Positions 1 to 64,000 of a stretch of DNA of 64,000 bases are shown one piece after another (position 1 is the stretch's first letter; every line of letters begins with the position of its first letter). Origin of the DNA: a virus; the IMG/VR virus record IMGVR_UViG_3300032665_001045, positions 3,519 through 67,518 of that record. One strand, written 5' to 3'. The notes below the pieces were generated by a model that was not told the origin of the DNA, did not search any database, and saw only the letters and a program-made list of their open reading frames with translations. The position numbers were made by a program, and so were the translations under genes.

Positions 1-1098
1 TTGGAAACTAGGAAAGCGTAAGATGTTTAGGCTAAAGTTAATTGAATCCTTGCTATACTTCTGTTTAAGATTAACTATGCTCCACAGGAATTCAGTAAGA
101 CTCAATAAGCATAAGGCATTGATGGTACACATAACATGTAGGCCGCGCAGTTTGCCACTATCCAATAGATAACTAACATTGCTAACCCATTGATTCCAAT
201 CCAAACCATCACGAATATATACCGCATGTCTACCCATGCTTTCATTGCTTGTATATATATCAAGGTCAATACCTTCACATGCTTCCAACAATCTATCAAT
301 TTTATCACGATCGAATCCTAAGTTACTGTTTAATGCAAGACGTGTCTTGCTCTGACCTTTGTGCTCTTTAAACCAGTCGAGGAGTTTCCACGTGTAACCC
401 GACATAAGCGGTTCACCCCCTGTGATGCGTAGCTCTTTGAGTGTTCTGTGTAGGTCTGATTCCCACCAACGGAAGAAGGCCTCAACGTAAGGATTAACTT
501 CAGTGATAGTATACAGTTGACTACTATTATGCTCATGAGTAAAATGGTTGCGGCCATCGGATACCAAGTCGGTATATGGTCCATTACGATGGATATCCTT
601 AACCCAACTGCTACTGAAAGCAGGATTACAGTAGCTACAGGCAAACTGACAAGTGCGATCAAAAGCAATTTCCAAGGTTTGTAAGTTGACGTCCTGTTCC
701 GGAGGTGTATTAAAAGCTTCATTTAAGTCTTGATCCTCATATATAACAGTTTTATAAACACGATCACTGATAGGCACAGGCACATCTACCCCAGCATACT
801 TAGGATCCTTGTACATATCTTCAATCTTCCAGCAGTATTCACATCCACTAGGGCGTTCGCCACGTTGCATCATACGACGCTCTTCTTTCTTCTGCGGTGT
901 ATTATGTATAGCACCAGGATTAATTAAGATAGCATCACGGTCAATGGCATGTGGTAGTGGATGATGACAACTTGTAGTCTGTCCTGATCCTAACCATATA
1001 GTAGCATTGTACCATTTGGCTGCACAGAAGCTTTCTGACTTAATGTCAATCACTCTACGCTTATATTGTAAGTCTGATTCGTTAGGCTTTTTCGGCAT
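1..1098 (-). CDS. Radical SAM protein with N-terminal twitch-like Cys domain (runs off the left edge; absent from the ORF track)
   Basis: Read by hand from ATG at 1098: MPKKPNESDLQYKRRVIDIKSESFCAAKWYNATIWLGSGQTTSCHHPLPH...RPSGCEYCW...DRTCQFACSYCNPAFS (CxxxCxxC); same frame reads ...LNILRFPSFQ at base 1; paralogous to 1082..2476. Confidence 0.9.
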   Translation of the reverse strand, partial: MPKKPNESDLQYKRRVIDIKSESFCAAKWYNATIWLGSGQTTSCHHPLPHAIDRDAILINPGAIHNTPQKKEERRMMQRGERPSGCEYCWKIEDMYKDPKYAGVDVPVPISDRVYKTVIYEDQDLNEAFNTPPEQDVNLQTLEIAFDRTCQFACSYCNPAFSSSWVKDIHRNGPYTDLVSDGRNHFTHEHNSSQLYTITEVNPYVEAFFRWWESDLHRTLKELRITGGEPLMSGYTWKLLDWFKEHKGQSKTRLALNSNLGFDRDKIDRLLEACEGIDLDIYTSNESMGRHAVYIRDGLDWNQWVSNVSYLLDSGKLRGLHVMCTINALCLLSLTEFLWSIVNLKQKYSKDSINFSLNILRFPSFQ

Positions 1099-2476
1099 GA
1101 TATTTACATTCGTTCCAAAATTCTTTCATTTGTGGGAAAGCGGCTAAGAAGCCAGGATTTCCAGTTTGCATATATTCATCGCGGCGGTCATATTCACTGA
1201 AGAAACGATAAAAGTCTGCACGCTGTTCTTCAAGATATTTAGGTTCCTTAGGTTCTTTCATCCAAAGTAAGTTACGTTCCATACGCTGTATTTCATAGTC
1301 TTTAAATCCTACAAAACTATCTTCAGGCATGACATTTTCTTTCATATATGCTATTACGTCTTCTAACACAGTATAATAACTTGCTGGAAGTATTTGTAGA
1401 CTTTGCCATGTAGGACTACGCAGCAATGGCGTGTCAAACCAAACACGTTGATAGGTTGTACTATGTAACTTGCGTAATTCTAAAATATGCTCTAATAAGC
1501 GTTTCAATCCAAGTATGTTTAAGTTACTCATAGTAATAATATAAGTTAAACTGTTGCGATATGGAATCTGTGTAAGGAAACGGTGTACATAAGTGTTTAC
1601 GCGATGCGGCCCCATGCCTCTGCGTATGTAGGCAGACTGTACAGGATCACCACTATCTAAACTAACATACTGCATGAAGTGTTCTATGCGCTCACCTTTG
1701 CATAGTTGTTTAACTTTGTCCATATACTTGTCAAACAGTTCTGGTTCTACACTAAAGTTACTGGTAACGTCTACATGTAGGTCACTTTTAGGTAGTTCCA
1801 GAATATAGTCAAACACACGGTACGTGTTCTTATCCATAAGTGGCTCTCCGCCTGTCATACGGAAGTGTTTAAGACTACCATATAAACTAGGCCACCAAGA
1901 CCAAAATGCTTCTACATAAGGATTGTGTTCACGTACTGGAATAGGCTTACGTCTACCTTCAAAGTGTTCTGGCGCATTGTGCGGAGTACTTGTAGGATAA
2001 GCACCAAACTTAGCAATGTCTTTGCCCCATTCGGTTGAGTATTGTGGACTGCAATAACTACATGCTAGATTACAGCCATGACTAAAGTTTACTTCTACAT
2101 AACTAGGAGTAGCATCTTCAAGGCCTGTGCTGTTTACAATAGTGTCAAAGTGTTCTGCGGCCCATGGCTCGCCACTACGATAATGACGGTCACTTAACTG
2201 TCCGTTATCTTCAGCTGACCAGCAATAACTACATTCACTTGGGCGTTCTTGTTTAAGCATGATAACACGTTGCTGTTTTTTATACGCTGTGTTGTGTAAG
2301 GCACTAGGATTGGCCAGCAATGGTTGTGGATCTATTTCATGTAGGGGTGGATGGTAGCAACTATTAGTCATGCCTGTTGTTAGGTGTAGACTAACCTGTT
2401 GCCATTTAGCCAAGCAGAGTGCAGGACCTAGTTTGTCCTTCATTGACTCTGCGCTCGACATGAAATCACTGCTCAT
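1082..2476 (-). CDS. Radical SAM protein with N-terminal twitch-like Cys domain
   Basis: CNLACSYC motif, TGGEP motif, N-terminal CLAKW...SCYHP...CSYCW. Confidence 0.9.
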   Translation of the reverse strand: MSSDFMSSAESMKDKLGPALCLAKWQQVSLHLTTGMTNSCYHPPLHEIDPQPLLANPSALHNTAYKKQQRVIMLKQERPSECSYCWSAEDNGQLSDRHYRSGEPWAAEHFDTIVNSTGLEDATPSYVEVNFSHGCNLACSYCSPQYSTEWGKDIAKFGAYPTSTPHNAPEHFEGRRKPIPVREHNPYVEAFWSWWPSLYGSLKHFRMTGGEPLMDKNTYRVFDYILELPKSDLHVDVTSNFSVEPELFDKYMDKVKQLCKGERIEHFMQYVSLDSGDPVQSAYIRRGMGPHRVNTYVHRFLTQIPYRNSLTYIITMSNLNILGLKRLLEHILELRKLHSTTYQRVWFDTPLLRSPTWQSLQILPASYYTVLEDVIAYMKENVMPEDSFVGFKDYEIQRMERNLLWMKEPKEPKYLEEQRADFYRFFSEYDRRDEYMQTGNPGFLAAFPQMKEFWNECKYHAEKA

Positions 2477-3080
2477 TGATTATCCTAGGTTTTATATAAT
2501 TAACTATGTCACACCAATTTACAATAGTACTCGGTGCTTTACATCTAACACTTATACTCCATCGTTCTTTGTCAAATACTTCAATATTATGCGGAATATC
2601 TACTCTGACTATAGTAGGTATATCTCCAATGGTTCTACGTTCAATTTCAACTAATCCATCAGTTAGCCATCCAGAATACTTAATCCAATCAGCAGCAGGC
2701 GTAGTACTGTGATCATGTATAGGTGAATTGACTGGTGTTTGATACCATACCATACTACTGATATCGGGATTGTTAATGACCCAATTTAAAGCAATAGTAG
2801 GCTGTACATTATTGTATACAAAATCAACGTGTGCTTCTGGATGAGTAAAAAATGGGCTTCTATAAAATAACATTGCAACAAATACTTCTAGGTCAATGCT
2901 TTTCATATATGATAACCATTGGTCTGTGAATATTGTAGTCAATTGCTCTTGCTCATACCCCCATATACCGTGTTGTTTTTTACTAATAAACGGTGAACTT
3001 TCTAATAAATGCTCAAAAGAAAAATTGCTATTAATAGCATTAGTAATGTCAACATCTACTAGGTACCAATTCTTATTCAC
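2466..3080 (-). CDS. Putative 2OG-Fe(II)/cupin-fold oxygenase-like protein
   Basis: HxD (AHVD) ... H (DIPHNI) ... RxS-like (RWSISVR). GTG start at 3080, overlapping the upstream stop, is preferred over the ORF-track start at 3161. Confidence 0.5.
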   Translation of the reverse strand: MNKNWYLVDVDITNAINSNFSFEHLLESSPFISKKQHGIWGYEQEQLTTIFTDQWLSYMKSIDLEVFVAMLFYRSPFFTHPEAHVDFVYNNVQPTIALNWVINNPDISSMVWYQTPVNSPIHDHSTTPAADWIKYSGWLTDGLVEIERRTIGDIPTIVRVDIPHNIEVFDKERWSISVRCKAPSTIVNWCDIVNYIKPRIINEQ

Positions 3081-3972
3081 GTACCATTGGTCCTTGATTT
3101 TTAAAGTTACTCTTATAATGATGTTTAAAGAACTTGCTTTCTTCTGGATCCATATCCACAATAGGTAATGCTAAACGTTGACGCAATGTATCACCTATTA
3201 CCTTGCAGTGATCCACAGCAATATCTTCATGGTTATATTCATTCCATAGGTCTGCAAGTGTGTCAAAGTCTTGCACCCAACGATATTCCCAATCGCATAG
3301 CATTGTTAAGTATGTACCCAAACGTGCGCCATATATTGCCCAAAATCCGTTTTCCACATCCGAGCCCACTGACTGCCAAATACACAAATGGTCATAGTTG
3401 CGATGATGTACTTTACTTTCAAATTCTTGTAAGCTAGGTTTAGTGCCGCGATCTAAGCACATCTTAACACCTTCTCTAAAGCCTGCTCGCCATGCTTGAA
3501 ATGGTGTTTGATTTGGATATGTTGTTGAATAGCAGTCACTCATAGCCCAATAGTTAGGGTAAAAACAAAACTCTACATCGTTCTTAGCGTCACCGTCACT
3601 GGCTTCATGTGTTCGCATGTTATACACAAACTCTTTAGTCCAGCAGCTTAGTCCTCCGTTTCCGTACTGTAGCCCATTAATATGGTTGCGAGCACGCCAA
3701 CGAAATACTTTATCGCTATTAGCATCAGTAAGAGCAAGCTGAAGGTTGAAAAATCCTGGATCGGGAATATTATCACCGTCAACGACCACAAAACGATCAG
3801 TGTCGCTGATGTCAGCACATGCCTTGTGTGCGGCGTCACTGCCCTTAACGCCGTCAACCCTTTTTGCCCATGGTACCATGTTTTGAATCTTAATCCAATT
3901 TTGTTCTTTATTAGGTTCATCATATGTTAGGTAAATGCAGTCCAGGTCTGCGATATCAATTATTTGCGTCAT
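3073..3972 (-). CDS. Glycosyltransferase-like protein (GT-A fold, GT2-like)
   Basis: IYLTYDEP...VDGVKGSDAAHKACA...FVVVDGDN (DxD after a hydrophobic strand). Confidence 0.65.
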   Translation of the reverse strand: MTQIIDIADLDCIYLTYDEPNKEQNWIKIQNMVPWAKRVDGVKGSDAAHKACADISDTDRFVVVDGDNIPDPGFFNLQLALTDANSDKVFRWRARNHINGLQYGNGGLSCWTKEFVYNMRTHEASDGDAKNDVEFCFYPNYWAMSDCYSTTYPNQTPFQAWRAGFREGVKMCLDRGTKPSLQEFESKVHHRNYDHLCIWQSVGSDVENGFWAIYGARLGTYLTMLCDWEYRWVQDFDTLADLWNEYNHEDIAVDHCKVIGDTLRQRLALPIVDMDPEESKFFKHHYKSNFKNQGPMVRE

Positions 3973-4312
3973 AGTGTTCTACGTTCTCATAGGTCTCACC
4001 GGGCTCTAATACAAGCCCAGCGTGATTTTTTACAGTTTTGTAACCAACTTCACTCTTACTTAATTGTACACGATAACCGGGATTGTTGTCAATCAATTTA
4101 AGTTTATTATTCTCAACAGTGTACTTAGAATAATTAGTGTACTCATCCAAGGTTACTACAATATATGACTGATCTAAAGGATCCCCAGTCATAGTACAAT
4201 GAGTAATATTGCCCTGTTTATCGTAGTATATACGATATTCTTTATCTAGCACAGGCAATAGTTCAATCATTGCTATGGCTTTTAGAAACTCATCTTCTGA
4301 ATTCATGTTCAA
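3956..4312 (-). CDS. Hypothetical protein
   Basis: 118-aa ORF overlapping both neighbours in the same operon. Confidence 0.7.
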   Translation of the reverse strand: MNMNSEDEFLKAIAMIELLPVLDKEYRIYYDKQGNITHCTMTGDPLDQSYIVVTLDEYTNYSKYTVENNKLKLIDNNPGYRVQLSKSEVGYKTVKNHAGLVLEPGETYENVEHYDANN

Positions 4313-5153
4313 ATCTCTCTACTACTTCATCAGTGACCCAATTTTTATCCTGATAGTGGAATGGGTGATATTGATTAATATTATTAACTCTGATCATAGG
4401 TAAGTCCAATTCACTTAAGACCAATTCTGGCCACGGAGTTGTTTCGGGCCAAGTGTTAATAGCATTTTTCATATGTGTAAAATTAACAAAGTCTATTTCC
4501 GGTAAGGTGCAATTCTCTACTCCTAGGTGACTGGCAGCCATAGCATAAACCACATCTGTAGTAGGTAGTTCTTCTCTACAATTAACCAATACGTTGTCTT
4601 TAATAAAGTTCCAAGAATTGTAAATACTTTCTGCTATATCAAAAAAATCATATGCTTCACGACTATAACGGAAATACATCAGTCCATTATAAGTATCCGG
4701 TAGATTATTGTCATCAAATATTTTTCTATATCGGCGCACTTCGCTGGCTTCGCCTTGGTAATCCCTACAACCTAGACTTAATACTACGTTACGCAATCTA
4801 AACATCGTCCACCAATGTTCGATACTGCGTGTAAACACAATGTCACTTTCAAGTTTAATTGTTTCTTTAAATGGTGTTAGTTCAAATACCTGCGGCTCGT
4901 TACGTAACTTCCATGTGTCGTCTTGGGCACTATCAAACGGAAGTTTGATAACGTAGTCGAATATCTGTCGATGTCGATCTTCGACTTTGGCTAACGTAGC
5001 TTCGTCTACTATCACAGCATACTTAGCAGTAGGCATAACAAGTTTAATGCTCATAGCCTGTACATAGGCCAGCTTTAAGTAGTTGACCTGTTCGGTATTT
5101 TGTGCAAAAGTAACAAACCCTTGCTGTTCTATAAATGGATTTATTCTTGACAT
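4290..5153 (-). CDS. Nucleotide-diphospho-sugar transferase-like protein (GT8-like)
   Basis: NYLKLAYVQAMSIK...TPFKETIKLESDIVF (DxD-like ExD)...YNGLMYF...TDVVY; paralogous to 5141..5899. Confidence 0.6.
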   Translation of the reverse strand: MSRINPFIEQQGFVTFAQNTEQVNYLKLAYVQAMSIKLVMPTAKYAVIVDEATLAKVEDRHRQIFDYVIKLPFDSAQDDTWKLRNEPQVFELTPFKETIKLESDIVFTRSIEHWWTMFRLRNVVLSLGCRDYQGEASEVRRYRKIFDDNNLPDTYNGLMYFRYSREAYDFFDIAESIYNSWNFIKDNVLVNCREELPTTDVVYAMAASHLGVENCTLPEIDFVNFTHMKNAINTWPETTPWPELVLSELDLPMIRVNNINQYHPFHYQDKNWVTDEVVERFEHEFRR

Positions 5154-5899
5154 ACGGTATCCACAAACTTAACGTGTAAATCACTTTGTAAATAATCTTT
5201 ATCCATGATGTGTATGTTTTGACGGGGTATAAACCTAGCAACATCTTCTCTAACTATCAGCATATTGCCTCGAATGTCTATTTGTTTAACGGGCTTGTCA
5301 ATGGTCAGCATAGGCCACGGTATTCCCTGTGATTGGTTAGGTGTGTAGCCATTGATGATATTGTTAGCAATAGCAAACGCATAATCGTTGCGAAAGTTGC
5401 GTTCACGTAATTGATAGAGTTTGCAATAATAAGAGTAATTGCGCTGTATGCGTCCTACTAGATTAAACAGTAAGCGAGTTTTTTCTGTGCGTTTAAACAC
5501 AATAGCAGTAGCCCAGACATAATCTAAACTAAGCACACCCATATTGCCTACACCATTATGCTGTAGTCTATAATCTTCTGTAGTATCTAATAGGGTAAGC
5601 AGACTACGGTCTAATACTAGGTAATCACTGTCAATTAAAATAGTTTCATCGTAGGGACTAACATCATATGCTGTGTATCTATCACCATTACGCCAAGCAG
5701 TTCCGCCAGCATAACCAGCACGCACATTAGTAAAGGTATTATCAACTTCTTGATCTGTGATAATAGTCACAGGTAGTCCAAGTGTATGCTTAACAAGACG
5801 TGCAGTTTGTTCGGCAATTGCTACATAGTCAACTGCTTCTGTGTTAAAAGCAAAGATTAATACACCTCTAGATACGTCTTGCACGCTTAATCTCTTCAA
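5141..5899 (-). CDS. Nucleotide-diphospho-sugar transferase-like protein (GT8-like)
   Basis: DYVAIAEQTARLV...SPYDETILIDSDYLV (DxD)...RNDYAFAIA; the true start may lie a few codons downstream. Confidence 0.65.
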   Translation of the reverse strand: MKRLSVQDVSRGVLIFAFNTEAVDYVAIAEQTARLVKHTLGLPVTIITDQEVDNTFTNVRAGYAGGTAWRNGDRYTAYDVSPYDETILIDSDYLVLDRSLLTLLDTTEDYRLQHNGVGNMGVLSLDYVWATAIVFKRTEKTRLLFNLVGRIQRNYSYYCKLYQLRERNFRNDYAFAIANNIINGYTPNQSQGIPWPMLTIDKPVKQIDIRGNMLIVREDVARFIPRQNIHIMDKDYLQSDLHVKFVDTVCQE

Positions 5900-6182
5900 A
5901 TTGAATATGCCATGTGTTCATTACACGTTGATAGTGATCTTGGCACAGGCTTAAAAATTCTGTACGAACAATTTTAATTGGGTTTTCGTAGGTATCTTCT
6001 AAGAACAATTCGTCACTGGGCCATGTGGCTAAGAACGCAATCAGTTCTGGGCTGACTTTGAACAAACCATTGTTGTAGGCTACATGCAGATCAGTTAGAA
6101 TCTTTTCACGTAGAATACGTTTATTGGTTTGATAATCAGTCGCTTGTTTGATTTGTGTTACTAATTGATCTAATTCACTCAT
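5868..6182 (-). CDS. Hypothetical protein, first gene of the modification cluster
   Basis: 104-aa ORF ending in TAG. Confidence 0.7.
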   Translation of the reverse strand: MSELDQLVTQIKQATDYQTNKRILREKILTDLHVAYNNGLFKVSPELIAFLATWPSDELFLEDTYENPIKIVRTEFLSLCQDHYQRVMNTWHIQFEEIKRARRI

Positions 6183-6198
6183 ATAAGTATATAGCCGT

Positions 6199-6229
6199 AA
6201 AAAAAGGTAAGCAGGAAAAACTTACCTTT
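6199..6229 (-). terminator. Rho-independent terminator-like hairpin
   Basis: AAAGGTAAG (6203-6211)/CTTACCTTT (6221-6229) stem followed by a T-run on the minus strand. Confidence 0.55.
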
Positions 6230-6250
6230 ATTATATACTCTATTTAACTA

Positions 6251-7219
6251 TTATGCAATAGTCGGAGTACCCCAGCTATTAGTCAAATATGTAGATTCTG
6301 GTGGAATAATATCTACTCGATGTGTAACAGTTACGTTGACACTTTCATTAAATGATAAAGATTTTGCTGCTAAGTATACACCAATACTCAAATTGATCGT
6401 TACACCATTATCACCATGACCACTGGCATTTGTAGTGGAATTGTACGCATTAACGTATATATAATCACCATTATACGTACTTGCGGTACTATAAATATTT
6501 TGAATTAAGTTAACTTGGCTACCAATTGCATTAGGTAAGTTATAATACCCGTTGCTGGTATTTACAGTACCACCTGTACCACCTGTGCCTGTGCGTCCAC
6601 CAAAGGTAGTCGCTTTTAAACCTTGTGCAGTACCAACGTAACCTAACAATGTAACTACATCGCCGCTACGATTGCTACCGTCATTATTAGTTCCACTCAT
6701 AACTAAGTTAATTTGTCCGCCTGCGTTAAAGAAATAACGAGCAGCATCGCCACTGGCAAATGTTACAGTACGGGTTACTCCAAAGACAAGTGCCGAAGTA
6801 GTAGCAGCATTGGTCCAAGAAGCAGTAAAGTTACTACCTGTTATAGTTGTACCTTGTGAGCCGTAAGATGCTTTATTAGTATTAATTGATGTTACCGCAG
6901 TTGCTACGTTTGAAAAATATGTAATTGTCTGTCCGGATGTAGCATTTAAGTTACCTGCAGCAATTTGTGTACCACCTTGATGCCCTAATGCACGATTAGT
7001 TAAAAGGAACAAACCGGCCCATTGAACGGCTGTTACAGTAGCAGCAGTAGACACTGTGTTAATTAAACTAAGATCTTGGCCGTACCCAAATTGGCCACTA
7101 CCAACGCCCATAACATAAGCAACGTTATTTGGACTTGATGTGTATGTACCCTGTGTTCCGCCCCAGGCTAAGTTATTATAGTCCGTTGCTGCAATGGTGC
7201 CGCCTGATGAATATGACAT
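6251..7219 (-). CDS. Virion structural protein (tail/baseplate-associated)
   Basis: G/T/S/N-rich; TFASGDAARYFFNAGG segment; last gene of the baseplate block. Confidence 0.65.
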   Translation of the reverse strand: MSYSSGGTIAATDYNNLAWGGTQGTYTSSPNNVAYVMGVGSGQFGYGQDLSLINTVSTAATVTAVQWAGLFLLTNRALGHQGGTQIAAGNLNATSGQTITYFSNVATAVTSINTNKASYGSQGTTITGSNFTASWTNAATTSALVFGVTRTVTFASGDAARYFFNAGGQINLVMSGTNNDGSNRSGDVVTLLGYVGTAQGLKATTFGGRTGTGGTGGTVNTSNGYYNLPNAIGSQVNLIQNIYSTASTYNGDYIYVNAYNSTTNASGHGDNGVTINLSIGVYLAAKSLSFNESVNVTVTHRVDIIPPESTYLTNSWGTPTIA

Positions 7220-7231
7220 ATTTTCTTTATC

Positions 7232-8848
7232 CTAACTGTTTAATTTAACAATGGCTTCGATCATACCTTCACCATCTGTTGTTTTATCTTCTAATGCGCG
7301 ACCAATTACATTAAATGCCGTCATTTCACTGCGCAATGCCGCACGTGCAAGGCCTCGACCAGCACTGACTAAACGATCGCCTTTGTTAACTCGACCAATA
7401 ACTCTAACAGGCACACGCCCGTTAACTGCTACTGCTGGGTGAGTATCATCACTACCCGCTGTACCATTTAATAAAAAGCCCGGTAATGTACTTATAACGC
7501 CAAATACTGCTTCTGACAATTCTTGAACTGCCTGTGTAATTTCCTTAATGCCGCCCAACTCTACTACAGTACCTGGTGCCATAGGAACATCTGCTTCAAA
7601 GCGTTCTGCAACGTCAGCGTATTGTGCTGAGGTAGCACGAGCAAATACTGTGTTAAACGGATTTGCGGCTGTACCAATGTTACCTACACCAGAACCACTT
7701 GCACCGTTAATGATAGCATTTATACCACCGCCAGTATTAACAGTTAATGCACCTGATAATGTTCCAGTTGCCATAGATAAACTAGAGCCGATAATATTTG
7801 TAGTATTTAAATTAGTAGCATACACGTTAGCGGTATATGCGTTAGTAGTTGTTACTCCAACTGAAAATACATTAGCAAATCTTGATGCTGAAAGACCAAG
7901 AGTATATTGATTGTCATTTGTTGGAATTATGTATTGACTACTTACATTGGCAAAAAATTGCGTAATTCCAGATGATCCGGAAATATTAATTGCTTTAGTT
8001 TGTGTACTGCCTTTATTAACATAGATGCCTATATCTTTAATACCAGTGCCATTACTAAAAATTTGTACGTCTGTGGCACTTGGATCAATTAGCAAGTCAC
8101 TACCTGCTTGTAATTTGCCTACACCTAATGTATAAGTGCCATTATTTGATCCTGCATCACTACGTAAGAATTGACTTGATGATAGACTATTAAAATATGT
8201 TGAGTTATTAGCAGTTCCAGAAAATTGTGCTCCACTAAGCGACGCAGAACTGATAAGTGTTACACCTGGACTAATAGTTGAAAAACCCGTAATTGCATTC
8301 GAACCCGTAAGCGGAATACTAAATGCAGTACCATAGTTAAAAATAGCTACTACGTAACTATTTACGTATAATTTAACTACAATGTGTGGATTATTACCTG
8401 TATCATACACAGTTTCTGCAATTGCACCACTGGTTCCTGCGGTTGATGTATATGCTGGTCCAATAATTACCCATGCTGATGATCCTGTACCCCCACCATA
8501 AACACTAAGTTGTGAAGTAGTAGTATTCCACCATAAGTCACCTTGAACTGGACCTGGAGGTGCTGTAGGACTTGCGGCAGAAGTATGCAACGGTTTCCAA
8601 ATGCTACCAGTATAGAATTTTATTAATGTGTTAGTGCTGTCGTACCATAGCTGACCTGTTAATGGTGCTTTTGGTGAATTAGAATTACTAAAATTTTCTA
8701 ATAATTGTACAAAATTTTCGTTTAAAAAAATACCATAACCAGCATAGTTCTTACCTACTAAACTTAAACTTGTTGAAGTAGTATTAACTGTATCATCTGC
8801 TAATGTTGTTAACGTAGCACCTGCGGTTGTAGTAATTATATATGACAT
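7232..8848 (-). CDS. Tail fibre-like protein with C-terminal peptidase G2-type intramolecular chaperone domain
   Basis: Shared N-terminus (SLSLVGKNYAGYG...ENFVQLLENFS...GQLWYD); C-terminal YADVAERF...PGTVV...GRVPVRVIG...KGDRLVS. Confidence 0.75.
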   Translation of the reverse strand: MSYIITTTAGATLTTLADDTVNTTSTSLSLVGKNYAGYGIFLNENFVQLLENFSNSNSPKAPLTGQLWYDSTNTLIKFYTGSIWKPLHTSAASPTAPPGPVQGDLWWNTTTSQLSVYGGGTGSSAWVIIGPAYTSTAGTSGAIAETVYDTGNNPHIVVKLYVNSYVVAIFNYGTAFSIPLTGSNAITGFSTISPGVTLISSASLSGAQFSGTANNSTYFNSLSSSQFLRSDAGSNNGTYTLGVGKLQAGSDLLIDPSATDVQIFSNGTGIKDIGIYVNKGSTQTKAINISGSSGITQFFANVSSQYIIPTNDNQYTLGLSASRFANVFSVGVTTTNAYTANVYATNLNTTNIIGSSLSMATGTLSGALTVNTGGGINAIINGASGSGVGNIGTAANPFNTVFARATSAQYADVAERFEADVPMAPGTVVELGGIKEITQAVQELSEAVFGVISTLPGFLLNGTAGSDDTHPAVAVNGRVPVRVIGRVNKGDRLVSAGRGLARAALRSEMTAFNVIGRALEDKTTDGEGMIEAIVKLNS

Positions 8849-8870
8849 ATTATTCCAGTTTTATTCTTAA

Positions 8871-10112
8871 TTAGTTCAGTGAAACCCATTGGCTACCAGT
8901 ATATCCATAGAAAGTTGGACTTGCATTGGCACCAGATGTTACAAATACTGTCATACCAGCTTTTGGTGAAGTAATAGCTGCATCGCGTGCTGTAGTAGTT
9001 GAATATACTGGATTTTGTATATAACCTGTAGCATTAACATTACCATTTAGATTATTGGAATAAACATTGGCAAATGGAGTACCGGTAGATCCAATATTAA
9101 CAGTGTTCGCTACATTTGGCAATAGACTGTTTGAATGCGTAGTAATACCTTGTATAACTGCATTTCCTGTTACATTCAATGTTGATCCTGCGTTTAATGT
9201 ACCTAATACCGAAACGGTATTAGACAAGATAATTGCTGCATTTGATCCGTTGATATTAACTGCTCTTAATGAATTGCTATTAACATAAAAACTAATGTCT
9301 TTCTTAGATGCACTATTGCTTGAAAAAGATATTTCAGATGATGCAGTAGGACTAACAAGTAAATCGCTACCGACTTGTAATAAACCGACACCTAATTGAT
9401 AATTTGTTGTTGCGGCAGTATCGCTACGTAAGAATTGATTCGAACCAATTCCATTTAATAATAGTGCATTACTGGCATTACCTGTGAATTGGCTACCTGT
9501 TAATGTATTTGAACTAATTAAATTAAAACCTGGGTTAATAGTACCAAACCCACTAATAGTAGTTTGCGGAGTGAACGGAGTTGCATTACCACTAACAATA
9601 CCAATTACTGTGCCAGCAGTATATAATTTAACCACTGTTTGATTATTATTATTACTATCTTTAATTGTTTCTGCTACTGCACCTGATGTGCCGCCAACTG
9701 CTGAAAATGCAGGACCAATTGTAACCCATTGGTTAGTAGGACCACTCCATACGCTAAGTTGTTCTGATACAGTATTCCAATATTGGTCGCCTACTGTAGG
9801 TGCTGGAGTACTCGGTGCAACACTGGCTGCTGTTAACGAACTAATTGGTTTCCATTCATTGCTACTACCACTAACACAAATTTTTAATAGAGTGTTTGCA
9901 CTATCCCACCATAGTTGCCCAGTTAATGGGTTACTTGGAGGCGCACCGTATGAAAAATTCTCTAATAATTCTACAAAATTTTCATTTAAAAAATTACCGT
10001 AACCGGCATAGTTTTTGCCTATTAGGGTAAGGCTGGTAGCTGATGAGTTAACTGTACCATCTGCAATAGTTGCTATAGTAGTACCAGCTGTGTTAGTTAT
10101 TGGATATGCCAT
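8871..10112 (-). CDS. Baseplate/short-fibre-like protein (paralog)
   Basis: TSLTLIGKNYAGYG...LLENFS...GQLWWD N-terminus shared with both neighbours. Confidence 0.7.
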   Translation of the reverse strand: MAYPITNTAGTTIATIADGTVNSSATSLTLIGKNYAGYGNFLNENFVELLENFSYGAPPSNPLTGQLWWDSANTLLKICVSGSSNEWKPISSLTAASVAPSTPAPTVGDQYWNTVSEQLSVWSGPTNQWVTIGPAFSAVGGTSGAVAETIKDSNNNNQTVVKLYTAGTVIGIVSGNATPFTPQTTISGFGTINPGFNLISSNTLTGSQFTGNASNALLLNGIGSNQFLRSDTAATTNYQLGVGLLQVGSDLLVSPTASSEISFSSNSASKKDISFYVNSNSLRAVNINGSNAAIILSNTVSVLGTLNAGSTLNVTGNAVIQGITTHSNSLLPNVANTVNIGSTGTPFANVYSNNLNGNVNATGYIQNPVYSTTTARDAAITSPKAGMTVFVTSGANASPTFYGYTGSQWVSLN

Positions 10113-10151
10113 TTCTCTTACCTATTGTTATATGTTATTTATCTTACTATA

Positions 10152-11528
10152 TTACGTCGTATATTGGAACCAGAAGTCACCGTTATTACTTCCAATATCG
10201 TTTACACCTGGATTAGGTGCTACGTTACTTACAAATTTAGCACTACCACCCCACCATTGTGTAGAATTTTTAACAAACTGTGTTGTAGCAACTGCTGCAT
10301 TACCTGTACCATTATATGTATCCGGTTGAGTAATTGCAGTAGCACCGTTTAATAAATTTACACCACTAACGCTGGCTGTTAATATTGCTGTATTATCGAT
10401 CGTTAGTGTAGCAGTACCTGCGCCAGTGTCATCAATTTCAAAACCACTATTACCTTGATAGATTTTATTTGTAAAGAATCCAGAATTGTTAATAACAAAC
10501 GCAGTAGTAGCAATTGCTGTATTAGCAGTACCGCCAGGCATAGTAGGTGCAGTAGGAACGCCAGTTAATGCTGTGTTAATAAAACTATTATCAACATACT
10601 GTTTAGTTGCAACTCCCAATGAATAAATTGGATCAGCATTAACATATACATGACCTGTTACACCACTAATATTAAATCCACGTTGTGAACCATATTGCGA
10701 TGAATTTACATACATCGACAAGTTACCACCAGTTACTGAATTAATTAGTTGTGCAATGTTGCCGCTTACTGATAATGTCAATGCACCATTTGTACCCACA
10801 CTAATACCAGTATTATTAACAACAGACAATGTACCAGTACCAGTGTTATTTTGATTATTATACCAAACATTGGCGGCAGGTTGTGTGCCAATATAACTGG
10901 CAACGTTTGCAGTTCCCCAGATTGTGTATGTCGAAGACATATTATAACCTGGTTGTAATGAAGTAAATCCGCTGATACTTGGACTTGGTGTAAATGTACT
11001 ATCTTTACTGATAATTGCTGTTCTGATACCATCTAAATATAATGATACTACATCATGATTATTAGTTCCGTCACTGATAGTTTCCCATATTGCGCCACTT
11101 GCACCATTGTTAGAATTATATGATGGGCCTATTAATACCCATGTACTACCTGAATATGCATAAAATTGATTAGAACTGCTATTGTACCATAAATCACCTG
11201 GTGTTGGGGAACTAGGTGCTGAAGAAGAATATGTTGCTCCTCCTACTGTTTTCCAACCATTGGTAGTACCATCTTTGTTAACACTTAATATATTAGCACT
11301 ACTGTTCCACCAAAGTTGTCCTTTAATTTGATTTACAGGAGCAGTTGTATCGGAGAAGTTTTCTAATAATGCTACTAAGTCATCTGCAATAATCTGCCCG
11401 TAATTAGGATAATTTCTTCCAACTAATGTTAGACTGGTAAATCCACCCGCAGTATTCGGTCCATTAACCTGCCCATCTGGGATAGTACCTAATGTTGTTC
11501 CGTTCGTTGTTGTTATTGTATACGCCAT
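10152..11528 (-). CDS. Baseplate/short-fibre-like protein (paralog)
   Basis: Same N-terminal module; fibre motifs ATKQYVD and TGVPTAPT...IATTAFV. Confidence 0.7.
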   Translation of the reverse strand: MAYTITTTNGTTLGTIPDGQVNGPNTAGGFTSLTLVGRNYPNYGQIIADDLVALLENFSDTTAPVNQIKGQLWWNSSANILSVNKDGTTNGWKTVGGATYSSSAPSSPTPGDLWYNSSSNQFYAYSGSTWVLIGPSYNSNNGASGAIWETISDGTNNHDVVSLYLDGIRTAIISKDSTFTPSPSISGFTSLQPGYNMSSTYTIWGTANVASYIGTQPAANVWYNNQNNTGTGTLSVVNNTGISVGTNGALTLSVSGNIAQLINSVTGGNLSMYVNSSQYGSQRGFNISGVTGHVYVNADPIYSLGVATKQYVDNSFINTALTGVPTAPTMPGGTANTAIATTAFVINNSGFFTNKIYQGNSGFEIDDTGAGTATLTIDNTAILTASVSGVNLLNGATAITQPDTYNGTGNAAVATTQFVKNSTQWWGGSAKFVSNVAPNPGVNDIGSNNGDFWFQYTT

Positions 11529-11541
11529 TTTAATGTCCTAA

Positions 11542-12162
11542 TTATGCATTTGTACTCAAGTTAGTTAGAGTTTGAATTCGCACTGTATAATCGATTTGAA
11601 TAAGTCTGTTCAGTGATTTCTGCACTGGACTAAAAATTACATGTGTTAATAGTGGTAGTCCTACACCTAATCCGCTTACGCCTGATACTGAGCCAAATAA
11701 ACCAAGTTCGTCAAAGGTAAAGGTATCATTTAAATTTTGACTATTATCAAAAACAGCCTGACCGCTTGGTTCGCCATAGTCTAATAAACAACTAACTAGA
11801 ATATCAGTGTAAATTAAACCAGGTGTATGATTAACAGTTATTTTATTATTAATTGGATCTGGGTTAGCGGCATTTGTATCATCGACTATTTTATAATATG
11901 TCGGATTATACAAATCTGCATTTTGTACATTAGTATTTGTTGGCAAATATGTAATAACTCCAGTAGGGTCAACAGTAGTACCGCCATTACCAAAGTGCAT
12001 TTCTGTAATAAAGTTTGTGCTTTTGTTAGCAACATTTTGAGCTAGAGCCAAGCTCATGTTTTCGTAGTGAATAGCATTGCATTTCTCTACATAAGTATGT
12101 TGTGATTCTGGATCATGGATTTTTAAAAACCCAATAATGCTTAAATTTGCTGTTGAATTCAT
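11542..12162 (-). CDS. Virion structural protein (baseplate/fibre attachment-like)
   Basis: FDELGL...LLTHVIFSPVQKSLNR.IQIDYTVRI C-terminus; position in the baseplate block. Confidence 0.65.
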   Translation of the reverse strand: MNSTANLSIIGFLKIHDPESQHTYVEKCNAIHYENMSLALAQNVANKSTNFITEMHFGNGGTTVDPTGVITYLPTNTNVQNADLYNPTYYKIVDDTNAANPDPINNKITVNHTPGLIYTDILVSCLLDYGEPSGQAVFDNSQNLNDTFTFDELGLFGSVSGVSGLGVGLPLLTHVIFSPVQKSLNRLIQIDYTVRIQTLTNLSTNA

Positions 12163-12306
12163 TTATGCTCGCCCGTTTACAAAAACTTCTTTAGTCTTTG
12201 GATCAAATATCTTAATATAACCTTCTACAAGAATGCCAGAATTTTCATCTGGCTTCTTAGTTGGTTGTACTGATTGCTCAGTTTTTTCTTTCGTTTTCAT
12301 ATCCAT
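12163..12306 (-). CDS. 47-aa small protein (not in the ORF track)
   Basis: MDMKTKEKTEQSVQPTKKPDENSGILVEGYIKIFDPKTKEVFVNGRA*; stop abuts the ATG of the next gene; ATAAATA late-promoter motif just upstream. Confidence 0.65.
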   Translation of the reverse strand: MDMKTKEKTEQSVQPTKKPDENSGILVEGYIKIFDPKTKEVFVNGRA

Positions 12307-12346
12307 ATTGTTATTTATTTCAATCATAGCATACCTTTTAGAATGC

Positions 12347-15300
12347 CTAACTTATAGGATATGCTTTTAAGAACAGTGCCGCAGGAGTTGTAGATCCAGT
12401 TAATCCTGTGCCATCTATTGCAGTACTAATACCATGATTATAGAATACATTTGCATAGTTTCGAGTATATGTAACATTTGCTATAAATGTATATGTGTTA
12501 CTAGATGTTGTAGTATCAGTAACATTAACAGTTGGTGTCCAACTATAATTACTTGACCCCACAATGTTTTGGTCAATACCTCCATCAATCACAGATGTTC
12601 CACTTGTGTATAAACTAACAGCTGCGGTACCCTGTGTGCCACGACGTATCTGTCCCAATACATTATTAACAAGATCAATAGTCCAATAAGTTATACGTTC
12701 ACCACCAATAAATACCACCCCAGGTGTATTGTTTGCAATACTTGGCGGTGTTAATGCAGAAGCGTTAACCACTGATATCGTAGTATCAGTTAGTGCTAAA
12801 TTGGCAGATAATGTTGTAGTATATGCAGTAGAAATACGTAGATAACTTGTTTGATTTAACATGTTATTGAATACTCTATATGCAATTACATTAGCCCCAG
12901 AGTTTATCTTAGTGTATATACGCATATCTAATGTATCAAATACAATACCCGGAACAAGTTCTTCTGGTGCATGACTTGCATACTGGTCAACATACGCACC
13001 GCCATCAACGTTAATATCTTCTGCACGTGTTCCTAATGCTGCATCAGTGAACTGGCTTTGAATAATAGTGTCTAGGCTGGCTTGGCTTAGTATAGGACTA
13101 CCATTGTCATCGTAATCGATATTGTCTAGAATTCCGCCAAATAATGATCCGTAATTTGGATTTAAATCAAAGTCTGCACCTAGCACCTGTACTCCCGGAT
13201 AATCAACTCCCGGTACTAATTGTGTCAGATCTCTTGCTGGCATAGATGCACTCGGTTGATAGTAACCAATAATACGATCATTTGCATTACTAAATGAATT
13301 AGCTGACAATACAGTGTAATCCAATGGATTAAATATTGCACCAGTTGTTATATCTTCTGTAACTTGATATGCTGATCTAATAGATGTATTACCTTCAGAT
13401 GATGCATAGCTAACAATAGTACCTGCGGTATATGCTGTATTAGGTTGCCAATCTTGCACAGTACTTGAATATGTAATACGATCAAATTTAATAGTAGTAT
13501 CAAAACTTCTAACTTGATAATTTTTTAATGTAGCGTATGCAGTTGCAGCAATGTTAGCTGAACCATTAATAATTATCGTAGGAGTTGTAACATATCCGCT
13601 ACCTGGTGTAATAACATTAATTGCTGTTATTTCTCCTGTATTACCGTCGATGTAACAATTTGCAGTTGCTCCACCAGCGGTAGCACCACCGCCTACGATA
13701 GTAATCGATGGTGGTGTAGTGTATCCATATCCTGGATTTTCTATTAAGATGCTATCAACTTGAAGAGTTCTATTTTGATACCATTGGTTGTATGGGAATG
13801 TTTGCCATGTTGCTTCATCTTCGGCCGTATACGGATACTCTCCACTCGGACTACGGAAAATACTTGTAATAGTTGAAGTATCGTAATAGGAAGGTAAATC
13901 AAAATCTGTGATGCTGCCGTTAAATGTGTCAGATCCACTGTAATTAATTAAATATTCACGAACTTTAGTTCTATAAGGCTTAACTTCGTCGATATAGTCT
14001 TGATAATACGTTTGATTATCTGGTGTATAGCTCGGGAATTGACTTAGTGTTCTAAGCTGATGAACTACACTAATAAAACTAGATTTAAATAACCAATCAA
14101 CGTATGTTTGTTCAGTTAATAAGTAGTTAATTAATATAAAGAATAAATTGTTAAAATTTCCCTCTAATTGGTTAATAAAAATTGTATCCTTAATTGCAGT
14201 TACAATTGAGCGAATTTCAATATTCGGATTTTGGTCGTATCTATTAGTTGAAAATCCTTGATTTCCAAAACCGATTTCATTATTAGCAAAATCGCTAAGT
14301 GAACTATCTAATTGTATTGTACCATTTTGAATGCCCACAGTGGTAAATGTAGGAGCCGTACTTTCAACTAATAATAAAATCCAACCACCACGATCAGAGT
14401 TATTAACTTTAACAATATCACCAATGGCCAATGATAATTTTAATGCATCAACTTGAGTAGAAACTGAATATGTTGGCTTAGTACCCGATGAATAACCAGT
14501 TGCATACCAATCAATATAACTCCAATATAAACTATTTTTATAAGATTGAACTTGGTAAATTCCCCATGTTAAATCTTCTTGTAATTGATACAATACCCAC
14601 AATCCATCTTGTGTACTATCGTTTAGTACTAATACAACGTATCCAGGAGTTAATCCATTAACATTAATATAAGCCAATTCAGCATCTGTATCAATACTTA
14701 AATCATAGGCATTTAATTTTGCATTAGGTACTGGTTCTTGATCATTTAATGCTGTTAAATTAAATTCTTCCGTAATTGGATTAATAACAAATATACTATT
14801 AACATACGCAATTAATTCCGACAATGCAGTTAATCTATCCACAAACATGCTTTGTCTTGGACGTATACTAATACCATAACTATTTGCCAAACTTAATCCT
14901 GGATCAGGAACTGCAGCACCCTGATTATCAATGCCAGCTAAGCTGTCTATTAATTTATTAACAACTCTATCTGGAATTATTCCGTTTGGTTTTCCTTTTT
15001 GTACTAATTGATACTCGCTGTGAATAATATTTGTATTAATCAACAATTGATAATCTAAATGCAAAATAGTATTTTTAGCTGATAAGTATGATCCAACGTT
15101 GTATAAGATAATTGCACTATTTTGTATCACAGCCGCATAAGCAATACCTTGATTTTTAGGATTTAAAATTATATCCTGTATAGATGTAGTTGGTATGCTT
15201 CTTTCAGTGTTGTTAGGATCTACAGTAGTTTTACCCGTTACCCAGAAATAATAAACACTGCCGATAATATCAGTAATAGGATCTACAGTAATAATTTCAA

Positions 15301-18300
15301 CGTATGCGCTATCATCTGCATACTTAGGAACTCCATCACCACCATTAGCCACATATTTGCTTGGCAATACTGAACTTTGTACCCATTCATTAATTTCTAT
15401 AACAGATCCCGGAAATAAATTACCCCAGTTAATGCTACGATATGTTAAGGTATCTTGCTCATAATCAATATAACGAACTTGACTTAAGTTCCACCATACT
15501 TTACCAACTTGCATCGTACCCCAATAAACATTAGTATTGATATCAGCAGCCGGATTAGATCCTCTATTATAAATAGCCGGATCATATTCTGTTTTGAAAC
15601 TAATTTCTTGTTCAGCTTGTCCTAAGATTTTACCTTTAGCAGGGTCAATAAATTGTAAGTTTTCAAGAATTTGATTAGATAAACTGTTATATAAATAAAT
15701 TCTACTAATACTATCAACGTCAACTTTATCTTGTTGATATCTAATTAAATTCCATCCTCTTTCTAATGTTGGGTTTTGGAACACGTAAATTGTTCCTGTA
15801 CCTGTAGGCTCACCATTTACTGTTGAACCGGGTGCTGTCACAGTAATGTATTGTCCTTCGATATCTAATGCATATCCAAATTCTGCACCTGGAACTAAAC
15901 TACCTGGATTTAGTTGTTGTGCAAATTGATAACGACCTGGATGTTCTACAACATTACGAGGATCATCGTACAATTCATAAATGTAAACACTACCGCTAGA
16001 CGGAATAGCATCAAGCCATCTAGTAGAATGATGATCGAAAATTGTACCAGAGGCTGTTGTTAACACATCATATGTAGTATCTGCCTTAGTAGTTCCTCTA
16101 CCGCTACCGATTACTAACATGTAGGCACTGCTTGCTAATTTAACTTTGCTACCAAAAAATTCACCAGACATTCCGTACGGATTAATAATAATTTGCATAA
16201 ATGCAAATACACGCAAGTCGGCATCTACATATACTCCCGGACTACCTGGTTGACGAACTCCTGATACTATACGCAATTGATCTTTAAATACAGTAACATC
16301 TGAGTTCAATCTTAAATAACCACCTTGATTTACTGCACTAATACCTAGAATATCTGCGTCATTAATATTTGTTACTAGGTCATTTAATGAAGCAACATTA
16401 GAACTTGGTGTACTTATGTTAGCTACAGTAACTTCAAAATTGTTTAAACGAATTGTATCACCTGTAGTAAATACAGGATTTAATTGATATCCAGTATTAG
16501 TACCGTATAATCTTCCACGATTATGGAATTTCCAAACTGCACCGCTATTATGTTCTAATCCGTTGCTGTAATAAGGAGCACCAACATAAATTGCACAGTT
16601 ATTTGAACAGATTGTTAGGCTTGTGCCAAATGCAGCATTAGCTTGAATAGCTTGTAGGCCGCCTTGTAAACTATCAACTCCGACTAATTGTTCTAGTAAA
16701 TTAAATTGGTTTACTTCAATATATAATATATGGCCTACCGGTGGTGGACTAACAAATGTAATTGTATTTGCACTAGATACAAAATAATCATTAACTTCAA
16801 TTCCATCAAGTGTTACTTTATATATATTAGCAATCGTATTCTTAGTAGTGTATACTTGAGCGCCAGTCGTGTTAAATGCTTCGATTACACGATCATATAC
16901 CCAGACACTACCTGCACCTGGCTGATTTATGCCGTTTGCGTCTGTTACTGTATCGCCTGGAGCGCCAACTGCCATTTGTGCGCCATCAAAACTACTTGAC
17001 AATGCATAGCCGAATTGACTGTTAACATTGCTTGTAGGAATTGTTAACGTTGTTACTAATGAATAATACGGTTGTTGAACGATTGTGATATCACTGGCTG
17101 ATAGAAGTGCTGTAAAATATACAATTTTTCCTGATAATGTATAGTCAATATTAGGAATAAATGTTCTGCTATTACTTGTAATCAACAATGAAGTTGCATC
17201 ATTAGTAGCATATGGCGTAAATGGCAATGTTAATGCCGCTGTTGATGATGGTACAGAAATTATTGTACTTTGCACAGGAACAAAACGATTTAAACCGTAC
17301 GCATATACTTTATTATTATTAGGAGCACCTACAAACATCCATTCACCGTCTTGGTTAAATGCAATACTGCTACCAAATGCATCGTTTGTTGATGCTACAT
17401 TACCAACAATAACCTGTGCCTTAGCAAATTTATATGCCGCACTTGGTTTATTGTATATGTAAACATACCCAAGATTATTATAACTGCTCGGAGCACCTAC
17501 AGCAAGAATAGTATTGTTTAATGCATCTTGAGCTAGATCAACTGTAGTACCAAAACCAGAAGTCGGAGTTATAACATTGCCTGCATCTGGAATTAAACTT
17601 AAGTTTTCGTTATAGTTTCCTTGATAATCTTTAAGGAATGTATTAACTATACCAGTATTTCCACTTGTTGGGCTACCAGATACAATCACCATATTATCTG
17701 CACTCATCTTAACGCTAGAACCAAATCCATCGTTAGAAAAGTATTCATTAGTATTCTTTGTTAATGGTTGTTGTAATGTCCATGGATGGGCTTTTTCATA
17801 TACTTTCCACGTTCCACTAACTGTAGTAAATGGTTGTCCTTGTGTAGATGTAGTGGCTGCATCATCGTCAATCCAAATCTTTTCACCAACTTGCCATCCA
17901 TTAGGAGGATTAGTTAATCCAAATATACGTGCATCTTCCATGTATGTAAAACGTAAACTGTCTAATACCAATAACAGGCCAGATCCACTTAATGTTGTTA
18001 ATTTGCTGGTATCACCGCTGTAGGCAACCATAACATTATAATCATCAACAATTTTATAAACTTGATAGAAACCATCAAATGCAGAATTAAAATTCTGAAC
18101 AATGAATACCTGTGTTAAAGTTAATTGGTGCGGAGAAGATGTTGTAAATGTAACATATCCGTTTAATGAATTACTTACAGTTGTTATACCATTATTAGTT
18201 TCAGTAACACGATAAACGTTCCAATTCTGTGTAAAATCTTTGGCTACCCAGATGCGATATCCACTACCCATTTGGCTAATGTTGTTATCTAAATCTTGAT

Positions 18301-21300
18301 AGTTAGCAAGATCAAATATAGTTAAATCAACATCATTAATATTAACATAACCGGCAGTAGGAATATCATTATCATAATTACTATGCGAAGTTCTACTTAA
18401 TGCAATATTACCAGTATAACTACCTTCCGATTTATACAATTGGTTTGAATTAAAAATAGTAATACCATTACCGGTATTATTATTAATTCCTGCAACAAAT
18501 TGTGCAATTGAAGGATTTACACCAAATGCTTTTTCGTCTAACGGAATTTCTATATACGGGTTACTATCAAGAGCACCGTACTCGCCAACACGCATTGCCC
18601 ATTCTTCGTAGAATGCTATTTCACTACTTAAATTATCAAATGTAGCAGTAAGCATTTGGTTAACTGCATTGGCAGAACCTTTTTGTGCAATAAAACCTTT
18701 ATAAAACTCAATTTGAGTAGTTTCACTTAGACCTAAATCACTTAAATATTGTCTTGGTTTAAAACCGATCAATGCATGACTATATTCTATTTGATCTTTA
18801 TCTTTAATCTCGCCATAACTATCATAGTATGATTGTGATTCAACTGCTAATGTTGCAAAGTTAGGCAAAAGACCTGTTTGTATTTGCGTGCGATTAAGTT
18901 GTTGCCAGAATTGAAATTGGAATTCTGGATTAGCAATAATATTTTGCAATGCAGTATAATATTGATTTTTATATTGAACTATATCACCTTTAAGATAATC
19001 AGTTCCTTGATCCCATATATCAATTTCTCCACTGCTATAAATGAATCCCGGTGCACTTAAACTACCGTTCCATAAAGCAGTTTTTTGTCCAATTAATTTT
19101 AAACGATATTGTCTATTACCAGTTTCTGGTTGATAGATAACATCGTTAAACACTGTTGTGTTATCAAATACTAATACATGCTCGTATTGGACTAGATTAA
19201 TTTCAACATACCCAATTACACTGGCACTATCATTTAACGTTAATTTAAATGTATTTGGACTACGCAGTACGTCATAATTATTATTCTTAACAAGACCGAA
19301 GTTTTGGTCTAAAACCTTGCTTCCGTATTGGCTATCTTCGATGCCGTCAGTAATTGCACTAATACTAATAGCATTTAACACATTAGCTACAGGACTCAAT
19401 ACAATAATACTACCATTTGACCAACCCTGTTGTGTCCAGAATAAAAATTCTTTAGAACTTAGTGTCCAATTACGTATTTCTCCTAATTGCGGATCCGAAT
19501 CGGTAAATGTAAATCCTTGTGCAATTAAATAACGTTCATAACTAATAAGGAAATCTACAACCTGTTGTTGTGTTGTAAATTCATATCCATAAGGCACAGT
19601 TAATTTTAAATTTTGATAATCTTTGAAAACCGTTGCAGTGTTGTTTAATACTGAAATTCCAACAGCATTAGAATTAATTTCACTAGGAATAATTGTAAAG
19701 TACGGATCATTTAGATTGTATCCGCGAATACTATAACCATTTTCAGTTTTTTCAACAATTACAGCACTATATGTTAATGTCTGTATAGGTGTTGATTTGT
19801 ATAGATATACACTGTAGTTTTCATTAGGTACCACAATACTATTACTGGTACTTGCTGGACTTACTTGTTCAGCTAATACTTGTAAATATTTTTGGTCAGT
19901 GAATCCACCTGCTTTATATGCTAATTCAACTTTATAATTTTGCAATAAAGGTGTGATATAACTTGCAGGATTAATTCCTTGACTGGTTAAATAATCTGCA
20001 ATCCAGTTTATATAACCTGCACCACGATATGGTGTGCCTGATGTTGTATCACCATTAAAATCTACATCAAATTGAGTTAGATGTTGATTTGTATTAGAAG
20101 TTAGATATTGACCTATTGTGTAGTTATATGTATAATTGTAAGTATCTGCCAACAAGCCAAAGAATCTGCCAGGTTTAGCTACAGCTAATGCTAATTGAAC
20201 AGCATAAGGAAAATCACTACTATTACGCCAAGCATATTCTACAGGCCCATATTGACCCACTGACCACGAATTACCTGCTTTAATTGAGTTAAATGATGCC
20301 GTTAATATTGCTGCCGGACTTAATAAATTGCCATTATCATCTACAGGAATAATTTGGCTTAGTCCTGTACGCACATAGTTTGAATCAATACCTTGACGCG
20401 GGCCGAATCTAATCATTCCTGCTTCTAAGTCGTCCCATAATAATTTATTACCGCCTGTGTAAGGTGCAGGACCATAAAACTCTACCCACCAGCTTGGCAT
20501 TGCTGTGAATCCTAGCATCTCCCACGGCGTTAGATGCGGACGGAATGTATCGTAGAAGTATTGATAACATGCTCTCCAGCTACCCGGTAATCGTTCTCCG
20601 TTAATACGGTCAACAAAATTACTATAATTCCATGTAAATGCATCACTGCTATCAAATGTTTCATTAGTAGAGAAATCTAATTTATTGTTTCCTAACCAGT
20701 GTAGGAAACTTTGCGATACAATCTGAGTAGTTTCAGCTAATGCATAGTCAGTTGTTCTAAATTTGCCAGGAATTACTGATAAAATATCTTCATATGTGCC
20801 TACGTCAGGTAGTTTAATATTATTGTAGATACGTAATTCAAGTTCTAATAAGAAACTATCGCGATAGTCGTTAAATGCAGGAGTAATACTACCGTCATGG
20901 CCACGAATAACATTGATACCTTGTATGTTAGTTGTCGGATCAACGTATCTATATGTGTCATCTAGAAACATTTCAGGAATAAATTTTGGCCATAATCCTA
21001 ATTTAGTAGGTGTTTCTGGAACAAATGCACCATCAGTATTTGCGTATTCTACTATGGTAATTACATCGCCAACATTAAAATTAGTTAACCAAACTTGATT
21101 TACAATATCATAAAACGTCACAGAAGGTCTGTCAGTTCTAAAATTAAAATCAATACCAACAACTAATTGTTCACCATTTAAGTAAACTAACACAGCAAGA
21201 TTGCTTAGTTGTTGGTTATTGAAAATAGTCGTAAGTTCGTAATCAGTGGTTAACGGATCAAATACTGTATAAGTTAATGTATTTTTCAATGTACCATACG

Positions 21301-24300
21301 GTACCATATCACTGTAATACCACGGAAATGATTTATTTTTAATACTGTTAATTGTTGTTAAAATTAAATCAACACTAGATACTGGATCATTTGGATCAAT
21401 ACCATTTAATGACGCACTCAAGTTTAAAAATTTATTTTTAAATTTAGTATATTCTTGTTGCGCATATCTAGTAGCATCAATAAAGTTAGCGGTATTATCC
21501 AATAAAAATATTGCGCTATGCGGTACTGGGGCACTATTTTGTAAAATTGTGCCACCTTGTGAATTAATTTCGATATCTCGAAGATTGCTAGATCCCAATA
21601 CATTGCCGACTACCGTTGTACTATTTTGTGCCAGTGCAACTAAGTGGTTTCTTATTTGACCTAAAGTCATTGTTGATATATCAGTATTTTGTGCATTTAA
21701 TTCTAAGTTAGTAGGAATTTGATAAGATCCTATTTTACTTACTTCAGAACTATAAACTAATATATCGATTTTATCGCCTTCGTCCGGTACTGAAATTACT
21801 CTAATATCAATGTTTGCACCAGCATCTGGTGCAGTAGCAAATAATATAGTTGACCCAGAAACACCAAATTGTAATGGTGTTTGGACAATATTATCAACAA
21901 TAACTACAACACCATTAACAGTATTGCCGTTAGTAACAGTAAATGTTTTAGTTACGCCGTCACCAGTAAATGTTTGATCAATAGTCAAACGCACACTATT
22001 ACCGATATATAGCCATTGTGATTGTTCTAAGTATGTGTAGTTATGATAAACTTTTAGATACGGAATAGATGCTTGTGTATCTGGTGTAACATCAATCGGA
22101 AATACACTATTAATGCCATTAGCGATATATCCAATTAACTGATATTGTTTTGTATATTCTACAACAGTTTGCCATGTATTTCTAGGCTCTAACGTATTAG
22201 CATCAACTATTGTTTGTAAAAATCCCGACGAAACATCCATAGTAGTCACTAATGAATCTACATAATTAAATGTATCTGTACTAAAATAAGTTTGAAATTC
22301 CATCTCACCTTGAGTTGTTAAATTTCTATAACTTAATGGAAATCCTAATACAGGATCATTAACACCGGCACTAGATTTTAAATATCCAAATAATTGCGTT
22401 CCAGCAAATGTACTTCTGTTATATGTAGAAAAACTTTTACCAGTTGAATCAAATACATCAAATAATGGCGGTTGTTGTAGTCCAGTTTTTTGTTGACTAT
22501 CATTCCAATTTACACCATCATACCACCACTGGCTACCTGCATATTTGCCCTGTAATACTACTAATGTATCGTATGCTGATGCAACTCCATCATCAGCTAA
22601 TGTTAAGTCGATATATTGAGTACCTGTTGGTAATCCATTTTCATCAACTTGGTATTGAACTAGATTAACTACATAAATTCTATTTTTAACCAACGGATCA
22701 ATGTCATTAGCAAATAATACTCGAAGGCCATCAGTTACTGTAATACCAAATGCTTCTGTTAACGGTTGTCCTTGTAATTGCGTAAAGGCATCCAATGTAG
22801 TAGTATCTAAAATGTCAATTGGTTGCTTACCGATGCGCCCATAATTTAATAATAAGATGTCAGGATTAAACTGTATAATAGGACGAGTTGCACGTAAAGA
22901 TTGATCAAATACCGGAACTGTGTTATTATATGCTGCTGTATCAGTAATAACCTGTCTATGAAACCAGCGATTATTGCGTGACCATGCATTAAGATCAACA
23001 CTACTACGATTAATAGTAATATAATCAGGAAATATTTCGTCCGGATAATTTAATGCCAATTCATTATGGTATGCTTCTGGAGTTACTAATAGATTTACAT
23101 CTACTAAACGAATACCGTTAGCTGATCCTACTTCTTCAACATAATATTGATTATTTTGATATGTTGAAGGAGTCACGTCAGTGCCAAATTGAATTTTTAG
23201 ACCTGTAGTAAATTGTACTCCATTAGGGCTGGTATAATTTAATTTACCTAAAATATCGTTTTCGACATCAATTGACCAATTACTAAATTCTACTAATTTA
23301 ATCGAATCGTTAATATCAGAATTTATACCATCTTGTATGTACAAAACATTTGCACTTGCTGTAATTAATGGTACTTGGTGAAAGAACCCATCATAATCTT
23401 TATAAAAATCTTTATTTGCATTTACAAGTCCGTAGCGAACATAAACCTTTTGGTTAACCGCTACATCTTGAATATATACTAATCTAATTAGTTTGTCAGT
23501 TACTCCAGGAACCGTTACAAGTTTTACTTGCCAAATTCCATATTGTTCAGAATCCGGAACTACTGTGCCTGCGTCATATCCTGGAATAGTAGCCTGTGTT
23601 ATTGGATCAATAACAGCAGGAGCAGTCCAAATATTTTGTTGATTTTCTAATAACCCTTGATTTGCAAATATTAAATATTTTCCATCTAAGGTGCCTGTGA
23701 TACCACCGTATTGTGGGAATGCCGCAAGGAATTGACTTATAAATTGGTTTTCTAAATCTGAATATGCTAATGGAGTTGCATAATCTACATTATATATTGT
23801 AGGCATAGACAAATATACATCTTGTGCCGTTGATTGTGGTACTTGAAACGTGATAACACCAGAGTCGGTGCCGTTGTTTGTTACACCTAATACATCACGT
23901 GAACTAATAGTAGGAGTTGCAGATAACACTCCGCTGGTTCCTAATTGAGATTGAATCCAAAAAGGATACCCAGGTTGGTTGACTACAAAAGTATATGTAC
24001 CACCACGTGCAAATGTTAATGAGTTATCAACTTCTCCTTCGGATGTAAACACATATTGGTTATTGGTTGTATCACGTGTTACTACCCAGGTTTTTGTTAA
24101 TTCAATGCCTGTGGTATCGACCATTACAGGATCAGGTCCATTAGGTAACCAATAGTATTGGCTGAAGTTAACAAACTTATCAAAACTAATTAATGGGTCA
24201 AAACTATAATATTCACTATCAAATAGTCTACTATGATTATTAACAATACCACCGTAATATTTGATTTTATTTAATAGATCAGGATAGCTACTAAAGAAAG

Positions 24301-24550
24301 AAATATTATTCTGTAAATCACGAACAACTACACTTGGTTCAAGTTGATAATTTTGTCTATCACTGGTATATTCTGTGATATAACTATCCCCTGTCTTATA
24401 TGTAGGAGCAAATTTTCTACCAATATATCCATATAATGTTGTTAAGTTAGGTTCACTAACTAATTGATCCATTGTAGCTGATAGAAATTTTTGATTAGTA
24501 TCAGATTGGAATATTACAGGAAGAAAATTTAAAGTTTTTATAGCTGCCAT
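12347..24550 (-). CDS. Giant (4067 aa) baseplate wedge/structural protein with FG-GAP beta-propeller
   Basis: Uninterrupted ORF next to gp6; YIDEVKPYRTKVREY wedge-type motif; about seven FG..S/T....L.VGAP repeats; CBM5/12-like W...Y..GDIV.Y segments. Confidence 0.75.
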   Translation of the reverse strand: MAAIKTLNFLPVIFQSDTNQKFLSATMDQLVSEPNLTTLYGYIGRKFAPTYKTGDSYITEYTSDRQNYQLEPSVVVRDLQNNISFFSSYPDLLNKIKYYGGIVNNHSRLFDSEYYSFDPLISFDKFVNFSQYYWLPNGPDPVMVDTTGIELTKTWVVTRDTTNNQYVFTSEGEVDNSLTFARGGTYTFVVNQPGYPFWIQSQLGTSGVLSATPTISSRDVLGVTNNGTDSGVITFQVPQSTAQDVYLSMPTIYNVDYATPLAYSDLENQFISQFLAAFPQYGGITGTLDGKYLIFANQGLLENQQNIWTAPAVIDPITQATIPGYDAGTVVPDSEQYGIWQVKLVTVPGVTDKLIRLVYIQDVAVNQKVYVRYGLVNANKDFYKDYDGFFHQVPLITASANVLYIQDGINSDINDSIKLVEFSNWSIDVENDILGKLNYTSPNGVQFTTGLKIQFGTDVTPSTYQNNQYYVEEVGSANGIRLVDVNLLVTPEAYHNELALNYPDEIFPDYITINRSSVDLNAWSRNNRWFHRQVITDTAAYNNTVPVFDQSLRATRPIIQFNPDILLLNYGRIGKQPIDILDTTTLDAFTQLQGQPLTEAFGITVTDGLRVLFANDIDPLVKNRIYVVNLVQYQVDENGLPTGTQYIDLTLADDGVASAYDTLVVLQGKYAGSQWWYDGVNWNDSQQKTGLQQPPLFDVFDSTGKSFSTYNRSTFAGTQLFGYLKSSAGVNDPVLGFPLSYRNLTTQGEMEFQTYFSTDTFNYVDSLVTTMDVSSGFLQTIVDANTLEPRNTWQTVVEYTKQYQLIGYIANGINSVFPIDVTPDTQASIPYLKVYHNYTYLEQSQWLYIGNSVRLTIDQTFTGDGVTKTFTVTNGNTVNGVVVIVDNIVQTPLQFGVSGSTILFATAPDAGANIDIRVISVPDEGDKIDILVYSSEVSKIGSYQIPTNLELNAQNTDISTMTLGQIRNHLVALAQNSTTVVGNVLGSSNLRDIEINSQGGTILQNSAPVPHSAIFLLDNTANFIDATRYAQQEYTKFKNKFLNLSASLNGIDPNDPVSSVDLILTTINSIKNKSFPWYYSDMVPYGTLKNTLTYTVFDPLTTDYELTTIFNNQQLSNLAVLVYLNGEQLVVGIDFNFRTDRPSVTFYDIVNQVWLTNFNVGDVITIVEYANTDGAFVPETPTKLGLWPKFIPEMFLDDTYRYVDPTTNIQGINVIRGHDGSITPAFNDYRDSFLLELELRIYNNIKLPDVGTYEDILSVIPGKFRTTDYALAETTQIVSQSFLHWLGNNKLDFSTNETFDSSDAFTWNYSNFVDRINGERLPGSWRACYQYFYDTFRPHLTPWEMLGFTAMPSWWVEFYGPAPYTGGNKLLWDDLEAGMIRFGPRQGIDSNYVRTGLSQIIPVDDNGNLLSPAAILTASFNSIKAGNSWSVGQYGPVEYAWRNSSDFPYAVQLALAVAKPGRFFGLLADTYNYTYNYTIGQYLTSNTNQHLTQFDVDFNGDTTSGTPYRGAGYINWIADYLTSQGINPASYITPLLQNYKVELAYKAGGFTDQKYLQVLAEQVSPASTSNSIVVPNENYSVYLYKSTPIQTLTYSAVIVEKTENGYSIRGYNLNDPYFTIIPSEINSNAVGISVLNNTATVFKDYQNLKLTVPYGYEFTTQQQVVDFLISYERYLIAQGFTFTDSDPQLGEIRNWTLSSKEFLFWTQQGWSNGSIIVLSPVANVLNAISISAITDGIEDSQYGSKVLDQNFGLVKNNNYDVLRSPNTFKLTLNDSASVIGYVEINLVQYEHVLVFDNTTVFNDVIYQPETGNRQYRLKLIGQKTALWNGSLSAPGFIYSSGEIDIWDQGTDYLKGDIVQYKNQYYTALQNIIANPEFQFQFWQQLNRTQIQTGLLPNFATLAVESQSYYDSYGEIKDKDQIEYSHALIGFKPRQYLSDLGLSETTQIEFYKGFIAQKGSANAVNQMLTATFDNLSSEIAFYEEWAMRVGEYGALDSNPYIEIPLDEKAFGVNPSIAQFVAGINNNTGNGITIFNSNQLYKSEGSYTGNIALSRTSHSNYDNDIPTAGYVNINDVDLTIFDLANYQDLDNNISQMGSGYRIWVAKDFTQNWNVYRVTETNNGITTVSNSLNGYVTFTTSSPHQLTLTQVFIVQNFNSAFDGFYQVYKIVDDYNVMVAYSGDTSKLTTLSGSGLLLVLDSLRFTYMEDARIFGLTNPPNGWQVGEKIWIDDDAATTSTQGQPFTTVSGTWKVYEKAHPWTLQQPLTKNTNEYFSNDGFGSSVKMSADNMVIVSGSPTSGNTGIVNTFLKDYQGNYNENLSLIPDAGNVITPTSGFGTTVDLAQDALNNTILAVGAPSSYNNLGYVYIYNKPSAAYKFAKAQVIVGNVASTNDAFGSSIAFNQDGEWMFVGAPNNNKVYAYGLNRFVPVQSTIISVPSSTAALTLPFTPYATNDATSLLITSNSRTFIPNIDYTLSGKIVYFTALLSASDITIVQQPYYSLVTTLTIPTSNVNSQFGYALSSSFDGAQMAVGAPGDTVTDANGINQPGAGSVWVYDRVIEAFNTTGAQVYTTKNTIANIYKVTLDGIEVNDYFVSSANTITFVSPPPVGHILYIEVNQFNLLEQLVGVDSLQGGLQAIQANAAFGTSLTICSNNCAIYVGAPYYSNGLEHNSGAVWKFHNRGRLYGTNTGYQLNPVFTTGDTIRLNNFEVTVANISTPSSNVASLNDLVTNINDADILGISAVNQGGYLRLNSDVTVFKDQLRIVSGVRQPGSPGVYVDADLRVFAFMQIIINPYGMSGEFFGSKVKLASSAYMLVIGSGRGTTKADTTYDVLTTASGTIFDHHSTRWLDAIPSSGSVYIYELYDDPRNVVEHPGRYQFAQQLNPGSLVPGAEFGYALDIEGQYITVTAPGSTVNGEPTGTGTIYVFQNPTLERGWNLIRYQQDKVDVDSISRIYLYNSLSNQILENLQFIDPAKGKILGQAEQEISFKTEYDPAIYNRGSNPAADINTNVYWGTMQVGKVWWNLSQVRYIDYEQDTLTYRSINWGNLFPGSVIEINEWVQSSVLPSKYVANGGDGVPKYADDSAYVEIITVDPITDIIGSVYYFWVTGKTTVDPNNTERSIPTTSIQDIILNPKNQGIAYAAVIQNSAIILYNVGSYLSAKNTILHLDYQLLINTNIIHSEYQLVQKGKPNGIIPDRVVNKLIDSLAGIDNQGAAVPDPGLSLANSYGISIRPRQSMFVDRLTALSELIAYVNSIFVINPITEEFNLTALNDQEPVPNAKLNAYDLSIDTDAELAYINVNGLTPGYVVLVLNDSTQDGLWVLYQLQEDLTWGIYQVQSYKNSLYWSYIDWYATGYSSGTKPTYSVSTQVDALKLSLAIGDIVKVNNSDRGGWILLLVESTAPTFTTVGIQNGTIQLDSSLSDFANNEIGFGNQGFSTNRYDQNPNIEIRSIVTAIKDTIFINQLEGNFNNLFFILINYLLTEQTYVDWLFKSSFISVVHQLRTLSQFPSYTPDNQTYYQDYIDEVKPYRTKVREYLINYSGSDTFNGSITDFDLPSYYDTSTITSIFRSPSGEYPYTAEDEATWQTFPYNQWYQNRTLQVDSILIENPGYGYTTPPSITIVGGGATAGGATANCYIDGNTGEITAINVITPGSGYVTTPTIIINGSANIAATAYATLKNYQVRSFDTTIKFDRITYSSTVQDWQPNTAYTAGTIVSYASSEGNTSIRSAYQVTEDITTGAIFNPLDYTVLSANSFSNANDRIIGYYQPSASMPARDLTQLVPGVDYPGVQVLGADFDLNPNYGSLFGGILDNIDYDDNGSPILSQASLDTIIQSQFTDAALGTRAEDINVDGGAYVDQYASHAPEELVPGIVFDTLDMRIYTKINSGANVIAYRVFNNMLNQTSYLRISTAYTTTLSANLALTDTTISVVNASALTPPSIANNTPGVVFIGGERITYWTIDLVNNVLGQIRRGTQGTAAVSLYTSGTSVIDGGIDQNIVGSSNYSWTPTVNVTDTTTSSNTYTFIANVTYTRNYANVFYNHGISTAIDGTGLTGSTTPAALFLKAYPIS

Positions 24551-24577
24551 CGTTATATCTCAAAGGTTATATAGTAT

Positions 24578-27500
24578 TTAAGCCAACGCAATTTGGTTGA
24601 TTTGTGCCGCAGTAATCGCAGTAATAATTTCCACATTATCTACTGTAGCTGCACTGGTAATGATTTCATTCACATTACAATTAACCTGCATTAAACTACC
24701 AAACACACTCGATTCACTAACAGGAACAATAATAATACTCGAAATATTTGGAGCCAATGTAGTATGTAGATATGCCGATAATTCACTAAAATAGAATGTT
24801 TCACCAAAATCCCAATTGTCAACAGAAAAATAATTATTAATTGCTGCAATCACACTGGTTTGTATATCATAGTCACTGATAACAATGTTAGGATTTTTAA
24901 TAACTTTAAATGTTGCCTGCAGAGAAGTATCTGCTTTTGCTCCAAACAATGGCTTGAATGCCGCCGGATTATAGATGATAGTATCACTAATAGTTTTATA
25001 ATTATCTAAGGTATTGTATGATAAATCTAAATCTTCACTTGTAGGAGCAGTAGGTTCAGTAATAGTATTTGATGTATCTTGTATCCATGCAATATAATCT
25101 GTAGAATATTGTTTTGTTAAGATGTATAAGTCAATAATATTATTTGGACTTGGATCAATACGGCGATTATTCGGACTATTGTGTCTATATTGGAAATATA
25201 AATTTTGTCGTCCTACTTTAGCTGTATATCCAGTAACTGGATTTAATGTATACACAGAACCGTTTACTGATAATTGATAGAATGCATCATCACTTGTTAG
25301 ATAAAATAATTGTCCGTTAGTGTATAAAGTAGCTGCAATTTGTGCTGATTGAAAATCAGGGTATCTTGAAACAATAGTACTATTATCAACAGGAGTTTGT
25401 ACTACAAAGTTATCATATCCTGTTGATGCATATAGATATACATATTTTTCAGTAGTATTAACTGTTGGATTTACTAATAACTCAAATAATTCAGGATTAT
25501 CTGGGATGCCGTCGTTGTTAGTATCTGGGAATGTTACTAAAATCCTATTAGGATCTTGATACCCATCAACTTCTGTAATACTGTCATATACATACCAGAT
25601 ATAATCTAAAGCCAATGGATTAGCATCATCGGAATTACTATTTGTTTTTAATATTTTAATTTGATCATACACTGTTAATCCTGTTGTAGCATCAAATATC
25701 TTAACTGAATTATCAAAGTAAAAATCTGTTTCTAATACACTTTCAAATACGTAATTCAGCCCACGATAAGTTACTGTATAGGTTTGTCCTACTGTTTGAA
25801 ATAATATTAACCAGCTGGCATCTAGACTTTGTTGACTGGTATTGCCAGTATATTGTAAACTAAAATTGCTAGAATTAATATCTTGCGGTCCAATTATTTG
25901 CCAACTAGATGTTGGTACGTCATAACGTAATCCAAAATTAGAGAATGCCTGTATATAACTTACCATCGATGTAACTAAAGAATTTGAAAATTCTACATTA
26001 AGTACAGAAAATACACGATCAGCAATTGCACCTTCAGGAAGAATCTGATTAATAGTAATTGGACCTACACCATTAGATAAGTTACCTGCACCACCATTAG
26101 TACCATCACCTACAATTAATTCCATTGCAGCATAGATATAATATTTGTCACCACTATTAGATGGTACACCAACTTGAATAGTATTTTGAGCATCGAAATA
26201 ATTGCCAGCACCTGCATTAAATCTAACAATAGCACCTTGTACTATGTAGCTATTTGGCCCACTTATCGATGAACCTACTTGCAACAATTTACCTGTGCTA
26301 TCAACAAAATATCCAGTCGAGCCGTTAGCTAAAGTAGTCGATAAATTCCAATAGATATCTGTTAATGATATTGTAGGGAATTCAGAATAGAAAAATTGTT
26401 TAGTTGTTTGACTTTGTGCAATAGGAGCAATTTGATTATAAATTACTCTATAGATATCCGCAGTTGTAGAATAATCAAAATTAAATGTATTGGTAAAAGG
26501 ATCACGATATAGTATACCATCTTGTGCAAAGATGTTAGTACTTGAATACTTACCGGTTACATCAATAACATCTAAGTATCGACTAATACCAGAGCTTGTA
26601 CGGTTAACTGCTTTAATTTTTAAAATGTCATTAAACAGTGTATAAGGTAAGATGTTATAATCTTCACCTGTAACCATACGATTTTGTGTATAGTATTGTT
26701 GTGGTGCTTTTTGACGAATATCATCAATAGTATCACGACTTGTTGCATTAGCCACAGTATATTGCAAGCTGGCACGTATAGTGATTGTCTCTATACGTCC
26801 TGTACGGCTAACATAATTAACTGGCATAATAATGCCTTGCATTTCTGTTGGTGTAATTTTATAATCTAATCCATTACTTACACGATAATAAACACGGAAA
26901 TTACCTTGTGGAATATTTGCAAAAGATCCGTCGCCAAATACTAAATCAACCTGGTCATTGGCACGAGTATTGATTTGATAGATATTTCTATTTGTACTTT
27001 GATTATAGATAACATTAGTGTTAGCTACTGCTGGCACTTGTGACCATAATACGCTAGGATTACCTGATGAATCTAAACTATATAACCAGATATCTGTGTT
27101 ATTGATGTTATCGACATTGATACTGTATACGCGATTAGGTAAACTTTCTTGAAAAGCAACATCGATAGATTTCAATCCACCTTGTTTAAAATATGTAAAG
27201 AATCCTGTGTTAAGACTACTATTACCTAAGTTATCATTTTTGTATAAAATATTAAACGGTAAATTAGTACGAGGAGCCGCTTCGTATATATAACTCTGGC
27301 CAGAACTTGTTGGACTAACCATTTCAAAAGCAGTCTGTGTTCCTTCTATTTGTGTAGTAAAACTATAAGTAGCTACGGTACTGGCCACTAAGCGAATTTG
27401 ATATTCGTCGTTAGTAATACCGTTGATAATCTGACTGTTACTTGGTTTGCCGATAATTTGATTAGAAACCAAACTGGCATTGATCACAGCCGTAAATTGT

Positions 27501-27961
27501 TCTAACCAATTATCATTGCCAGCATCGGCCCAATTAATCACAAGTCCGCTTAAATTGATACCATTACTGTCATAAATTTGTTCAGTAGTACTAACACTGC
27601 TTACTTTTAGAAAACCGCTGGCCGGAATATTACGTTTAGGATTATAACTAACTAGACGAGCAAGTTTAAGGATACTATCACGGCGTTGTGCTGTATCAAT
27701 AAAATTTTCACGTGTATTTAAGTCTCCACGAAATGCAAGAGATTGACCTAAAAAAGAAATTAAATCAATTAATGCAACAAATTCGCTCGAATCAATGAAA
27801 TCGTTAAAATCTTCTGGGTAATATAGTCTTAAGTAACTAACCATCGAAGCGCGAAGCGTTTCAAAATCGTAACTTTGAAAGTCTGCATTACGAAAGGTTT
27901 GATATAGTTTAGTCCAGTCTTCTGAGACTAATAAACTGGTTTGTCGTGTCGTGGTTGCCAT
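24578..27961 (-). CDS. gp6: Baseplate wedge subunit, gp6-like
   Basis: YDFETLR...ENFIDTAQRRDSILKLARLVSYNPKR; FGDG; QNRMVTGEDY. Confidence 0.85.
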   Translation of the reverse strand: MATTTRQTSLLVSEDWTKLYQTFRNADFQSYDFETLRASMVSYLRLYYPEDFNDFIDSSEFVALIDLISFLGQSLAFRGDLNTRENFIDTAQRRDSILKLARLVSYNPKRNIPASGFLKVSSVSTTEQIYDSNGINLSGLVINWADAGNDNWLEQFTAVINASLVSNQIIGKPSNSQIINGITNDEYQIRLVASTVATYSFTTQIEGTQTAFEMVSPTSSGQSYIYEAAPRTNLPFNILYKNDNLGNSSLNTGFFTYFKQGGLKSIDVAFQESLPNRVYSINVDNINNTDIWLYSLDSSGNPSVLWSQVPAVANTNVIYNQSTNRNIYQINTRANDQVDLVFGDGSFANIPQGNFRVYYRVSNGLDYKITPTEMQGIIMPVNYVSRTGRIETITIRASLQYTVANATSRDTIDDIRQKAPQQYYTQNRMVTGEDYNILPYTLFNDILKIKAVNRTSSGISRYLDVIDVTGKYSSTNIFAQDGILYRDPFTNTFNFDYSTTADIYRVIYNQIAPIAQSQTTKQFFYSEFPTISLTDIYWNLSTTLANGSTGYFVDSTGKLLQVGSSISGPNSYIVQGAIVRFNAGAGNYFDAQNTIQVGVPSNSGDKYYIYAAMELIVGDGTNGGAGNLSNGVGPITINQILPEGAIADRVFSVLNVEFSNSLVTSMVSYIQAFSNFGLRYDVPTSSWQIIGPQDINSSNFSLQYTGNTSQQSLDASWLILFQTVGQTYTVTYRGLNYVFESVLETDFYFDNSVKIFDATTGLTVYDQIKILKTNSNSDDANPLALDYIWYVYDSITEVDGYQDPNRILVTFPDTNNDGIPDNPELFELLVNPTVNTTEKYVYLYASTGYDNFVVQTPVDNSTIVSRYPDFQSAQIAATLYTNGQLFYLTSDDAFYQLSVNGSVYTLNPVTGYTAKVGRQNLYFQYRHNSPNNRRIDPSPNNIIDLYILTKQYSTDYIAWIQDTSNTITEPTAPTSEDLDLSYNTLDNYKTISDTIIYNPAAFKPLFGAKADTSLQATFKVIKNPNIVISDYDIQTSVIAAINNYFSVDNWDFGETFYFSELSAYLHTTLAPNISSIIIVPVSESSVFGSLMQVNCNVNEIITSAATVDNVEIITAITAAQINQIALA

Positions 27962-28008
27962 GCTTATTTCCTGTTATAATGTATTTATTATAAGGAAAAA
28001 GTGGGTAG

Positions 28009-28389
28009 TTAATTAGTCACTGATAGACTATTTGCTTGGTTATCAAACTGCAAACTCATTACACTTGACTGGTCAGTTTGAAGATATCTGATGTTCAAAA
28101 CAATCTGTAGACCTTGTTGAAATTCTGTAACAACTATGTTATCGAAACTAACACGTGGATCATAATTAGCAATGGCTTCGATGTCAGAAGTTATTACGCC
28201 TTTAAGCTCTTCTGTAAATGGTTCATGAAGTACATTCCAAATAATGGTCCCAAAACTAGGATTCATTAATTTTTCACCTTTGCGGATATTAAAGTGGTTA
28301 ATAATGTCTCGTTTAACTAACTCCATATCAGTTAAACGAAATTTTTTATTATCAACTAATGTACTAAAACCTTTATATATAGTAGCCAT
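28009..28389 (-). CDS. gp25: Baseplate wedge subunit, gp25-like
   Basis: D.ELVKRDI.NHF..RKGEKLMNPSFGT.IW..L.EP...YDPRV. Confidence 0.9.
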   Translation of the reverse strand: MATIYKGFSTLVDNKKFRLTDMELVKRDIINHFNIRKGEKLMNPSFGTIIWNVLHEPFTEELKGVITSDIEAIANYDPRVSFDNIVVTEFQQGLQIVLNIRYLQTDQSSVMSLQFDNQANSLSVTN

Positions 28390-28408
28390 AAAAATATTTA
28401 TCCTAAAA

Positions 28409-30511
28409 TTATACTGTCGTTGATGGTGCTTGATCTAACGTAGATATTTGTGGTGCTAATACAGCTACAGCATATTGTCCTTTAGCAAAATAATCAGCCC
28501 CTGTAGTTCCATAAGCATCTGATCCGCTTTGTCCGTTACGATAATTTTTGGCGCCGCCAGGACCCAATAAATGAGCTACAGCCAACATACCAGCAACATC
28601 AGCTGGGGATTGATCACTTGTAACTGCACCAATTTTAACCATTGCAGTATAATTACGCTTAGTGTAAGCACACATTGCTGCTTCCTGTTCTGGACCATTA
28701 GCTAACCAAGCAGTTAGGCTATCAATTCCGTTTTTGTTTGGACTCCACATATTAGGGTTTTTAAGTTGTGCGTTTGATTTACAAGTTTTACTTACATACC
28801 CGCCATCAATAAGTGCAGGATATCCAAATTGGTACTTACCTACAAAACCAATTGAGTTTACAACATCATACTTGCCACCACTTTCGCTCTTGCCTATTGT
28901 AGTATAGTAAGCAGTTAATTGGTCTGAAGTTAAGTTACCAACTGAACAGTCACACTTAGGTTGATTGCGCAGATCAGTTGCAGTAGCAGGATTTTTAATA
29001 ACTGTTCCTCCAGTGTTCTTTGTTGCATCTTGTGTACCGGTATATGTGCTAGGTTGTAATCCTGGTGAAGTTGTTGCTGCATAAGGAGCTGCACCACGAG
29101 CATATGGTTCATGTGTTGGTGCCACTGTTACAATAGTATTCAATACACCTGGATTAGAAACATACAGTCCAGTAGCCGAATTTAAACTTACATCAGGTAA
29201 GCTGTTAACAGGTATACTTGCCAGAGCCGATATAGATTGTGTGCCACCACTGTTTTGTTTAACTAATGATCCTTCATAAGCAACAGTGCCACCCGATTTA
29301 ATACTCACTGTAGCACCAGCATCAATGATAAATGTAGATCCTGATTTGCATCCTATACTGCCACTTGATTGTAAATTAAGTGCACCGGTTAATATAGTAG
29401 TCGTAGAATTGTTTATATTCAATCCACTAGATGCTATATTAATATTGTTTACAGCATTGAAATTAATATCTTGATCTGCATGAAAGTTTAAACTACCTGT
29501 TGTTCTAACATTAAACCCATTTGTAGCAAATATATTCACAGCCCCATTTGAATCTAATTCTACCCAACTTGTTCCATCGGCATGACCGATATAAATTGAG
29601 TTATCTGTATCGTGCATCATCAATTGATGCCCTTTACCTGTACGCAATCTAATTAATTGATCTACACCAGTAATACTACCATCATCCATAAGGAATGTAT
29701 GGCCACCACGACGTGTAGTATATGTATAGTCTGCTTCTGTTAACGTACCTGCTTGTACTTTAGCCAAGAATGCCTCAGGATTTTCTGCTCCATTATCTGG
29801 ATAAGGACGACCCGGTGTACTGATTCCAAATACATTGCTAGGTGTTTCGCGTTGACTACTACTTGTAATAACGCCTCGAGTTGTGTCACGATCTAATCCC
29901 TGTACTTTTAAAATATTGTACTGCGGTTCATGTATAGGTTTAGGATTTGTTGTAAAAGATTGTTGTTGATATGTATCTTTATTGTTTTCATTGAATTCTG
30001 TTACTGGAGCAGGTGTACCTTGTTGATACGATTTAGTAACGTCTGCGCTGGCACCTGATAAATCAACATTTGTACTTCCTGCAATTGCAGGAATCATATA
30101 TCTACTGATATGTGAATTTATACAGCCAATCCAATAACCACGCATAGGATCACCTGCAATGAATACAACTATCACTTCTACTCCGATGTCAGGTGGAACC
30201 ATCCACATACCGTAGGTATTGGGTGTATTGCCATATTTGTTAGTTTCATTAGGGCTACCGTTTGTGCCTACTGGTGTAATATTAGTAGTGCCCATAAACG
30301 GACTCGAATAACTGGCTGTTCTCCAATTTTTACTATCGTTTTGATCTCCGCCGAGATCAGGTATCCATACTTGCAATCTACCACATCTAGTAGGATCTAA
30401 GTTATTCATTACAATACCTATATAAGGATGTGGGTCAACTCGCGTGCCGGGAGCTTCCTCTCGGCGTTGACTTTTCATGACCTTATTACCCTGTCTATAA
30501 TCTAATGCCAT
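28409..30511 (-). CDS. gp5: Baseplate central spike, gp5/VgrG-like, with C-terminal lysozyme-like domain
   Basis: OB-fold DPTRCGRLQVWIP...PPDIGVEVIVVF; GGHTFLMDD...RLRTGKGHQ beta-helix; C-terminal ESGGKY...GKYQFG...AHLLGPGGA. Confidence 0.8.
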   Translation of the reverse strand: MALDYRQGNKVMKSQRREEAPGTRVDPHPYIGIVMNNLDPTRCGRLQVWIPDLGGDQNDSKNWRTASYSSPFMGTTNITPVGTNGSPNETNKYGNTPNTYGMWMVPPDIGVEVIVVFIAGDPMRGYWIGCINSHISRYMIPAIAGSTNVDLSGASADVTKSYQQGTPAPVTEFNENNKDTYQQQSFTTNPKPIHEPQYNILKVQGLDRDTTRGVITSSSQRETPSNVFGISTPGRPYPDNGAENPEAFLAKVQAGTLTEADYTYTTRRGGHTFLMDDGSITGVDQLIRLRTGKGHQLMMHDTDNSIYIGHADGTSWVELDSNGAVNIFATNGFNVRTTGSLNFHADQDINFNAVNNINIASSGLNINNSTTTILTGALNLQSSGSIGCKSGSTFIIDAGATVSIKSGGTVAYEGSLVKQNSGGTQSISALASIPVNSLPDVSLNSATGLYVSNPGVLNTIVTVAPTHEPYARGAAPYAATTSPGLQPSTYTGTQDATKNTGGTVIKNPATATDLRNQPKCDCSVGNLTSDQLTAYYTTIGKSESGGKYDVVNSIGFVGKYQFGYPALIDGGYVSKTCKSNAQLKNPNMWSPNKNGIDSLTAWLANGPEQEAAMCAYTKRNYTAMVKIGAVTSDQSPADVAGMLAVAHLLGPGGAKNYRNGQSGSDAYGTTGADYFAKGQYAVAVLAPQISTLDQAPSTTV

Positions 30512-30518
30512 TTATTGA

Positions 30519-33500
30519 TTATCCTGTTAATGTAATTGTTGGAGCAGGACCGTAAGTATTACTACTGTATGTAACCACAACCCCTGTAGTTGCATTTGGC
30601 GGTGGTTGAATATTAGATGCCTGATCTGCTAAAGAATTTATTTGAGTATTTAATGTTGTTACTTGACTGCTAAGATCATTTAGTTGACCTTGTAATTGTG
30701 CATACTGTGGATATTTTGCACCTATTTCTGATGTGCTCATATCAGCAACTGTTGGGTCACTTGATATTAATTGATCTTCTAATGCAGTAAAGGCCGAAGA
30801 AACACTATTACGTTGTGCAGCTAACGTATCTCGTTGCGAAATAGCCGCAGTAAGTTGTGATGAAAGATTTTGTAATTGTGATTGATATTGTGAATTAGCC
30901 TGTGAATCTACTTGCGCTGGAGTTGTAGGAGCATTAGCATTGGTTCCAATGCTGGTAGTATTAACTACAGCTTGTGGTTCATTTTGAGTAGTAATATCTT
31001 GTGTTGGTGCATTATTAGCAGTATCTGATAGATTAATTTGATCTGCTGTGGTTATCGGTGGTGGATTATCTTCTACAGGTGCACTGTTTGGTGCTACAAC
31101 ATCCCCAGTTGTCTGAGTAGTTGGACTAGATGTAGTCGGTGGAGCAACTGTAACATTATTTGTAGGAATAGCAGTTCCATCAGCTGAACGTTGCGTTGTT
31201 TGATTATCTGCAACATAATCAAGTGTTGATTGTCTCGGAAGTCTAACAATGTCTAACGTTTGTTCAAACTTACCACCACTAAATGTACTTTCAACTGTTA
31301 ACACCCTGAACATTCCAGAGAATAAAGATGATTTTTGATAGTCCGAATCAAACTTCATTAGACCTGTACTTTCGTCAAGGTCACTAGGAGTTCTAAACGT
31401 TACCTGTATATAAACTTCTTGTTGATCCATATGCAGGCTTCCATCAGCAATTAATCTATCATCTGACGAAGCTGGTGGCGTACTTGTTGATCCAGATAAT
31501 GGATCAACAACATTAACAGGTGCATAGAACGTATCATCTTGTTTGATATATTGTGGATCACCGATAATCTTTAATTGCCCCTGAAGCATATCGCCACCAG
31601 CCGAAGTATATAAAGATTCTTGTGTATCAACTGCCGCTGCATCTTTAGGAGTAATATCTCCGCCAGTTGCACGTGCTCTAGCATCAAGTGTTTGTGGTTT
31701 TTCTTTCATTGGCTGAACTGCATTTGCAGGATCGTCAATACCATCATAGTTACTAGGATTTAATTCGTGATCATCATATAACGTCAACCCATATGTAGCA
31801 GCCATATTCTTTTTATATGCAGTTACCGCAGTATAATATAAAGCATTAAACTCAAGATTAAAATCTAATACATCTAAATTTTTGCCAGTGTAATAATAAT
31901 TGTATAACTTAAGAGGTTTAGTCCATGTACCTTGAGGAGCTGCGGCTATTTTTGTGTTGTAAATATCATATGTTACAACATTATAGGTTATTTCTCTGGC
32001 CCAAACTTTTCTAATAATATCATATCCAATTAATGTTACCTGTGGAACAACTTTAAACCATTTTAACGGTAAATCTTTATTTTTAAGTTTAGCAGCTTGA
32101 TAGGCTGCCGAATCTGATCCAAAATCTTCCGGTACCACTAATTGATTCTGTATATAATCACTATTACGTATTACATAATTAATAACCATATCAATACTTG
32201 TACCAGTATTAATTGAAAAGATTTGTGTGCTATAATCTAATGCCGCATTAACTGCTCCTGCATTACCGGCTCTCATTGATATTTCTGTAGCTTCATCTGC
32301 CATAGGTGTATCTTTTGGACTTAAATTTTGTCCTAGAATAAATTTTGCATTTTGTAGTTCTGGGGCAAATTTAAAATATATCTTATCCGCAACTTTAATC
32401 TTATTTGTTTTAACCATATCATCAAACCAGGCATTATAAGCACTTCCGTAAGATTTTACTCGATATACTGGATCTGAACTTATAACATTAACCACAGTCT
32501 GATTAACCGTTGTTAGCGGTACAGGTTGTATAGTACCATCAGGTAATACCTTATTGCCGTTAGCATCTATTCCTTGTGATGTAGCAGTTTCTCGTTGAGA
32601 TTGTGCAGATGCAAGATATGATTCACTTTCTGTACTTTGGAAGAAACTTGCAACGGTGCCAGCAACTACTTCAAAATGTGCAGGAGTTGACATTGTTGAA
32701 ATATCAAATGCAGAGTGATTAAATGGTGCAGCTTCAATTTGGTATTCTGCACCTTTATTACTTGCTTTAATATTCATCGATAATATTTTTATAGGGATTC
32801 GTTTAGTTTGATTTGGCACAACTCCTACAATAACACCTGTATCATCAGTAGCAAAGAAATCAATTTGCAACATATAAGGCTGTTCAACATAATTACGTGC
32901 CATAACATCTGGGCTCGAGCACAATTTAATAATTCTATCTACTAGAGTCATACCATACGGTTCGATGATAGTAAAAGATGTTTTAATAGCGTTCGTTGCT
33001 CGACTATGTTCATTTAATCCAATAACTGTATTAATACTCAATGAATCAAAATAAAAATCTTCAGCAAAATACGGAGCACGAATAAATGCATTAGGATCAT
33101 TTGGATCTTTTGTATTATTGTATCTACCGGCACTGGCAATAATTACTCGTTTAGGAGTATACTGTTGAGTCTTAACCACTTGATTATACTCGTCTATAGT
33201 CATCATTGCTAGGCTTATTCCATAAGTATAACTAGGATAGCTATGCAATGGATTCATTAAAGGTGTTTGTAGTGCCGCCGAACTATCTGGATTGGTTGCA
33301 CTGTATCCTCCGCCACCCGGTTCGGTTTGTGGACCATTTGTTTGATTAAAATTAGGAGCAATAGTGTAATCTGTGCCAACTGCATTTACTTCAGATTGAT
33401 TTGATGTTACTGCTGATTCTGCATCTGTCGAAATTTGAGTTGACGGAACTCCGCTCAAATTAATTTGCTCTTGTGTAGATAATTGATTGGCAGGATTAAC

Positions 33501-33962
33501 TGCCGCGGCTTGTGCTGCATTAGGATTTTGATTGTCTACGCTGGCCTGTGCTGTATCTTGTGTAGTTGGAGTAATATTTTGTGAAGCTAATGTAGATAAT
33601 GTTGTATCACCATTTGCCGAAAGTTCAGCAGAGGCATCTTGTGCAGCCTGTATATCAGATTGTGCTGCAGTTATTTGATTCTGTATTGCTTGAATATCTG
33701 CGGTTACTTGAGCATTATATGCCGCTGATTTGCTTGGATCAAGTCGTGCTTGTTGTTCAGCTAACTGTGGTTGTAATTCTTGAATCAATTGATTGTCTGA
33801 AGCAACAGTCTTATTTAATTGTGCCACTGCATCAGCGGCGTTTGTTGTGCTGGTTGCCAGCCCTGTACCTGTAGTAGGGTTAGTAACTCGAATAATATTC
33901 GAAGAACTTGATGCAGTATAACTGATTGATGAAGAACCAGCAGTAACAGTTGTTGAGGCCAT
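30519..33962 (-). CDS. Baseplate hub protein (gp27-like) with Q/A-rich coiled-coil extensions
   Basis: NPLHSYPSYTY; FTIIEPYG; LKIIGDP; SGMFRVLTVESTFSGGKFEQTL; lies between gp53 and gp5. Confidence 0.65.
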   Translation of the reverse strand: MASTTVTAGSSSISYTASSSSNIIRVTNPTTGTGLATSTTNAADAVAQLNKTVASDNQLIQELQPQLAEQQARLDPSKSAAYNAQVTADIQAIQNQITAAQSDIQAAQDASAELSANGDTTLSTLASQNITPTTQDTAQASVDNQNPNAAQAAAVNPANQLSTQEQINLSGVPSTQISTDAESAVTSNQSEVNAVGTDYTIAPNFNQTNGPQTEPGGGGYSATNPDSSAALQTPLMNPLHSYPSYTYGISLAMMTIDEYNQVVKTQQYTPKRVIIASAGRYNNTKDPNDPNAFIRAPYFAEDFYFDSLSINTVIGLNEHSRATNAIKTSFTIIEPYGMTLVDRIIKLCSSPDVMARNYVEQPYMLQIDFFATDDTGVIVGVVPNQTKRIPIKILSMNIKASNKGAEYQIEAAPFNHSAFDISTMSTPAHFEVVAGTVASFFQSTESESYLASAQSQRETATSQGIDANGNKVLPDGTIQPVPLTTVNQTVVNVISSDPVYRVKSYGSAYNAWFDDMVKTNKIKVADKIYFKFAPELQNAKFILGQNLSPKDTPMADEATEISMRAGNAGAVNAALDYSTQIFSINTGTSIDMVINYVIRNSDYIQNQLVVPEDFGSDSAAYQAAKLKNKDLPLKWFKVVPQVTLIGYDIIRKVWAREITYNVVTYDIYNTKIAAAPQGTWTKPLKLYNYYYTGKNLDVLDFNLEFNALYYTAVTAYKKNMAATYGLTLYDDHELNPSNYDGIDDPANAVQPMKEKPQTLDARARATGGDITPKDAAAVDTQESLYTSAGGDMLQGQLKIIGDPQYIKQDDTFYAPVNVVDPLSGSTSTPPASSDDRLIADGSLHMDQQEVYIQVTFRTPSDLDESTGLMKFDSDYQKSSLFSGMFRVLTVESTFSGGKFEQTLDIVRLPRQSTLDYVADNQTTQRSADGTAIPTNNVTVAPPTTSSPTTQTTGDVVAPNSAPVEDNPPPITTADQINLSDTANNAPTQDITTQNEPQAVVNTTSIGTNANAPTTPAQVDSQANSQYQSQLQNLSSQLTAAISQRDTLAAQRNSVSSAFTALEDQLISSDPTVADMSTSEIGAKYPQYAQLQGQLNDLSSQVTTLNTQINSLADQASNIQPPPNATTGVVVTYSSNTYGPAPTITLTG

Positions 33963-33965
33963 CTA

Positions 33966-34268
33966 TTATAATCCCAATGCCGCAGTTAATGTTTCTTTTT
34001 TAGGTATAAAGATAGTTGCGCCAGGTAAGAAATCAAATACAGGATCTTGTATTGTATTTGGGTTACGAACCGCAAATACCCACCATAGTGCGCTGCTTCC
34101 GTATAAGTCGTAGGCTAATAGATCTGGACGATTTTTGTATATAATATCAATCTTATATACTACATCTGTAGGATCATTGGGTATGCTAGGAATATTTGCA
34201 ACATCTAAAAATGCTCCAAATGTTTCATTGTTGTAATATGGACTTGCTTTGCTATATGATACAGCCAT
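33966..34268 (-). CDS. gp53: Baseplate wedge protein, gp53/LysM-like
   Basis: RPDLLAYDLYGSSALWWVFAVRN. Confidence 0.85.
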   Translation of the reverse strand: MAVSYSKASPYYNNETFGAFLDVANIPSIPNDPTDVVYKIDIIYKNRPDLLAYDLYGSSALWWVFAVRNPNTIQDPVFDFLPGATIFIPKKETLTAALGL

Positions 34269-35725
34269 TATAGGAATCCTCCGTAACCATTTGTTTTGTC
34301 TTGTAACAATTGACCTGCGGCAAATTTGTTAAGATCAAATCTATCATGTAGATTTTTACGACTGTACACTGGTTTTAACGTAATTGAAATGGTGCTACTT
34401 GTTGGTACTCTTGTTTTAGAAGTTATCTGTGTTGCAGTTGTTCCGGATGGCGTTGATGTAGAACCCGATGTATTAGTTGCAAAATTTGGAGCAACTTGGC
34501 CTGCGTAAGCAGTTGTACCAAAAGGTGAAGTTGCTACAGTCGATCCTGAACTACTGGTTCCACTTGCACTGATAGAACTCGTTGACAACAGAGTTGATGT
34601 TATAGGTATTTCTATATAATCAACATCAGGTGATAAGGTATGAGAAAAACTACTAATTACGCAAGGCACATGTGGAAAGTAATGATCACCGTAACCATCT
34701 AAAAATACTACAGGGGGCGGATTACCTACGTTTGTTCCACTACCAAAAAACATTTTAGTAGAACTTCTAAAGAAATAAATTGCTGCCATTAGATACTGAC
34801 CTTCGTCGATACTTTGTACAGTAAAATCTCCGCTGATAGTTATATCACTAACTTCACTGTTTTGATAAAATTGTTGCGGATAGTTGCTATGTGTCGGATT
34901 TGTTCCAGAGTAGCTTGCCGCATGTGTAACTGTGATACTAGGAGTATAAGGAAAAATTACACCGTTTGTTTTCTTTAACGGCATCATTAAAGAATTTGAT
35001 CCACTAGGATCATTATAGAATATAGTAGCTTTGTCTGCTAGACTAATGCGTATACGCCAATCAGATGCCATAGCAGTGGTGCCATTACTTGTTTGTGTTT
35101 GATAAGATACACTAGGAGATGCGGCTGGCGCACTTGCCGATCCGCCTGCGTTAATACCTGCTGCTGCTAATCGTTGATTTGTCGGATCAGTCAATCCCTG
35201 TACTGATGGGTCATATCCGCCGCCGCTTGATTCTGTTTGATCACCATAATATCCGCCAGCAAAACTTGGTGCACCTGTATTATCCTGTGATACTGCTGGT
35301 GCACCACCGATACTATTAGCTTCATTACCATAACTAGGATTATCAGGATCGTAACCGCCTCCTGTACTACCAATGGCATTAGGATCATACCCACCAATTA
35401 CTGAGAAATCAGGTGCAGGTGCTTCGGTGTAACTATTAGTTGCTGTAGTATCTGCAGGGGTTCCGCTACTATCAGTTGCTACATATCCGGTAGAAGTGTT
35501 GTACGATCCACCATTTTCTGAAATTGGGCCATTAACTGCGGCCGCAGGAACATTAGTGTATGAACCAGTAGTTGCTACGCTATTGAAAAAAGCATCCGAT
35601 GCAGCATTATCAGCTTGCCACTGTTGTTGATCTGCTGTTGATAGTGAACCGTATTCAACCAATTCCCCAGTGGTTGGATCCTGCACTAACGTGTGTGCTG
35701 TCATGTGGTCGGTTAAGTAACTCAT
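34268..35725 (-). CDS. Tail tube initiator/baseplate protein (gp48/gp54-like) with low-complexity N-terminus
   Basis: GVIFPYTPSI...HSNY...G.PPPVVFLDGYG...VPCVISSF. Confidence 0.65.
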   Translation of the reverse strand: MSYLTDHMTAHTLVQDPTTGELVEYGSLSTADQQQWQADNAASDAFFNSVATTGSYTNVPAAAVNGPISENGGSYNTSTGYVATDSSGTPADTTATNSYTEAPAPDFSVIGGYDPNAIGSTGGGYDPDNPSYGNEANSIGGAPAVSQDNTGAPSFAGGYYGDQTESSGGGYDPSVQGLTDPTNQRLAAAGINAGGSASAPAASPSVSYQTQTSNGTTAMASDWRIRISLADKATIFYNDPSGSNSLMMPLKKTNGVIFPYTPSITVTHAASYSGTNPTHSNYPQQFYQNSEVSDITISGDFTVQSIDEGQYLMAAIYFFRSSTKMFFGSGTNVGNPPPVVFLDGYGDHYFPHVPCVISSFSHTLSPDVDYIEIPITSTLLSTSSISASGTSSSGSTVATSPFGTTAYAGQVAPNFATNTSGSTSTPSGTTATQITSKTRVPTSSTISITLKPVYSRKNLHDRFDLNKFAAGQLLQDKTNGYGGFL

Positions 35726-35737
35726 TCATAAAACCTC

Positions 35738-35766
35738 TTGTATAGTGTATTTATAGGCTATATAAT
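35738..35766 (+). promoter_or_regulatory. Putative sigma70 promoter for the gp55 operon
   Basis: TTGTAT-17 nt-TATAAT. Confidence 0.5.
35748..35755 (-). promoter_or_regulatory. T4-type late promoter for the baseplate block
   Basis: Exact TATAAATA on the minus strand, 22 nt upstream of the ATG at 35725. Confidence 0.75.
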
Positions 35767-35794
35767 AGTAGTAGTTAAAAGGAAACCTCCACCA

Positions 35795-36670
35795 ATGAGA
35801 AAGGTAAATTATCTAAATAATAAAGATATTTTAAAAGAAATTCACAAAAGTAAGTTAAATTATTGTAGTTTTATAGATCCAAGTGTTACCAGTTACGATA
35901 CTATCGTTACTAATGTTTCATCAATTACTAAAAAGAATGTCACTGAAGCACGTAGATTGCGGGCCGAGCGCCTGGCTAAAGAAGCACAAGATGCAGAGTT
36001 AGCATTAGGCAACAAACGTAAATTAGATGAGTTTGCTATTCCTGTAGAAAATATCCCAGTTACAGATGTAGTGTTTCGTGTTATGACATGGGACCATATA
36101 CCAATCGACGACGCTAAACAAAAGAAAGCAGATGCCAAAGCCCAGGAAGAATGGGACGAAGATAACTTCGAAACAGAATACGACGAACCCGTTGTAGTCA
36201 AAGGTGCTACCAAGTATGTTAAGGTTAATTTTCCTCCTTTCCAACATTTCCGTGTTAATGAAGACTATCAACCTTACGTAGTGGGCAAGAGTCACTGGAC
36301 TAATGGCCTAAATCCAGGTGAGTTTAGTAAAGATCATGGCCAGATGACACCTAAATTGGCACACATGTTTGTTAAATTATGTGAACGCTATGCTACTAGA
36401 TCTAATTGGCGAGGTTATACATATAACGATGAGATGCGTAGCCAAGCATTGCTACAGTTAAGTCAAATTGGTCTACAGTTTGACGAAAGCAAAAGTCAAA
36501 ATCCATTTGCCTACTACACAGCGGCAATTACCAATAGCTTTACACGTGTTTTAAACATTGAAAAGCGTAATCAAAACATTCGCGATGATATACTTGAACT
36601 TAATAATTATACCCCCTCATACACACGCCAAGGAGACTGGGGTGGTGGTGGCTGGGGAGCAGACGAGTAA
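35795..36670 (+). CDS. gp55: Late-transcription sigma factor, gp55-like
   Basis: NYLNNKDIL...NWRGYTYNDEM...FDESKSQNPFAYYT...SFTRVLNIEK; start reassigned to ATG 35795. Confidence 0.85.
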   Translation: MRKVNYLNNKDILKEIHKSKLNYCSFIDPSVTSYDTIVTNVSSITKKNVTEARRLRAERLAKEAQDAELALGNKRKLDEFAIPVENIPVTDVVFRVMTWDHIPIDDAKQKKADAKAQEEWDEDNFETEYDEPVVVKGATKYVKVNFPPFQHFRVNEDYQPYVVGKSHWTNGLNPGEFSKDHGQMTPKLAHMFVKLCERYATRSNWRGYTYNDEMRSQALLQLSQIGLQFDESKSQNPFAYYTAAITNSFTRVLNIEKRNQNIRDDILELNNYTPSYTRQGDWGGGGWGADE

Positions 36671-37404
36671 TGAATATATTAGTTGTAGGCTGTTCGTTTT
36701 CTGATAGTAGTGGATTTACTGAACCTACTGGTAAGGTATGGCACCATCACATACCTAAAACCCACAATGTAACAAATTTATCAATTGGAGGATGCAGCAA
36801 TTATAAGATATTTGTTAAGGCGTGCACCGAGTTATTAGTTAATCTTAACTACGACTTAATTGTAATACAATGGACTTCTCTATATAGACTAAGTTTAAAT
36901 AAAGGATTAACAATATATGAAAATTTTGTACATTTAACGTTAAATAGCCCTACAGCAGACTATGATAAGTTTTACGATATATGGCAGAAAAATTTTATTC
37001 ATCCTAGGATTGCGTTATCTGAGTTTTTAACATTAATCTCAGCAATGGCTGACTTTTTAACAATACGTAAGTTAAACTATGTCTTTATCAAAGGTAGCGA
37101 AAACTTTTTAAATAGTTTAACCTACCCAGTCTGGCATCAAAGCGATGATGATTTTTTAGATATAGTGTTACATCGATCAGAGTTACCTGACTGGGAGATT
37201 GATACTTATTATAAACCATTGCGAGATCAATATGATGCTATGTCTAAACTAACGTCTGCTAGATGGGTTAATTTAGATCAGCAAGATTGGTTTTCTAATA
37301 TGGTTGATCTAGCCGATGACAAAAAACATGGCGGGGTTTTAGCAAATAAAATGTACTATGATCAATTTAATAATTTTATCAAAACAATTGGAATTAATCT
37401 CTAA
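36670..37404 (+). CDS. SGNH/GDSL hydrolase-like protein
   Basis: ILVVGCSFS (block I), NLSIGGCSN (block II), IVIQWT, C-terminal DxxH (DKKH). Confidence 0.65.
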   Translation: MNILVVGCSFSDSSGFTEPTGKVWHHHIPKTHNVTNLSIGGCSNYKIFVKACTELLVNLNYDLIVIQWTSLYRLSLNKGLTIYENFVHLTLNSPTADYDKFYDIWQKNFIHPRIALSEFLTLISAMADFLTIRKLNYVFIKGSENFLNSLTYPVWHQSDDDFLDIVLHRSELPDWEIDTYYKPLRDQYDAMSKLTSARWVNLDQQDWFSNMVDLADDKKHGGVLANKMYYDQFNNFIKTIGINL

Positions 37405-37422
37405 TTAACATATACTAAACTT

Positions 37423-38439
37423 ATGGCAAATTTATTTAAAAAAGCAGCCGTGCTTACGGATATTCATTTTGGTCTAAAGTCTAACAGTCAACAACACAAC
37501 GACGATTGTTTAAATTTTGTCAAGTGGTTCATTAGCAAAGCAAAAGCAGAAGGATGTGATACTTGCTTTATGCTAGGTGACTGGCACAACAACCGTGCGG
37601 CTATTAATATCGTTACCTTAAACTACAGCCTAACAGCACTAGAACTGTTAGGTAAAGCCTTTGACCGTGTTATCTTTATTCCAGGCAATCATGACTTATA
37701 TTATCGCGACAAGCGTGATATACAATCAGCTGAGTGGGCTAGACACATTCCGAATATTGAAATTGTCAACGATTTCTACAGTGAAGGTGATGTTGCTATT
37801 GTTCCTTGGTTAGTAGGCGATGACCACAAAAAGATTCCTAAGATCAATGCCAAGTATATGTTTGGCCACTTTGAATTGCCGCACTTTTTTATGAATGCTA
37901 TGGTACAGATGCCAGAGCATGGTGAACTACGTGGTGAACACTTTGGCCACATCGACCATATGTTTAGTGGACACTTTCACAAACGTCAAACCAGCAAGAA
38001 CATTACCTATATCGGCAATGCTTTCCCGCATAACTACGCCGATGCCGGCGATGATGAACGTGGTATGATGATACTTGCCTGGGGAGAAGAACCTGTGTTC
38101 AAAGCATGGCCAGGGCAGCCTAAGTATCGTGTGTATAGTCTTAGTGATGTACTACGTACACCAGAAACGCTATTGTTAGCCGATATGCACTGTCGAGTTA
38201 ATATAGATGTTGATATTACCTACGAAGAAGCTACATTTATTAAAGAAACATTTGTTGGCACCTACAATCTGCGCGAACTTACACTAATTCCTGTTAAGAG
38301 TATGGATATTGGACAAGACATTGTTCTAGGCAACATTCAATTTGAAAGCATTGATACTATTGTTACCAACCAATTAACCAACATCAACAGCGAACATTAC
38401 GATCCCAATCTACTACTTGATATCTACAGACACCTATAA
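37423..38439 (+). CDS. gp47: Recombination endonuclease subunit (SbcD/Mre11-like)
   Basis: Metallophosphoesterase motifs DIHFG, GDW, GNHD, GHFE, GHFH. Confidence 0.92.
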   Translation: MANLFKKAAVLTDIHFGLKSNSQQHNDDCLNFVKWFISKAKAEGCDTCFMLGDWHNNRAAINIVTLNYSLTALELLGKAFDRVIFIPGNHDLYYRDKRDIQSAEWARHIPNIEIVNDFYSEGDVAIVPWLVGDDHKKIPKINAKYMFGHFELPHFFMNAMVQMPEHGELRGEHFGHIDHMFSGHFHKRQTSKNITYIGNAFPHNYADAGDDERGMMILAWGEEPVFKAWPGQPKYRVYSLSDVLRTPETLLLADMHCRVNIDVDITYEEATFIKETFVGTYNLRELTLIPVKSMDIGQDIVLGNIQFESIDTIVTNQLTNINSEHYDPNLLLDIYRHL

Positions 38440-38442
38440 CCT

Positions 38443-40215
38443 ATGTTTAGAATAAAAAATCTTACAGTAAGAAACTTCATGAGTGTAGGCAATGCTACAC
38501 AGGCCGTTGAGTTTGACCGTAGAGACTTAACCTTAGTCCTAGGTGAAAACATTGACTTGGGCGGAGATGACAGTGGCGCACGTAATGGTACAGGTAAAAC
38601 TACTATTATCAATGCATTAAGCTATGCTCTATACGGTACAGCACTTACTAATATTAAGAAAGATAACTTAATCAACAAAACTAACGCTAAAGGCATGTTA
38701 GTTACTATTGACTTTGAAGTTAATGGCGAAAGCTATCGTATTGAACGTGGACGTAAGCACAATGTACTTAAATTTTACATTGGTGATGTAGAACGTGAAA
38801 GTAAAGATGATAACAGTCAAGGTGACAGTAGAGAAACCCAGCAAGAAATCGAACGCTTGCTAGGCATGAGCCATGACATGTTTAAACATGTTGTAGCATT
38901 AAACACCTACACTGAACCGTTCTTAAGTCTTAAAGCCAACGATCAACGTACTATTATTGAGCAGTTACTTGGTATTACGTTGTTAAGTGAAAAAGCAGAT
39001 TCTCTTAAAGAGCAGGGTAAAGCTACTAAGGACGCAATACAGCAAGAAGAGTTCAATATTAAAGCGATTACTGATGCTAATAAACGTATCGAAGAGCAAA
39101 TTGAGAGTCTAAAACGTCGACAAACCTTGTGGACTACTAAACACACAGAAGATATCAGTAGATTGCAGACTTCTATCGACGATTTGCAAAAATTAGATAT
39201 TGATGCAGAAATACAAGCACACAAAGACCTAACTGCGTACAATCAAAAACGTAGAGACCTTGCTGATTTAAACACAGCGTTACAGCGTGCCAGCAGTGAT
39301 ATGGATCGCGAACAAAAAACTGTTACAAAACTAGATAAAGAAATTGCTGACCTAAACAATCACAAATGCTATGCCTGCGGACAAGACATGCACGACAGCA
39401 AGCACGAAGAAGTATTATTAAGCAAGGCTAATGCGTTACAAGAAGCGTTAACTGCATATACCACAGCAGAGCAATTACTATTAGAGCTAGGCAATGCTAA
39501 GTCAGCATTAGGTGTATTAGGTCAACAGCCTAAAGTTTACTATGATAAAGAAGAGGATGCTATCCATCATCGTAGCACTGTGGCTAATTTACAAACACAA
39601 TTAGTCAGCAAAACTGCAGAAACTGATCCTTATAGTGAACAGATCGAGGAAATGAAGACCACTGCCTTAGCTGAAATTGATTATACAGTAATGAATGAAC
39701 TAATGCGTGTCAAAGAACACCAAGAATTCTTACTAAAACTATTAACAAACAAAGATTCGTTTATACGTAAACGTATCATTGACCAGAACTTAAGCTACTT
39801 AAATGCCCGATTGAGTTATTATTTAGATAAGATTGGCCTACCGCACACTGTTAAGTTCCAAAATGACCTAAGTGTGCAAATTGAAGAACTAGGTAGAGAG
39901 TTAGATTTTGATAACCTAAGCCGTGGTGAGCGTAATAGACTTATCCTTAGCCTGTCATGGGCATTCCGTGATGTGTGGGAAAGTCTATATCAACCGATTA
40001 ACTTATTGTTTATTGATGAGCTTGTTGATTCGGGCATGGATACTTCAGGTGTAGAAAATGCACTGGCTATCCTTAAGAAAATGACCAGAGAGAATAACAA
40101 AAGTATTTGGTTAGTATCGCATAAAGATGAATTAGCAGGTCGTGTAAACAATATTTTAACAGTAGTTAAAGAAAATGGGTTCACAACATATAACAATGAT
40201 GTCGATGTTACCTAA
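38443..40215 (+). CDS. gp46: Recombination ATPase subunit (SbcC/Rad50-like)
   Basis: Walker A GTGKTT, zinc hook CYAC, signature LSRGE, Walker B LFIDE, long coiled coil. Confidence 0.93.
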   Translation: MFRIKNLTVRNFMSVGNATQAVEFDRRDLTLVLGENIDLGGDDSGARNGTGKTTIINALSYALYGTALTNIKKDNLINKTNAKGMLVTIDFEVNGESYRIERGRKHNVLKFYIGDVERESKDDNSQGDSRETQQEIERLLGMSHDMFKHVVALNTYTEPFLSLKANDQRTIIEQLLGITLLSEKADSLKEQGKATKDAIQQEEFNIKAITDANKRIEEQIESLKRRQTLWTTKHTEDISRLQTSIDDLQKLDIDAEIQAHKDLTAYNQKRRDLADLNTALQRASSDMDREQKTVTKLDKEIADLNNHKCYACGQDMHDSKHEEVLLSKANALQEALTAYTTAEQLLLELGNAKSALGVLGQQPKVYYDKEEDAIHHRSTVANLQTQLVSKTAETDPYSEQIEEMKTTALAEIDYTVMNELMRVKEHQEFLLKLLTNKDSFIRKRIIDQNLSYLNARLSYYLDKIGLPHTVKFQNDLSVQIEELGRELDFDNLSRGERNRLILSLSWAFRDVWESLYQPINLLFIDELVDSGMDTSGVENALAILKKMTRENNKSIWLVSHKDELAGRVNNILTVVKENGFTTYNNDVDVT

Positions 40216-41065
40216 AATATTACATCTAGAACCTACAGATGCTTGTAATGCAGCGTGTCCGCAATGTAGCAGAGAAACTGATCCTACATTTGATAAGTCT
40301 GTGCTACACCATTTAACTGTAGATAATATAGCAGATGCTATTTCAGAAGATACCATCAAAGCATTAGACAAGATGTATATGTGTGGAAATTATGGTGATC
40401 CTGCTGCAGGCAAGCACACCTTAGAAATTTATAGATATTTTCGTAAATTAAACCCCGCAATAACATTGGGTATGAATACCAATGGAGGTCTACGGTCTAC
40501 TGCTTGGTGGAGTTCTTTAGGTGCAATGTTATCTTATCAGAAAGATTATGTAATTTTTAGTATCGACGGATTAAACGATACCAATCACATATACAGAGTA
40601 AATGTTGGTTGGGATAAGGTTATAGAAAATGCGCAGGCATTTATAGCCGCAGGTGGTAGAGCGCACTGGGAGATGCTGGTATTCAAACACAACCAACATC
40701 AGGTAGATCAAGCACAAACATTAGCAAAAGAATTAGGATTTAAATGGTTTCGAGCTAAAGTTAGTCGTCGGCATACTAATCACCCTATATCTTTTTTAAA
40801 TCCCCCTACCGGATGGAAAAATCCTAGTGTAAATATCGGAACTATTGATTGTGTTGCTCTTAAAGAACAAAGTCTATATATTTCTACCAAGGGTATAGTG
40901 TATCCGTGTTGCTGGTTGGGCAATACTAATTATACTTTAGATACTTTTAATAGTATACAGCAATCTTGGGCCGCTACTCCCAATATTATCTGTAAACAAA
41001 CTTGTACAAAAAATGCAACAGGTACAAGTTACTCAAACCAATGGCAACGTGAGGTCGAATTTTGA
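40196..41065 (+). CDS. Radical SAM protein with C-terminal SPASM/twitch-like Cys motif
   Basis: CNAACPQC, GNYGDP, FSIDG, YPCCW...CKQTC; start approximate. Confidence 0.85.
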   Translation: MMSMLPKILHLEPTDACNAACPQCSRETDPTFDKSVLHHLTVDNIADAISEDTIKALDKMYMCGNYGDPAAGKHTLEIYRYFRKLNPAITLGMNTNGGLRSTAWWSSLGAMLSYQKDYVIFSIDGLNDTNHIYRVNVGWDKVIENAQAFIAAGGRAHWEMLVFKHNQHQVDQAQTLAKELGFKWFRAKVSRRHTNHPISFLNPPTGWKNPSVNIGTIDCVALKEQSLYISTKGIVYPCCWLGNTNYTLDTFNSIQQSWAATPNIICKQTCTKNATGTSYSNQWQREVEF

Positions 41066-42078
41066 AATTAGCAACGTGGCATTGGCATATCGAAATATCC
41101 AGTAAGTGTACATTAAAATGTCCGCGCTGTGCTCGCACAGAAGTTCCCGACACCTTAGTAAACACAGAATTAAGTTTAAATTTCTTTAAGAAGAATTTTA
41201 CTCCAGAATTTATACAAGACAACGTAGAAAAGATTACGTTTTGTGGCGACGATGGTGATCCTATATATGCACATAGCTTAATAGACGTGATCGAATATAT
41301 TAAAAGTGTTAAACCAGTGAAATTTGTTATTGTTACCAACGGTAGCTATAAAAATGTTGACTGGTGGGCTAGACTAGGGCAAGCATTAGATCATAATGAT
41401 CATATTCACTTTAGTTTGGATGGATGGGATCAAGGCAGTAACGAACAATATCGTATAAACAGCAATTGGTCGAGTATCATTCAAGGCGTTACTACCTTAC
41501 GCAATAGCAGTCATGTTTATATGACCTGGGATGCTATTGCATTTAAATTTAACGAAGATAAATTAGATGATATGAAATTGTTGGCCAAAGAACTAGGGTT
41601 TGATCAATTTCAGTTGACGTTAAGTACAAAGTTTAATAAAGTATATAGTATATACCCAGAAAGCGACCAATTACAGCCCAAGGATAACTTAATTAGTACT
41701 AACTACAGATTCCAACGGATTTTTACACAATTCAATGAACGTAAAGAAAGTACAGTAGGTGCAAAAACTAATTTAAGATTATATAACCAAGCAGAAACGT
41801 TTGGCGAAGTAACTCCGTTATGTGGAATCGGTAATAAGGGTTTGTTTATCAACAGTCAAGGACATTTATTTCCTTGTTGTTGGGTAGCAAATAGATATTC
41901 ACATAACAACGAGTGGTTAGATGTAAGTAAGAACCAGTTTGATCTGAATCAAAGATCATTAAATGAGGTCCTAAATGACCAGTATTGGAGCGAAGAGTTT
42001 GAAATTTTCTCCAGGACCGAATGTAGGACTAAATGTAATATATCAGTGGTAAATCAGCAGTACGCAACAGAATGGTAA
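41062..42078 (+). CDS. Radical SAM protein with C-terminal SPASM/twitch-like Cys motif
   Basis: CTLKCPRC, GDDGDP, FSLDG, FPCCW...CRTKC; TTG start with GAGG upstream. Confidence 0.85.
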   Translation: MKLATWHWHIEISSKCTLKCPRCARTEVPDTLVNTELSLNFFKKNFTPEFIQDNVEKITFCGDDGDPIYAHSLIDVIEYIKSVKPVKFVIVTNGSYKNVDWWARLGQALDHNDHIHFSLDGWDQGSNEQYRINSNWSSIIQGVTTLRNSSHVYMTWDAIAFKFNEDKLDDMKLLAKELGFDQFQLTLSTKFNKVYSIYPESDQLQPKDNLISTNYRFQRIFTQFNERKESTVGAKTNLRLYNQAETFGEVTPLCGIGNKGLFINSQGHLFPCCWVANRYSHNNEWLDVSKNQFDLNQRSLNEVLNDQYWSEEFEIFSRTECRTKCNISVVNQQYATEW

Positions 42079-42098
42079 TTTCACAAGGAGAAGTAAAA

Positions 42099-42290
42099 AT
42101 GGCAACAAATCATGAACAAATCGTAGCAGCATATGAAGCATACTTAACAGAACATGCTAAATTTGAAGAAAAAGGTGTAGCAGCGGCAGGAACACGTGCT
42201 CGTGGTGCATTAGGCGACCTAGGTAAACTAACCAAAGCTCGTCGTGCAGAAATTCAAGAGAAGAAAAACGCAGCTAAAGCCGCTAAATAA
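42099..42290 (+). CDS. Small basic protein, histone H1-like Hc1 family
   Basis: KFEEKGVAAAGTRARGALGDLGKLTKARRAEIQ pattern; AAGGAG RBS before ATG 42099. Confidence 0.65.
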   Translation: MATNHEQIVAAYEAYLTEHAKFEEKGVAAAGTRARGALGDLGKLTKARRAEIQEKKNAAKAAK

Positions 42291-42293
42291 CTT

Positions 42294-42731
42294 ATGGCAT
42301 CATACGATTATCCTTGGATTTATAACGGTGTAGCATTTGAATCCGAGGATATCGGCACTTATTATGGTTTTATCTACAGAATTACAAATAATATAAATGG
42401 TCACGATTATGTTGGCCGCAAATATTTTACCACAATCAAAAAGAGACCACCTCTAAAAGGCAAGAAAAACAAACGTCGTGAAGTTGTAGAAACAGATTGG
42501 AAGACCTACTGGGGATCTAGTCCGAGACTGCAAGCAGACATCGACACACATGGCAAAGAAAACTTTACTCGCGAAATAATTCACTTATGTGCAAGTAGGG
42601 GCGAAACAAATTATCTAGAGGCATACTATCAATTTAAAGAAAATGTGCTGTTACGAGAAGACAATTATAATGGCATTATCCAAATCAAACTTGGCAAAAA
42701 TTCAGTAAAAGATTTAGTAATAAAGAAGTAA
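42294..42731 (+). CDS. Stand-alone GIY-YIG family nuclease
   Basis: GFIYRITN...YVGRK, YWGSS, GKENFTREI, conserved E (YLEA) and N (YNG). Confidence 0.75.
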   Translation: MASYDYPWIYNGVAFESEDIGTYYGFIYRITNNINGHDYVGRKYFTTIKKRPPLKGKKNKRREVVETDWKTYWGSSPRLQADIDTHGKENFTREIIHLCASRGETNYLEAYYQFKENVLLREDNYNGIIQIKLGKNSVKDLVIKK

Positions 42732-42743
42732 ATTAGCCGCAAT

Positions 42744-43184
42744 TGCAGTTTAAAACTGTATCTAGAGGAGATAGCGCTCGCGTAATGGCCGCGCTTGGAA
42801 CGTGTAGAGTAGACTACACACTGGATGGCACCGACGATCAATTAGGCTTAAACGCCGAATGATGTGGGCTCTGAGAAAAAGATACAACCCACGTGACTAC
42901 TATAGTTGGCTAACTACGGCTATAGAGCATCCGTCAGAAGAAGCAAGAGTAGGGGGTACCGGCTGACCGCCTCCGTGTTAATGATAACAATCTCTTTTAG
43001 TTAGTTTGACTGTCGACTCAGATGAAGCGATCGGTTTGTACTTTGCCTCGGATAGGTGAAGTATGACCAAATCTAGATGAATACGTAAAGAACAAACAAT
43101 AGTTCAAATTAACTAATTTAATTAGATTAGAAGAAAAAGAAATGCATTGAGCGATAGCGATAATGCAGATGTCGCAAGACATCT
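42744..43184 (+). ncRNA. Putative large structured non-coding RNA, family unassigned
   Basis: No long ORF; GC-richer than its flanks; more than ten stems whose G-U wobbles work only on the + strand; two candidate pseudoknot pairings (see findings). Confidence 0.65.
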
Positions 43185-43200
43185 TAAACAAGTAGTCAAT

Positions 43201-43227
43201 AAAAAAGACTATACGAATATAGCCTTT
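43201..43227 (-). terminator. Rho-independent terminator for the gp26/gp51 transcript
   Basis: Minus strand GGCTATA-TTCG-TATAGTC followed by a T-run. Confidence 0.7.
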
Positions 43228-43254
43228 AATATGTACTTTAAGGATAAATATGAC

Positions 43255-43473
43255 TTAAAAGAATGGTAGTCCCGATTTCTTAGTAGTTTCCATATTATCA
43301 TTAACAATTTTACTAATAATATCTTTTTCTTCTTTAGTCAATAACATAGCATCTTCATAAGACAATCCACCACGCATATACCAACACATACGTAATGCCT
43401 CGTCTCTATAGGCTTTTGATTCTTTATCGTAACTTTCGAGTAAAGCTACAATTTCTTCATTATCTAAAATCAA
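43255..43473 (-). CDS. gp51-like baseplate hub assembly protein (probably the C-terminal part of a frameshift product)
   Basis: CWYMRGGLSYEDAMLL...E helical motif; only a TTG start and no clear RBS. Confidence 0.6.
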   Translation of the reverse strand: MILDNEEIVALLESYDKESKAYRDEALRMCWYMRGGLSYEDAMLLTKEEKDIISKIVNDNMETTKKSGLPFF

Positions 43474-44318
43474 AAGCCTTGACCGAAAAAACTTGCATAA
43501 TCAAAGTCAACAGCTAATTTAAATTCATGCTCGCACGCTGTACAAGCAACATCTATTGGTTTAATAGTAACTGCGTCTGATATTTCTTTAATAGCAGTCT
43601 GCACTTGGCGCATAACATCAGATTTGGCATTCGCGTAGAATTCTTTAATAAAATTATGATCTGTAACTATTTGCCCATCTTCGGTTGAGATACTTTCTGT
43701 ACAATTAACTACTGCTTCTAAATTTAGATTAATCATTTTTTGTACATGTGCTTCATACTGTGATTTTCTAACATCGGGGTCTAAATCTGGATCTGCTAGA
43801 GTTTGTATTAGTTTTTCCTCTTCAAACACTGAATTGCCGTTTCTGCTAACCTGCAGATAGTTCATTGGTTTTAGCCTAATAGATAAACCTTCTACATCGA
43901 CTGTTTTAGAATAGTCTGGCATTGTAATAGAACTAAGTACAGCAGGCAGATCTACATCATAATCGTGTTCTTCTCCACATTGTGGACAAATAGAACCGAT
44001 GGCCATTTTTGGTCCATAGCTGGCAATACGTATAGCAATTAATGTACTGTCTACATCTACACTAGGCATCTCCCATGCATTTTTAATACTCGGGCAACAA
44101 CTTTGTATAACATCTACTACACTGGTGCCGTTAATCAACGCATCAGGTGTGCGTAGTGTAATTTCATCACGTGTAGTCATTGGATATACAGGAATTTCTC
44201 CAGTGACTGGCAAATCTAAAGAACCTTGTTTCCAATAACGTCCGCGGCTGGTTAATTTAATATACAGTGCAGGTTGGCGAAAATGTTTCGCTAATGGGTT
44301 ATTGCTTTGTTGAGTCAT
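43470..44318 (-). CDS. gp26: gp26-like baseplate hub assembly chaperone
   Basis: NPLAKHFRQP..YIKL...PMTTRDEI...IRIASYG...CPQCG...CTAC...SFF; start reassigned to ATG 44318. Confidence 0.75.
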   Translation of the reverse strand: MTQQSNNPLAKHFRQPALYIKLTSRGRYWKQGSLDLPVTGEIPVYPMTTRDEITLRTPDALINGTSVVDVIQSCCPSIKNAWEMPSVDVDSTLIAIRIASYGPKMAIGSICPQCGEEHDYDVDLPAVLSSITMPDYSKTVDVEGLSIRLKPMNYLQVSRNGNSVFEEEKLIQTLADPDLDPDVRKSQYEAHVQKMINLNLEAVVNCTESISTEDGQIVTDHNFIKEFYANAKSDVMRQVQTAIKEISDAVTIKPIDVACTACEHEFKLAVDFDYASFFGQGF

Positions 44319-44329
44319 GGTTTTATTCC

Positions 44330-44360
44330 TATAAATATAATTGATATACCTTATATTTAT
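44330..44360. promoter_or_regulatory. Pair of face-to-face late promoters
   Basis: TATAAATA on + (44330-44337) toward the tape measure gene; ATAAATA on - (44354-44360) toward gp26. Confidence 0.6.
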
Positions 44361-44372
44361 TGGTAAACATTT

Positions 44373-47093
44373 ATGGCTGAAAATAACGAAATAGACCAGG
44401 ATCAAATTGATAAGATTAATGATATCCTGAGAGAATTAGGAACTACATTTGAGGATGAAATCAAGCGTCGTCACGTAGGTAGCAAATCTTGGGGTGATGC
44501 TGAAAAAGAAGTAGTAAAATATACTGAAATGTACAAAAAGTCTAGAGAGCAGTATAAGAAAACTGCTCAAGAACTTAATCGAGACATGCAGTCTATTAGA
44601 AAAAGCCTTAATGCTGGAGAAATGTCGGCTGAAGAACTTAGCGATAGATTAGAAACACTGCGTAAAGAAGTCGATAAAACAATCGAGCAAGATAAGAAAA
44701 AAGCTCTATTAGATCAAAAAATGGACCTTGAGCGTCTAAATGCTCAAAATAAAGCCAGTGCTGTGCTTAAAGATGGTGCTTTTCAAACAGCAGGAGCCAT
44801 GGGTGCAGGTATTGCTAAAGCAATAGGTGGATTGGCTAGATCTGCATTAACCAGTAGTGATAGTTTTGAAGTTGCAGGTAGTCTAATGTCTGCGGGTGTT
44901 GATATTATCAACACAGCTAATCAAGGTGGTGCTAATGCACTTAAATCGTTTGGCGCTGCTACAGCAGGCGCAGGTGGTAAAGTTGGAATATTAGGTGCCG
45001 GCGCCGAGATTGCAGGTACAGCACTAGGCGCATTAAGTGACGGAATGACTGAATTAGCTAAAGCCGGTATCGGCTTTATGATAGGTCAGACTAAACAGTT
45101 AATAGGTGGCTTTAATGCAATGTCATCTGCTGGTGCAATATATACTGGCGGTATGACAGAAATGATTAGTACTGCCCAAACCGCAGGAATGACTCTTGAT
45201 CAATTCTCCAAAGCAGTATCAAGTAATACAACAGCATTAGCTAAATCGGGCCTAGGGGTAGGTGATGCAAGTAAACGCATGGCTGGCGCTATGGAAAAAG
45301 GCGGTAAGTCCGCTCAAGCAGGCATGTTTGCTCTAGGTATGAGCATGGAAGACCAAGCTGCAGCCTATGCACAAACAATGGCTACTATGGCTGGTCCAAC
45401 TGGTCAATTAAAAGCCAGCAATGCAGAAGTAGCGGCACAGACACAAGAGTATGCAAAAACTCTTAAAATGGTATCAGACATAACAGGTGAAGATGCTAAA
45501 GCAAAGCAAGAGAAATTAAGACAAGATAACGATACTTTAGCATTTAACGCAGTATTGGACAAAATGTCCGAAAAAGAACGTGCTGCAACAAACAATGCTA
45601 TGATGTTAATGAGCGCAGACCAACAACGTGCATTCCGCGAACAACATTTATACGGCACAATTATTAGTAAAGATTTGGCTGGTACAGCGGCAACTAACAC
45701 AGCTATTGCTAAAAACTTTAATGATACATTCCAAGCATCTAAAAATCATACATTAGATGCTAAGAAAATGGCAGAAATTCAACATGATACTGCTGCTGAC
45801 ATGAAAAAACAATCTGATGAAGCTGGCGCAAGCATTGGTTTAGCTACTTCTGGACCAGCTACTGAAATTGCTAAATCAATGAACGAAATTAATCAATACG
45901 GTCAAAAATTTAGTAATGCACAAAAAGTAGCTGCTGAGATAGCAGAAGCACAGAAAAAAGGTCAGACAGGTCAAGCCGGTGATGAAGTAAAATTACAACA
46001 ACAACAACAACAATTTATGCTAGAACAGCAGGCACTTGCAGCAAAAAATCTAGGATTGTTTAGTAAAGCATTAGAAGAATCACAAAAAGCTGCAATTTTA
46101 GCAGTAAAAGCATTAGGTTCATTAGCTGAAACTGCTAAGGAAAACCCAATCAAAGCAGGTATATTAGCTGCACTACCTGCTATACTTGGTTTTGTGGGAC
46201 CAATGTTATTGTCAAAGTTTGCTGGCGGAAAATTTGGAGTACTAGGCACACCAGGAAATCCAATGCACGTTACCATGGGTGGTGGCGGTGGCGGGCCTGA
46301 TTTAAGTGACCTTGGCGGTGGAGAGAAAGGTGGCAAAGGTAAAGGGCTAACACAGGATAAATCAGGTAAATGGCGCAATGAAAAAGGTCAGTTTGCCAGC
46401 AAAGCTGAAATTGCTGAACATCTGGCAGAAAAAGAAGCCAAGCAAGCTGGTGGAGTAATGAGCAAGTTTAAGCAATTTGGCAAAATAGGTGGTAAGGCAT
46501 TAGGTATTGCGGGTGCTGTAGCGAGTCTTGGTATGATGGCTAAAGACTTATACGATACTTCAAAAGATACTAAATTAACTACAGGACAAAAACACGAAAA
46601 AGAAGGTGGTATTGTTGGCGAAGGTCTAGGTGGTGCTGGTGGTGCATGGGCCGGAGCTGCATTAGGTGCCGCTAATCCTGTTGCACTTGCACTAGATCCA
46701 TTTACATTTGGTATGTCATCTGTAGTTGGTGGAGCCCTTGGTGGGGCATTGGGTTATTGGGGTGGTAGTAAACTTGGCGGAATGGCAGGTAAAGCCGTTA
46801 TGAAAGATAAACCAGTTGCACCGGCCGCACCAACTACACCAGCTGCACATCCTTCTCCTAGTGTACAAAATACTGCGCCTAAACCACCTACATCAGATCA
46901 TGCAGTTACTACTGCTTCTGCAGCATTAGCAACAACCCAAGCAGAAGAAAAAGCAAGAAAAGATGCTATGGTTACACCTGCGGCTAATTTACCACCGGGC
47001 GTACAGCAACAAATTGAGTTATTGCAGCAAATATTAACAACAATGTTAAAAAATAATCAAATAACAAATGGAATATTGCAACACTCAATGTAA
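44373..47093 (+). CDS. Tape measure protein (putative)
   Basis: 906 aa, helical, A/G/K-rich, glycine-zipper hydrophobic segments; next to the gp26-like chaperone. Confidence 0.7.
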   Translation: MAENNEIDQDQIDKINDILRELGTTFEDEIKRRHVGSKSWGDAEKEVVKYTEMYKKSREQYKKTAQELNRDMQSIRKSLNAGEMSAEELSDRLETLRKEVDKTIEQDKKKALLDQKMDLERLNAQNKASAVLKDGAFQTAGAMGAGIAKAIGGLARSALTSSDSFEVAGSLMSAGVDIINTANQGGANALKSFGAATAGAGGKVGILGAGAEIAGTALGALSDGMTELAKAGIGFMIGQTKQLIGGFNAMSSAGAIYTGGMTEMISTAQTAGMTLDQFSKAVSSNTTALAKSGLGVGDASKRMAGAMEKGGKSAQAGMFALGMSMEDQAAAYAQTMATMAGPTGQLKASNAEVAAQTQEYAKTLKMVSDITGEDAKAKQEKLRQDNDTLAFNAVLDKMSEKERAATNNAMMLMSADQQRAFREQHLYGTIISKDLAGTAATNTAIAKNFNDTFQASKNHTLDAKKMAEIQHDTAADMKKQSDEAGASIGLATSGPATEIAKSMNEINQYGQKFSNAQKVAAEIAEAQKKGQTGQAGDEVKLQQQQQQFMLEQQALAAKNLGLFSKALEESQKAAILAVKALGSLAETAKENPIKAGILAALPAILGFVGPMLLSKFAGGKFGVLGTPGNPMHVTMGGGGGGPDLSDLGGGEKGGKGKGLTQDKSGKWRNEKGQFASKAEIAEHLAEKEAKQAGGVMSKFKQFGKIGGKALGIAGAVASLGMMAKDLYDTSKDTKLTTGQKHEKEGGIVGEGLGGAGGAWAGAALGAANPVALALDPFTFGMSSVVGGALGGALGYWGGSKLGGMAGKAVMKDKPVAPAAPTTPAAHPSPSVQNTAPKPPTSDHAVTTASAALATTQAEEKARKDAMVTPAANLPPGVQQQIELLQQILTTMLKNNQITNGILQHSM

Positions 47094-47128
47094 AAAGGTT
47101 AAATATAGTATCATAAAGAGAATAGAAT

Positions 47129-48850
47129 ATGTCTTGGAAAAAGCATTTTAAGACCGCAAATAATAGCGGTATGATGAGTCCGTTGGGTGGTAGTGGTAAT
47201 AACAACACTAACCTGCCAGACGCAAAATACAGTAACTTTGCCAGTCAATTGCCGGAAGTATATGTAGGTCATCCAAATCGCACTGAGCGTTACAACCAGT
47301 ATGAACAAATGGATATGGACAGTGAAATTAATGCGGCATTAGATATCCTTGCTGAGTTTATGACACAGCCCAATATCGAAAACGGTACAGGTTTTGATTT
47401 ATTCTTTAAAGAAGACCCAACAGATAACGAAGTTAAGATCCTTAAAGATCAACTACAACAATGGGTTAGTCTTAACGACTTAAACAAGAGATTGTTTAAA
47501 TTAGTTCGCAATGTAATCAAATACGGCGATCAGGTATTTTTACGTGATCCAGAAACATTCAAATTGTTCTGGACAGAAATGTTTAAAGTTACTAAAGTTA
47601 TTGTTAACGAAGCTAAAGGTAAAGAACCAGAGCAATACGTTATTAAAGATCTTAACATTAATTTCCAAAATTTAACTGCTACAGCTTTAAGTAGTAGCGA
47701 TACATATATTAATCATCCACAAGTTGGTGGACCTAGTGGAAGTTATGTACAACCACAAACTCCATATAGTGGTGGCAGCCGTTTTAGTCATGCTAAAAAC
47801 GAAGCTGTTATTGATGCAGAACACGTAGTACACTTAAGTTTAACAGAGGGACTAGACTTAAACTGGCCTTTTGGTAACAGTGTGTTAGAAAGTATCTTTA
47901 AGATCTTTAAACAAAAAGAACTATTAGAAGATGCTATTATTATCTATCGCATACAACGTGCTCCGGAACGTCGTATCTTTAAGATTGACGTAGGTAATAT
48001 GCCAACACACTTGGCTATGGCTTATGTTGACCGTATTAAAAATGAAATCCATCAACGTAGAATCCCAACGCAATCAGGTGGCGGACAAAACATGATGGAT
48101 GCTACATATAATCCATTAAGTACAAACGAAGATTATTTCTTCCCAGTTACAGCAGACGGGCGCGGATCTAGCATAGATACATTCCCGGGTGGTCAAAATC
48201 TAGGTGAAATTACAGACTTACGCTTCTTTACGAACAAGATGTTCCGTGGTTTACGTATTCCTAGTAGTTATTTGCCTACTGGAACAGATGAAAGTGAGCG
48301 TACATTTAGTGATGGTAAAACAACTACAGCATTGATTCAAGAATGGCGATTTAACCAATATTGTATGAGATTGCAAAAGTTAATAGTTGAAAAACTTGAT
48401 TCTGAGTTTAAGATGTTTATGCGTTGGAGAGGTATTAATATTGATAGTAGTTTGTTTGAACTACGTTTCAATGAACCACAAAACTTTGCAAAATATCGTC
48501 AAGCTGAAATAGACACAGCACGTATTAACTCATTTACTGCACTAGAACAAATTCCTTACTTAAGTAAACGTTTTTTATTAGAGCGTTATTTAGATTTAAG
48601 CGAAGAAGAAATGCAACGCAATGATGAATTGTGGGCTCAAGAAAACGGTACAGTTGAAGATACTGAAGTTCCAAAAAGTAGTTTACGTGCAGTTGGTGTA
48701 ACTACAGCAGGTCTACAACAAGATATGAATACACTATCACCAGAAGGTGGTACTCAGCCAGGAAATCTACCACCAGCAGAAACTGGTAATCCAGCAGCTG
48801 CTACACCGCCACCAGGTGGACCTAATAGTGTTAGCTCAGGCGCAATCTAA
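47129..48850 (+). CDS. gp20: Portal protein
   Basis: LLEDAIIIYRIQRAPERRIFKIDVGNMP; EDYFFP...GRGS.I.T.PGGQNLGEI.DL. Confidence 0.95.
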   Translation: MSWKKHFKTANNSGMMSPLGGSGNNNTNLPDAKYSNFASQLPEVYVGHPNRTERYNQYEQMDMDSEINAALDILAEFMTQPNIENGTGFDLFFKEDPTDNEVKILKDQLQQWVSLNDLNKRLFKLVRNVIKYGDQVFLRDPETFKLFWTEMFKVTKVIVNEAKGKEPEQYVIKDLNINFQNLTATALSSSDTYINHPQVGGPSGSYVQPQTPYSGGSRFSHAKNEAVIDAEHVVHLSLTEGLDLNWPFGNSVLESIFKIFKQKELLEDAIIIYRIQRAPERRIFKIDVGNMPTHLAMAYVDRIKNEIHQRRIPTQSGGGQNMMDATYNPLSTNEDYFFPVTADGRGSSIDTFPGGQNLGEITDLRFFTNKMFRGLRIPSSYLPTGTDESERTFSDGKTTTALIQEWRFNQYCMRLQKLIVEKLDSEFKMFMRWRGINIDSSLFELRFNEPQNFAKYRQAEIDTARINSFTALEQIPYLSKRFLLERYLDLSEEEMQRNDELWAQENGTVEDTEVPKSSLRAVGVTTAGLQQDMNTLSPEGGTQPGNLPPAETGNPAAATPPPGGPNSVSSGAI

Positions 48851-48871
48851 TCTTTTTTGGTAAATAACTTT

Positions 48872-49111
48872 ATGAACCTATTAGAAATGTTTAATGAAAG
48901 CGATTTGCCTGGATACTATAACGAAAAGGACGATAATACTCCTTTAAAGTTAAGCGATCTTCGTAAGACTAAAATTACGTTAAAACAGCTTAATCGATTA
49001 CGTATTATGAATGATGTGCGTAAACTTGAATATGAACAAAAAATAACATCGGTTCAAAAACAATATGCTCAACCACCTGCAGAAAGTTCAGAAGGCGGAA
49101 TGTCTGCTTAA
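48872..49111 (+). CDS. Small head-module protein
   Basis: 79-aa ORF between the portal and core genes; TAAATA immediately upstream. Confidence 0.6.
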   Translation: MNLLEMFNESDLPGYYNEKDDNTPLKLSDLRKTKITLKQLNRLRIMNDVRKLEYEQKITSVQKQYAQPPAESSEGGMSA

Positions 49112-49228
49112 TTATCTCTCAGAATCAATCAAAAAACACGCATTTAACCCAGTTTTTGTCTTATATATGTAAATATTATTACAAAGAATACATGATATGT
49201 ATTATCTTACTCATTTTAAGGAGTTCAC

Positions 49229-50182
49229 ATGAACAAATACGAACAATTAGTTGAATTCATCATTAATGATGAAACTGAAAAGGCTCGTGAATTATTCCAC
49301 AATATCGTTGTTGAAAAATCACGTGACATTTATGAAAGCCTAGTCGATCAAGAAGACTTAGAAGAAGTTGGTGGAAACCAAGTTAAAGGATTAGTTAAAG
49401 ACGTTCAAATGGACGAAGAAGGCCTAGCTGAAGAAGAAGAATTTGATTCAGAAGAAGATGAAGACGGTGATTTTGACCATGATGAATTTGGTGGCGAAGA
49501 ACACGAAGAAGCTTCTGATGAAGAGCGTATCACTGATTTAGAAGATGCACTTGACGAACTTAAAGCTGAATTTGATGCATTAATGGCTGACGAAGAACAC
49601 GAGCCAGAACATCATGATGGTATTGATGATCCAGACTTTAGCGAAATTCATGGCGGCGAAGAAGAGTATGGCCAAGAAGATGAAATGGAAGGTATGATGT
49701 ATGAGTCAGCTGAAGAAGATGACGAAGAAGATGACGAAGAAGATAGTGAAGAACTAGATGAATCAGTTATCCGCGAATACGTTGATTTAGTTGGCAAACC
49801 TTACTCAGGCGAATTAGATGGATCTGAAGGTCGTACAGTTGGTAAAGGCGGTGATGCTCCAGTAGTTAATGCTAAGGGTATTGTAGCTGGTAAAAATCCA
49901 ATTGGTGCCGGTGCTGCTAATGCTCGCAACATTGCTACTGGTAAAGCAGGTCAAAACCCAGATGGTAAAGCAATTCCAAAACCAAGCAATCAATATAGCA
50001 AAAATGAAGGCGATTTACCACACGCTGGTCAATTCAAAAACACCCCAGGTAAAAAGAAAGTTTGGGATGGTAGCGGAGATGGCGGTCACGGAGCTGAAAA
50101 GAAATCAGGTTCAGAAGGTAAATTAGTTGGTAATGACGGTAGTCGTCCTATCAATAAAAAGAGCCCATTAAAAGCTCGTTAA
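49229..50182 (+). CDS. Acidic prohead core-like protein
   Basis: Very D/E-rich with a basic C-terminus; AAGGAG RBS; position equivalent to T4 gp67/68. Confidence 0.6.
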   Translation: MNKYEQLVEFIINDETEKARELFHNIVVEKSRDIYESLVDQEDLEEVGGNQVKGLVKDVQMDEEGLAEEEEFDSEEDEDGDFDHDEFGGEEHEEASDEERITDLEDALDELKAEFDALMADEEHEPEHHDGIDDPDFSEIHGGEEEYGQEDEMEGMMYESAEEDDEEDDEEDSEELDESVIREYVDLVGKPYSGELDGSEGRTVGKGGDAPVVNAKGIVAGKNPIGAGAANARNIATGKAGQNPDGKAIPKPSNQYSKNEGDLPHAGQFKNTPGKKKVWDGSGDGGHGAEKKSGSEGKLVGNDGSRPINKKSPLKAR

Positions 50183-50195
50183 TTAGGAAACAGCA

Positions 50196-50837
50196 ATGGC
50201 TTTATATCTTAAAGAAAACTTAACCTATGATGCTGCAAGAATGGAAGTTCTTACTGAGGACTCACATGACGGCAAAGGTAAGAATCTTTATATGAAAGGA
50301 ATATTCATTCAAGGTGGCGTAAAGAACCATAATGAGCGTGTATACCCTGTTCAAGAGATTGGTAAAGCTGTTTCTCAAATTATGGAACAAATCAAGGGTG
50401 GCTACAGCGTTTTAGGCGAAGTAGATCACCCAGATGATTTGAAAATTAATTTAGACCGTGTAAGCCATATGATTACTGATATGTGGATGGACGGTCCTAA
50501 TGGCTTTGGTAAATTAAAGATTCTTCCAACTCCTATGGGTAAGTTAGTAGAAACCATGTTAGAGAGTGGAGTAAAACTAGGCGTTAGTTCTAGAGGTAGC
50601 GGAAACGTTAGCGAAGGAAGTGGCCAAGTTAGTGACTTTGAAATAGTCACAGTAGATGTAGTTGCGCAACCAAGCGCACCTAATGCGTATCCGACAGCGA
50701 TTTACGAAGGACTGATGAATATGCGTGGTGGTGCTAAGGCATTCGAAATTGCTCGTGAAGCAAGCGCAGATCAAAAGGTACAGAAGTATTTGAGAGAGCA
50801 GGTTACTCGCTTGATCAAAGATCTAAAAATTAAATAG
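50196..50837 (+). CDS. gp21: Prohead protease
   Basis: GIFIQGGVKNHNERVYP, LGEVDHP, LGVSSRGSG, DVVAQPSAPNA; ends in TAG. Confidence 0.95.
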   Translation: MALYLKENLTYDAARMEVLTEDSHDGKGKNLYMKGIFIQGGVKNHNERVYPVQEIGKAVSQIMEQIKGGYSVLGEVDHPDDLKINLDRVSHMITDMWMDGPNGFGKLKILPTPMGKLVETMLESGVKLGVSSRGSGNVSEGSGQVSDFEIVTVDVVAQPSAPNAYPTAIYEGLMNMRGGAKAFEIAREASADQKVQKYLREQVTRLIKDLKIK

Positions 50838-50846
50838 GAGATCACA

Positions 50847-51941
50847 ATGTTAGACGCTATCAAACCATTGTTGGAAAGTGGCATCATTAACGAAGAAACT
50901 CAAACTGCTATTACAGAAGCTTGGGAATCACAAATTAATGAAGCACGTGAAGTTGTTCGCGCAGAATTGCGTGAAGAATTTGCTCGTCGCTACGATCATG
51001 ACAAACAAGTAATGGTTGAAGCTCTAGACAAAATGGTTACTGAAAGTCTTACCGCCGAACTTAAAGAGTTCGCCGAAGAAAAACAAGCTCTAGCTGAAGA
51101 CCGTGTTAAATTTAAACGTAACATGGTAGAAAGCGCAGGTAAATTTAACAATTTTATGATTGGTAAATTATCTGAAGAGATTAAAGAGTTACGTACAGAT
51201 CGCAAAGTTCAACAAGAAAGCGTTGCTAAACTTGAGAAATTTGTAATCAAAGCGTTAGCTGAAGAAATCAAAGAGTTTGATCAAGACAAGAAAGCTGTAG
51301 TTGAAACTAAAGTGAAACTGGTTGCTGAAGCTAATACTAAATTAGCTGAACTACAAAGTCAATTTATTAAACGCAGTGCAGCTCTTGTTAAAGAGTCAGT
51401 AACAAACAATCTAGGGTCAGAATTGACTCAACTAAAAGAAGACATCCAGGCTGCTCGTGAGAACATGTTTGGTCGTCGCCTATTTGAAGCATTTGCAAGT
51501 GAATTTGCTGTAACTCACTTAAATGAGAACAAAGAATTTGCTAAACTTCAAGCTCAATTAGCTAAGAAAGACCGACAGTTAGCTGAAAGCAAGAAAGCAA
51601 TTGCAGAAAAAGAAGCATTAGTTGAATCTAAGAACCGTGAAGTTCGAGTAATCAAAGAAAGTGTTAACCGCAAGGAGACACTAAATGGTTTACTTAAAAC
51701 GTTAAATAAAGAGAAAGCTGAAGTAATGAGCAGTTTACTCGAAGGTGTGCAAACTGAAAGACTTCAGGCTGCATACGACAAGTATCTACCAGCAGTTCTA
51801 AACAATGCTCCGGCAGTCAAAACTGAAAAAGTAATGATCGCTGAAAGCCGCAAAGAAGTAACTGGTGATAAATCTGCTAAAGCAAACGTAGAATCTGACA
51901 ACAATGTTGTTGAAATTCGTCGTTTAGCAGGGCTAAAATAG
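50847..51941 (+). CDS. gp22: Prohead scaffold protein
   Basis: E/K-rich coiled coil between protease and capsid; GRRLFEAF; C-terminal RRLAGLK. Confidence 0.85.
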   Translation: MLDAIKPLLESGIINEETQTAITEAWESQINEAREVVRAELREEFARRYDHDKQVMVEALDKMVTESLTAELKEFAEEKQALAEDRVKFKRNMVESAGKFNNFMIGKLSEEIKELRTDRKVQQESVAKLEKFVIKALAEEIKEFDQDKKAVVETKVKLVAEANTKLAELQSQFIKRSAALVKESVTNNLGSELTQLKEDIQAARENMFGRRLFEAFASEFAVTHLNENKEFAKLQAQLAKKDRQLAESKKAIAEKEALVESKNREVRVIKESVNRKETLNGLLKTLNKEKAEVMSSLLEGVQTERLQAAYDKYLPAVLNNAPAVKTEKVMIAESRKEVTGDKSAKANVESDNNVVEIRRLAGLK

Positions 51942-51971
51942 TAACACACTTTTATTAAGGAAAATAAAGAA

Positions 51972-53141
51972 ATGACAACCCAACTATTAGAAGGCCGTTG
52001 GAACGAGACCAAAGACGCCCTGTTAGAAGGTCTACAAGGTTCTAAAAGAACTACAATGGCAATTATCTTAGAAAACACTAAGAAACACTTGATGGAAACT
52101 GCAACAGCTGGCGCTACAGCAGTTGGTAACGTAGCAACATTAAACCGCGTGATTCTTCCAGTAATCCGTCGTGTAATGCCTACAGTTATCGCTAACGAAA
52201 TCGTTGGTGTACAACCAATGACTGGTCCAGTTGCACAAATTCACACATTACGTGTGCGTTATGCAGACCAAGTTAGTGCTTCTTCAGGTGACAGCACTAC
52301 TCCAGGTGATGAAGCATTATCACCATTCAAGATCGCTACTGCGTATTCTGGTACAACAGCAGGTTTAGCTGCTTCAACATCAACACTTGAAGGTGTGCCA
52401 GGTAATCGTATTAACGTTCAAATCTTGAAACAAGTTGTTGAAGCTAAAACACGTAAATTAAGCGCACGTTGGACATTTGAAGCTGCACAAGATGCACAAT
52501 CAATGCACGGTCTAGACGTTGAAGCTGAAATTATGGCTGCTTTAGCGCAAGAAATTACAGTTGAAATTGACCAAGAAATTTTGGCAAGTTTAGCTTCTCT
52601 TGCTGGTAACACATATAACTTCAACCAAGCTACAGTATCTGGTACTGCTACATTCGTTGGTGACGAACATGCTGCTCTTGCAGTTGTTATCAACCGTGCT
52701 GCAAACTTGATTGCACAACGTACACGTCGTGGTGCTGCTAACTGGGCAGTTGTAAGTCCAGAATCTTTAACAGTATTACAATCTGCAACTACTTCAGCTT
52801 TTGCTCGTAGTACAGAAGGTACTTTCGAAGCTCCAACAAACACAAAATTTGTTGGTACATTAAACAATGCTATGAAGATCTATGTAAACAGCTTTGCTGC
52901 TTCTGGTACTTCAGTATTGGTAGGTTACAAAGGTTCTAGCGAAGCTGATGCAGCTGCGTTCTATTGCCCATATGTGCCTTTAATGAGTTCTGGTGTTGTG
53001 TTAGATCCTAGCACGTTCGAACCAGTAGTAGGCTTCATGACACGTTATGGTTATGCTGAGCTTACAAATACTGCTTCTTCACTAGGTAACGCAGCTGACT
53101 ACTTAGAAACAATCGGTATCTCAAACCTATCATTCCAATAA
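51972..53141 (+). CDS. gp23: Major capsid protein
   Basis: RRVMPTVIANEIVGVQPMTGP; AKTRKLSARWTFEAAQD; FYCPYVPL; GFMTRYG. Confidence 0.97.
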   Translation: MTTQLLEGRWNETKDALLEGLQGSKRTTMAIILENTKKHLMETATAGATAVGNVATLNRVILPVIRRVMPTVIANEIVGVQPMTGPVAQIHTLRVRYADQVSASSGDSTTPGDEALSPFKIATAYSGTTAGLAASTSTLEGVPGNRINVQILKQVVEAKTRKLSARWTFEAAQDAQSMHGLDVEAEIMAALAQEITVEIDQEILASLASLAGNTYNFNQATVSGTATFVGDEHAALAVVINRAANLIAQRTRRGAANWAVVSPESLTVLQSATTSAFARSTEGTFEAPTNTKFVGTLNNAMKIYVNSFAASGTSVLVGYKGSSEADAAAFYCPYVPLMSSGVVLDPSTFEPVVGFMTRYGYAELTNTASSLGNAADYLETIGISNLSFQ

Positions 53142-53170
53142 GATTAAAAACCTTAAAGGTATAGATAAAG

Positions 53171-53195
53171 AAAAAGCCCCGCAAGGGGCTTTTTT
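53171..53195. terminator. Bidirectional rho-independent terminator
   Basis: AAAAAGCCCC-GCAA-GGGGCTTTTTT between convergent genes. Confidence 0.9.
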
Positions 53196-53199
53196 GTGA

Positions 53200-53514
53200 C
53201 TAATATTTCTCGTTGTAATCTAGTGTATCGGTACGAGGAATATTTTTAACTAACTGTAAAATTTTATTAGCATCATTTCTATCAAAGTTCGGGTGTCTAA
53301 AGTGCCACTGTTTTTTACTTTCTGCCCTATCTAAACAATAAAGTAAATCCATCTTAACATCAAAACTTTTAGTAGTTAAAAGCAGTGCATTCATTTCTTG
53401 TATATCTAAAAAGTATTCTACATATTTCTTAGTAGCGTTAACACTGTTATAGTTAGTAGCACCACCTCTGAAAGTAGGTTTACTTTTTTTATATTTTGCA
53501 GTATACCAAGTCAT
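53200..53514 (-). CDS. Hypothetical protein
   Basis: 104 aa; AAGGAG RBS; own consensus sigma70 promoter; ends in TAG. Confidence 0.8.
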   Translation of the reverse strand: MTWYTAKYKKSKPTFRGGATNYNSVNATKKYVEYFLDIQEMNALLLTTKSFDVKMDLLYCLDRAESKKQWHFRHPNFDRNDANKILQLVKNIPRTDTLDYNEKY

Positions 53515-53542
53515 AATCTACTCCTTATACAAATGAAATGCA

Positions 53543-53571
53543 ATTATACTATAGTTTAGTTAATTTGTCAA
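53543..53571 (-). promoter_or_regulatory. Consensus sigma70 (early) promoter
   Basis: TTGACA-17 nt-TATAAT on the minus strand. Confidence 0.85.
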
Positions 53572-53736
53572 GTCTGCATACTTTAACCTAAAATAAGTTT
53601 CAGTTATGCCGGGTTCTATAATATCTATTGTGTAGCCACGAGAACTTTTATGAAATGGACCGTGCTTGACGTTATTATCTTTGATGATCTGTTGAAACTC
53701 ACGTAGTTCATTGTGTTTAATAGTTATCGTCATCAT
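53560..53736 (-). CDS. 58-aa hypothetical protein (not in the ORF track)
   Basis: MMTITIKHNELREFQQIIKDNNVKHGPFHKSSRGYTIDIIEPGITETYFRLKYADLTN*; overlaps the end of the upstream gene and fills the gap. Confidence 0.6.
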   Translation of the reverse strand: MMTITIKHNELREFQQIIKDNNVKHGPFHKSSRGYTIDIIEPGITETYFRLKYADLTN

Positions 53737-54283
53737 TGTCTAGATCCTCGTCTTCATACTCCCAAATTTCTTGACCGCTGGCATAGTCAAAGTAATATTT
53801 TTCGTTGGGTACTAACAAGCGGAATTGACCAGCATACTTAAGAGCAGCCAAGAGTGCTTCATTCTTGTCTGTTAGGTCACAGATAATAAAGCTACTGCCA
53901 CAGCCACCATGAACATGTTTAATCTCGCTGTGTTGAAATTCATCTGCTAATAAAGCATTATGAAAATTTCCACGATTGCCGGCAATGATACGATTAGCAA
54001 TGAATGGGTGTGGTAAACGTTTATCTAATAGACCTAACTTGCTGAGTGTAGCATTGTTATCGCGGTCAATACTTAGCTTACAGTCTTTAAACTTGATACT
54101 ACCTTTGGTACTTGGATTGTCTGGAGTTTCTTTAGTAGTCCAGGGAATTTCTGCTGATACATGATTTACATAAAATGTAATACCATGACTTTTGACACAC
54201 CACATAGGAACACTTGGATCCTCTAGGTGTTTTTTGTTAAAATGAAAAACTACGTCTTTACAACTATATTCAATCTACAACAT
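53717..54283 (-). CDS. Hypothetical protein with an in-frame TAG at codon 3 (readthrough candidate)
   Basis: AAGGAG-N9-ATG TTG TAG ATT GAA TAT..., in frame with the ORF-track ORF starting at 54205: ML*IEYSCKDVVFHFNKKHLEDPSVPMWCVKSHG. Confidence 0.65.
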
Positions 54284-54287
54284 GTTA

Positions 54288-54479
54288 TTACTCTCCTTGT
54301 TTATCAAGATACTTTCTTGTATCTGCTCTGGTATTTATACCGTGTAACTCCGCTGTTACTAAACTAGACAAATCCTGTGGCGAACAAACTTCTTCAAATC
54401 CTACTCCTAACTTCTTAGCACGTGGTACTACCTCGTTAAGTAAAATTTTTGCTGTAAGTTGAGCGTATTGTTTATCCAT
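54288..54479 (-). CDS. Hypothetical protein
   Basis: 63 aa; AAAGGA RBS immediately after the tRNA CCA end. Confidence 0.7.
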   Translation of the reverse strand: MDKQYAQLTAKILLNEVVPRAKKLGVGFEEVCSPQDLSSLVTAELHGINTRADTRKYLDKQGE

Positions 54480-54489
54480 ATAATCCTTT

Positions 54490-54563
54490 TGGTGCAGTTG
54501 ACGGGAGTCAAACCCGTTACCAGGAGTTTTAGAGGCTCTTGCTATTCGATCAGCTTCAACTGC
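54490..54563 (-). tRNA. tRNA with CUA anticodon (amber suppressor type), non-canonical
   Basis: 74 nt: acceptor GCAGTTG/CAACTGC, A73, encoded CCA; D arm GCTG/TAGC; anticodon loop CT-CTA-AA; T arm ACGGG/CCCGT with loop TTTGACT. Confidence 0.85.
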
Positions 54564-54572
54564 AATATGTTA

Positions 54573-54601
54573 ATAATACACTGATCTAAGCTGGTTGTCA
54601 A
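54573..54601 (-). promoter_or_regulatory. sigma70 promoter for the tRNA island
   Basis: TTGACA-17 nt-TATTAT, ending 9 nt before tRNA position 1. Confidence 0.8.
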
Positions 54602-54610
54602 CCATTTTAG

Positions 54611-54678
54611 ATAAATATATGTGTTCGCCCTTAATCGGAAGGGTTTATGCGGTCCCCACCGCGTATAGCCTAGAACGC
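54611..54678 (+). promoter_or_regulatory. Late promoter (ATAAATA) followed by a structured 5' leader
   Basis: ATAAATA at 54611-54617, then a three-stem GC-rich element before the AAGGAG RBS. Confidence 0.55.
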
Positions 54679-54702
54679 TAAACTTATACAAGGAGAAAAC
54701 AA

Positions 54703-55605
54703 ATGGGACGTCCTCTAAAAAGAAAATATTTTGGTGTTAGTAACGTTAATGACGGCCAATCATACAGCGGTACTGGTGGTGAAAGCGTAGTTAGCTTTAC
54801 TATTACTAACGTTGGTAGTAACTATTCACAAGGTGTAACATTAAGTGTAGCACCAAGTCCAATTGGTGGTACTACAGCATTAGATAGTTACACAGAAGCT
54901 GCTAACGGTTCTATCATGACAGTCACAGTGTCAAATGGTGGTACAGGTTACGATACTGCACCAGCAGTTACAATCAACAAACCAGGTAACGTTGCTACTA
55001 CAGCTACAAGTTACTATCCAGCCAGCAATGTACTTACAGTAGGTACTACGACAGGTTTATATATTGGTATGGCGGCTAACGTAGGATTTAGTTCAACTGC
55101 ACGCATTACTACAATTTATACAGCTAACTCAAATGTTGTATTAAGTGGTTCAAACACTGCGGCATTAAGTGGTACACCAATTAGCTTCGGTGATATCGGT
55201 TCTGGTGCAGCAATTACTGCGGTATTAGCAAGTCCAAACACTACAGCTAACACAATACAAGCTAACGCATGGATTACTGGTGGCACGATTGGTAAAATTG
55301 CTGACATTGTTAAACAAGAAGGCGCACGTCGTTATAAAGTAGTTAATGCAGATGGTACAGCATTAGTTAACCTATATGGTAATGCGGCTATAGTAGCAGC
55401 AGGTGGTCCAATTGGTCCAGGTCAAATGACTATTACAGCAACAGATTCAGCTGGTGGTACTTATTTCGTTGAAAAACTATATGATCGTACAGCTACCTTG
55501 AATCCGATAACTGGTACACAATTTACTCACTATCAAAAAGTAAAATGGGTATTCAATGGTCCGGCTGTTCTTAACACAAGCGTGACTTTAGCACAAAACA
55601 ACTAA
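54703..55605 (+). CDS. Virion structural protein (possibly head decoration)
   Basis: T/G/A-rich beta protein; monocistronic with late promoter, strong RBS and terminator. Confidence 0.6.
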   Translation: MGRPLKRKYFGVSNVNDGQSYSGTGGESVVSFTITNVGSNYSQGVTLSVAPSPIGGTTALDSYTEAANGSIMTVTVSNGGTGYDTAPAVTINKPGNVATTATSYYPASNVLTVGTTTGLYIGMAANVGFSSTARITTIYTANSNVVLSGSNTAALSGTPISFGDIGSGAAITAVLASPNTTANTIQANAWITGGTIGKIADIVKQEGARRYKVVNADGTALVNLYGNAAIVAAGGPIGPGQMTITATDSAGGTYFVEKLYDRTATLNPITGTQFTHYQKVKWVFNGPAVLNTSVTLAQNN

Positions 55606-55619
55606 TTTTATTAGTTATG

Positions 55620-55648
55620 AAAATAGCACCTACGGGTGCTATTTTTTT
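55620..55648 (+). terminator. Rho-independent terminator
   Basis: AAATAGCACC-TACG-GGTGCTATTTTTTT. Confidence 0.9.
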
Positions 55649-55691
55649 CTATATTGCTTTTAGCATAAATAATAGAAACTGGATGATTTAA

Positions 55692-56300
55692 ATGGCAATA
55701 GTTAAAAGAGTTAGTTCACCATATACCATACAAACTATTAATAGTACTGATGGAATTACCTTAAACAGTAGTTTGGTTACTGTCACAGGTAATTTAGTAG
55801 TATTGGGCAACACATCACAAATTGAATCAAATGCCACGAGCATTACTGATAACTTTGTTACATTAAATGCAGGTGAAACAGGTCCTGGTGTTAGCCTATT
55901 GGGTACAACTTCTGGGATTATTGTTGATCGCGGTACACGTGCTAATGTAAAATTGCAATGGCAAGAAGGTGCAAACGTTTGGCAAGTTAGTGATGTTACA
56001 GGTAGTGTTTTTGCTAATATCTACGGTGGAGGCCTAGCTGGTGATCCAAGTCCAACATTACACGCTAATTTAAATACTCAAAGCTATCAGATATTTTCAA
56101 ATGTTGGGAATATTAATTTTAATGGTAATTTACAATTAGTTAATCAAACTTCATTACCTGCATATAGCTTAGGTAATACGATTATCTATGCCGCCAATGT
56201 AGGTGGTGGTACATCTGGAATTTATGTAGTCAGCTCAGGGGCTGCAAACCAAGAATTAGTTACCAAAGCACGAGCATTTGGCTTTTCATTATTATTATAG
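55692..56300 (+). CDS. Virion structural protein
   Basis: GNLVVLGN...DNFVTLNAGE...GIIVDRG fibre-like segments; ATAAATA upstream; ends in TAG. Confidence 0.65.
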   Translation: MAIVKRVSSPYTIQTINSTDGITLNSSLVTVTGNLVVLGNTSQIESNATSITDNFVTLNAGETGPGVSLLGTTSGIIVDRGTRANVKLQWQEGANVWQVSDVTGSVFANIYGGGLAGDPSPTLHANLNTQSYQIFSNVGNINFNGNLQLVNQTSLPAYSLGNTIIYAANVGGGTSGIYVVSSGAANQELVTKARAFGFSLLL

Positions 56301-56309
56301 GAACACAAG

Positions 56310-56627
56310 ATGTCTTTAATTAACACCCAATTAACAACAAATATAGCAAATATATACGTTAGTACCGGAAACACGGTAATTCCAGTTACTTACTTCTGTA
56401 ATACATATTCATCATCGATTTTCTTTAATTTGTATGCAGTACCTTACGGAAGTTCAGCTAATGTATCTACACAAATATATAATAATGTACAAATAGCATC
56501 TGGTGATACATTTGTTATGGATTGGGAAAAACTGGTATTAGGCAGTGGAGATTCTCTAAGAGCAAATATTACTTCAACAGCTGCTAATTTAGCAGTTATT
56601 TCGACAGTTAGCTACGTAGGAATTTAA
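56310..56627 (+). CDS. Small structural protein
   Basis: 105-aa beta-rich ORF with EKLVLGSGDSL motif. Confidence 0.6.
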   Translation: MSLINTQLTTNIANIYVSTGNTVIPVTYFCNTYSSSIFFNLYAVPYGSSANVSTQIYNNVQIASGDTFVMDWEKLVLGSGDSLRANITSTAANLAVISTVSYVGI

Positions 56628-56628
56628 A

Positions 56629-57075
56629 ATGGGACGCATGATTAAAAATACCGTATTTAAAAATGGTAGTTATGCGATAGGGATTCCGCAAGGCTCAAGT
56701 ACAGTAATTCCAGCATTTCCAACAACAGGACAAGTGCGTTTTAATGACGATACTCAAAAATTAGAATTTTATAGTAATGTTAGTGGCACACCTACATTTC
56801 AAGTTATATCTCGTGAAGGAAATGCAAATATTCTACGTGATAGTTTTACTGGAAATGGTACACAAACTACATTTACGTTTTCTTCTATGTCATATAGCGG
56901 AATATCACTAACTACTGCGGTAAATTATGTGGTAGTATTTGTTGGCACAGTTATTCAACAACCTACTACTAATTATACTTTTCCGACCAGTAATAGTATA
57001 CAATTCCTTTCGGCTCCATTGAATGGGGCAACTATTAGTGTAATTCATAATCTCGGAAGTACAGTAGCGTCTTAA
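56629..57075 (+). CDS. Structural protein
   Basis: GQVRFN...LEFY and FTGNGTQTTF...VFVGTVIQQP..NY modules, shared with 60033..62879. Confidence 0.6.
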   Translation: MGRMIKNTVFKNGSYAIGIPQGSSTVIPAFPTTGQVRFNDDTQKLEFYSNVSGTPTFQVISREGNANILRDSFTGNGTQTTFTFSSMSYSGISLTTAVNYVVVFVGTVIQQPTTNYTFPTSNSIQFLSAPLNGATISVIHNLGSTVAS

Positions 57076-57109
57076 CAGCTTCGGCTAAATATTAGTTAGA
57101 GGGGTTGTT

Positions 57110-60031
57110 ATGGCATTAGCACAAATACCAGGATCGTCATTATTATCAAATCTTGATCGTCAAGGCTATCCATTATCATTTACAACGAACGGCAACGCAT
57201 TAGTCTACATGGACTTTTCAAGCTTCAGTGTAGGTATAAATGAAGCTAATCCTGCCTCTTTTGGTCAAAGTTTAGTAGTAAATGGCAATGCTCTAATAGA
57301 AGCAGGTCATATACTATCGACTGGTAATTTAATATATAGTATCGGTAACGTTACTAACCAATGGAATACTGTTTATGCTAATAGTATTTCAGGTACATTA
57401 TTAACCGCAAGTCAGCCAAATATTACTTCTATTGGTACTTTAGGTAATTTAACTGTTAATGGATCTATTACTTCTGGTACTATTAATGCTAATATTACTG
57501 GTAATTTAAATGCTGGTAATAATAGAATTATTAATGTCGGTACTCCTATAACAAGCACAGATGCCGCAACTAAAGCCTATGTTGATTCTGCAATTGCATC
57601 AGAAAGCTCAGGAAACTTAATTCCTTTAGGTACGCCAACAGTTAATAGTGGTAACCTACAGGCCAACGCAGCCTATTTAGGATTCACTACTGGTACACTA
57701 ATTACAGATGCTATTGATATTTTAAATTCAGTAACTGAAAACCTATTTACAAATACGTTTGTGCGTAGTGTTAGTTTTTCAGCTAATACTACCGCAGGTG
57801 GTGCAGGCCAAGATGTATTACTAACAATGGTGCCACAAGGCAACGTTAATCAATATGTAATTAATTGGGGCGACGGAACCGCAAACACAACAACAAGTTC
57901 TACTACGGCTACACATCAATATGCTACAAACGCAGGTACCCCGTTTACAGTTACAGTAGTAGCATCTAATACCAATGGTGCTGGGCCCAGCAATACAGCT
58001 ACAGCAACTATTCCTGGTTATATTCAAATTTACGGCCCTAATCCAGTAATGAGTTTTAACCTATATAGAACCAACACTGGTGGTACTGTTCTTAGTGGTA
58101 ACAATTTATATGTTATCCAAGGTAATACAGTATACCTACAAAATACCACAACTAACACAGCTACAAGTACAGTGACTTGGAGTGTGCTATGGGGTGATGG
58201 CACAACATCAAACATAGCCAGCAACAGTAATTCGGGTGGTGTATTGGGTGCTAACCTATCTTATACCTATAACAGTAATAGCGGAACAAGCACTGATACA
58301 GTAACATTGAACTTGTTAACAGATAATCTAGCCAATCCGGCGATTATCCCAATGAGTACTACACAGGCATTAAAAGTCTATGCTAACGTGCCACCAACTC
58401 CGTACGGTACAAGTACTAGATCGTTGGGATTTGGTACCAGCACAGGAACTTCACCGTATCTAGCATACGGATATACAGATAATACCGGTGGTACAACATT
58501 AACGGCAGGATCGTCAGTCAATCGTGCTACATACAATCAAGCTACAATTCTGATTAACACAGGTACAATTACTAACACATATACCTACACTGCTAACGCA
58601 GGCATATTAACAGCGTTAATTAATAATGTCGGCAGTGGTAATGTTAATTTAGCACTACCACAGACTACTGGTATATATGGAAATTTAGGATTGTCTGCTC
58701 TTAGTGATTACAATCTAGTATCACAATCAGGTGCCGCAACAACCTTTGCCAGTTCGATTTATTATCCTGGTTGGGGATACGGATTCCAGGCCAACGTATA
58801 TACGTCGGGTAGCAAACTACCTGTTGGAGTTAATAGAGCACAAATTGTACATTCAATTACTGGTTCTACACCTAACGTAGACTTTGTTGTAGACAATGTC
58901 ACTTCAACTCCGACCTTGTCAGTAGGCAACATAGCTATTCAGACTGCAGGCACCTATAGATATATTTCAGGTATACCATATTTTAACAGCGGCAGTCCGA
59001 CACTTTGGGTGCAGAATGTTACTATCGGTCCTAACTGGATTGGCCAAACTTATGCAAGTGTAGCAAATCCACTACAGGTATTAACTGGTCAATACCAAGA
59101 AGGAACATCGAGTGCAGTAGTTAATAGTACAAGTTATTCTTATACACAACTTAGCAATTCTAGTGCTACTATGTTAAACGGTAGTACACCGATTGCAAAT
59201 ACCGGTAATGCCAGTCCTTATGCTATTGCTAATTTAACATTAGCTATTACATCTAGCTCTATTAGAAGTATTGCTAATATCGGCATGTATGTAACAAATG
59301 TAAATGGAACAGCGGCAACACAATACGGTACAACCAACGTAGCAGTACATACAGCAAGTCAAAGTGGTATCAGCGAAATAGCTATTACGGCTAACGCAAG
59401 TTTAGGTGATGGAACGTATACTTCTAGTGGCGTGCGTAGTTTCTATTTTAATGCCGCAACTACAAATACACCTAGTTATGTAAACTCAACAAACTTCTAT
59501 ACTACATCAGTATACTCGGAAGCAAGTAACCCTGGTGTAGCTGGCACTAAAGAAGCAACTATTCGTTTAGGTGTACTTGGATATAATGTAACAAATTATA
59601 GTAGTGGTTACTTACCAGTTGGACCAAACCGTAGCGGTGATACAGGTACACAATATTTTACTTTTGCTTTCCAACGTAAAGCAGTGGCAAGTTTCCATAT
59701 TAATATTGTAGCACCATCAGGAGTTGCTGGTGCATGGATAGCTGCTCCAGGAACTACATTAGATAATACCAGTGGATTAAATGGTTGGTTACGTTGTGAT
59801 ACTCAATATGCAGGTAGTGGTAAACCTGGTAGCAATACAGGCAATGGTGGCAATGGATCTGATGGTGTAGCGTTTACTGGTAGCGATAAAATAACAGGCA
59901 ATACGGCATTAAATGGCAATTATCAAATGACATTAGGAACAGAAAACTTAACTAACGCTACGAATAACGTATGCTTAGTTCGATTAGCATTGGTAAGTGG
60001 TCAAACTGTAACTGCTTTGGGGATAGTATAA
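57110..60031 (+). CDS. Tail fibre/appendage protein with PKD-like domains
   Basis: DAATKAYVD; two WGDG PKD-type motifs; T/N/S/G-rich. Confidence 0.7.
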   Translation: MALAQIPGSSLLSNLDRQGYPLSFTTNGNALVYMDFSSFSVGINEANPASFGQSLVVNGNALIEAGHILSTGNLIYSIGNVTNQWNTVYANSISGTLLTASQPNITSIGTLGNLTVNGSITSGTINANITGNLNAGNNRIINVGTPITSTDAATKAYVDSAIASESSGNLIPLGTPTVNSGNLQANAAYLGFTTGTLITDAIDILNSVTENLFTNTFVRSVSFSANTTAGGAGQDVLLTMVPQGNVNQYVINWGDGTANTTTSSTTATHQYATNAGTPFTVTVVASNTNGAGPSNTATATIPGYIQIYGPNPVMSFNLYRTNTGGTVLSGNNLYVIQGNTVYLQNTTTNTATSTVTWSVLWGDGTTSNIASNSNSGGVLGANLSYTYNSNSGTSTDTVTLNLLTDNLANPAIIPMSTTQALKVYANVPPTPYGTSTRSLGFGTSTGTSPYLAYGYTDNTGGTTLTAGSSVNRATYNQATILINTGTITNTYTYTANAGILTALINNVGSGNVNLALPQTTGIYGNLGLSALSDYNLVSQSGAATTFASSIYYPGWGYGFQANVYTSGSKLPVGVNRAQIVHSITGSTPNVDFVVDNVTSTPTLSVGNIAIQTAGTYRYISGIPYFNSGSPTLWVQNVTIGPNWIGQTYASVANPLQVLTGQYQEGTSSAVVNSTSYSYTQLSNSSATMLNGSTPIANTGNASPYAIANLTLAITSSSIRSIANIGMYVTNVNGTAATQYGTTNVAVHTASQSGISEIAITANASLGDGTYTSSGVRSFYFNAATTNTPSYVNSTNFYTTSVYSEASNPGVAGTKEATIRLGVLGYNVTNYSSGYLPVGPNRSGDTGTQYFTFAFQRKAVASFHINIVAPSGVAGAWIAAPGTTLDNTSGLNGWLRCDTQYAGSGKPGSNTGNGGNGSDGVAFTGSDKITGNTALNGNYQMTLGTENLTNATNNVCLVRLALVSGQTVTALGIV

Positions 60032-60032
60032 T

Positions 60033-62879
60033 ATGACAATATCCACTGGCCAACAGGTTGATTATTTATGGAAAAAGATAGGATACGGTGCTGCTAAAAC
60101 CGATATACCTACAGTACTTGATGCAACTAACGAACCATTTGCAAGTCCGTTACAAATTCGTGCTGATAAAATTTTACAACAATCAGGATCAATTCCTAAT
60201 GTTATCCCTGTAAGCAATACCAGTGTAGTTAGTGTATATACAACCAGTGCACCAGTACAATGTATTGCTGATACAGGAGCAAGCACTAACAGGTCATGGG
60301 AAACAGGATTGTCTTTCTGGATACCTCCTGAGTTTGGGTCAACATATCAAGTTAAGGTTTATATTAGTCCTACTGGTCAACCCGGCAATGTGCTTTCAAA
60401 AGGAACACAGATATTTGCTACAGGATCAGGTAACAGCGATGAATGGTTCTTTGATTATCAAGCAGGTATCTTAAACTTTATTGGTACTAACTTACCAAGT
60501 GTAAGTTTTACAGGTAACAGTGTTTATGTAAGTGGTGCAGTTTATTCTGGTGCATTCGGGTTTCCAGTTGTTCCTAGCTTAGGCAATATTACGATTGCTG
60601 GCGATGTTATTAGTACATCAGATCCATCGGGTAATATTTTTATCAATTCTACCGGTAATGGTATAGTACAAGTATCTGGTTCAAGCGCAGTAGGTATACC
60701 TTATGGTAACTCAATTGTACGTCCATCAAATCCACAAATTGGGTTTACTCGTTTCAACACCGATATTGGTGAACTTGAATCATGGAATGGAAATGCATGG
60801 GTAACTCCTAATCAAGCTACAATTAGTTCGGATGTAATCTCTCCTAACGGAACAAGTAATGTTTATACATTGAGTTCATCTGCAACTACTGATGGTGTAT
60901 TAGTTAGTATTAACGGTACATTACAACAACCATATGTTTCTTACACAGTTTCTAATAATGCTATTACATTTAGTGAAGTTCCGTTATCTACAGATTCAAT
61001 CGAAGTTCGACACATTGCAGTAGGCGCAGTTTCTGTTTCGTCTGTACGTTATGGTGTAACACAAGTAGTTTTAGATACTGCCAATGTAAATGTTACAGGT
61101 AATTTATTGCCAAGTGCAAATGTTACCTATTCTGTCGGTAGTCCAACATTAGAATGGACATCAGGATATTTTAATACATTAAACACATCAGGTGCAATGG
61201 TAGTTGGTGGCAACTTAACAGTGTTAGGAACAACTACTGCGGTTAACACAGAAATTATTAATCAAAGCGAAATAATTGCAGGCAATTTAAGTGCAGGCAA
61301 TGTAAATTCAAATACTTTTATTGGCGGCACTTTAAATGCAGTTACTATTGGTAACACAGGAGCAACATTAACTGGTACATTAAGCACAGCAAGTCAGCCT
61401 AACATTACAACACTTGCTGGATTAACTAATATCGGTAACGGTGGAAGCATTGCAGTATCCGGAAACCTTAATGTATCGGGTGATATTAACTTTGCTGGTA
61501 ATGTAAATCAAATACAGATCACTGGCAATAGTGGACAGTTTTTTGGCAATGCACAAGGATTTGGTGCATTGTATGCAGGTATTGGTACTGGTTACACAAT
61601 TGAACCACAGACTATTATTCAACTATCCGCTAATTATAACGGTTATGCGCAGATTAATTTACAAAATACGAACCCTGGAAACGTTGCCAGTTCAGATATT
61701 GTTGCAACTGCTGATAACGGTAATACTAATGTTGGTTTTATTGACCTAGGTATAAACTCAAGTACGTACAATCAATCAGGATATGGATTAACTGGGCCGA
61801 ACGACGGTTATGTCTATGTAGTTGGCAACACTGGTATAAGTAGCGGTAATCTAGTATTGAGCACATACAACTCTAATGCTGATATTATATTCAGTTTAGG
61901 TGGTGGTGATACAGGTAATGAAATTGCTCGATTTAATAATGCAAGTAAAGCATTTAAAGTAATTGGTAACGTTATTGCGACTGGATATACCAACGTAGGT
62001 GCATTATATAGCCCGACTATTGGTAACACAGGTGCAACATTAACCGGTACAATACAAACAGCAAGTCAACCTAATATTACTGCACTTGGGACATTAGGTA
62101 ATTTAACTATAACAGGTAATATTACAGCAGGTAATATTATTGCTGGCGGAGTTAGACAAACTACAGCCAATGTTGCTCCAAGTAATCCAACAGTTGGTGA
62201 TCAGTGGTACGACACCAGCACAGACATTTTATTTAAATTTACTTCTGATGGTACTAACTATGTTTGGGTAGATATCAGTTCAGTGGCGCTAAACACTAAC
62301 GTAGCAATAGCATCCTATACCCAAATATCTGCTTCAGGCAATGCCAGTGTGGGTACAAATCTGGCAGTTGGTAATACATTAACGGTTAATAGTAACGGTG
62401 CACCGGGTGCTATAATAAACGGTGGTACAAGTGGCGTAGGTAATATTGGTAGTTCTACAGGAACATTTAATATTATATTTGCTAAGTCAACGTCATCACA
62501 ATACGCTGACTTGGCAGAAAAATACCTAGCAGATTCTGACTATGAACCCGGTACAGTATTAGTATTCGGCGGTAGTAAAGAAGTTACTCAATCATATAAA
62601 GCATATGACACTGCAGTAGCCGGAGTTGTATCTACAAATCCAGCACATATAATGAATGACGGTATTGATGGGACAGCCGTAGCTCTATTAGGTCGTGTTC
62701 CATGTCAAGTACACGGTCCTATTAATCGAGGTGATTTATTAGTTACCAGTGATACACCTGGAGTGGCAGAACGTTTGGATGAAACACAGTGGCGTCCTGG
62801 TTGTGTAATAGGCAAGAGTCTAGAAACAATGCTAGAAAATAAAACAGCGATTATTGAAATCGTAGTAGGAAGAATCTAA
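60033..62879 (+). CDS. Tail fibre protein with C-terminal peptidase G2-type intramolecular chaperone
   Basis: TASQPNIT repeats; YADLAEKY...PGTVLVFGG...ALLGRVPCQVHG...GDLLVTS. Confidence 0.75.
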   Translation: MTISTGQQVDYLWKKIGYGAAKTDIPTVLDATNEPFASPLQIRADKILQQSGSIPNVIPVSNTSVVSVYTTSAPVQCIADTGASTNRSWETGLSFWIPPEFGSTYQVKVYISPTGQPGNVLSKGTQIFATGSGNSDEWFFDYQAGILNFIGTNLPSVSFTGNSVYVSGAVYSGAFGFPVVPSLGNITIAGDVISTSDPSGNIFINSTGNGIVQVSGSSAVGIPYGNSIVRPSNPQIGFTRFNTDIGELESWNGNAWVTPNQATISSDVISPNGTSNVYTLSSSATTDGVLVSINGTLQQPYVSYTVSNNAITFSEVPLSTDSIEVRHIAVGAVSVSSVRYGVTQVVLDTANVNVTGNLLPSANVTYSVGSPTLEWTSGYFNTLNTSGAMVVGGNLTVLGTTTAVNTEIINQSEIIAGNLSAGNVNSNTFIGGTLNAVTIGNTGATLTGTLSTASQPNITTLAGLTNIGNGGSIAVSGNLNVSGDINFAGNVNQIQITGNSGQFFGNAQGFGALYAGIGTGYTIEPQTIIQLSANYNGYAQINLQNTNPGNVASSDIVATADNGNTNVGFIDLGINSSTYNQSGYGLTGPNDGYVYVVGNTGISSGNLVLSTYNSNADIIFSLGGGDTGNEIARFNNASKAFKVIGNVIATGYTNVGALYSPTIGNTGATLTGTIQTASQPNITALGTLGNLTITGNITAGNIIAGGVRQTTANVAPSNPTVGDQWYDTSTDILFKFTSDGTNYVWVDISSVALNTNVAIASYTQISASGNASVGTNLAVGNTLTVNSNGAPGAIINGGTSGVGNIGSSTGTFNIIFAKSTSSQYADLAEKYLADSDYEPGTVLVFGGSKEVTQSYKAYDTAVAGVVSTNPAHIMNDGIDGTAVALLGRVPCQVHGPINRGDLLVTSDTPGVAERLDETQWRPGCVIGKSLETMLENKTAIIEIVVGRI

Positions 62880-62880
62880 T

Positions 62881-63915
62881 ATGGCATTTCCATCAAGCCC
62901 ATCAAACGGAACCCAAGCTACAGTAAACGGTATTACCTATGTTTACAATAGTACCAAAACAGCGTGGATACGTAACTCTACTACGGGTGCAAACTTAACA
63001 GCAAATAGTTTATCTATTACAGGAACCACAGTAGCAGTAAGCCCAACAAGCGGTGCGCTAATAGTTGCAGGCGGTGCTGGCGTGGCAGGTAATTTATATG
63101 TAGGTGGCGCATTATATGGTAACGTGGTTGGTATAGTTAATACCACAACCCTATCGTTGACTACATTAACAGCATCTACGGTTACAGCAAGTAGCGGAAT
63201 TACAGGTACACTGCAAACAGCCAGTCAACCTAATATTACTGCAGTCGGCACATTAGGTAGTTTAACTGTATCAGATAATGTTACTGCGGGAAATATTACT
63301 ACAACCGGCACAGTTAATGCAACAACATTAATCGGAGCAATATCGTCGAGTCAGGTTACATCAGCATTAGGATATACCCCATATAACGGAACAAGTAATC
63401 CCAACGGTTACTTATCTACTGCAGTAACATCAGCGACTGGTGGAACTGGAGTGTCAGTTTCGGCATCAACCGGATCTGTTACGTTTAGTATTGGTCAAGC
63501 AGTAGCTACAACATCTAATCCACAATTTAATAGTTTAGGTATAGGCACAGCAGCATCTACTAATGCTGGTGAAATTCGTGCTACGGCATCAATTACTGCA
63601 TACTATTCATCTGACAAACGTTTAAAAGAAAATATTGTAAATATCGTAAATCCATTGGCAAAACTACAACAACTTAACGGTGTTGAATATGACTGGACAG
63701 ACAAGTATATTGCAGATCACGGTGGCGAGGACGGTTACTTTGTACGCAAGCATGACGTAGGCTTAATTGCTCAAGAGGTTGAGGCAGTGTTGCCGGAAAT
63801 TGTTGCAGAGAATAATGAAGGTTATAAAGCCATTAAATACGAACGTGTAGTTGCGTTATTAGTAGAAGCTGTTAAAGAGCTATCAGCAGAAGTTGCACGA
63901 CTTAAAGGTGAATAA
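62881..63915 (+). CDS. Tail fibre protein with C-terminal peptidase S74 intramolecular chaperone
   Basis: SDKRLKENI...GVEYDW...GLIAQEVEAVLPEIV...YERVVALLVEAVKEL. Confidence 0.85.
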   Translation: MAFPSSPSNGTQATVNGITYVYNSTKTAWIRNSTTGANLTANSLSITGTTVAVSPTSGALIVAGGAGVAGNLYVGGALYGNVVGIVNTTTLSLTTLTASTVTASSGITGTLQTASQPNITAVGTLGSLTVSDNVTAGNITTTGTVNATTLIGAISSSQVTSALGYTPYNGTSNPNGYLSTAVTSATGGTGVSVSASTGSVTFSIGQAVATTSNPQFNSLGIGTAASTNAGEIRATASITAYYSSDKRLKENIVNIVNPLAKLQQLNGVEYDWTDKYIADHGGEDGYFVRKHDVGLIAQEVEAVLPEIVAENNEGYKAIKYERVVALLVEAVKELSAEVARLKGE

Positions 63916-64000
63916 TGTCGACAAAATTAAATAACGGATCTATTACGTTTGGCGATGGCACTACATTAAGCAGTGGAACAATACCGTTTTCATCAGTATC
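63915..64000 (+). CDS. Start of the next structural/fibre gene (partial)
   Basis: TAATG overlap; MSTKLNNGSITFGDGTTLSSGTIPFSSV, open to the edge. Confidence 0.6.
   Translation, partial: MSTKLNNGSITFGDGTTLSSGTIPFSSV

Follow-up and report, generated by a model that had tools for sequence, protein, structure and literature searches.

A pseudoknotted RNA with two matched loops in a lineage of very large freshwater phages

Comparative sequence analysis identifies a structured non-coding RNA of ~440 nt, read from the + strand between about 42744 and 43183 of a 64-kb stretch of viral DNA (hereafter the window; its source record is a 67.5-kb fragment). As resolved by covariation, the fold joins a 5' domain that differs between lineages to a multiply pseudoknotted core (PK1, PK3, an AGAG/CUCU helix and a G-rich hairpin) and a conserved 3' module of two hairpins. 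The RNA is limited to a single lineage of very large freshwater phages, in which two of its loops, R1 and R2, change together. We give roughly even odds (about 0.5) to the reading that it acts as a stand-alone, trans-acting scaffold RNA of large freshwater myophages, with two matched recognition loops for one external partner.

The RNA lies in a stretch devoid of long ORFs that separates + strand genes on the gp46 side from baseplate genes on the - strand (Table 1). The G+C content is 0.43-0.47 across 42700-43100, compared to ~0.35 in the surroundings. A protein-coding reading was rejected, since the longest ORF overlapping the gap at 42732-43254 has 58 aa on either strand, in agreement with an earlier note made from the window sequence, and relatives differ by indels of 1-2 nt. 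Among the upstream genes, the second radical-SAM (rSAM) gene shows weak SPASM and Fer4_12 matches below cut-offs, and the adjacent pair of radical-SAM genes is found in many, not all, relatives.

Homologues were collected from IMG/VR in two sets. Of 80 loci fetched with the GIY-YIG protein as query, 75 carry a homologue of 42732-43207 at 70-96% DNA identity, in 57 distinct sequences. A 28-nt pattern taken from the best-conserved stretch and matched exactly brought in at least 120 further stretches, and nhmmer detected the element in 199/200 fetched loci. Distant loci align over the core only (about 42856-43094). Synteny is constant among the fetched loci, with gp46-side genes on the + strand, baseplate genes on the - strand and the RNA at the junction; the upstream genes vary (rSAM, Hc1, GIY-YIG or PDDEXK, inserted genes) and the RNA is retained. 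Two complete genomes, G007 (329,321 bp) and G008 (346,856 bp), hold one copy each and show that the RNA-bearing lineage is jumbo-sized. Both have direct terminal repeats and are rated 100% complete; for 180-kb contigs, CheckV gives a completeness of ~50%. Similarity of gp46 points to the jumbo myophages PA5oct (50% identity), Phosso and Atu_ph07 as closest relatives in culture. The syntenic region of PA5oct yielded no homologue of the RNA with nhmmer, and GenBank phages gave no DNA match at the sensitivity of blastn. When the 28-nt pattern was run against 185,579 species genomes, two matches were obtained, both in one MAG labelled Haliscomenobacter. The matches are loci L209 and L210, on contigs of 148 and 183 kb, most likely of phage origin and binned together with the MAG; the label is possibly a hint at the host.

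Folded as a single sequence, the element has an unremarkable minimum free energy (z -1.38 on the + strand, -1.02 on the - strand), and the case for an RNA thus rests on the comparison of relatives. RNAalifold gave -159.7 on the + strand versus -125.7 on the - strand for 45 close sequences, and the consensus fold of 38 close sequences has 68 predicted pairs, 24 of them with compensatory double changes. A wider set of 74 sequences, less than 93% identical, was aligned with structure-blind MAFFT and the structure was imposed by window coordinates; L063, L115, L126 and L120 were dropped because of large insertions. In this alignment, 80.9% of 4926 cells are standard pairs, compared to 39-44% when the 3' partners were slid by 1-3 columns. 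The covariation score was 0.324 against at most 0.10 in the slid controls, and 0/500 shuffles reached the observed value for any of five measures. Several pairs are invariant G-U or U-G in the 38- and 74-sequence alignments. Since these would be A-C mismatches on the opposite strand, they indicate an RNA read from the + strand, which together with the RNAalifold energies bears out the earlier note's point that the G-U pairs suit that strand only. Lineage insertions of 35-63 nt are placed at hairpin tips. The locus could also be read at the DNA level, as origin iterons or a homing-endonuclease target whose RNA structure is incidental, given that R1 and R2 are direct repeats and that nuclease genes adjoin. 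This reading is disfavoured and, in our estimate, highly improbable: compensatory changes keep the pairing, including G-U pairs valid on one strand only, and pseudoknot partners are rewritten together.

Table 1. Genes and RNA features of the locus, in window positions. Percentages are cells paired in the 74-sequence alignment, unless another set is named.
Feature	Position	Strand	Observation
gp46-like recombination nuclease subunit	38443-40215	+	
Two radical-SAM genes	40175-42078	+	
Hc1-like basic protein	42099-42290	+	
SegE-type GIY-YIG protein, 145 aa	42294-42731	+	PF19835, E 8e-38
~520 nt without long ORF	about 42732-43254		
H0, 5' hairpin UGCAGUU/AACUGUA	42744-42760	+	Folds in 27/27 distinct versions among 45 close relatives
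5' three-way domain	42757-42830	+	P1 encloses P2 and P3
P1	42757-65/42821-30	+	Both sides changed in 2-17/38 sequences per pair
P2	42773-77/42791-95	+	Both sides changed in 7-17/38 sequences per pair
P3	42802-07/42814-19	+	Both sides changed in 6-20/38 sequences per pair
Pa, small hairpin GGC/GCC, then conserved junction AAUGAU	42845-42856	+	65.9%
Pb, hairpin with conserved 19-nt loop	42864-42892	+	88.6%; one pair UA 37, CG 20, GC 13
Pc, hairpin CTATAGTTG/CGGCTATAG, 42900-08/42917-25	42900-42925	+	Loop 42909-16 is one strand of pseudoknot 1
PK1, 42909-16 with 42998-43005	42909-43005	+	98.3% and 93.3%
PK3 (new), 42933-37 with 42963-67, in loop of G-rich hairpin	42933-42967	+	92.2%
AGAG/CUCU helix, 42946-49/42992-95, enclosing G-rich hairpin and Pv	42946-42995	+	100%; AU 48, UA 22, GC 4
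G-rich hairpin GGGGGT/GCCTCC	42952-57/42969-74	+	100%; GC 59, AU 15
Pv, variable hairpin TGTTA/TAACA	42976-80/42985-89	+	92% and 79% in two parts
Pd, short variable stem presenting loop R1	43010-43034	+	Stem of at least 3 bp around R1 in 103/122 sequences
Pe, 13-bp hairpin between R1 and R2, 43036-48/43054-66	43036-43066	+	86.8%
R2, twin of R1	43071-43082	+	Closing stem of at least 3 bp in 73/122 sequences
M1, hairpin with conserved GA / GA(A/U) internal loop around 2-bp mini-stem 43151-52/43157-58	43143-43167	+	
M2, 6-bp hairpin with GCAA loop	43168-43183	+	98.1%
72-aa ORF	43255-43473	-	
T4_baseplate protein	43470-44405	-	

Most stems proposed in the earlier note are borne out by the alignments. 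H0, with which the proposed element began, varies at its fifth pair (U-A, A-U, G-C or C-G in relatives) with pairing kept, and the proposed stems AGCGC/GCGCT (42773-95) and GTGTAG/CTACAC (42802-19), here P2 and P3, show double changes in the close set. The 5' domain as a whole differs between lineages, distant ones carrying another. All 3/3 pairs of Pa have changes on both sides. Pairing likewise upholds GTGGG/CCCAC (42864-68/42888-92), the G-rich hairpin, TGTTA/TAACA, AGAG/CTCT within a proposed AAGAG/CTCTT, and a long hairpin placed at 43039-63 and now set as Pe, in which 7/13 pairs have changes on both sides. Pc, another of its hairpins, covaries clearly in the close set; in the wide MAFFT alignment the stem is misaligned and 58% of cells are paired. 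Pv bears lineage-specific insertions, and the Pd stems are 41-46% paired in the MAFFT alignment.

The long-range pairings called for more revision. Covariation is strong and extends to PK1, one of the two pseudoknots that the note had drawn, in which many pair types occur (AU 37/UA 26; CG 37/UA 27; UA 39/AU 14/UG 10) and whose loop and partner strand are, in distant lineages, rewritten together as a whole. The second proposed pseudoknot (42870-75/43017-22) is without covariation, being 74.8% paired through conservation only. Four of its pairs are conserved and able to form. Its single variable pair (UA 28, UG 26, CG 9, other 11) shows no coupling, CTCC being found with A 8 times and with G 10 times, and CTCT with A 25 and with G 26 times, and we rejected it. 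A proposed helix CTG(G)ATGG/CCGTCAG (42821-28/42931-37) also had to be abandoned: 42821-30 pairs with 42757-65, and 42933-37 pairs with 42963-67 instead, in PK3, whose pair types include UA 39/CG 35 and GC 41/AU 32. A closure between 42760-66 and 43072-78 fell away as well, since its first strand sits in P1 and its second is loop R2.

Downstream of a variable A+T-rich linker, M1 and M2 form the 3' module. The outer stem of M1 is 5-7 bp long; a stem of at least 5 bp was found in 102/114 sequences, with 33 distinct 5' strands, compared to 321/2000 cross-pairings. The mini-stem of M1 is 98.7% paired and covaries (GC 100/AU 10/GU 3), and M2 pairs also change in type (GC 50/UA 33/CG 23; CG 57/GC 30/AU 10). 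With the covarying H0 at one end and the M1/M2 module at the other, the RNA spans about 42744-43183. The start given in the earlier note thus stands, whereas its end, 43085, does not, and M2 probably forms the 3' terminus.

A short variable hairpin presents R1 (43016-27) as its loop, and R2 lies 3' of Pe; the two loops are 11-12 nt long, 55 nt apart, and flank Pe. In many relatives a covarying stem of 3-7 bp closes R2 as an 11-nt loop, and in the window and part of the close clade R2 has no clear closing stem. The loops share a pattern with three variable positions (A/G; G/A/C; A/U) and a rare U/C position. Regular expressions with the variable positions left open, run on 125 distinct cores, recovered both loops in 122, and the variable positions were identical in 122/122. 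All eight of the eight combinations of the three main variable positions (R, N, W) occur. The odd cores L102, L110 and L185 have very different loops, with R1 still resembling R2. By mutual information over the 74-sequence alignment, each variable R1 column is most strongly linked to its R2 twin (0.87-1.06 bits); the next-best values, at most 0.48 bits, fall in neighbouring variable stems. With the loop columns left out of the tree, the three variable positions require a minimum of 19, 18 and 14 changes, and independent pairs on supported branches agree in direction in 8/8, 10/10 and 7/7 cases, counts that could be inflated if an R1-Pe-R2 cassette moves by recombination.

Identity of this kind might arise by copying. 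However, positions 2-4 are fixed in the 122 regular sequences as C-U-C in R1 and U-C-U in R2, a difference that makes simple repeat copying or plain gene conversion unlikely. Selection for equality, rather than copying, is the better reading. Mutual pairing of R1 with R2 was rejected: at most 6-7/8 pairs form, the mixed state that would pair best (R1=A, R2=G) is never seen, and the divergent loops of L110 are not complementary.

We searched for a nucleic-acid partner of the loops as complements to their variants. Within ±330 nt of the RNA, complements to the own variant numbered 3 in 118 sequences, as against 15 in 826 for other variants, and in whole loci they occurred at 0.49 (own) versus 0.505 (other) per 10 kb. 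None above chance was found in the 64-kb window, its 67.5-kb record or the 178-kb record of L110. With G-U pairs allowed, 10-mers gave scattered, wobble-rich matches in G007 and G008, the sole perfect one being the opposite strand of the element itself. An internal guide covarying with the variable positions of R1 and R2 was likewise not found, either among the ±330 nt complements or by mutual information. The absence of an enriched complement in the RNA, the loci and two complete genomes suggests that a nucleic-acid partner is probably not phage-encoded. Codons for GFIY in the GIY-YIG gene (window about 42368-42376) are complementary to some loop variants, and match the own variant in five loci (L035, L117, L062, L068, L024); the window and other loci with those variants show no such match, and we judged this pairing a coincidence.

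These observations are consistent with an RNA that would be transcribed from the + strand where the gp46-side gene block ends, and whose knotted core would form a rigid scaffold displaying R1 and R2 as a matched recognition pair. One common partner, not encoded by the phage, would read or base-pair with both loops. This partner would most likely be a nucleic acid of the host or some other rapidly changing host factor, for example a defence component, and a change in it would oblige both loops to change together. That a host partner should vary at three positions in all eight combinations would be surprising, which counts against this scaffold reading. More tentatively, and at well under even odds, the RNA may be a bivalent, programmable recognition device, with a fixed scaffold and two copies of an 11-nt address that is rewritten in lock-step. 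If true, such rewriting would have taken place at least 14-19 times in our sample, following or evading a fast-changing host target such as a host RNA or defence system. In a still stranger variant of this device, the loops would touch via same-base pairs (A-A, G-G, U-U), which would directly require identity.

Two equal sites on either side of a conserved hairpin, and a multiply pseudoknotted core with invariant unpaired nucleotides, would also fit a self-processing ribozyme, in which a catalytic core acts on R1 and R2 as equivalent processing sites to release or circularise the Pe segment. R1 and R2 would then have to look alike to one active site. Several results make such a ribozyme an unlikely explanation. 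No internal guide covaries with the loops, and no known ribozyme family matches. The HDV ribozyme has the strand order P1-P2-P3-P3'-P1'-P4-P4'-P2', whereas the helices here follow the order PK3, AGAG, G5 (the G-rich hairpin), PK3', G5', Pv, Pv', AGAG', with the 3' strand of PK3 inside the G5 loop; since there was no HDV-type Rfam match either, an HDV-like ribozyme was rejected. An R1-R2 joint did not appear over this stretch in the contigs of relatives, a result of little weight as the contigs are probably DNA.

A scan for promoters and terminators beside the element gave no convincing site: there is no promoter-like site just upstream and no U-rich terminator after M2. The RNA may therefore be just the 3' part of an mRNA. 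On the opposite strand we noticed by eye a hairpin, GGCTATA/TATAGTC, followed by TTTTTT (window 43204-43232), which resembles a terminator of the baseplate-side genes that converge on the RNA; it was not among the sites listed by the consensus scan. The undetected promoter, and the constant position of the RNA as the last (3') feature of the + block, opposite convergent baseplate genes, would suit a cis-acting 3' element of the upstream operon, either a nuclease-resistant cap or an insulator or terminator between convergent units. We hold a cis role of this kind to be improbable. The 440 nt, three pseudoknots and sequence-invariant loops far exceed the needs of a cap, a cis element offers no reason for the identity of R1 and R2, and the RNA stays while the upstream genes change (rSAM, Hc1, GIY-YIG/PDDEXK, insertions).

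The earlier note had placed the element immediately after the GIY-YIG gene, and we surveyed 165 loci with at least 900 nt of upstream sequence for the nearest upstream nuclease. It is a GIY-YIG protein in 155/165 (124 with the gene end no more than 350 nt from the core motif, 31 with it farther away) and a PDDEXK nuclease in 9/165; none was detected in one locus, L198, where Pfam assigns PDDEXK_15. The placement is thus not specific to GIY-YIG, PDDEXK_15 taking that place in the 9/165; these proportions are biased, as 80 loci had been fetched with the GIY-YIG protein itself. The GIY-YIG and PDDEXK_15 nucleases are mutually exclusive. Short GIY-YIG genes, long ones with NUMOD3 (as in L166) and PDDEXK_15 genes swap at one position (L151, L193, L198, L147 and others), as would be expected if a junction nuclease beside gp46/47 had been replaced non-orthologously. 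A RusA-like resolvase in the same neighbourhood of PA5oct (L246 9520-10017) fits a pattern of interchangeable junction resolvases next to gp46/47.

A nuclease gene upstream in 164/165 loci raises the question of whether the RNA is a cofactor or guide of the adjacent small nuclease, a 145-aa GIY-YIG protein without DNA-binding domain (the Pfam match covers residues 8-124) or a PDDEXK_15 protein. The two equal loops would in that case address two equal DNA half-sites, and they do vary as guides do. We rate a cofactor or guide as very unlikely. Apart from the bias in the count and the PA5oct resolvase, more than 350 nt separate the upstream GIY-YIG gene from the core motif in 31/165 loci, several of them with an extra 0.8-1.2 kb between gene and RNA. 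A GIY-YIG homologue is widespread in cyanophages and Melnitz phage (486 records), and the three cultured phages examined have no large non-coding gap after it. No target complement was found in the loci or complete genomes. Guide RNAs of the omega-RNA or HEARO-like kind are obligately linked to one cognate nuclease and have a variable segment complementary to a target; here a nuclease is always nearby but belongs to two unrelated families, and a complement of the loops was not found. The link to GIY-YIG is probably one of synteny only, and the nuclease gene would be a syntenic neighbour rather than a cofactor, with the RNA as a separate gene.

We compared the RNA with the 4227 covariance models of Rfam 15, taking a score at or above the gathering threshold as a match. 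Over the whole window, only freshwater-2 (54627-54705) and a tRNA (54493-54563) reached that score; the freshwater-2 RNA lies on the + strand (67.8 bits) and the tRNA gene 64 nt from it on the - strand. In 42500-43400 at E up to 10, only Ysr49 appeared, outside the core and at 14.3 bits against a gathering score of 95, so the element matches no family at the gathering score or at E up to 10. ARAGORN found 0 tmRNA or tRNA genes in 42000-44000. Together with the covariation, these searches support the earlier proposal of an undescribed structured phage RNA on the + strand. A group I intron was rejected for lack of an Intron_gpI match (E up to 10), and an intron in a split gene because the upstream gene has its own stop at 42731 and the next gene is on the opposite strand. 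A sponge of the CsrB/RsmZ type needs repeated GGA in hairpin loops and was rejected too, since the loops have GGA in 57/122 sequences and AGA in 65/122.

The twin loops resemble the boxB hairpins of lambdoid nutL and nutR, a pair of hairpins that share one loop sequence within a phage, are read by one protein (N) and differ between related phages. However, the 15-nt boxB hairpins belong to two separate transcripts and have a co-evolving phage protein as their reader, whereas R1 and R2 stand 55 nt apart in one large knotted RNA and a cognate reader was not found. In phi29 pRNA, exposed loops also vary between relatives on a conserved scaffold; those loops are mutually complementary and covary by pairing, whereas R1 and R2 are identical, and the present RNA has no packaging-motor context. 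There was no covariance-model match to GOLLD, ROOL, HEARO, OLE or raiA, families that we take to be included in Rfam 15. The RNA is like GOLLD, ROOL, OLE and raiA in having several hundred nucleotides, many helices and pseudoknots, and in that their functions were unknown when they were discovered; like it, GOLLD and ROOL occur in phages. Its architecture differs from all four, and we know of no description of twin loops changing in step for any of them. GOLLD, ROOL and OLE form homo-oligomeric complexes, according to PMC12286853.

When 14 and then 6 related loci were compared with Rfam, the only match was Polynucleobacter-1 (RF01718), beside the core in L102 (9817-9956, - strand) and L119 (240-379, - strand), at 39.2 bits against a gathering score of 37. 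The match shares the strand of the core and lies next to it on the 5' side, ending 45 nt before it. Neither 42500-43400 of the window at E up to 10 nor five further loci at E up to 1 contained it, and it was rejected as a general 5' domain because it occurs in L102 and L119 only. Polynucleobacter-1 is listed as 'Burkholderiales, fresh water/estuary' in PMC2864571; like the present RNA, it comes from fresh water and lacks an assigned function. It represents, in one lineage, a neighbour of the RNA or an alternative 5' domain and is not the same RNA, and its position next to the core suggests that at least some members of this orphan motif may belong to these phages. We found no description of the present RNA in the literature searched. 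PMC10690425 reports more than ten thousand unnamed viral candidates; the passages covered do not mention the element, which may already be contained in such unnamed IMG/VR candidate lists.

Since no known family or architecture matches, we rate the RNA as a new class. RNAs that are large, highly structured and still lack an assigned role are uncommon, and those solved to date have all opened new biology. This one is abundant, with at least 120 IMG/VR contigs matching one exact 28-nt pattern, and sequence alone suffices to determine its fold well. Loops that are kept equal, not complementary, are an unusual evolutionary signal that points to a specific, testable interaction, and the loops themselves provide an experimental handle on it.
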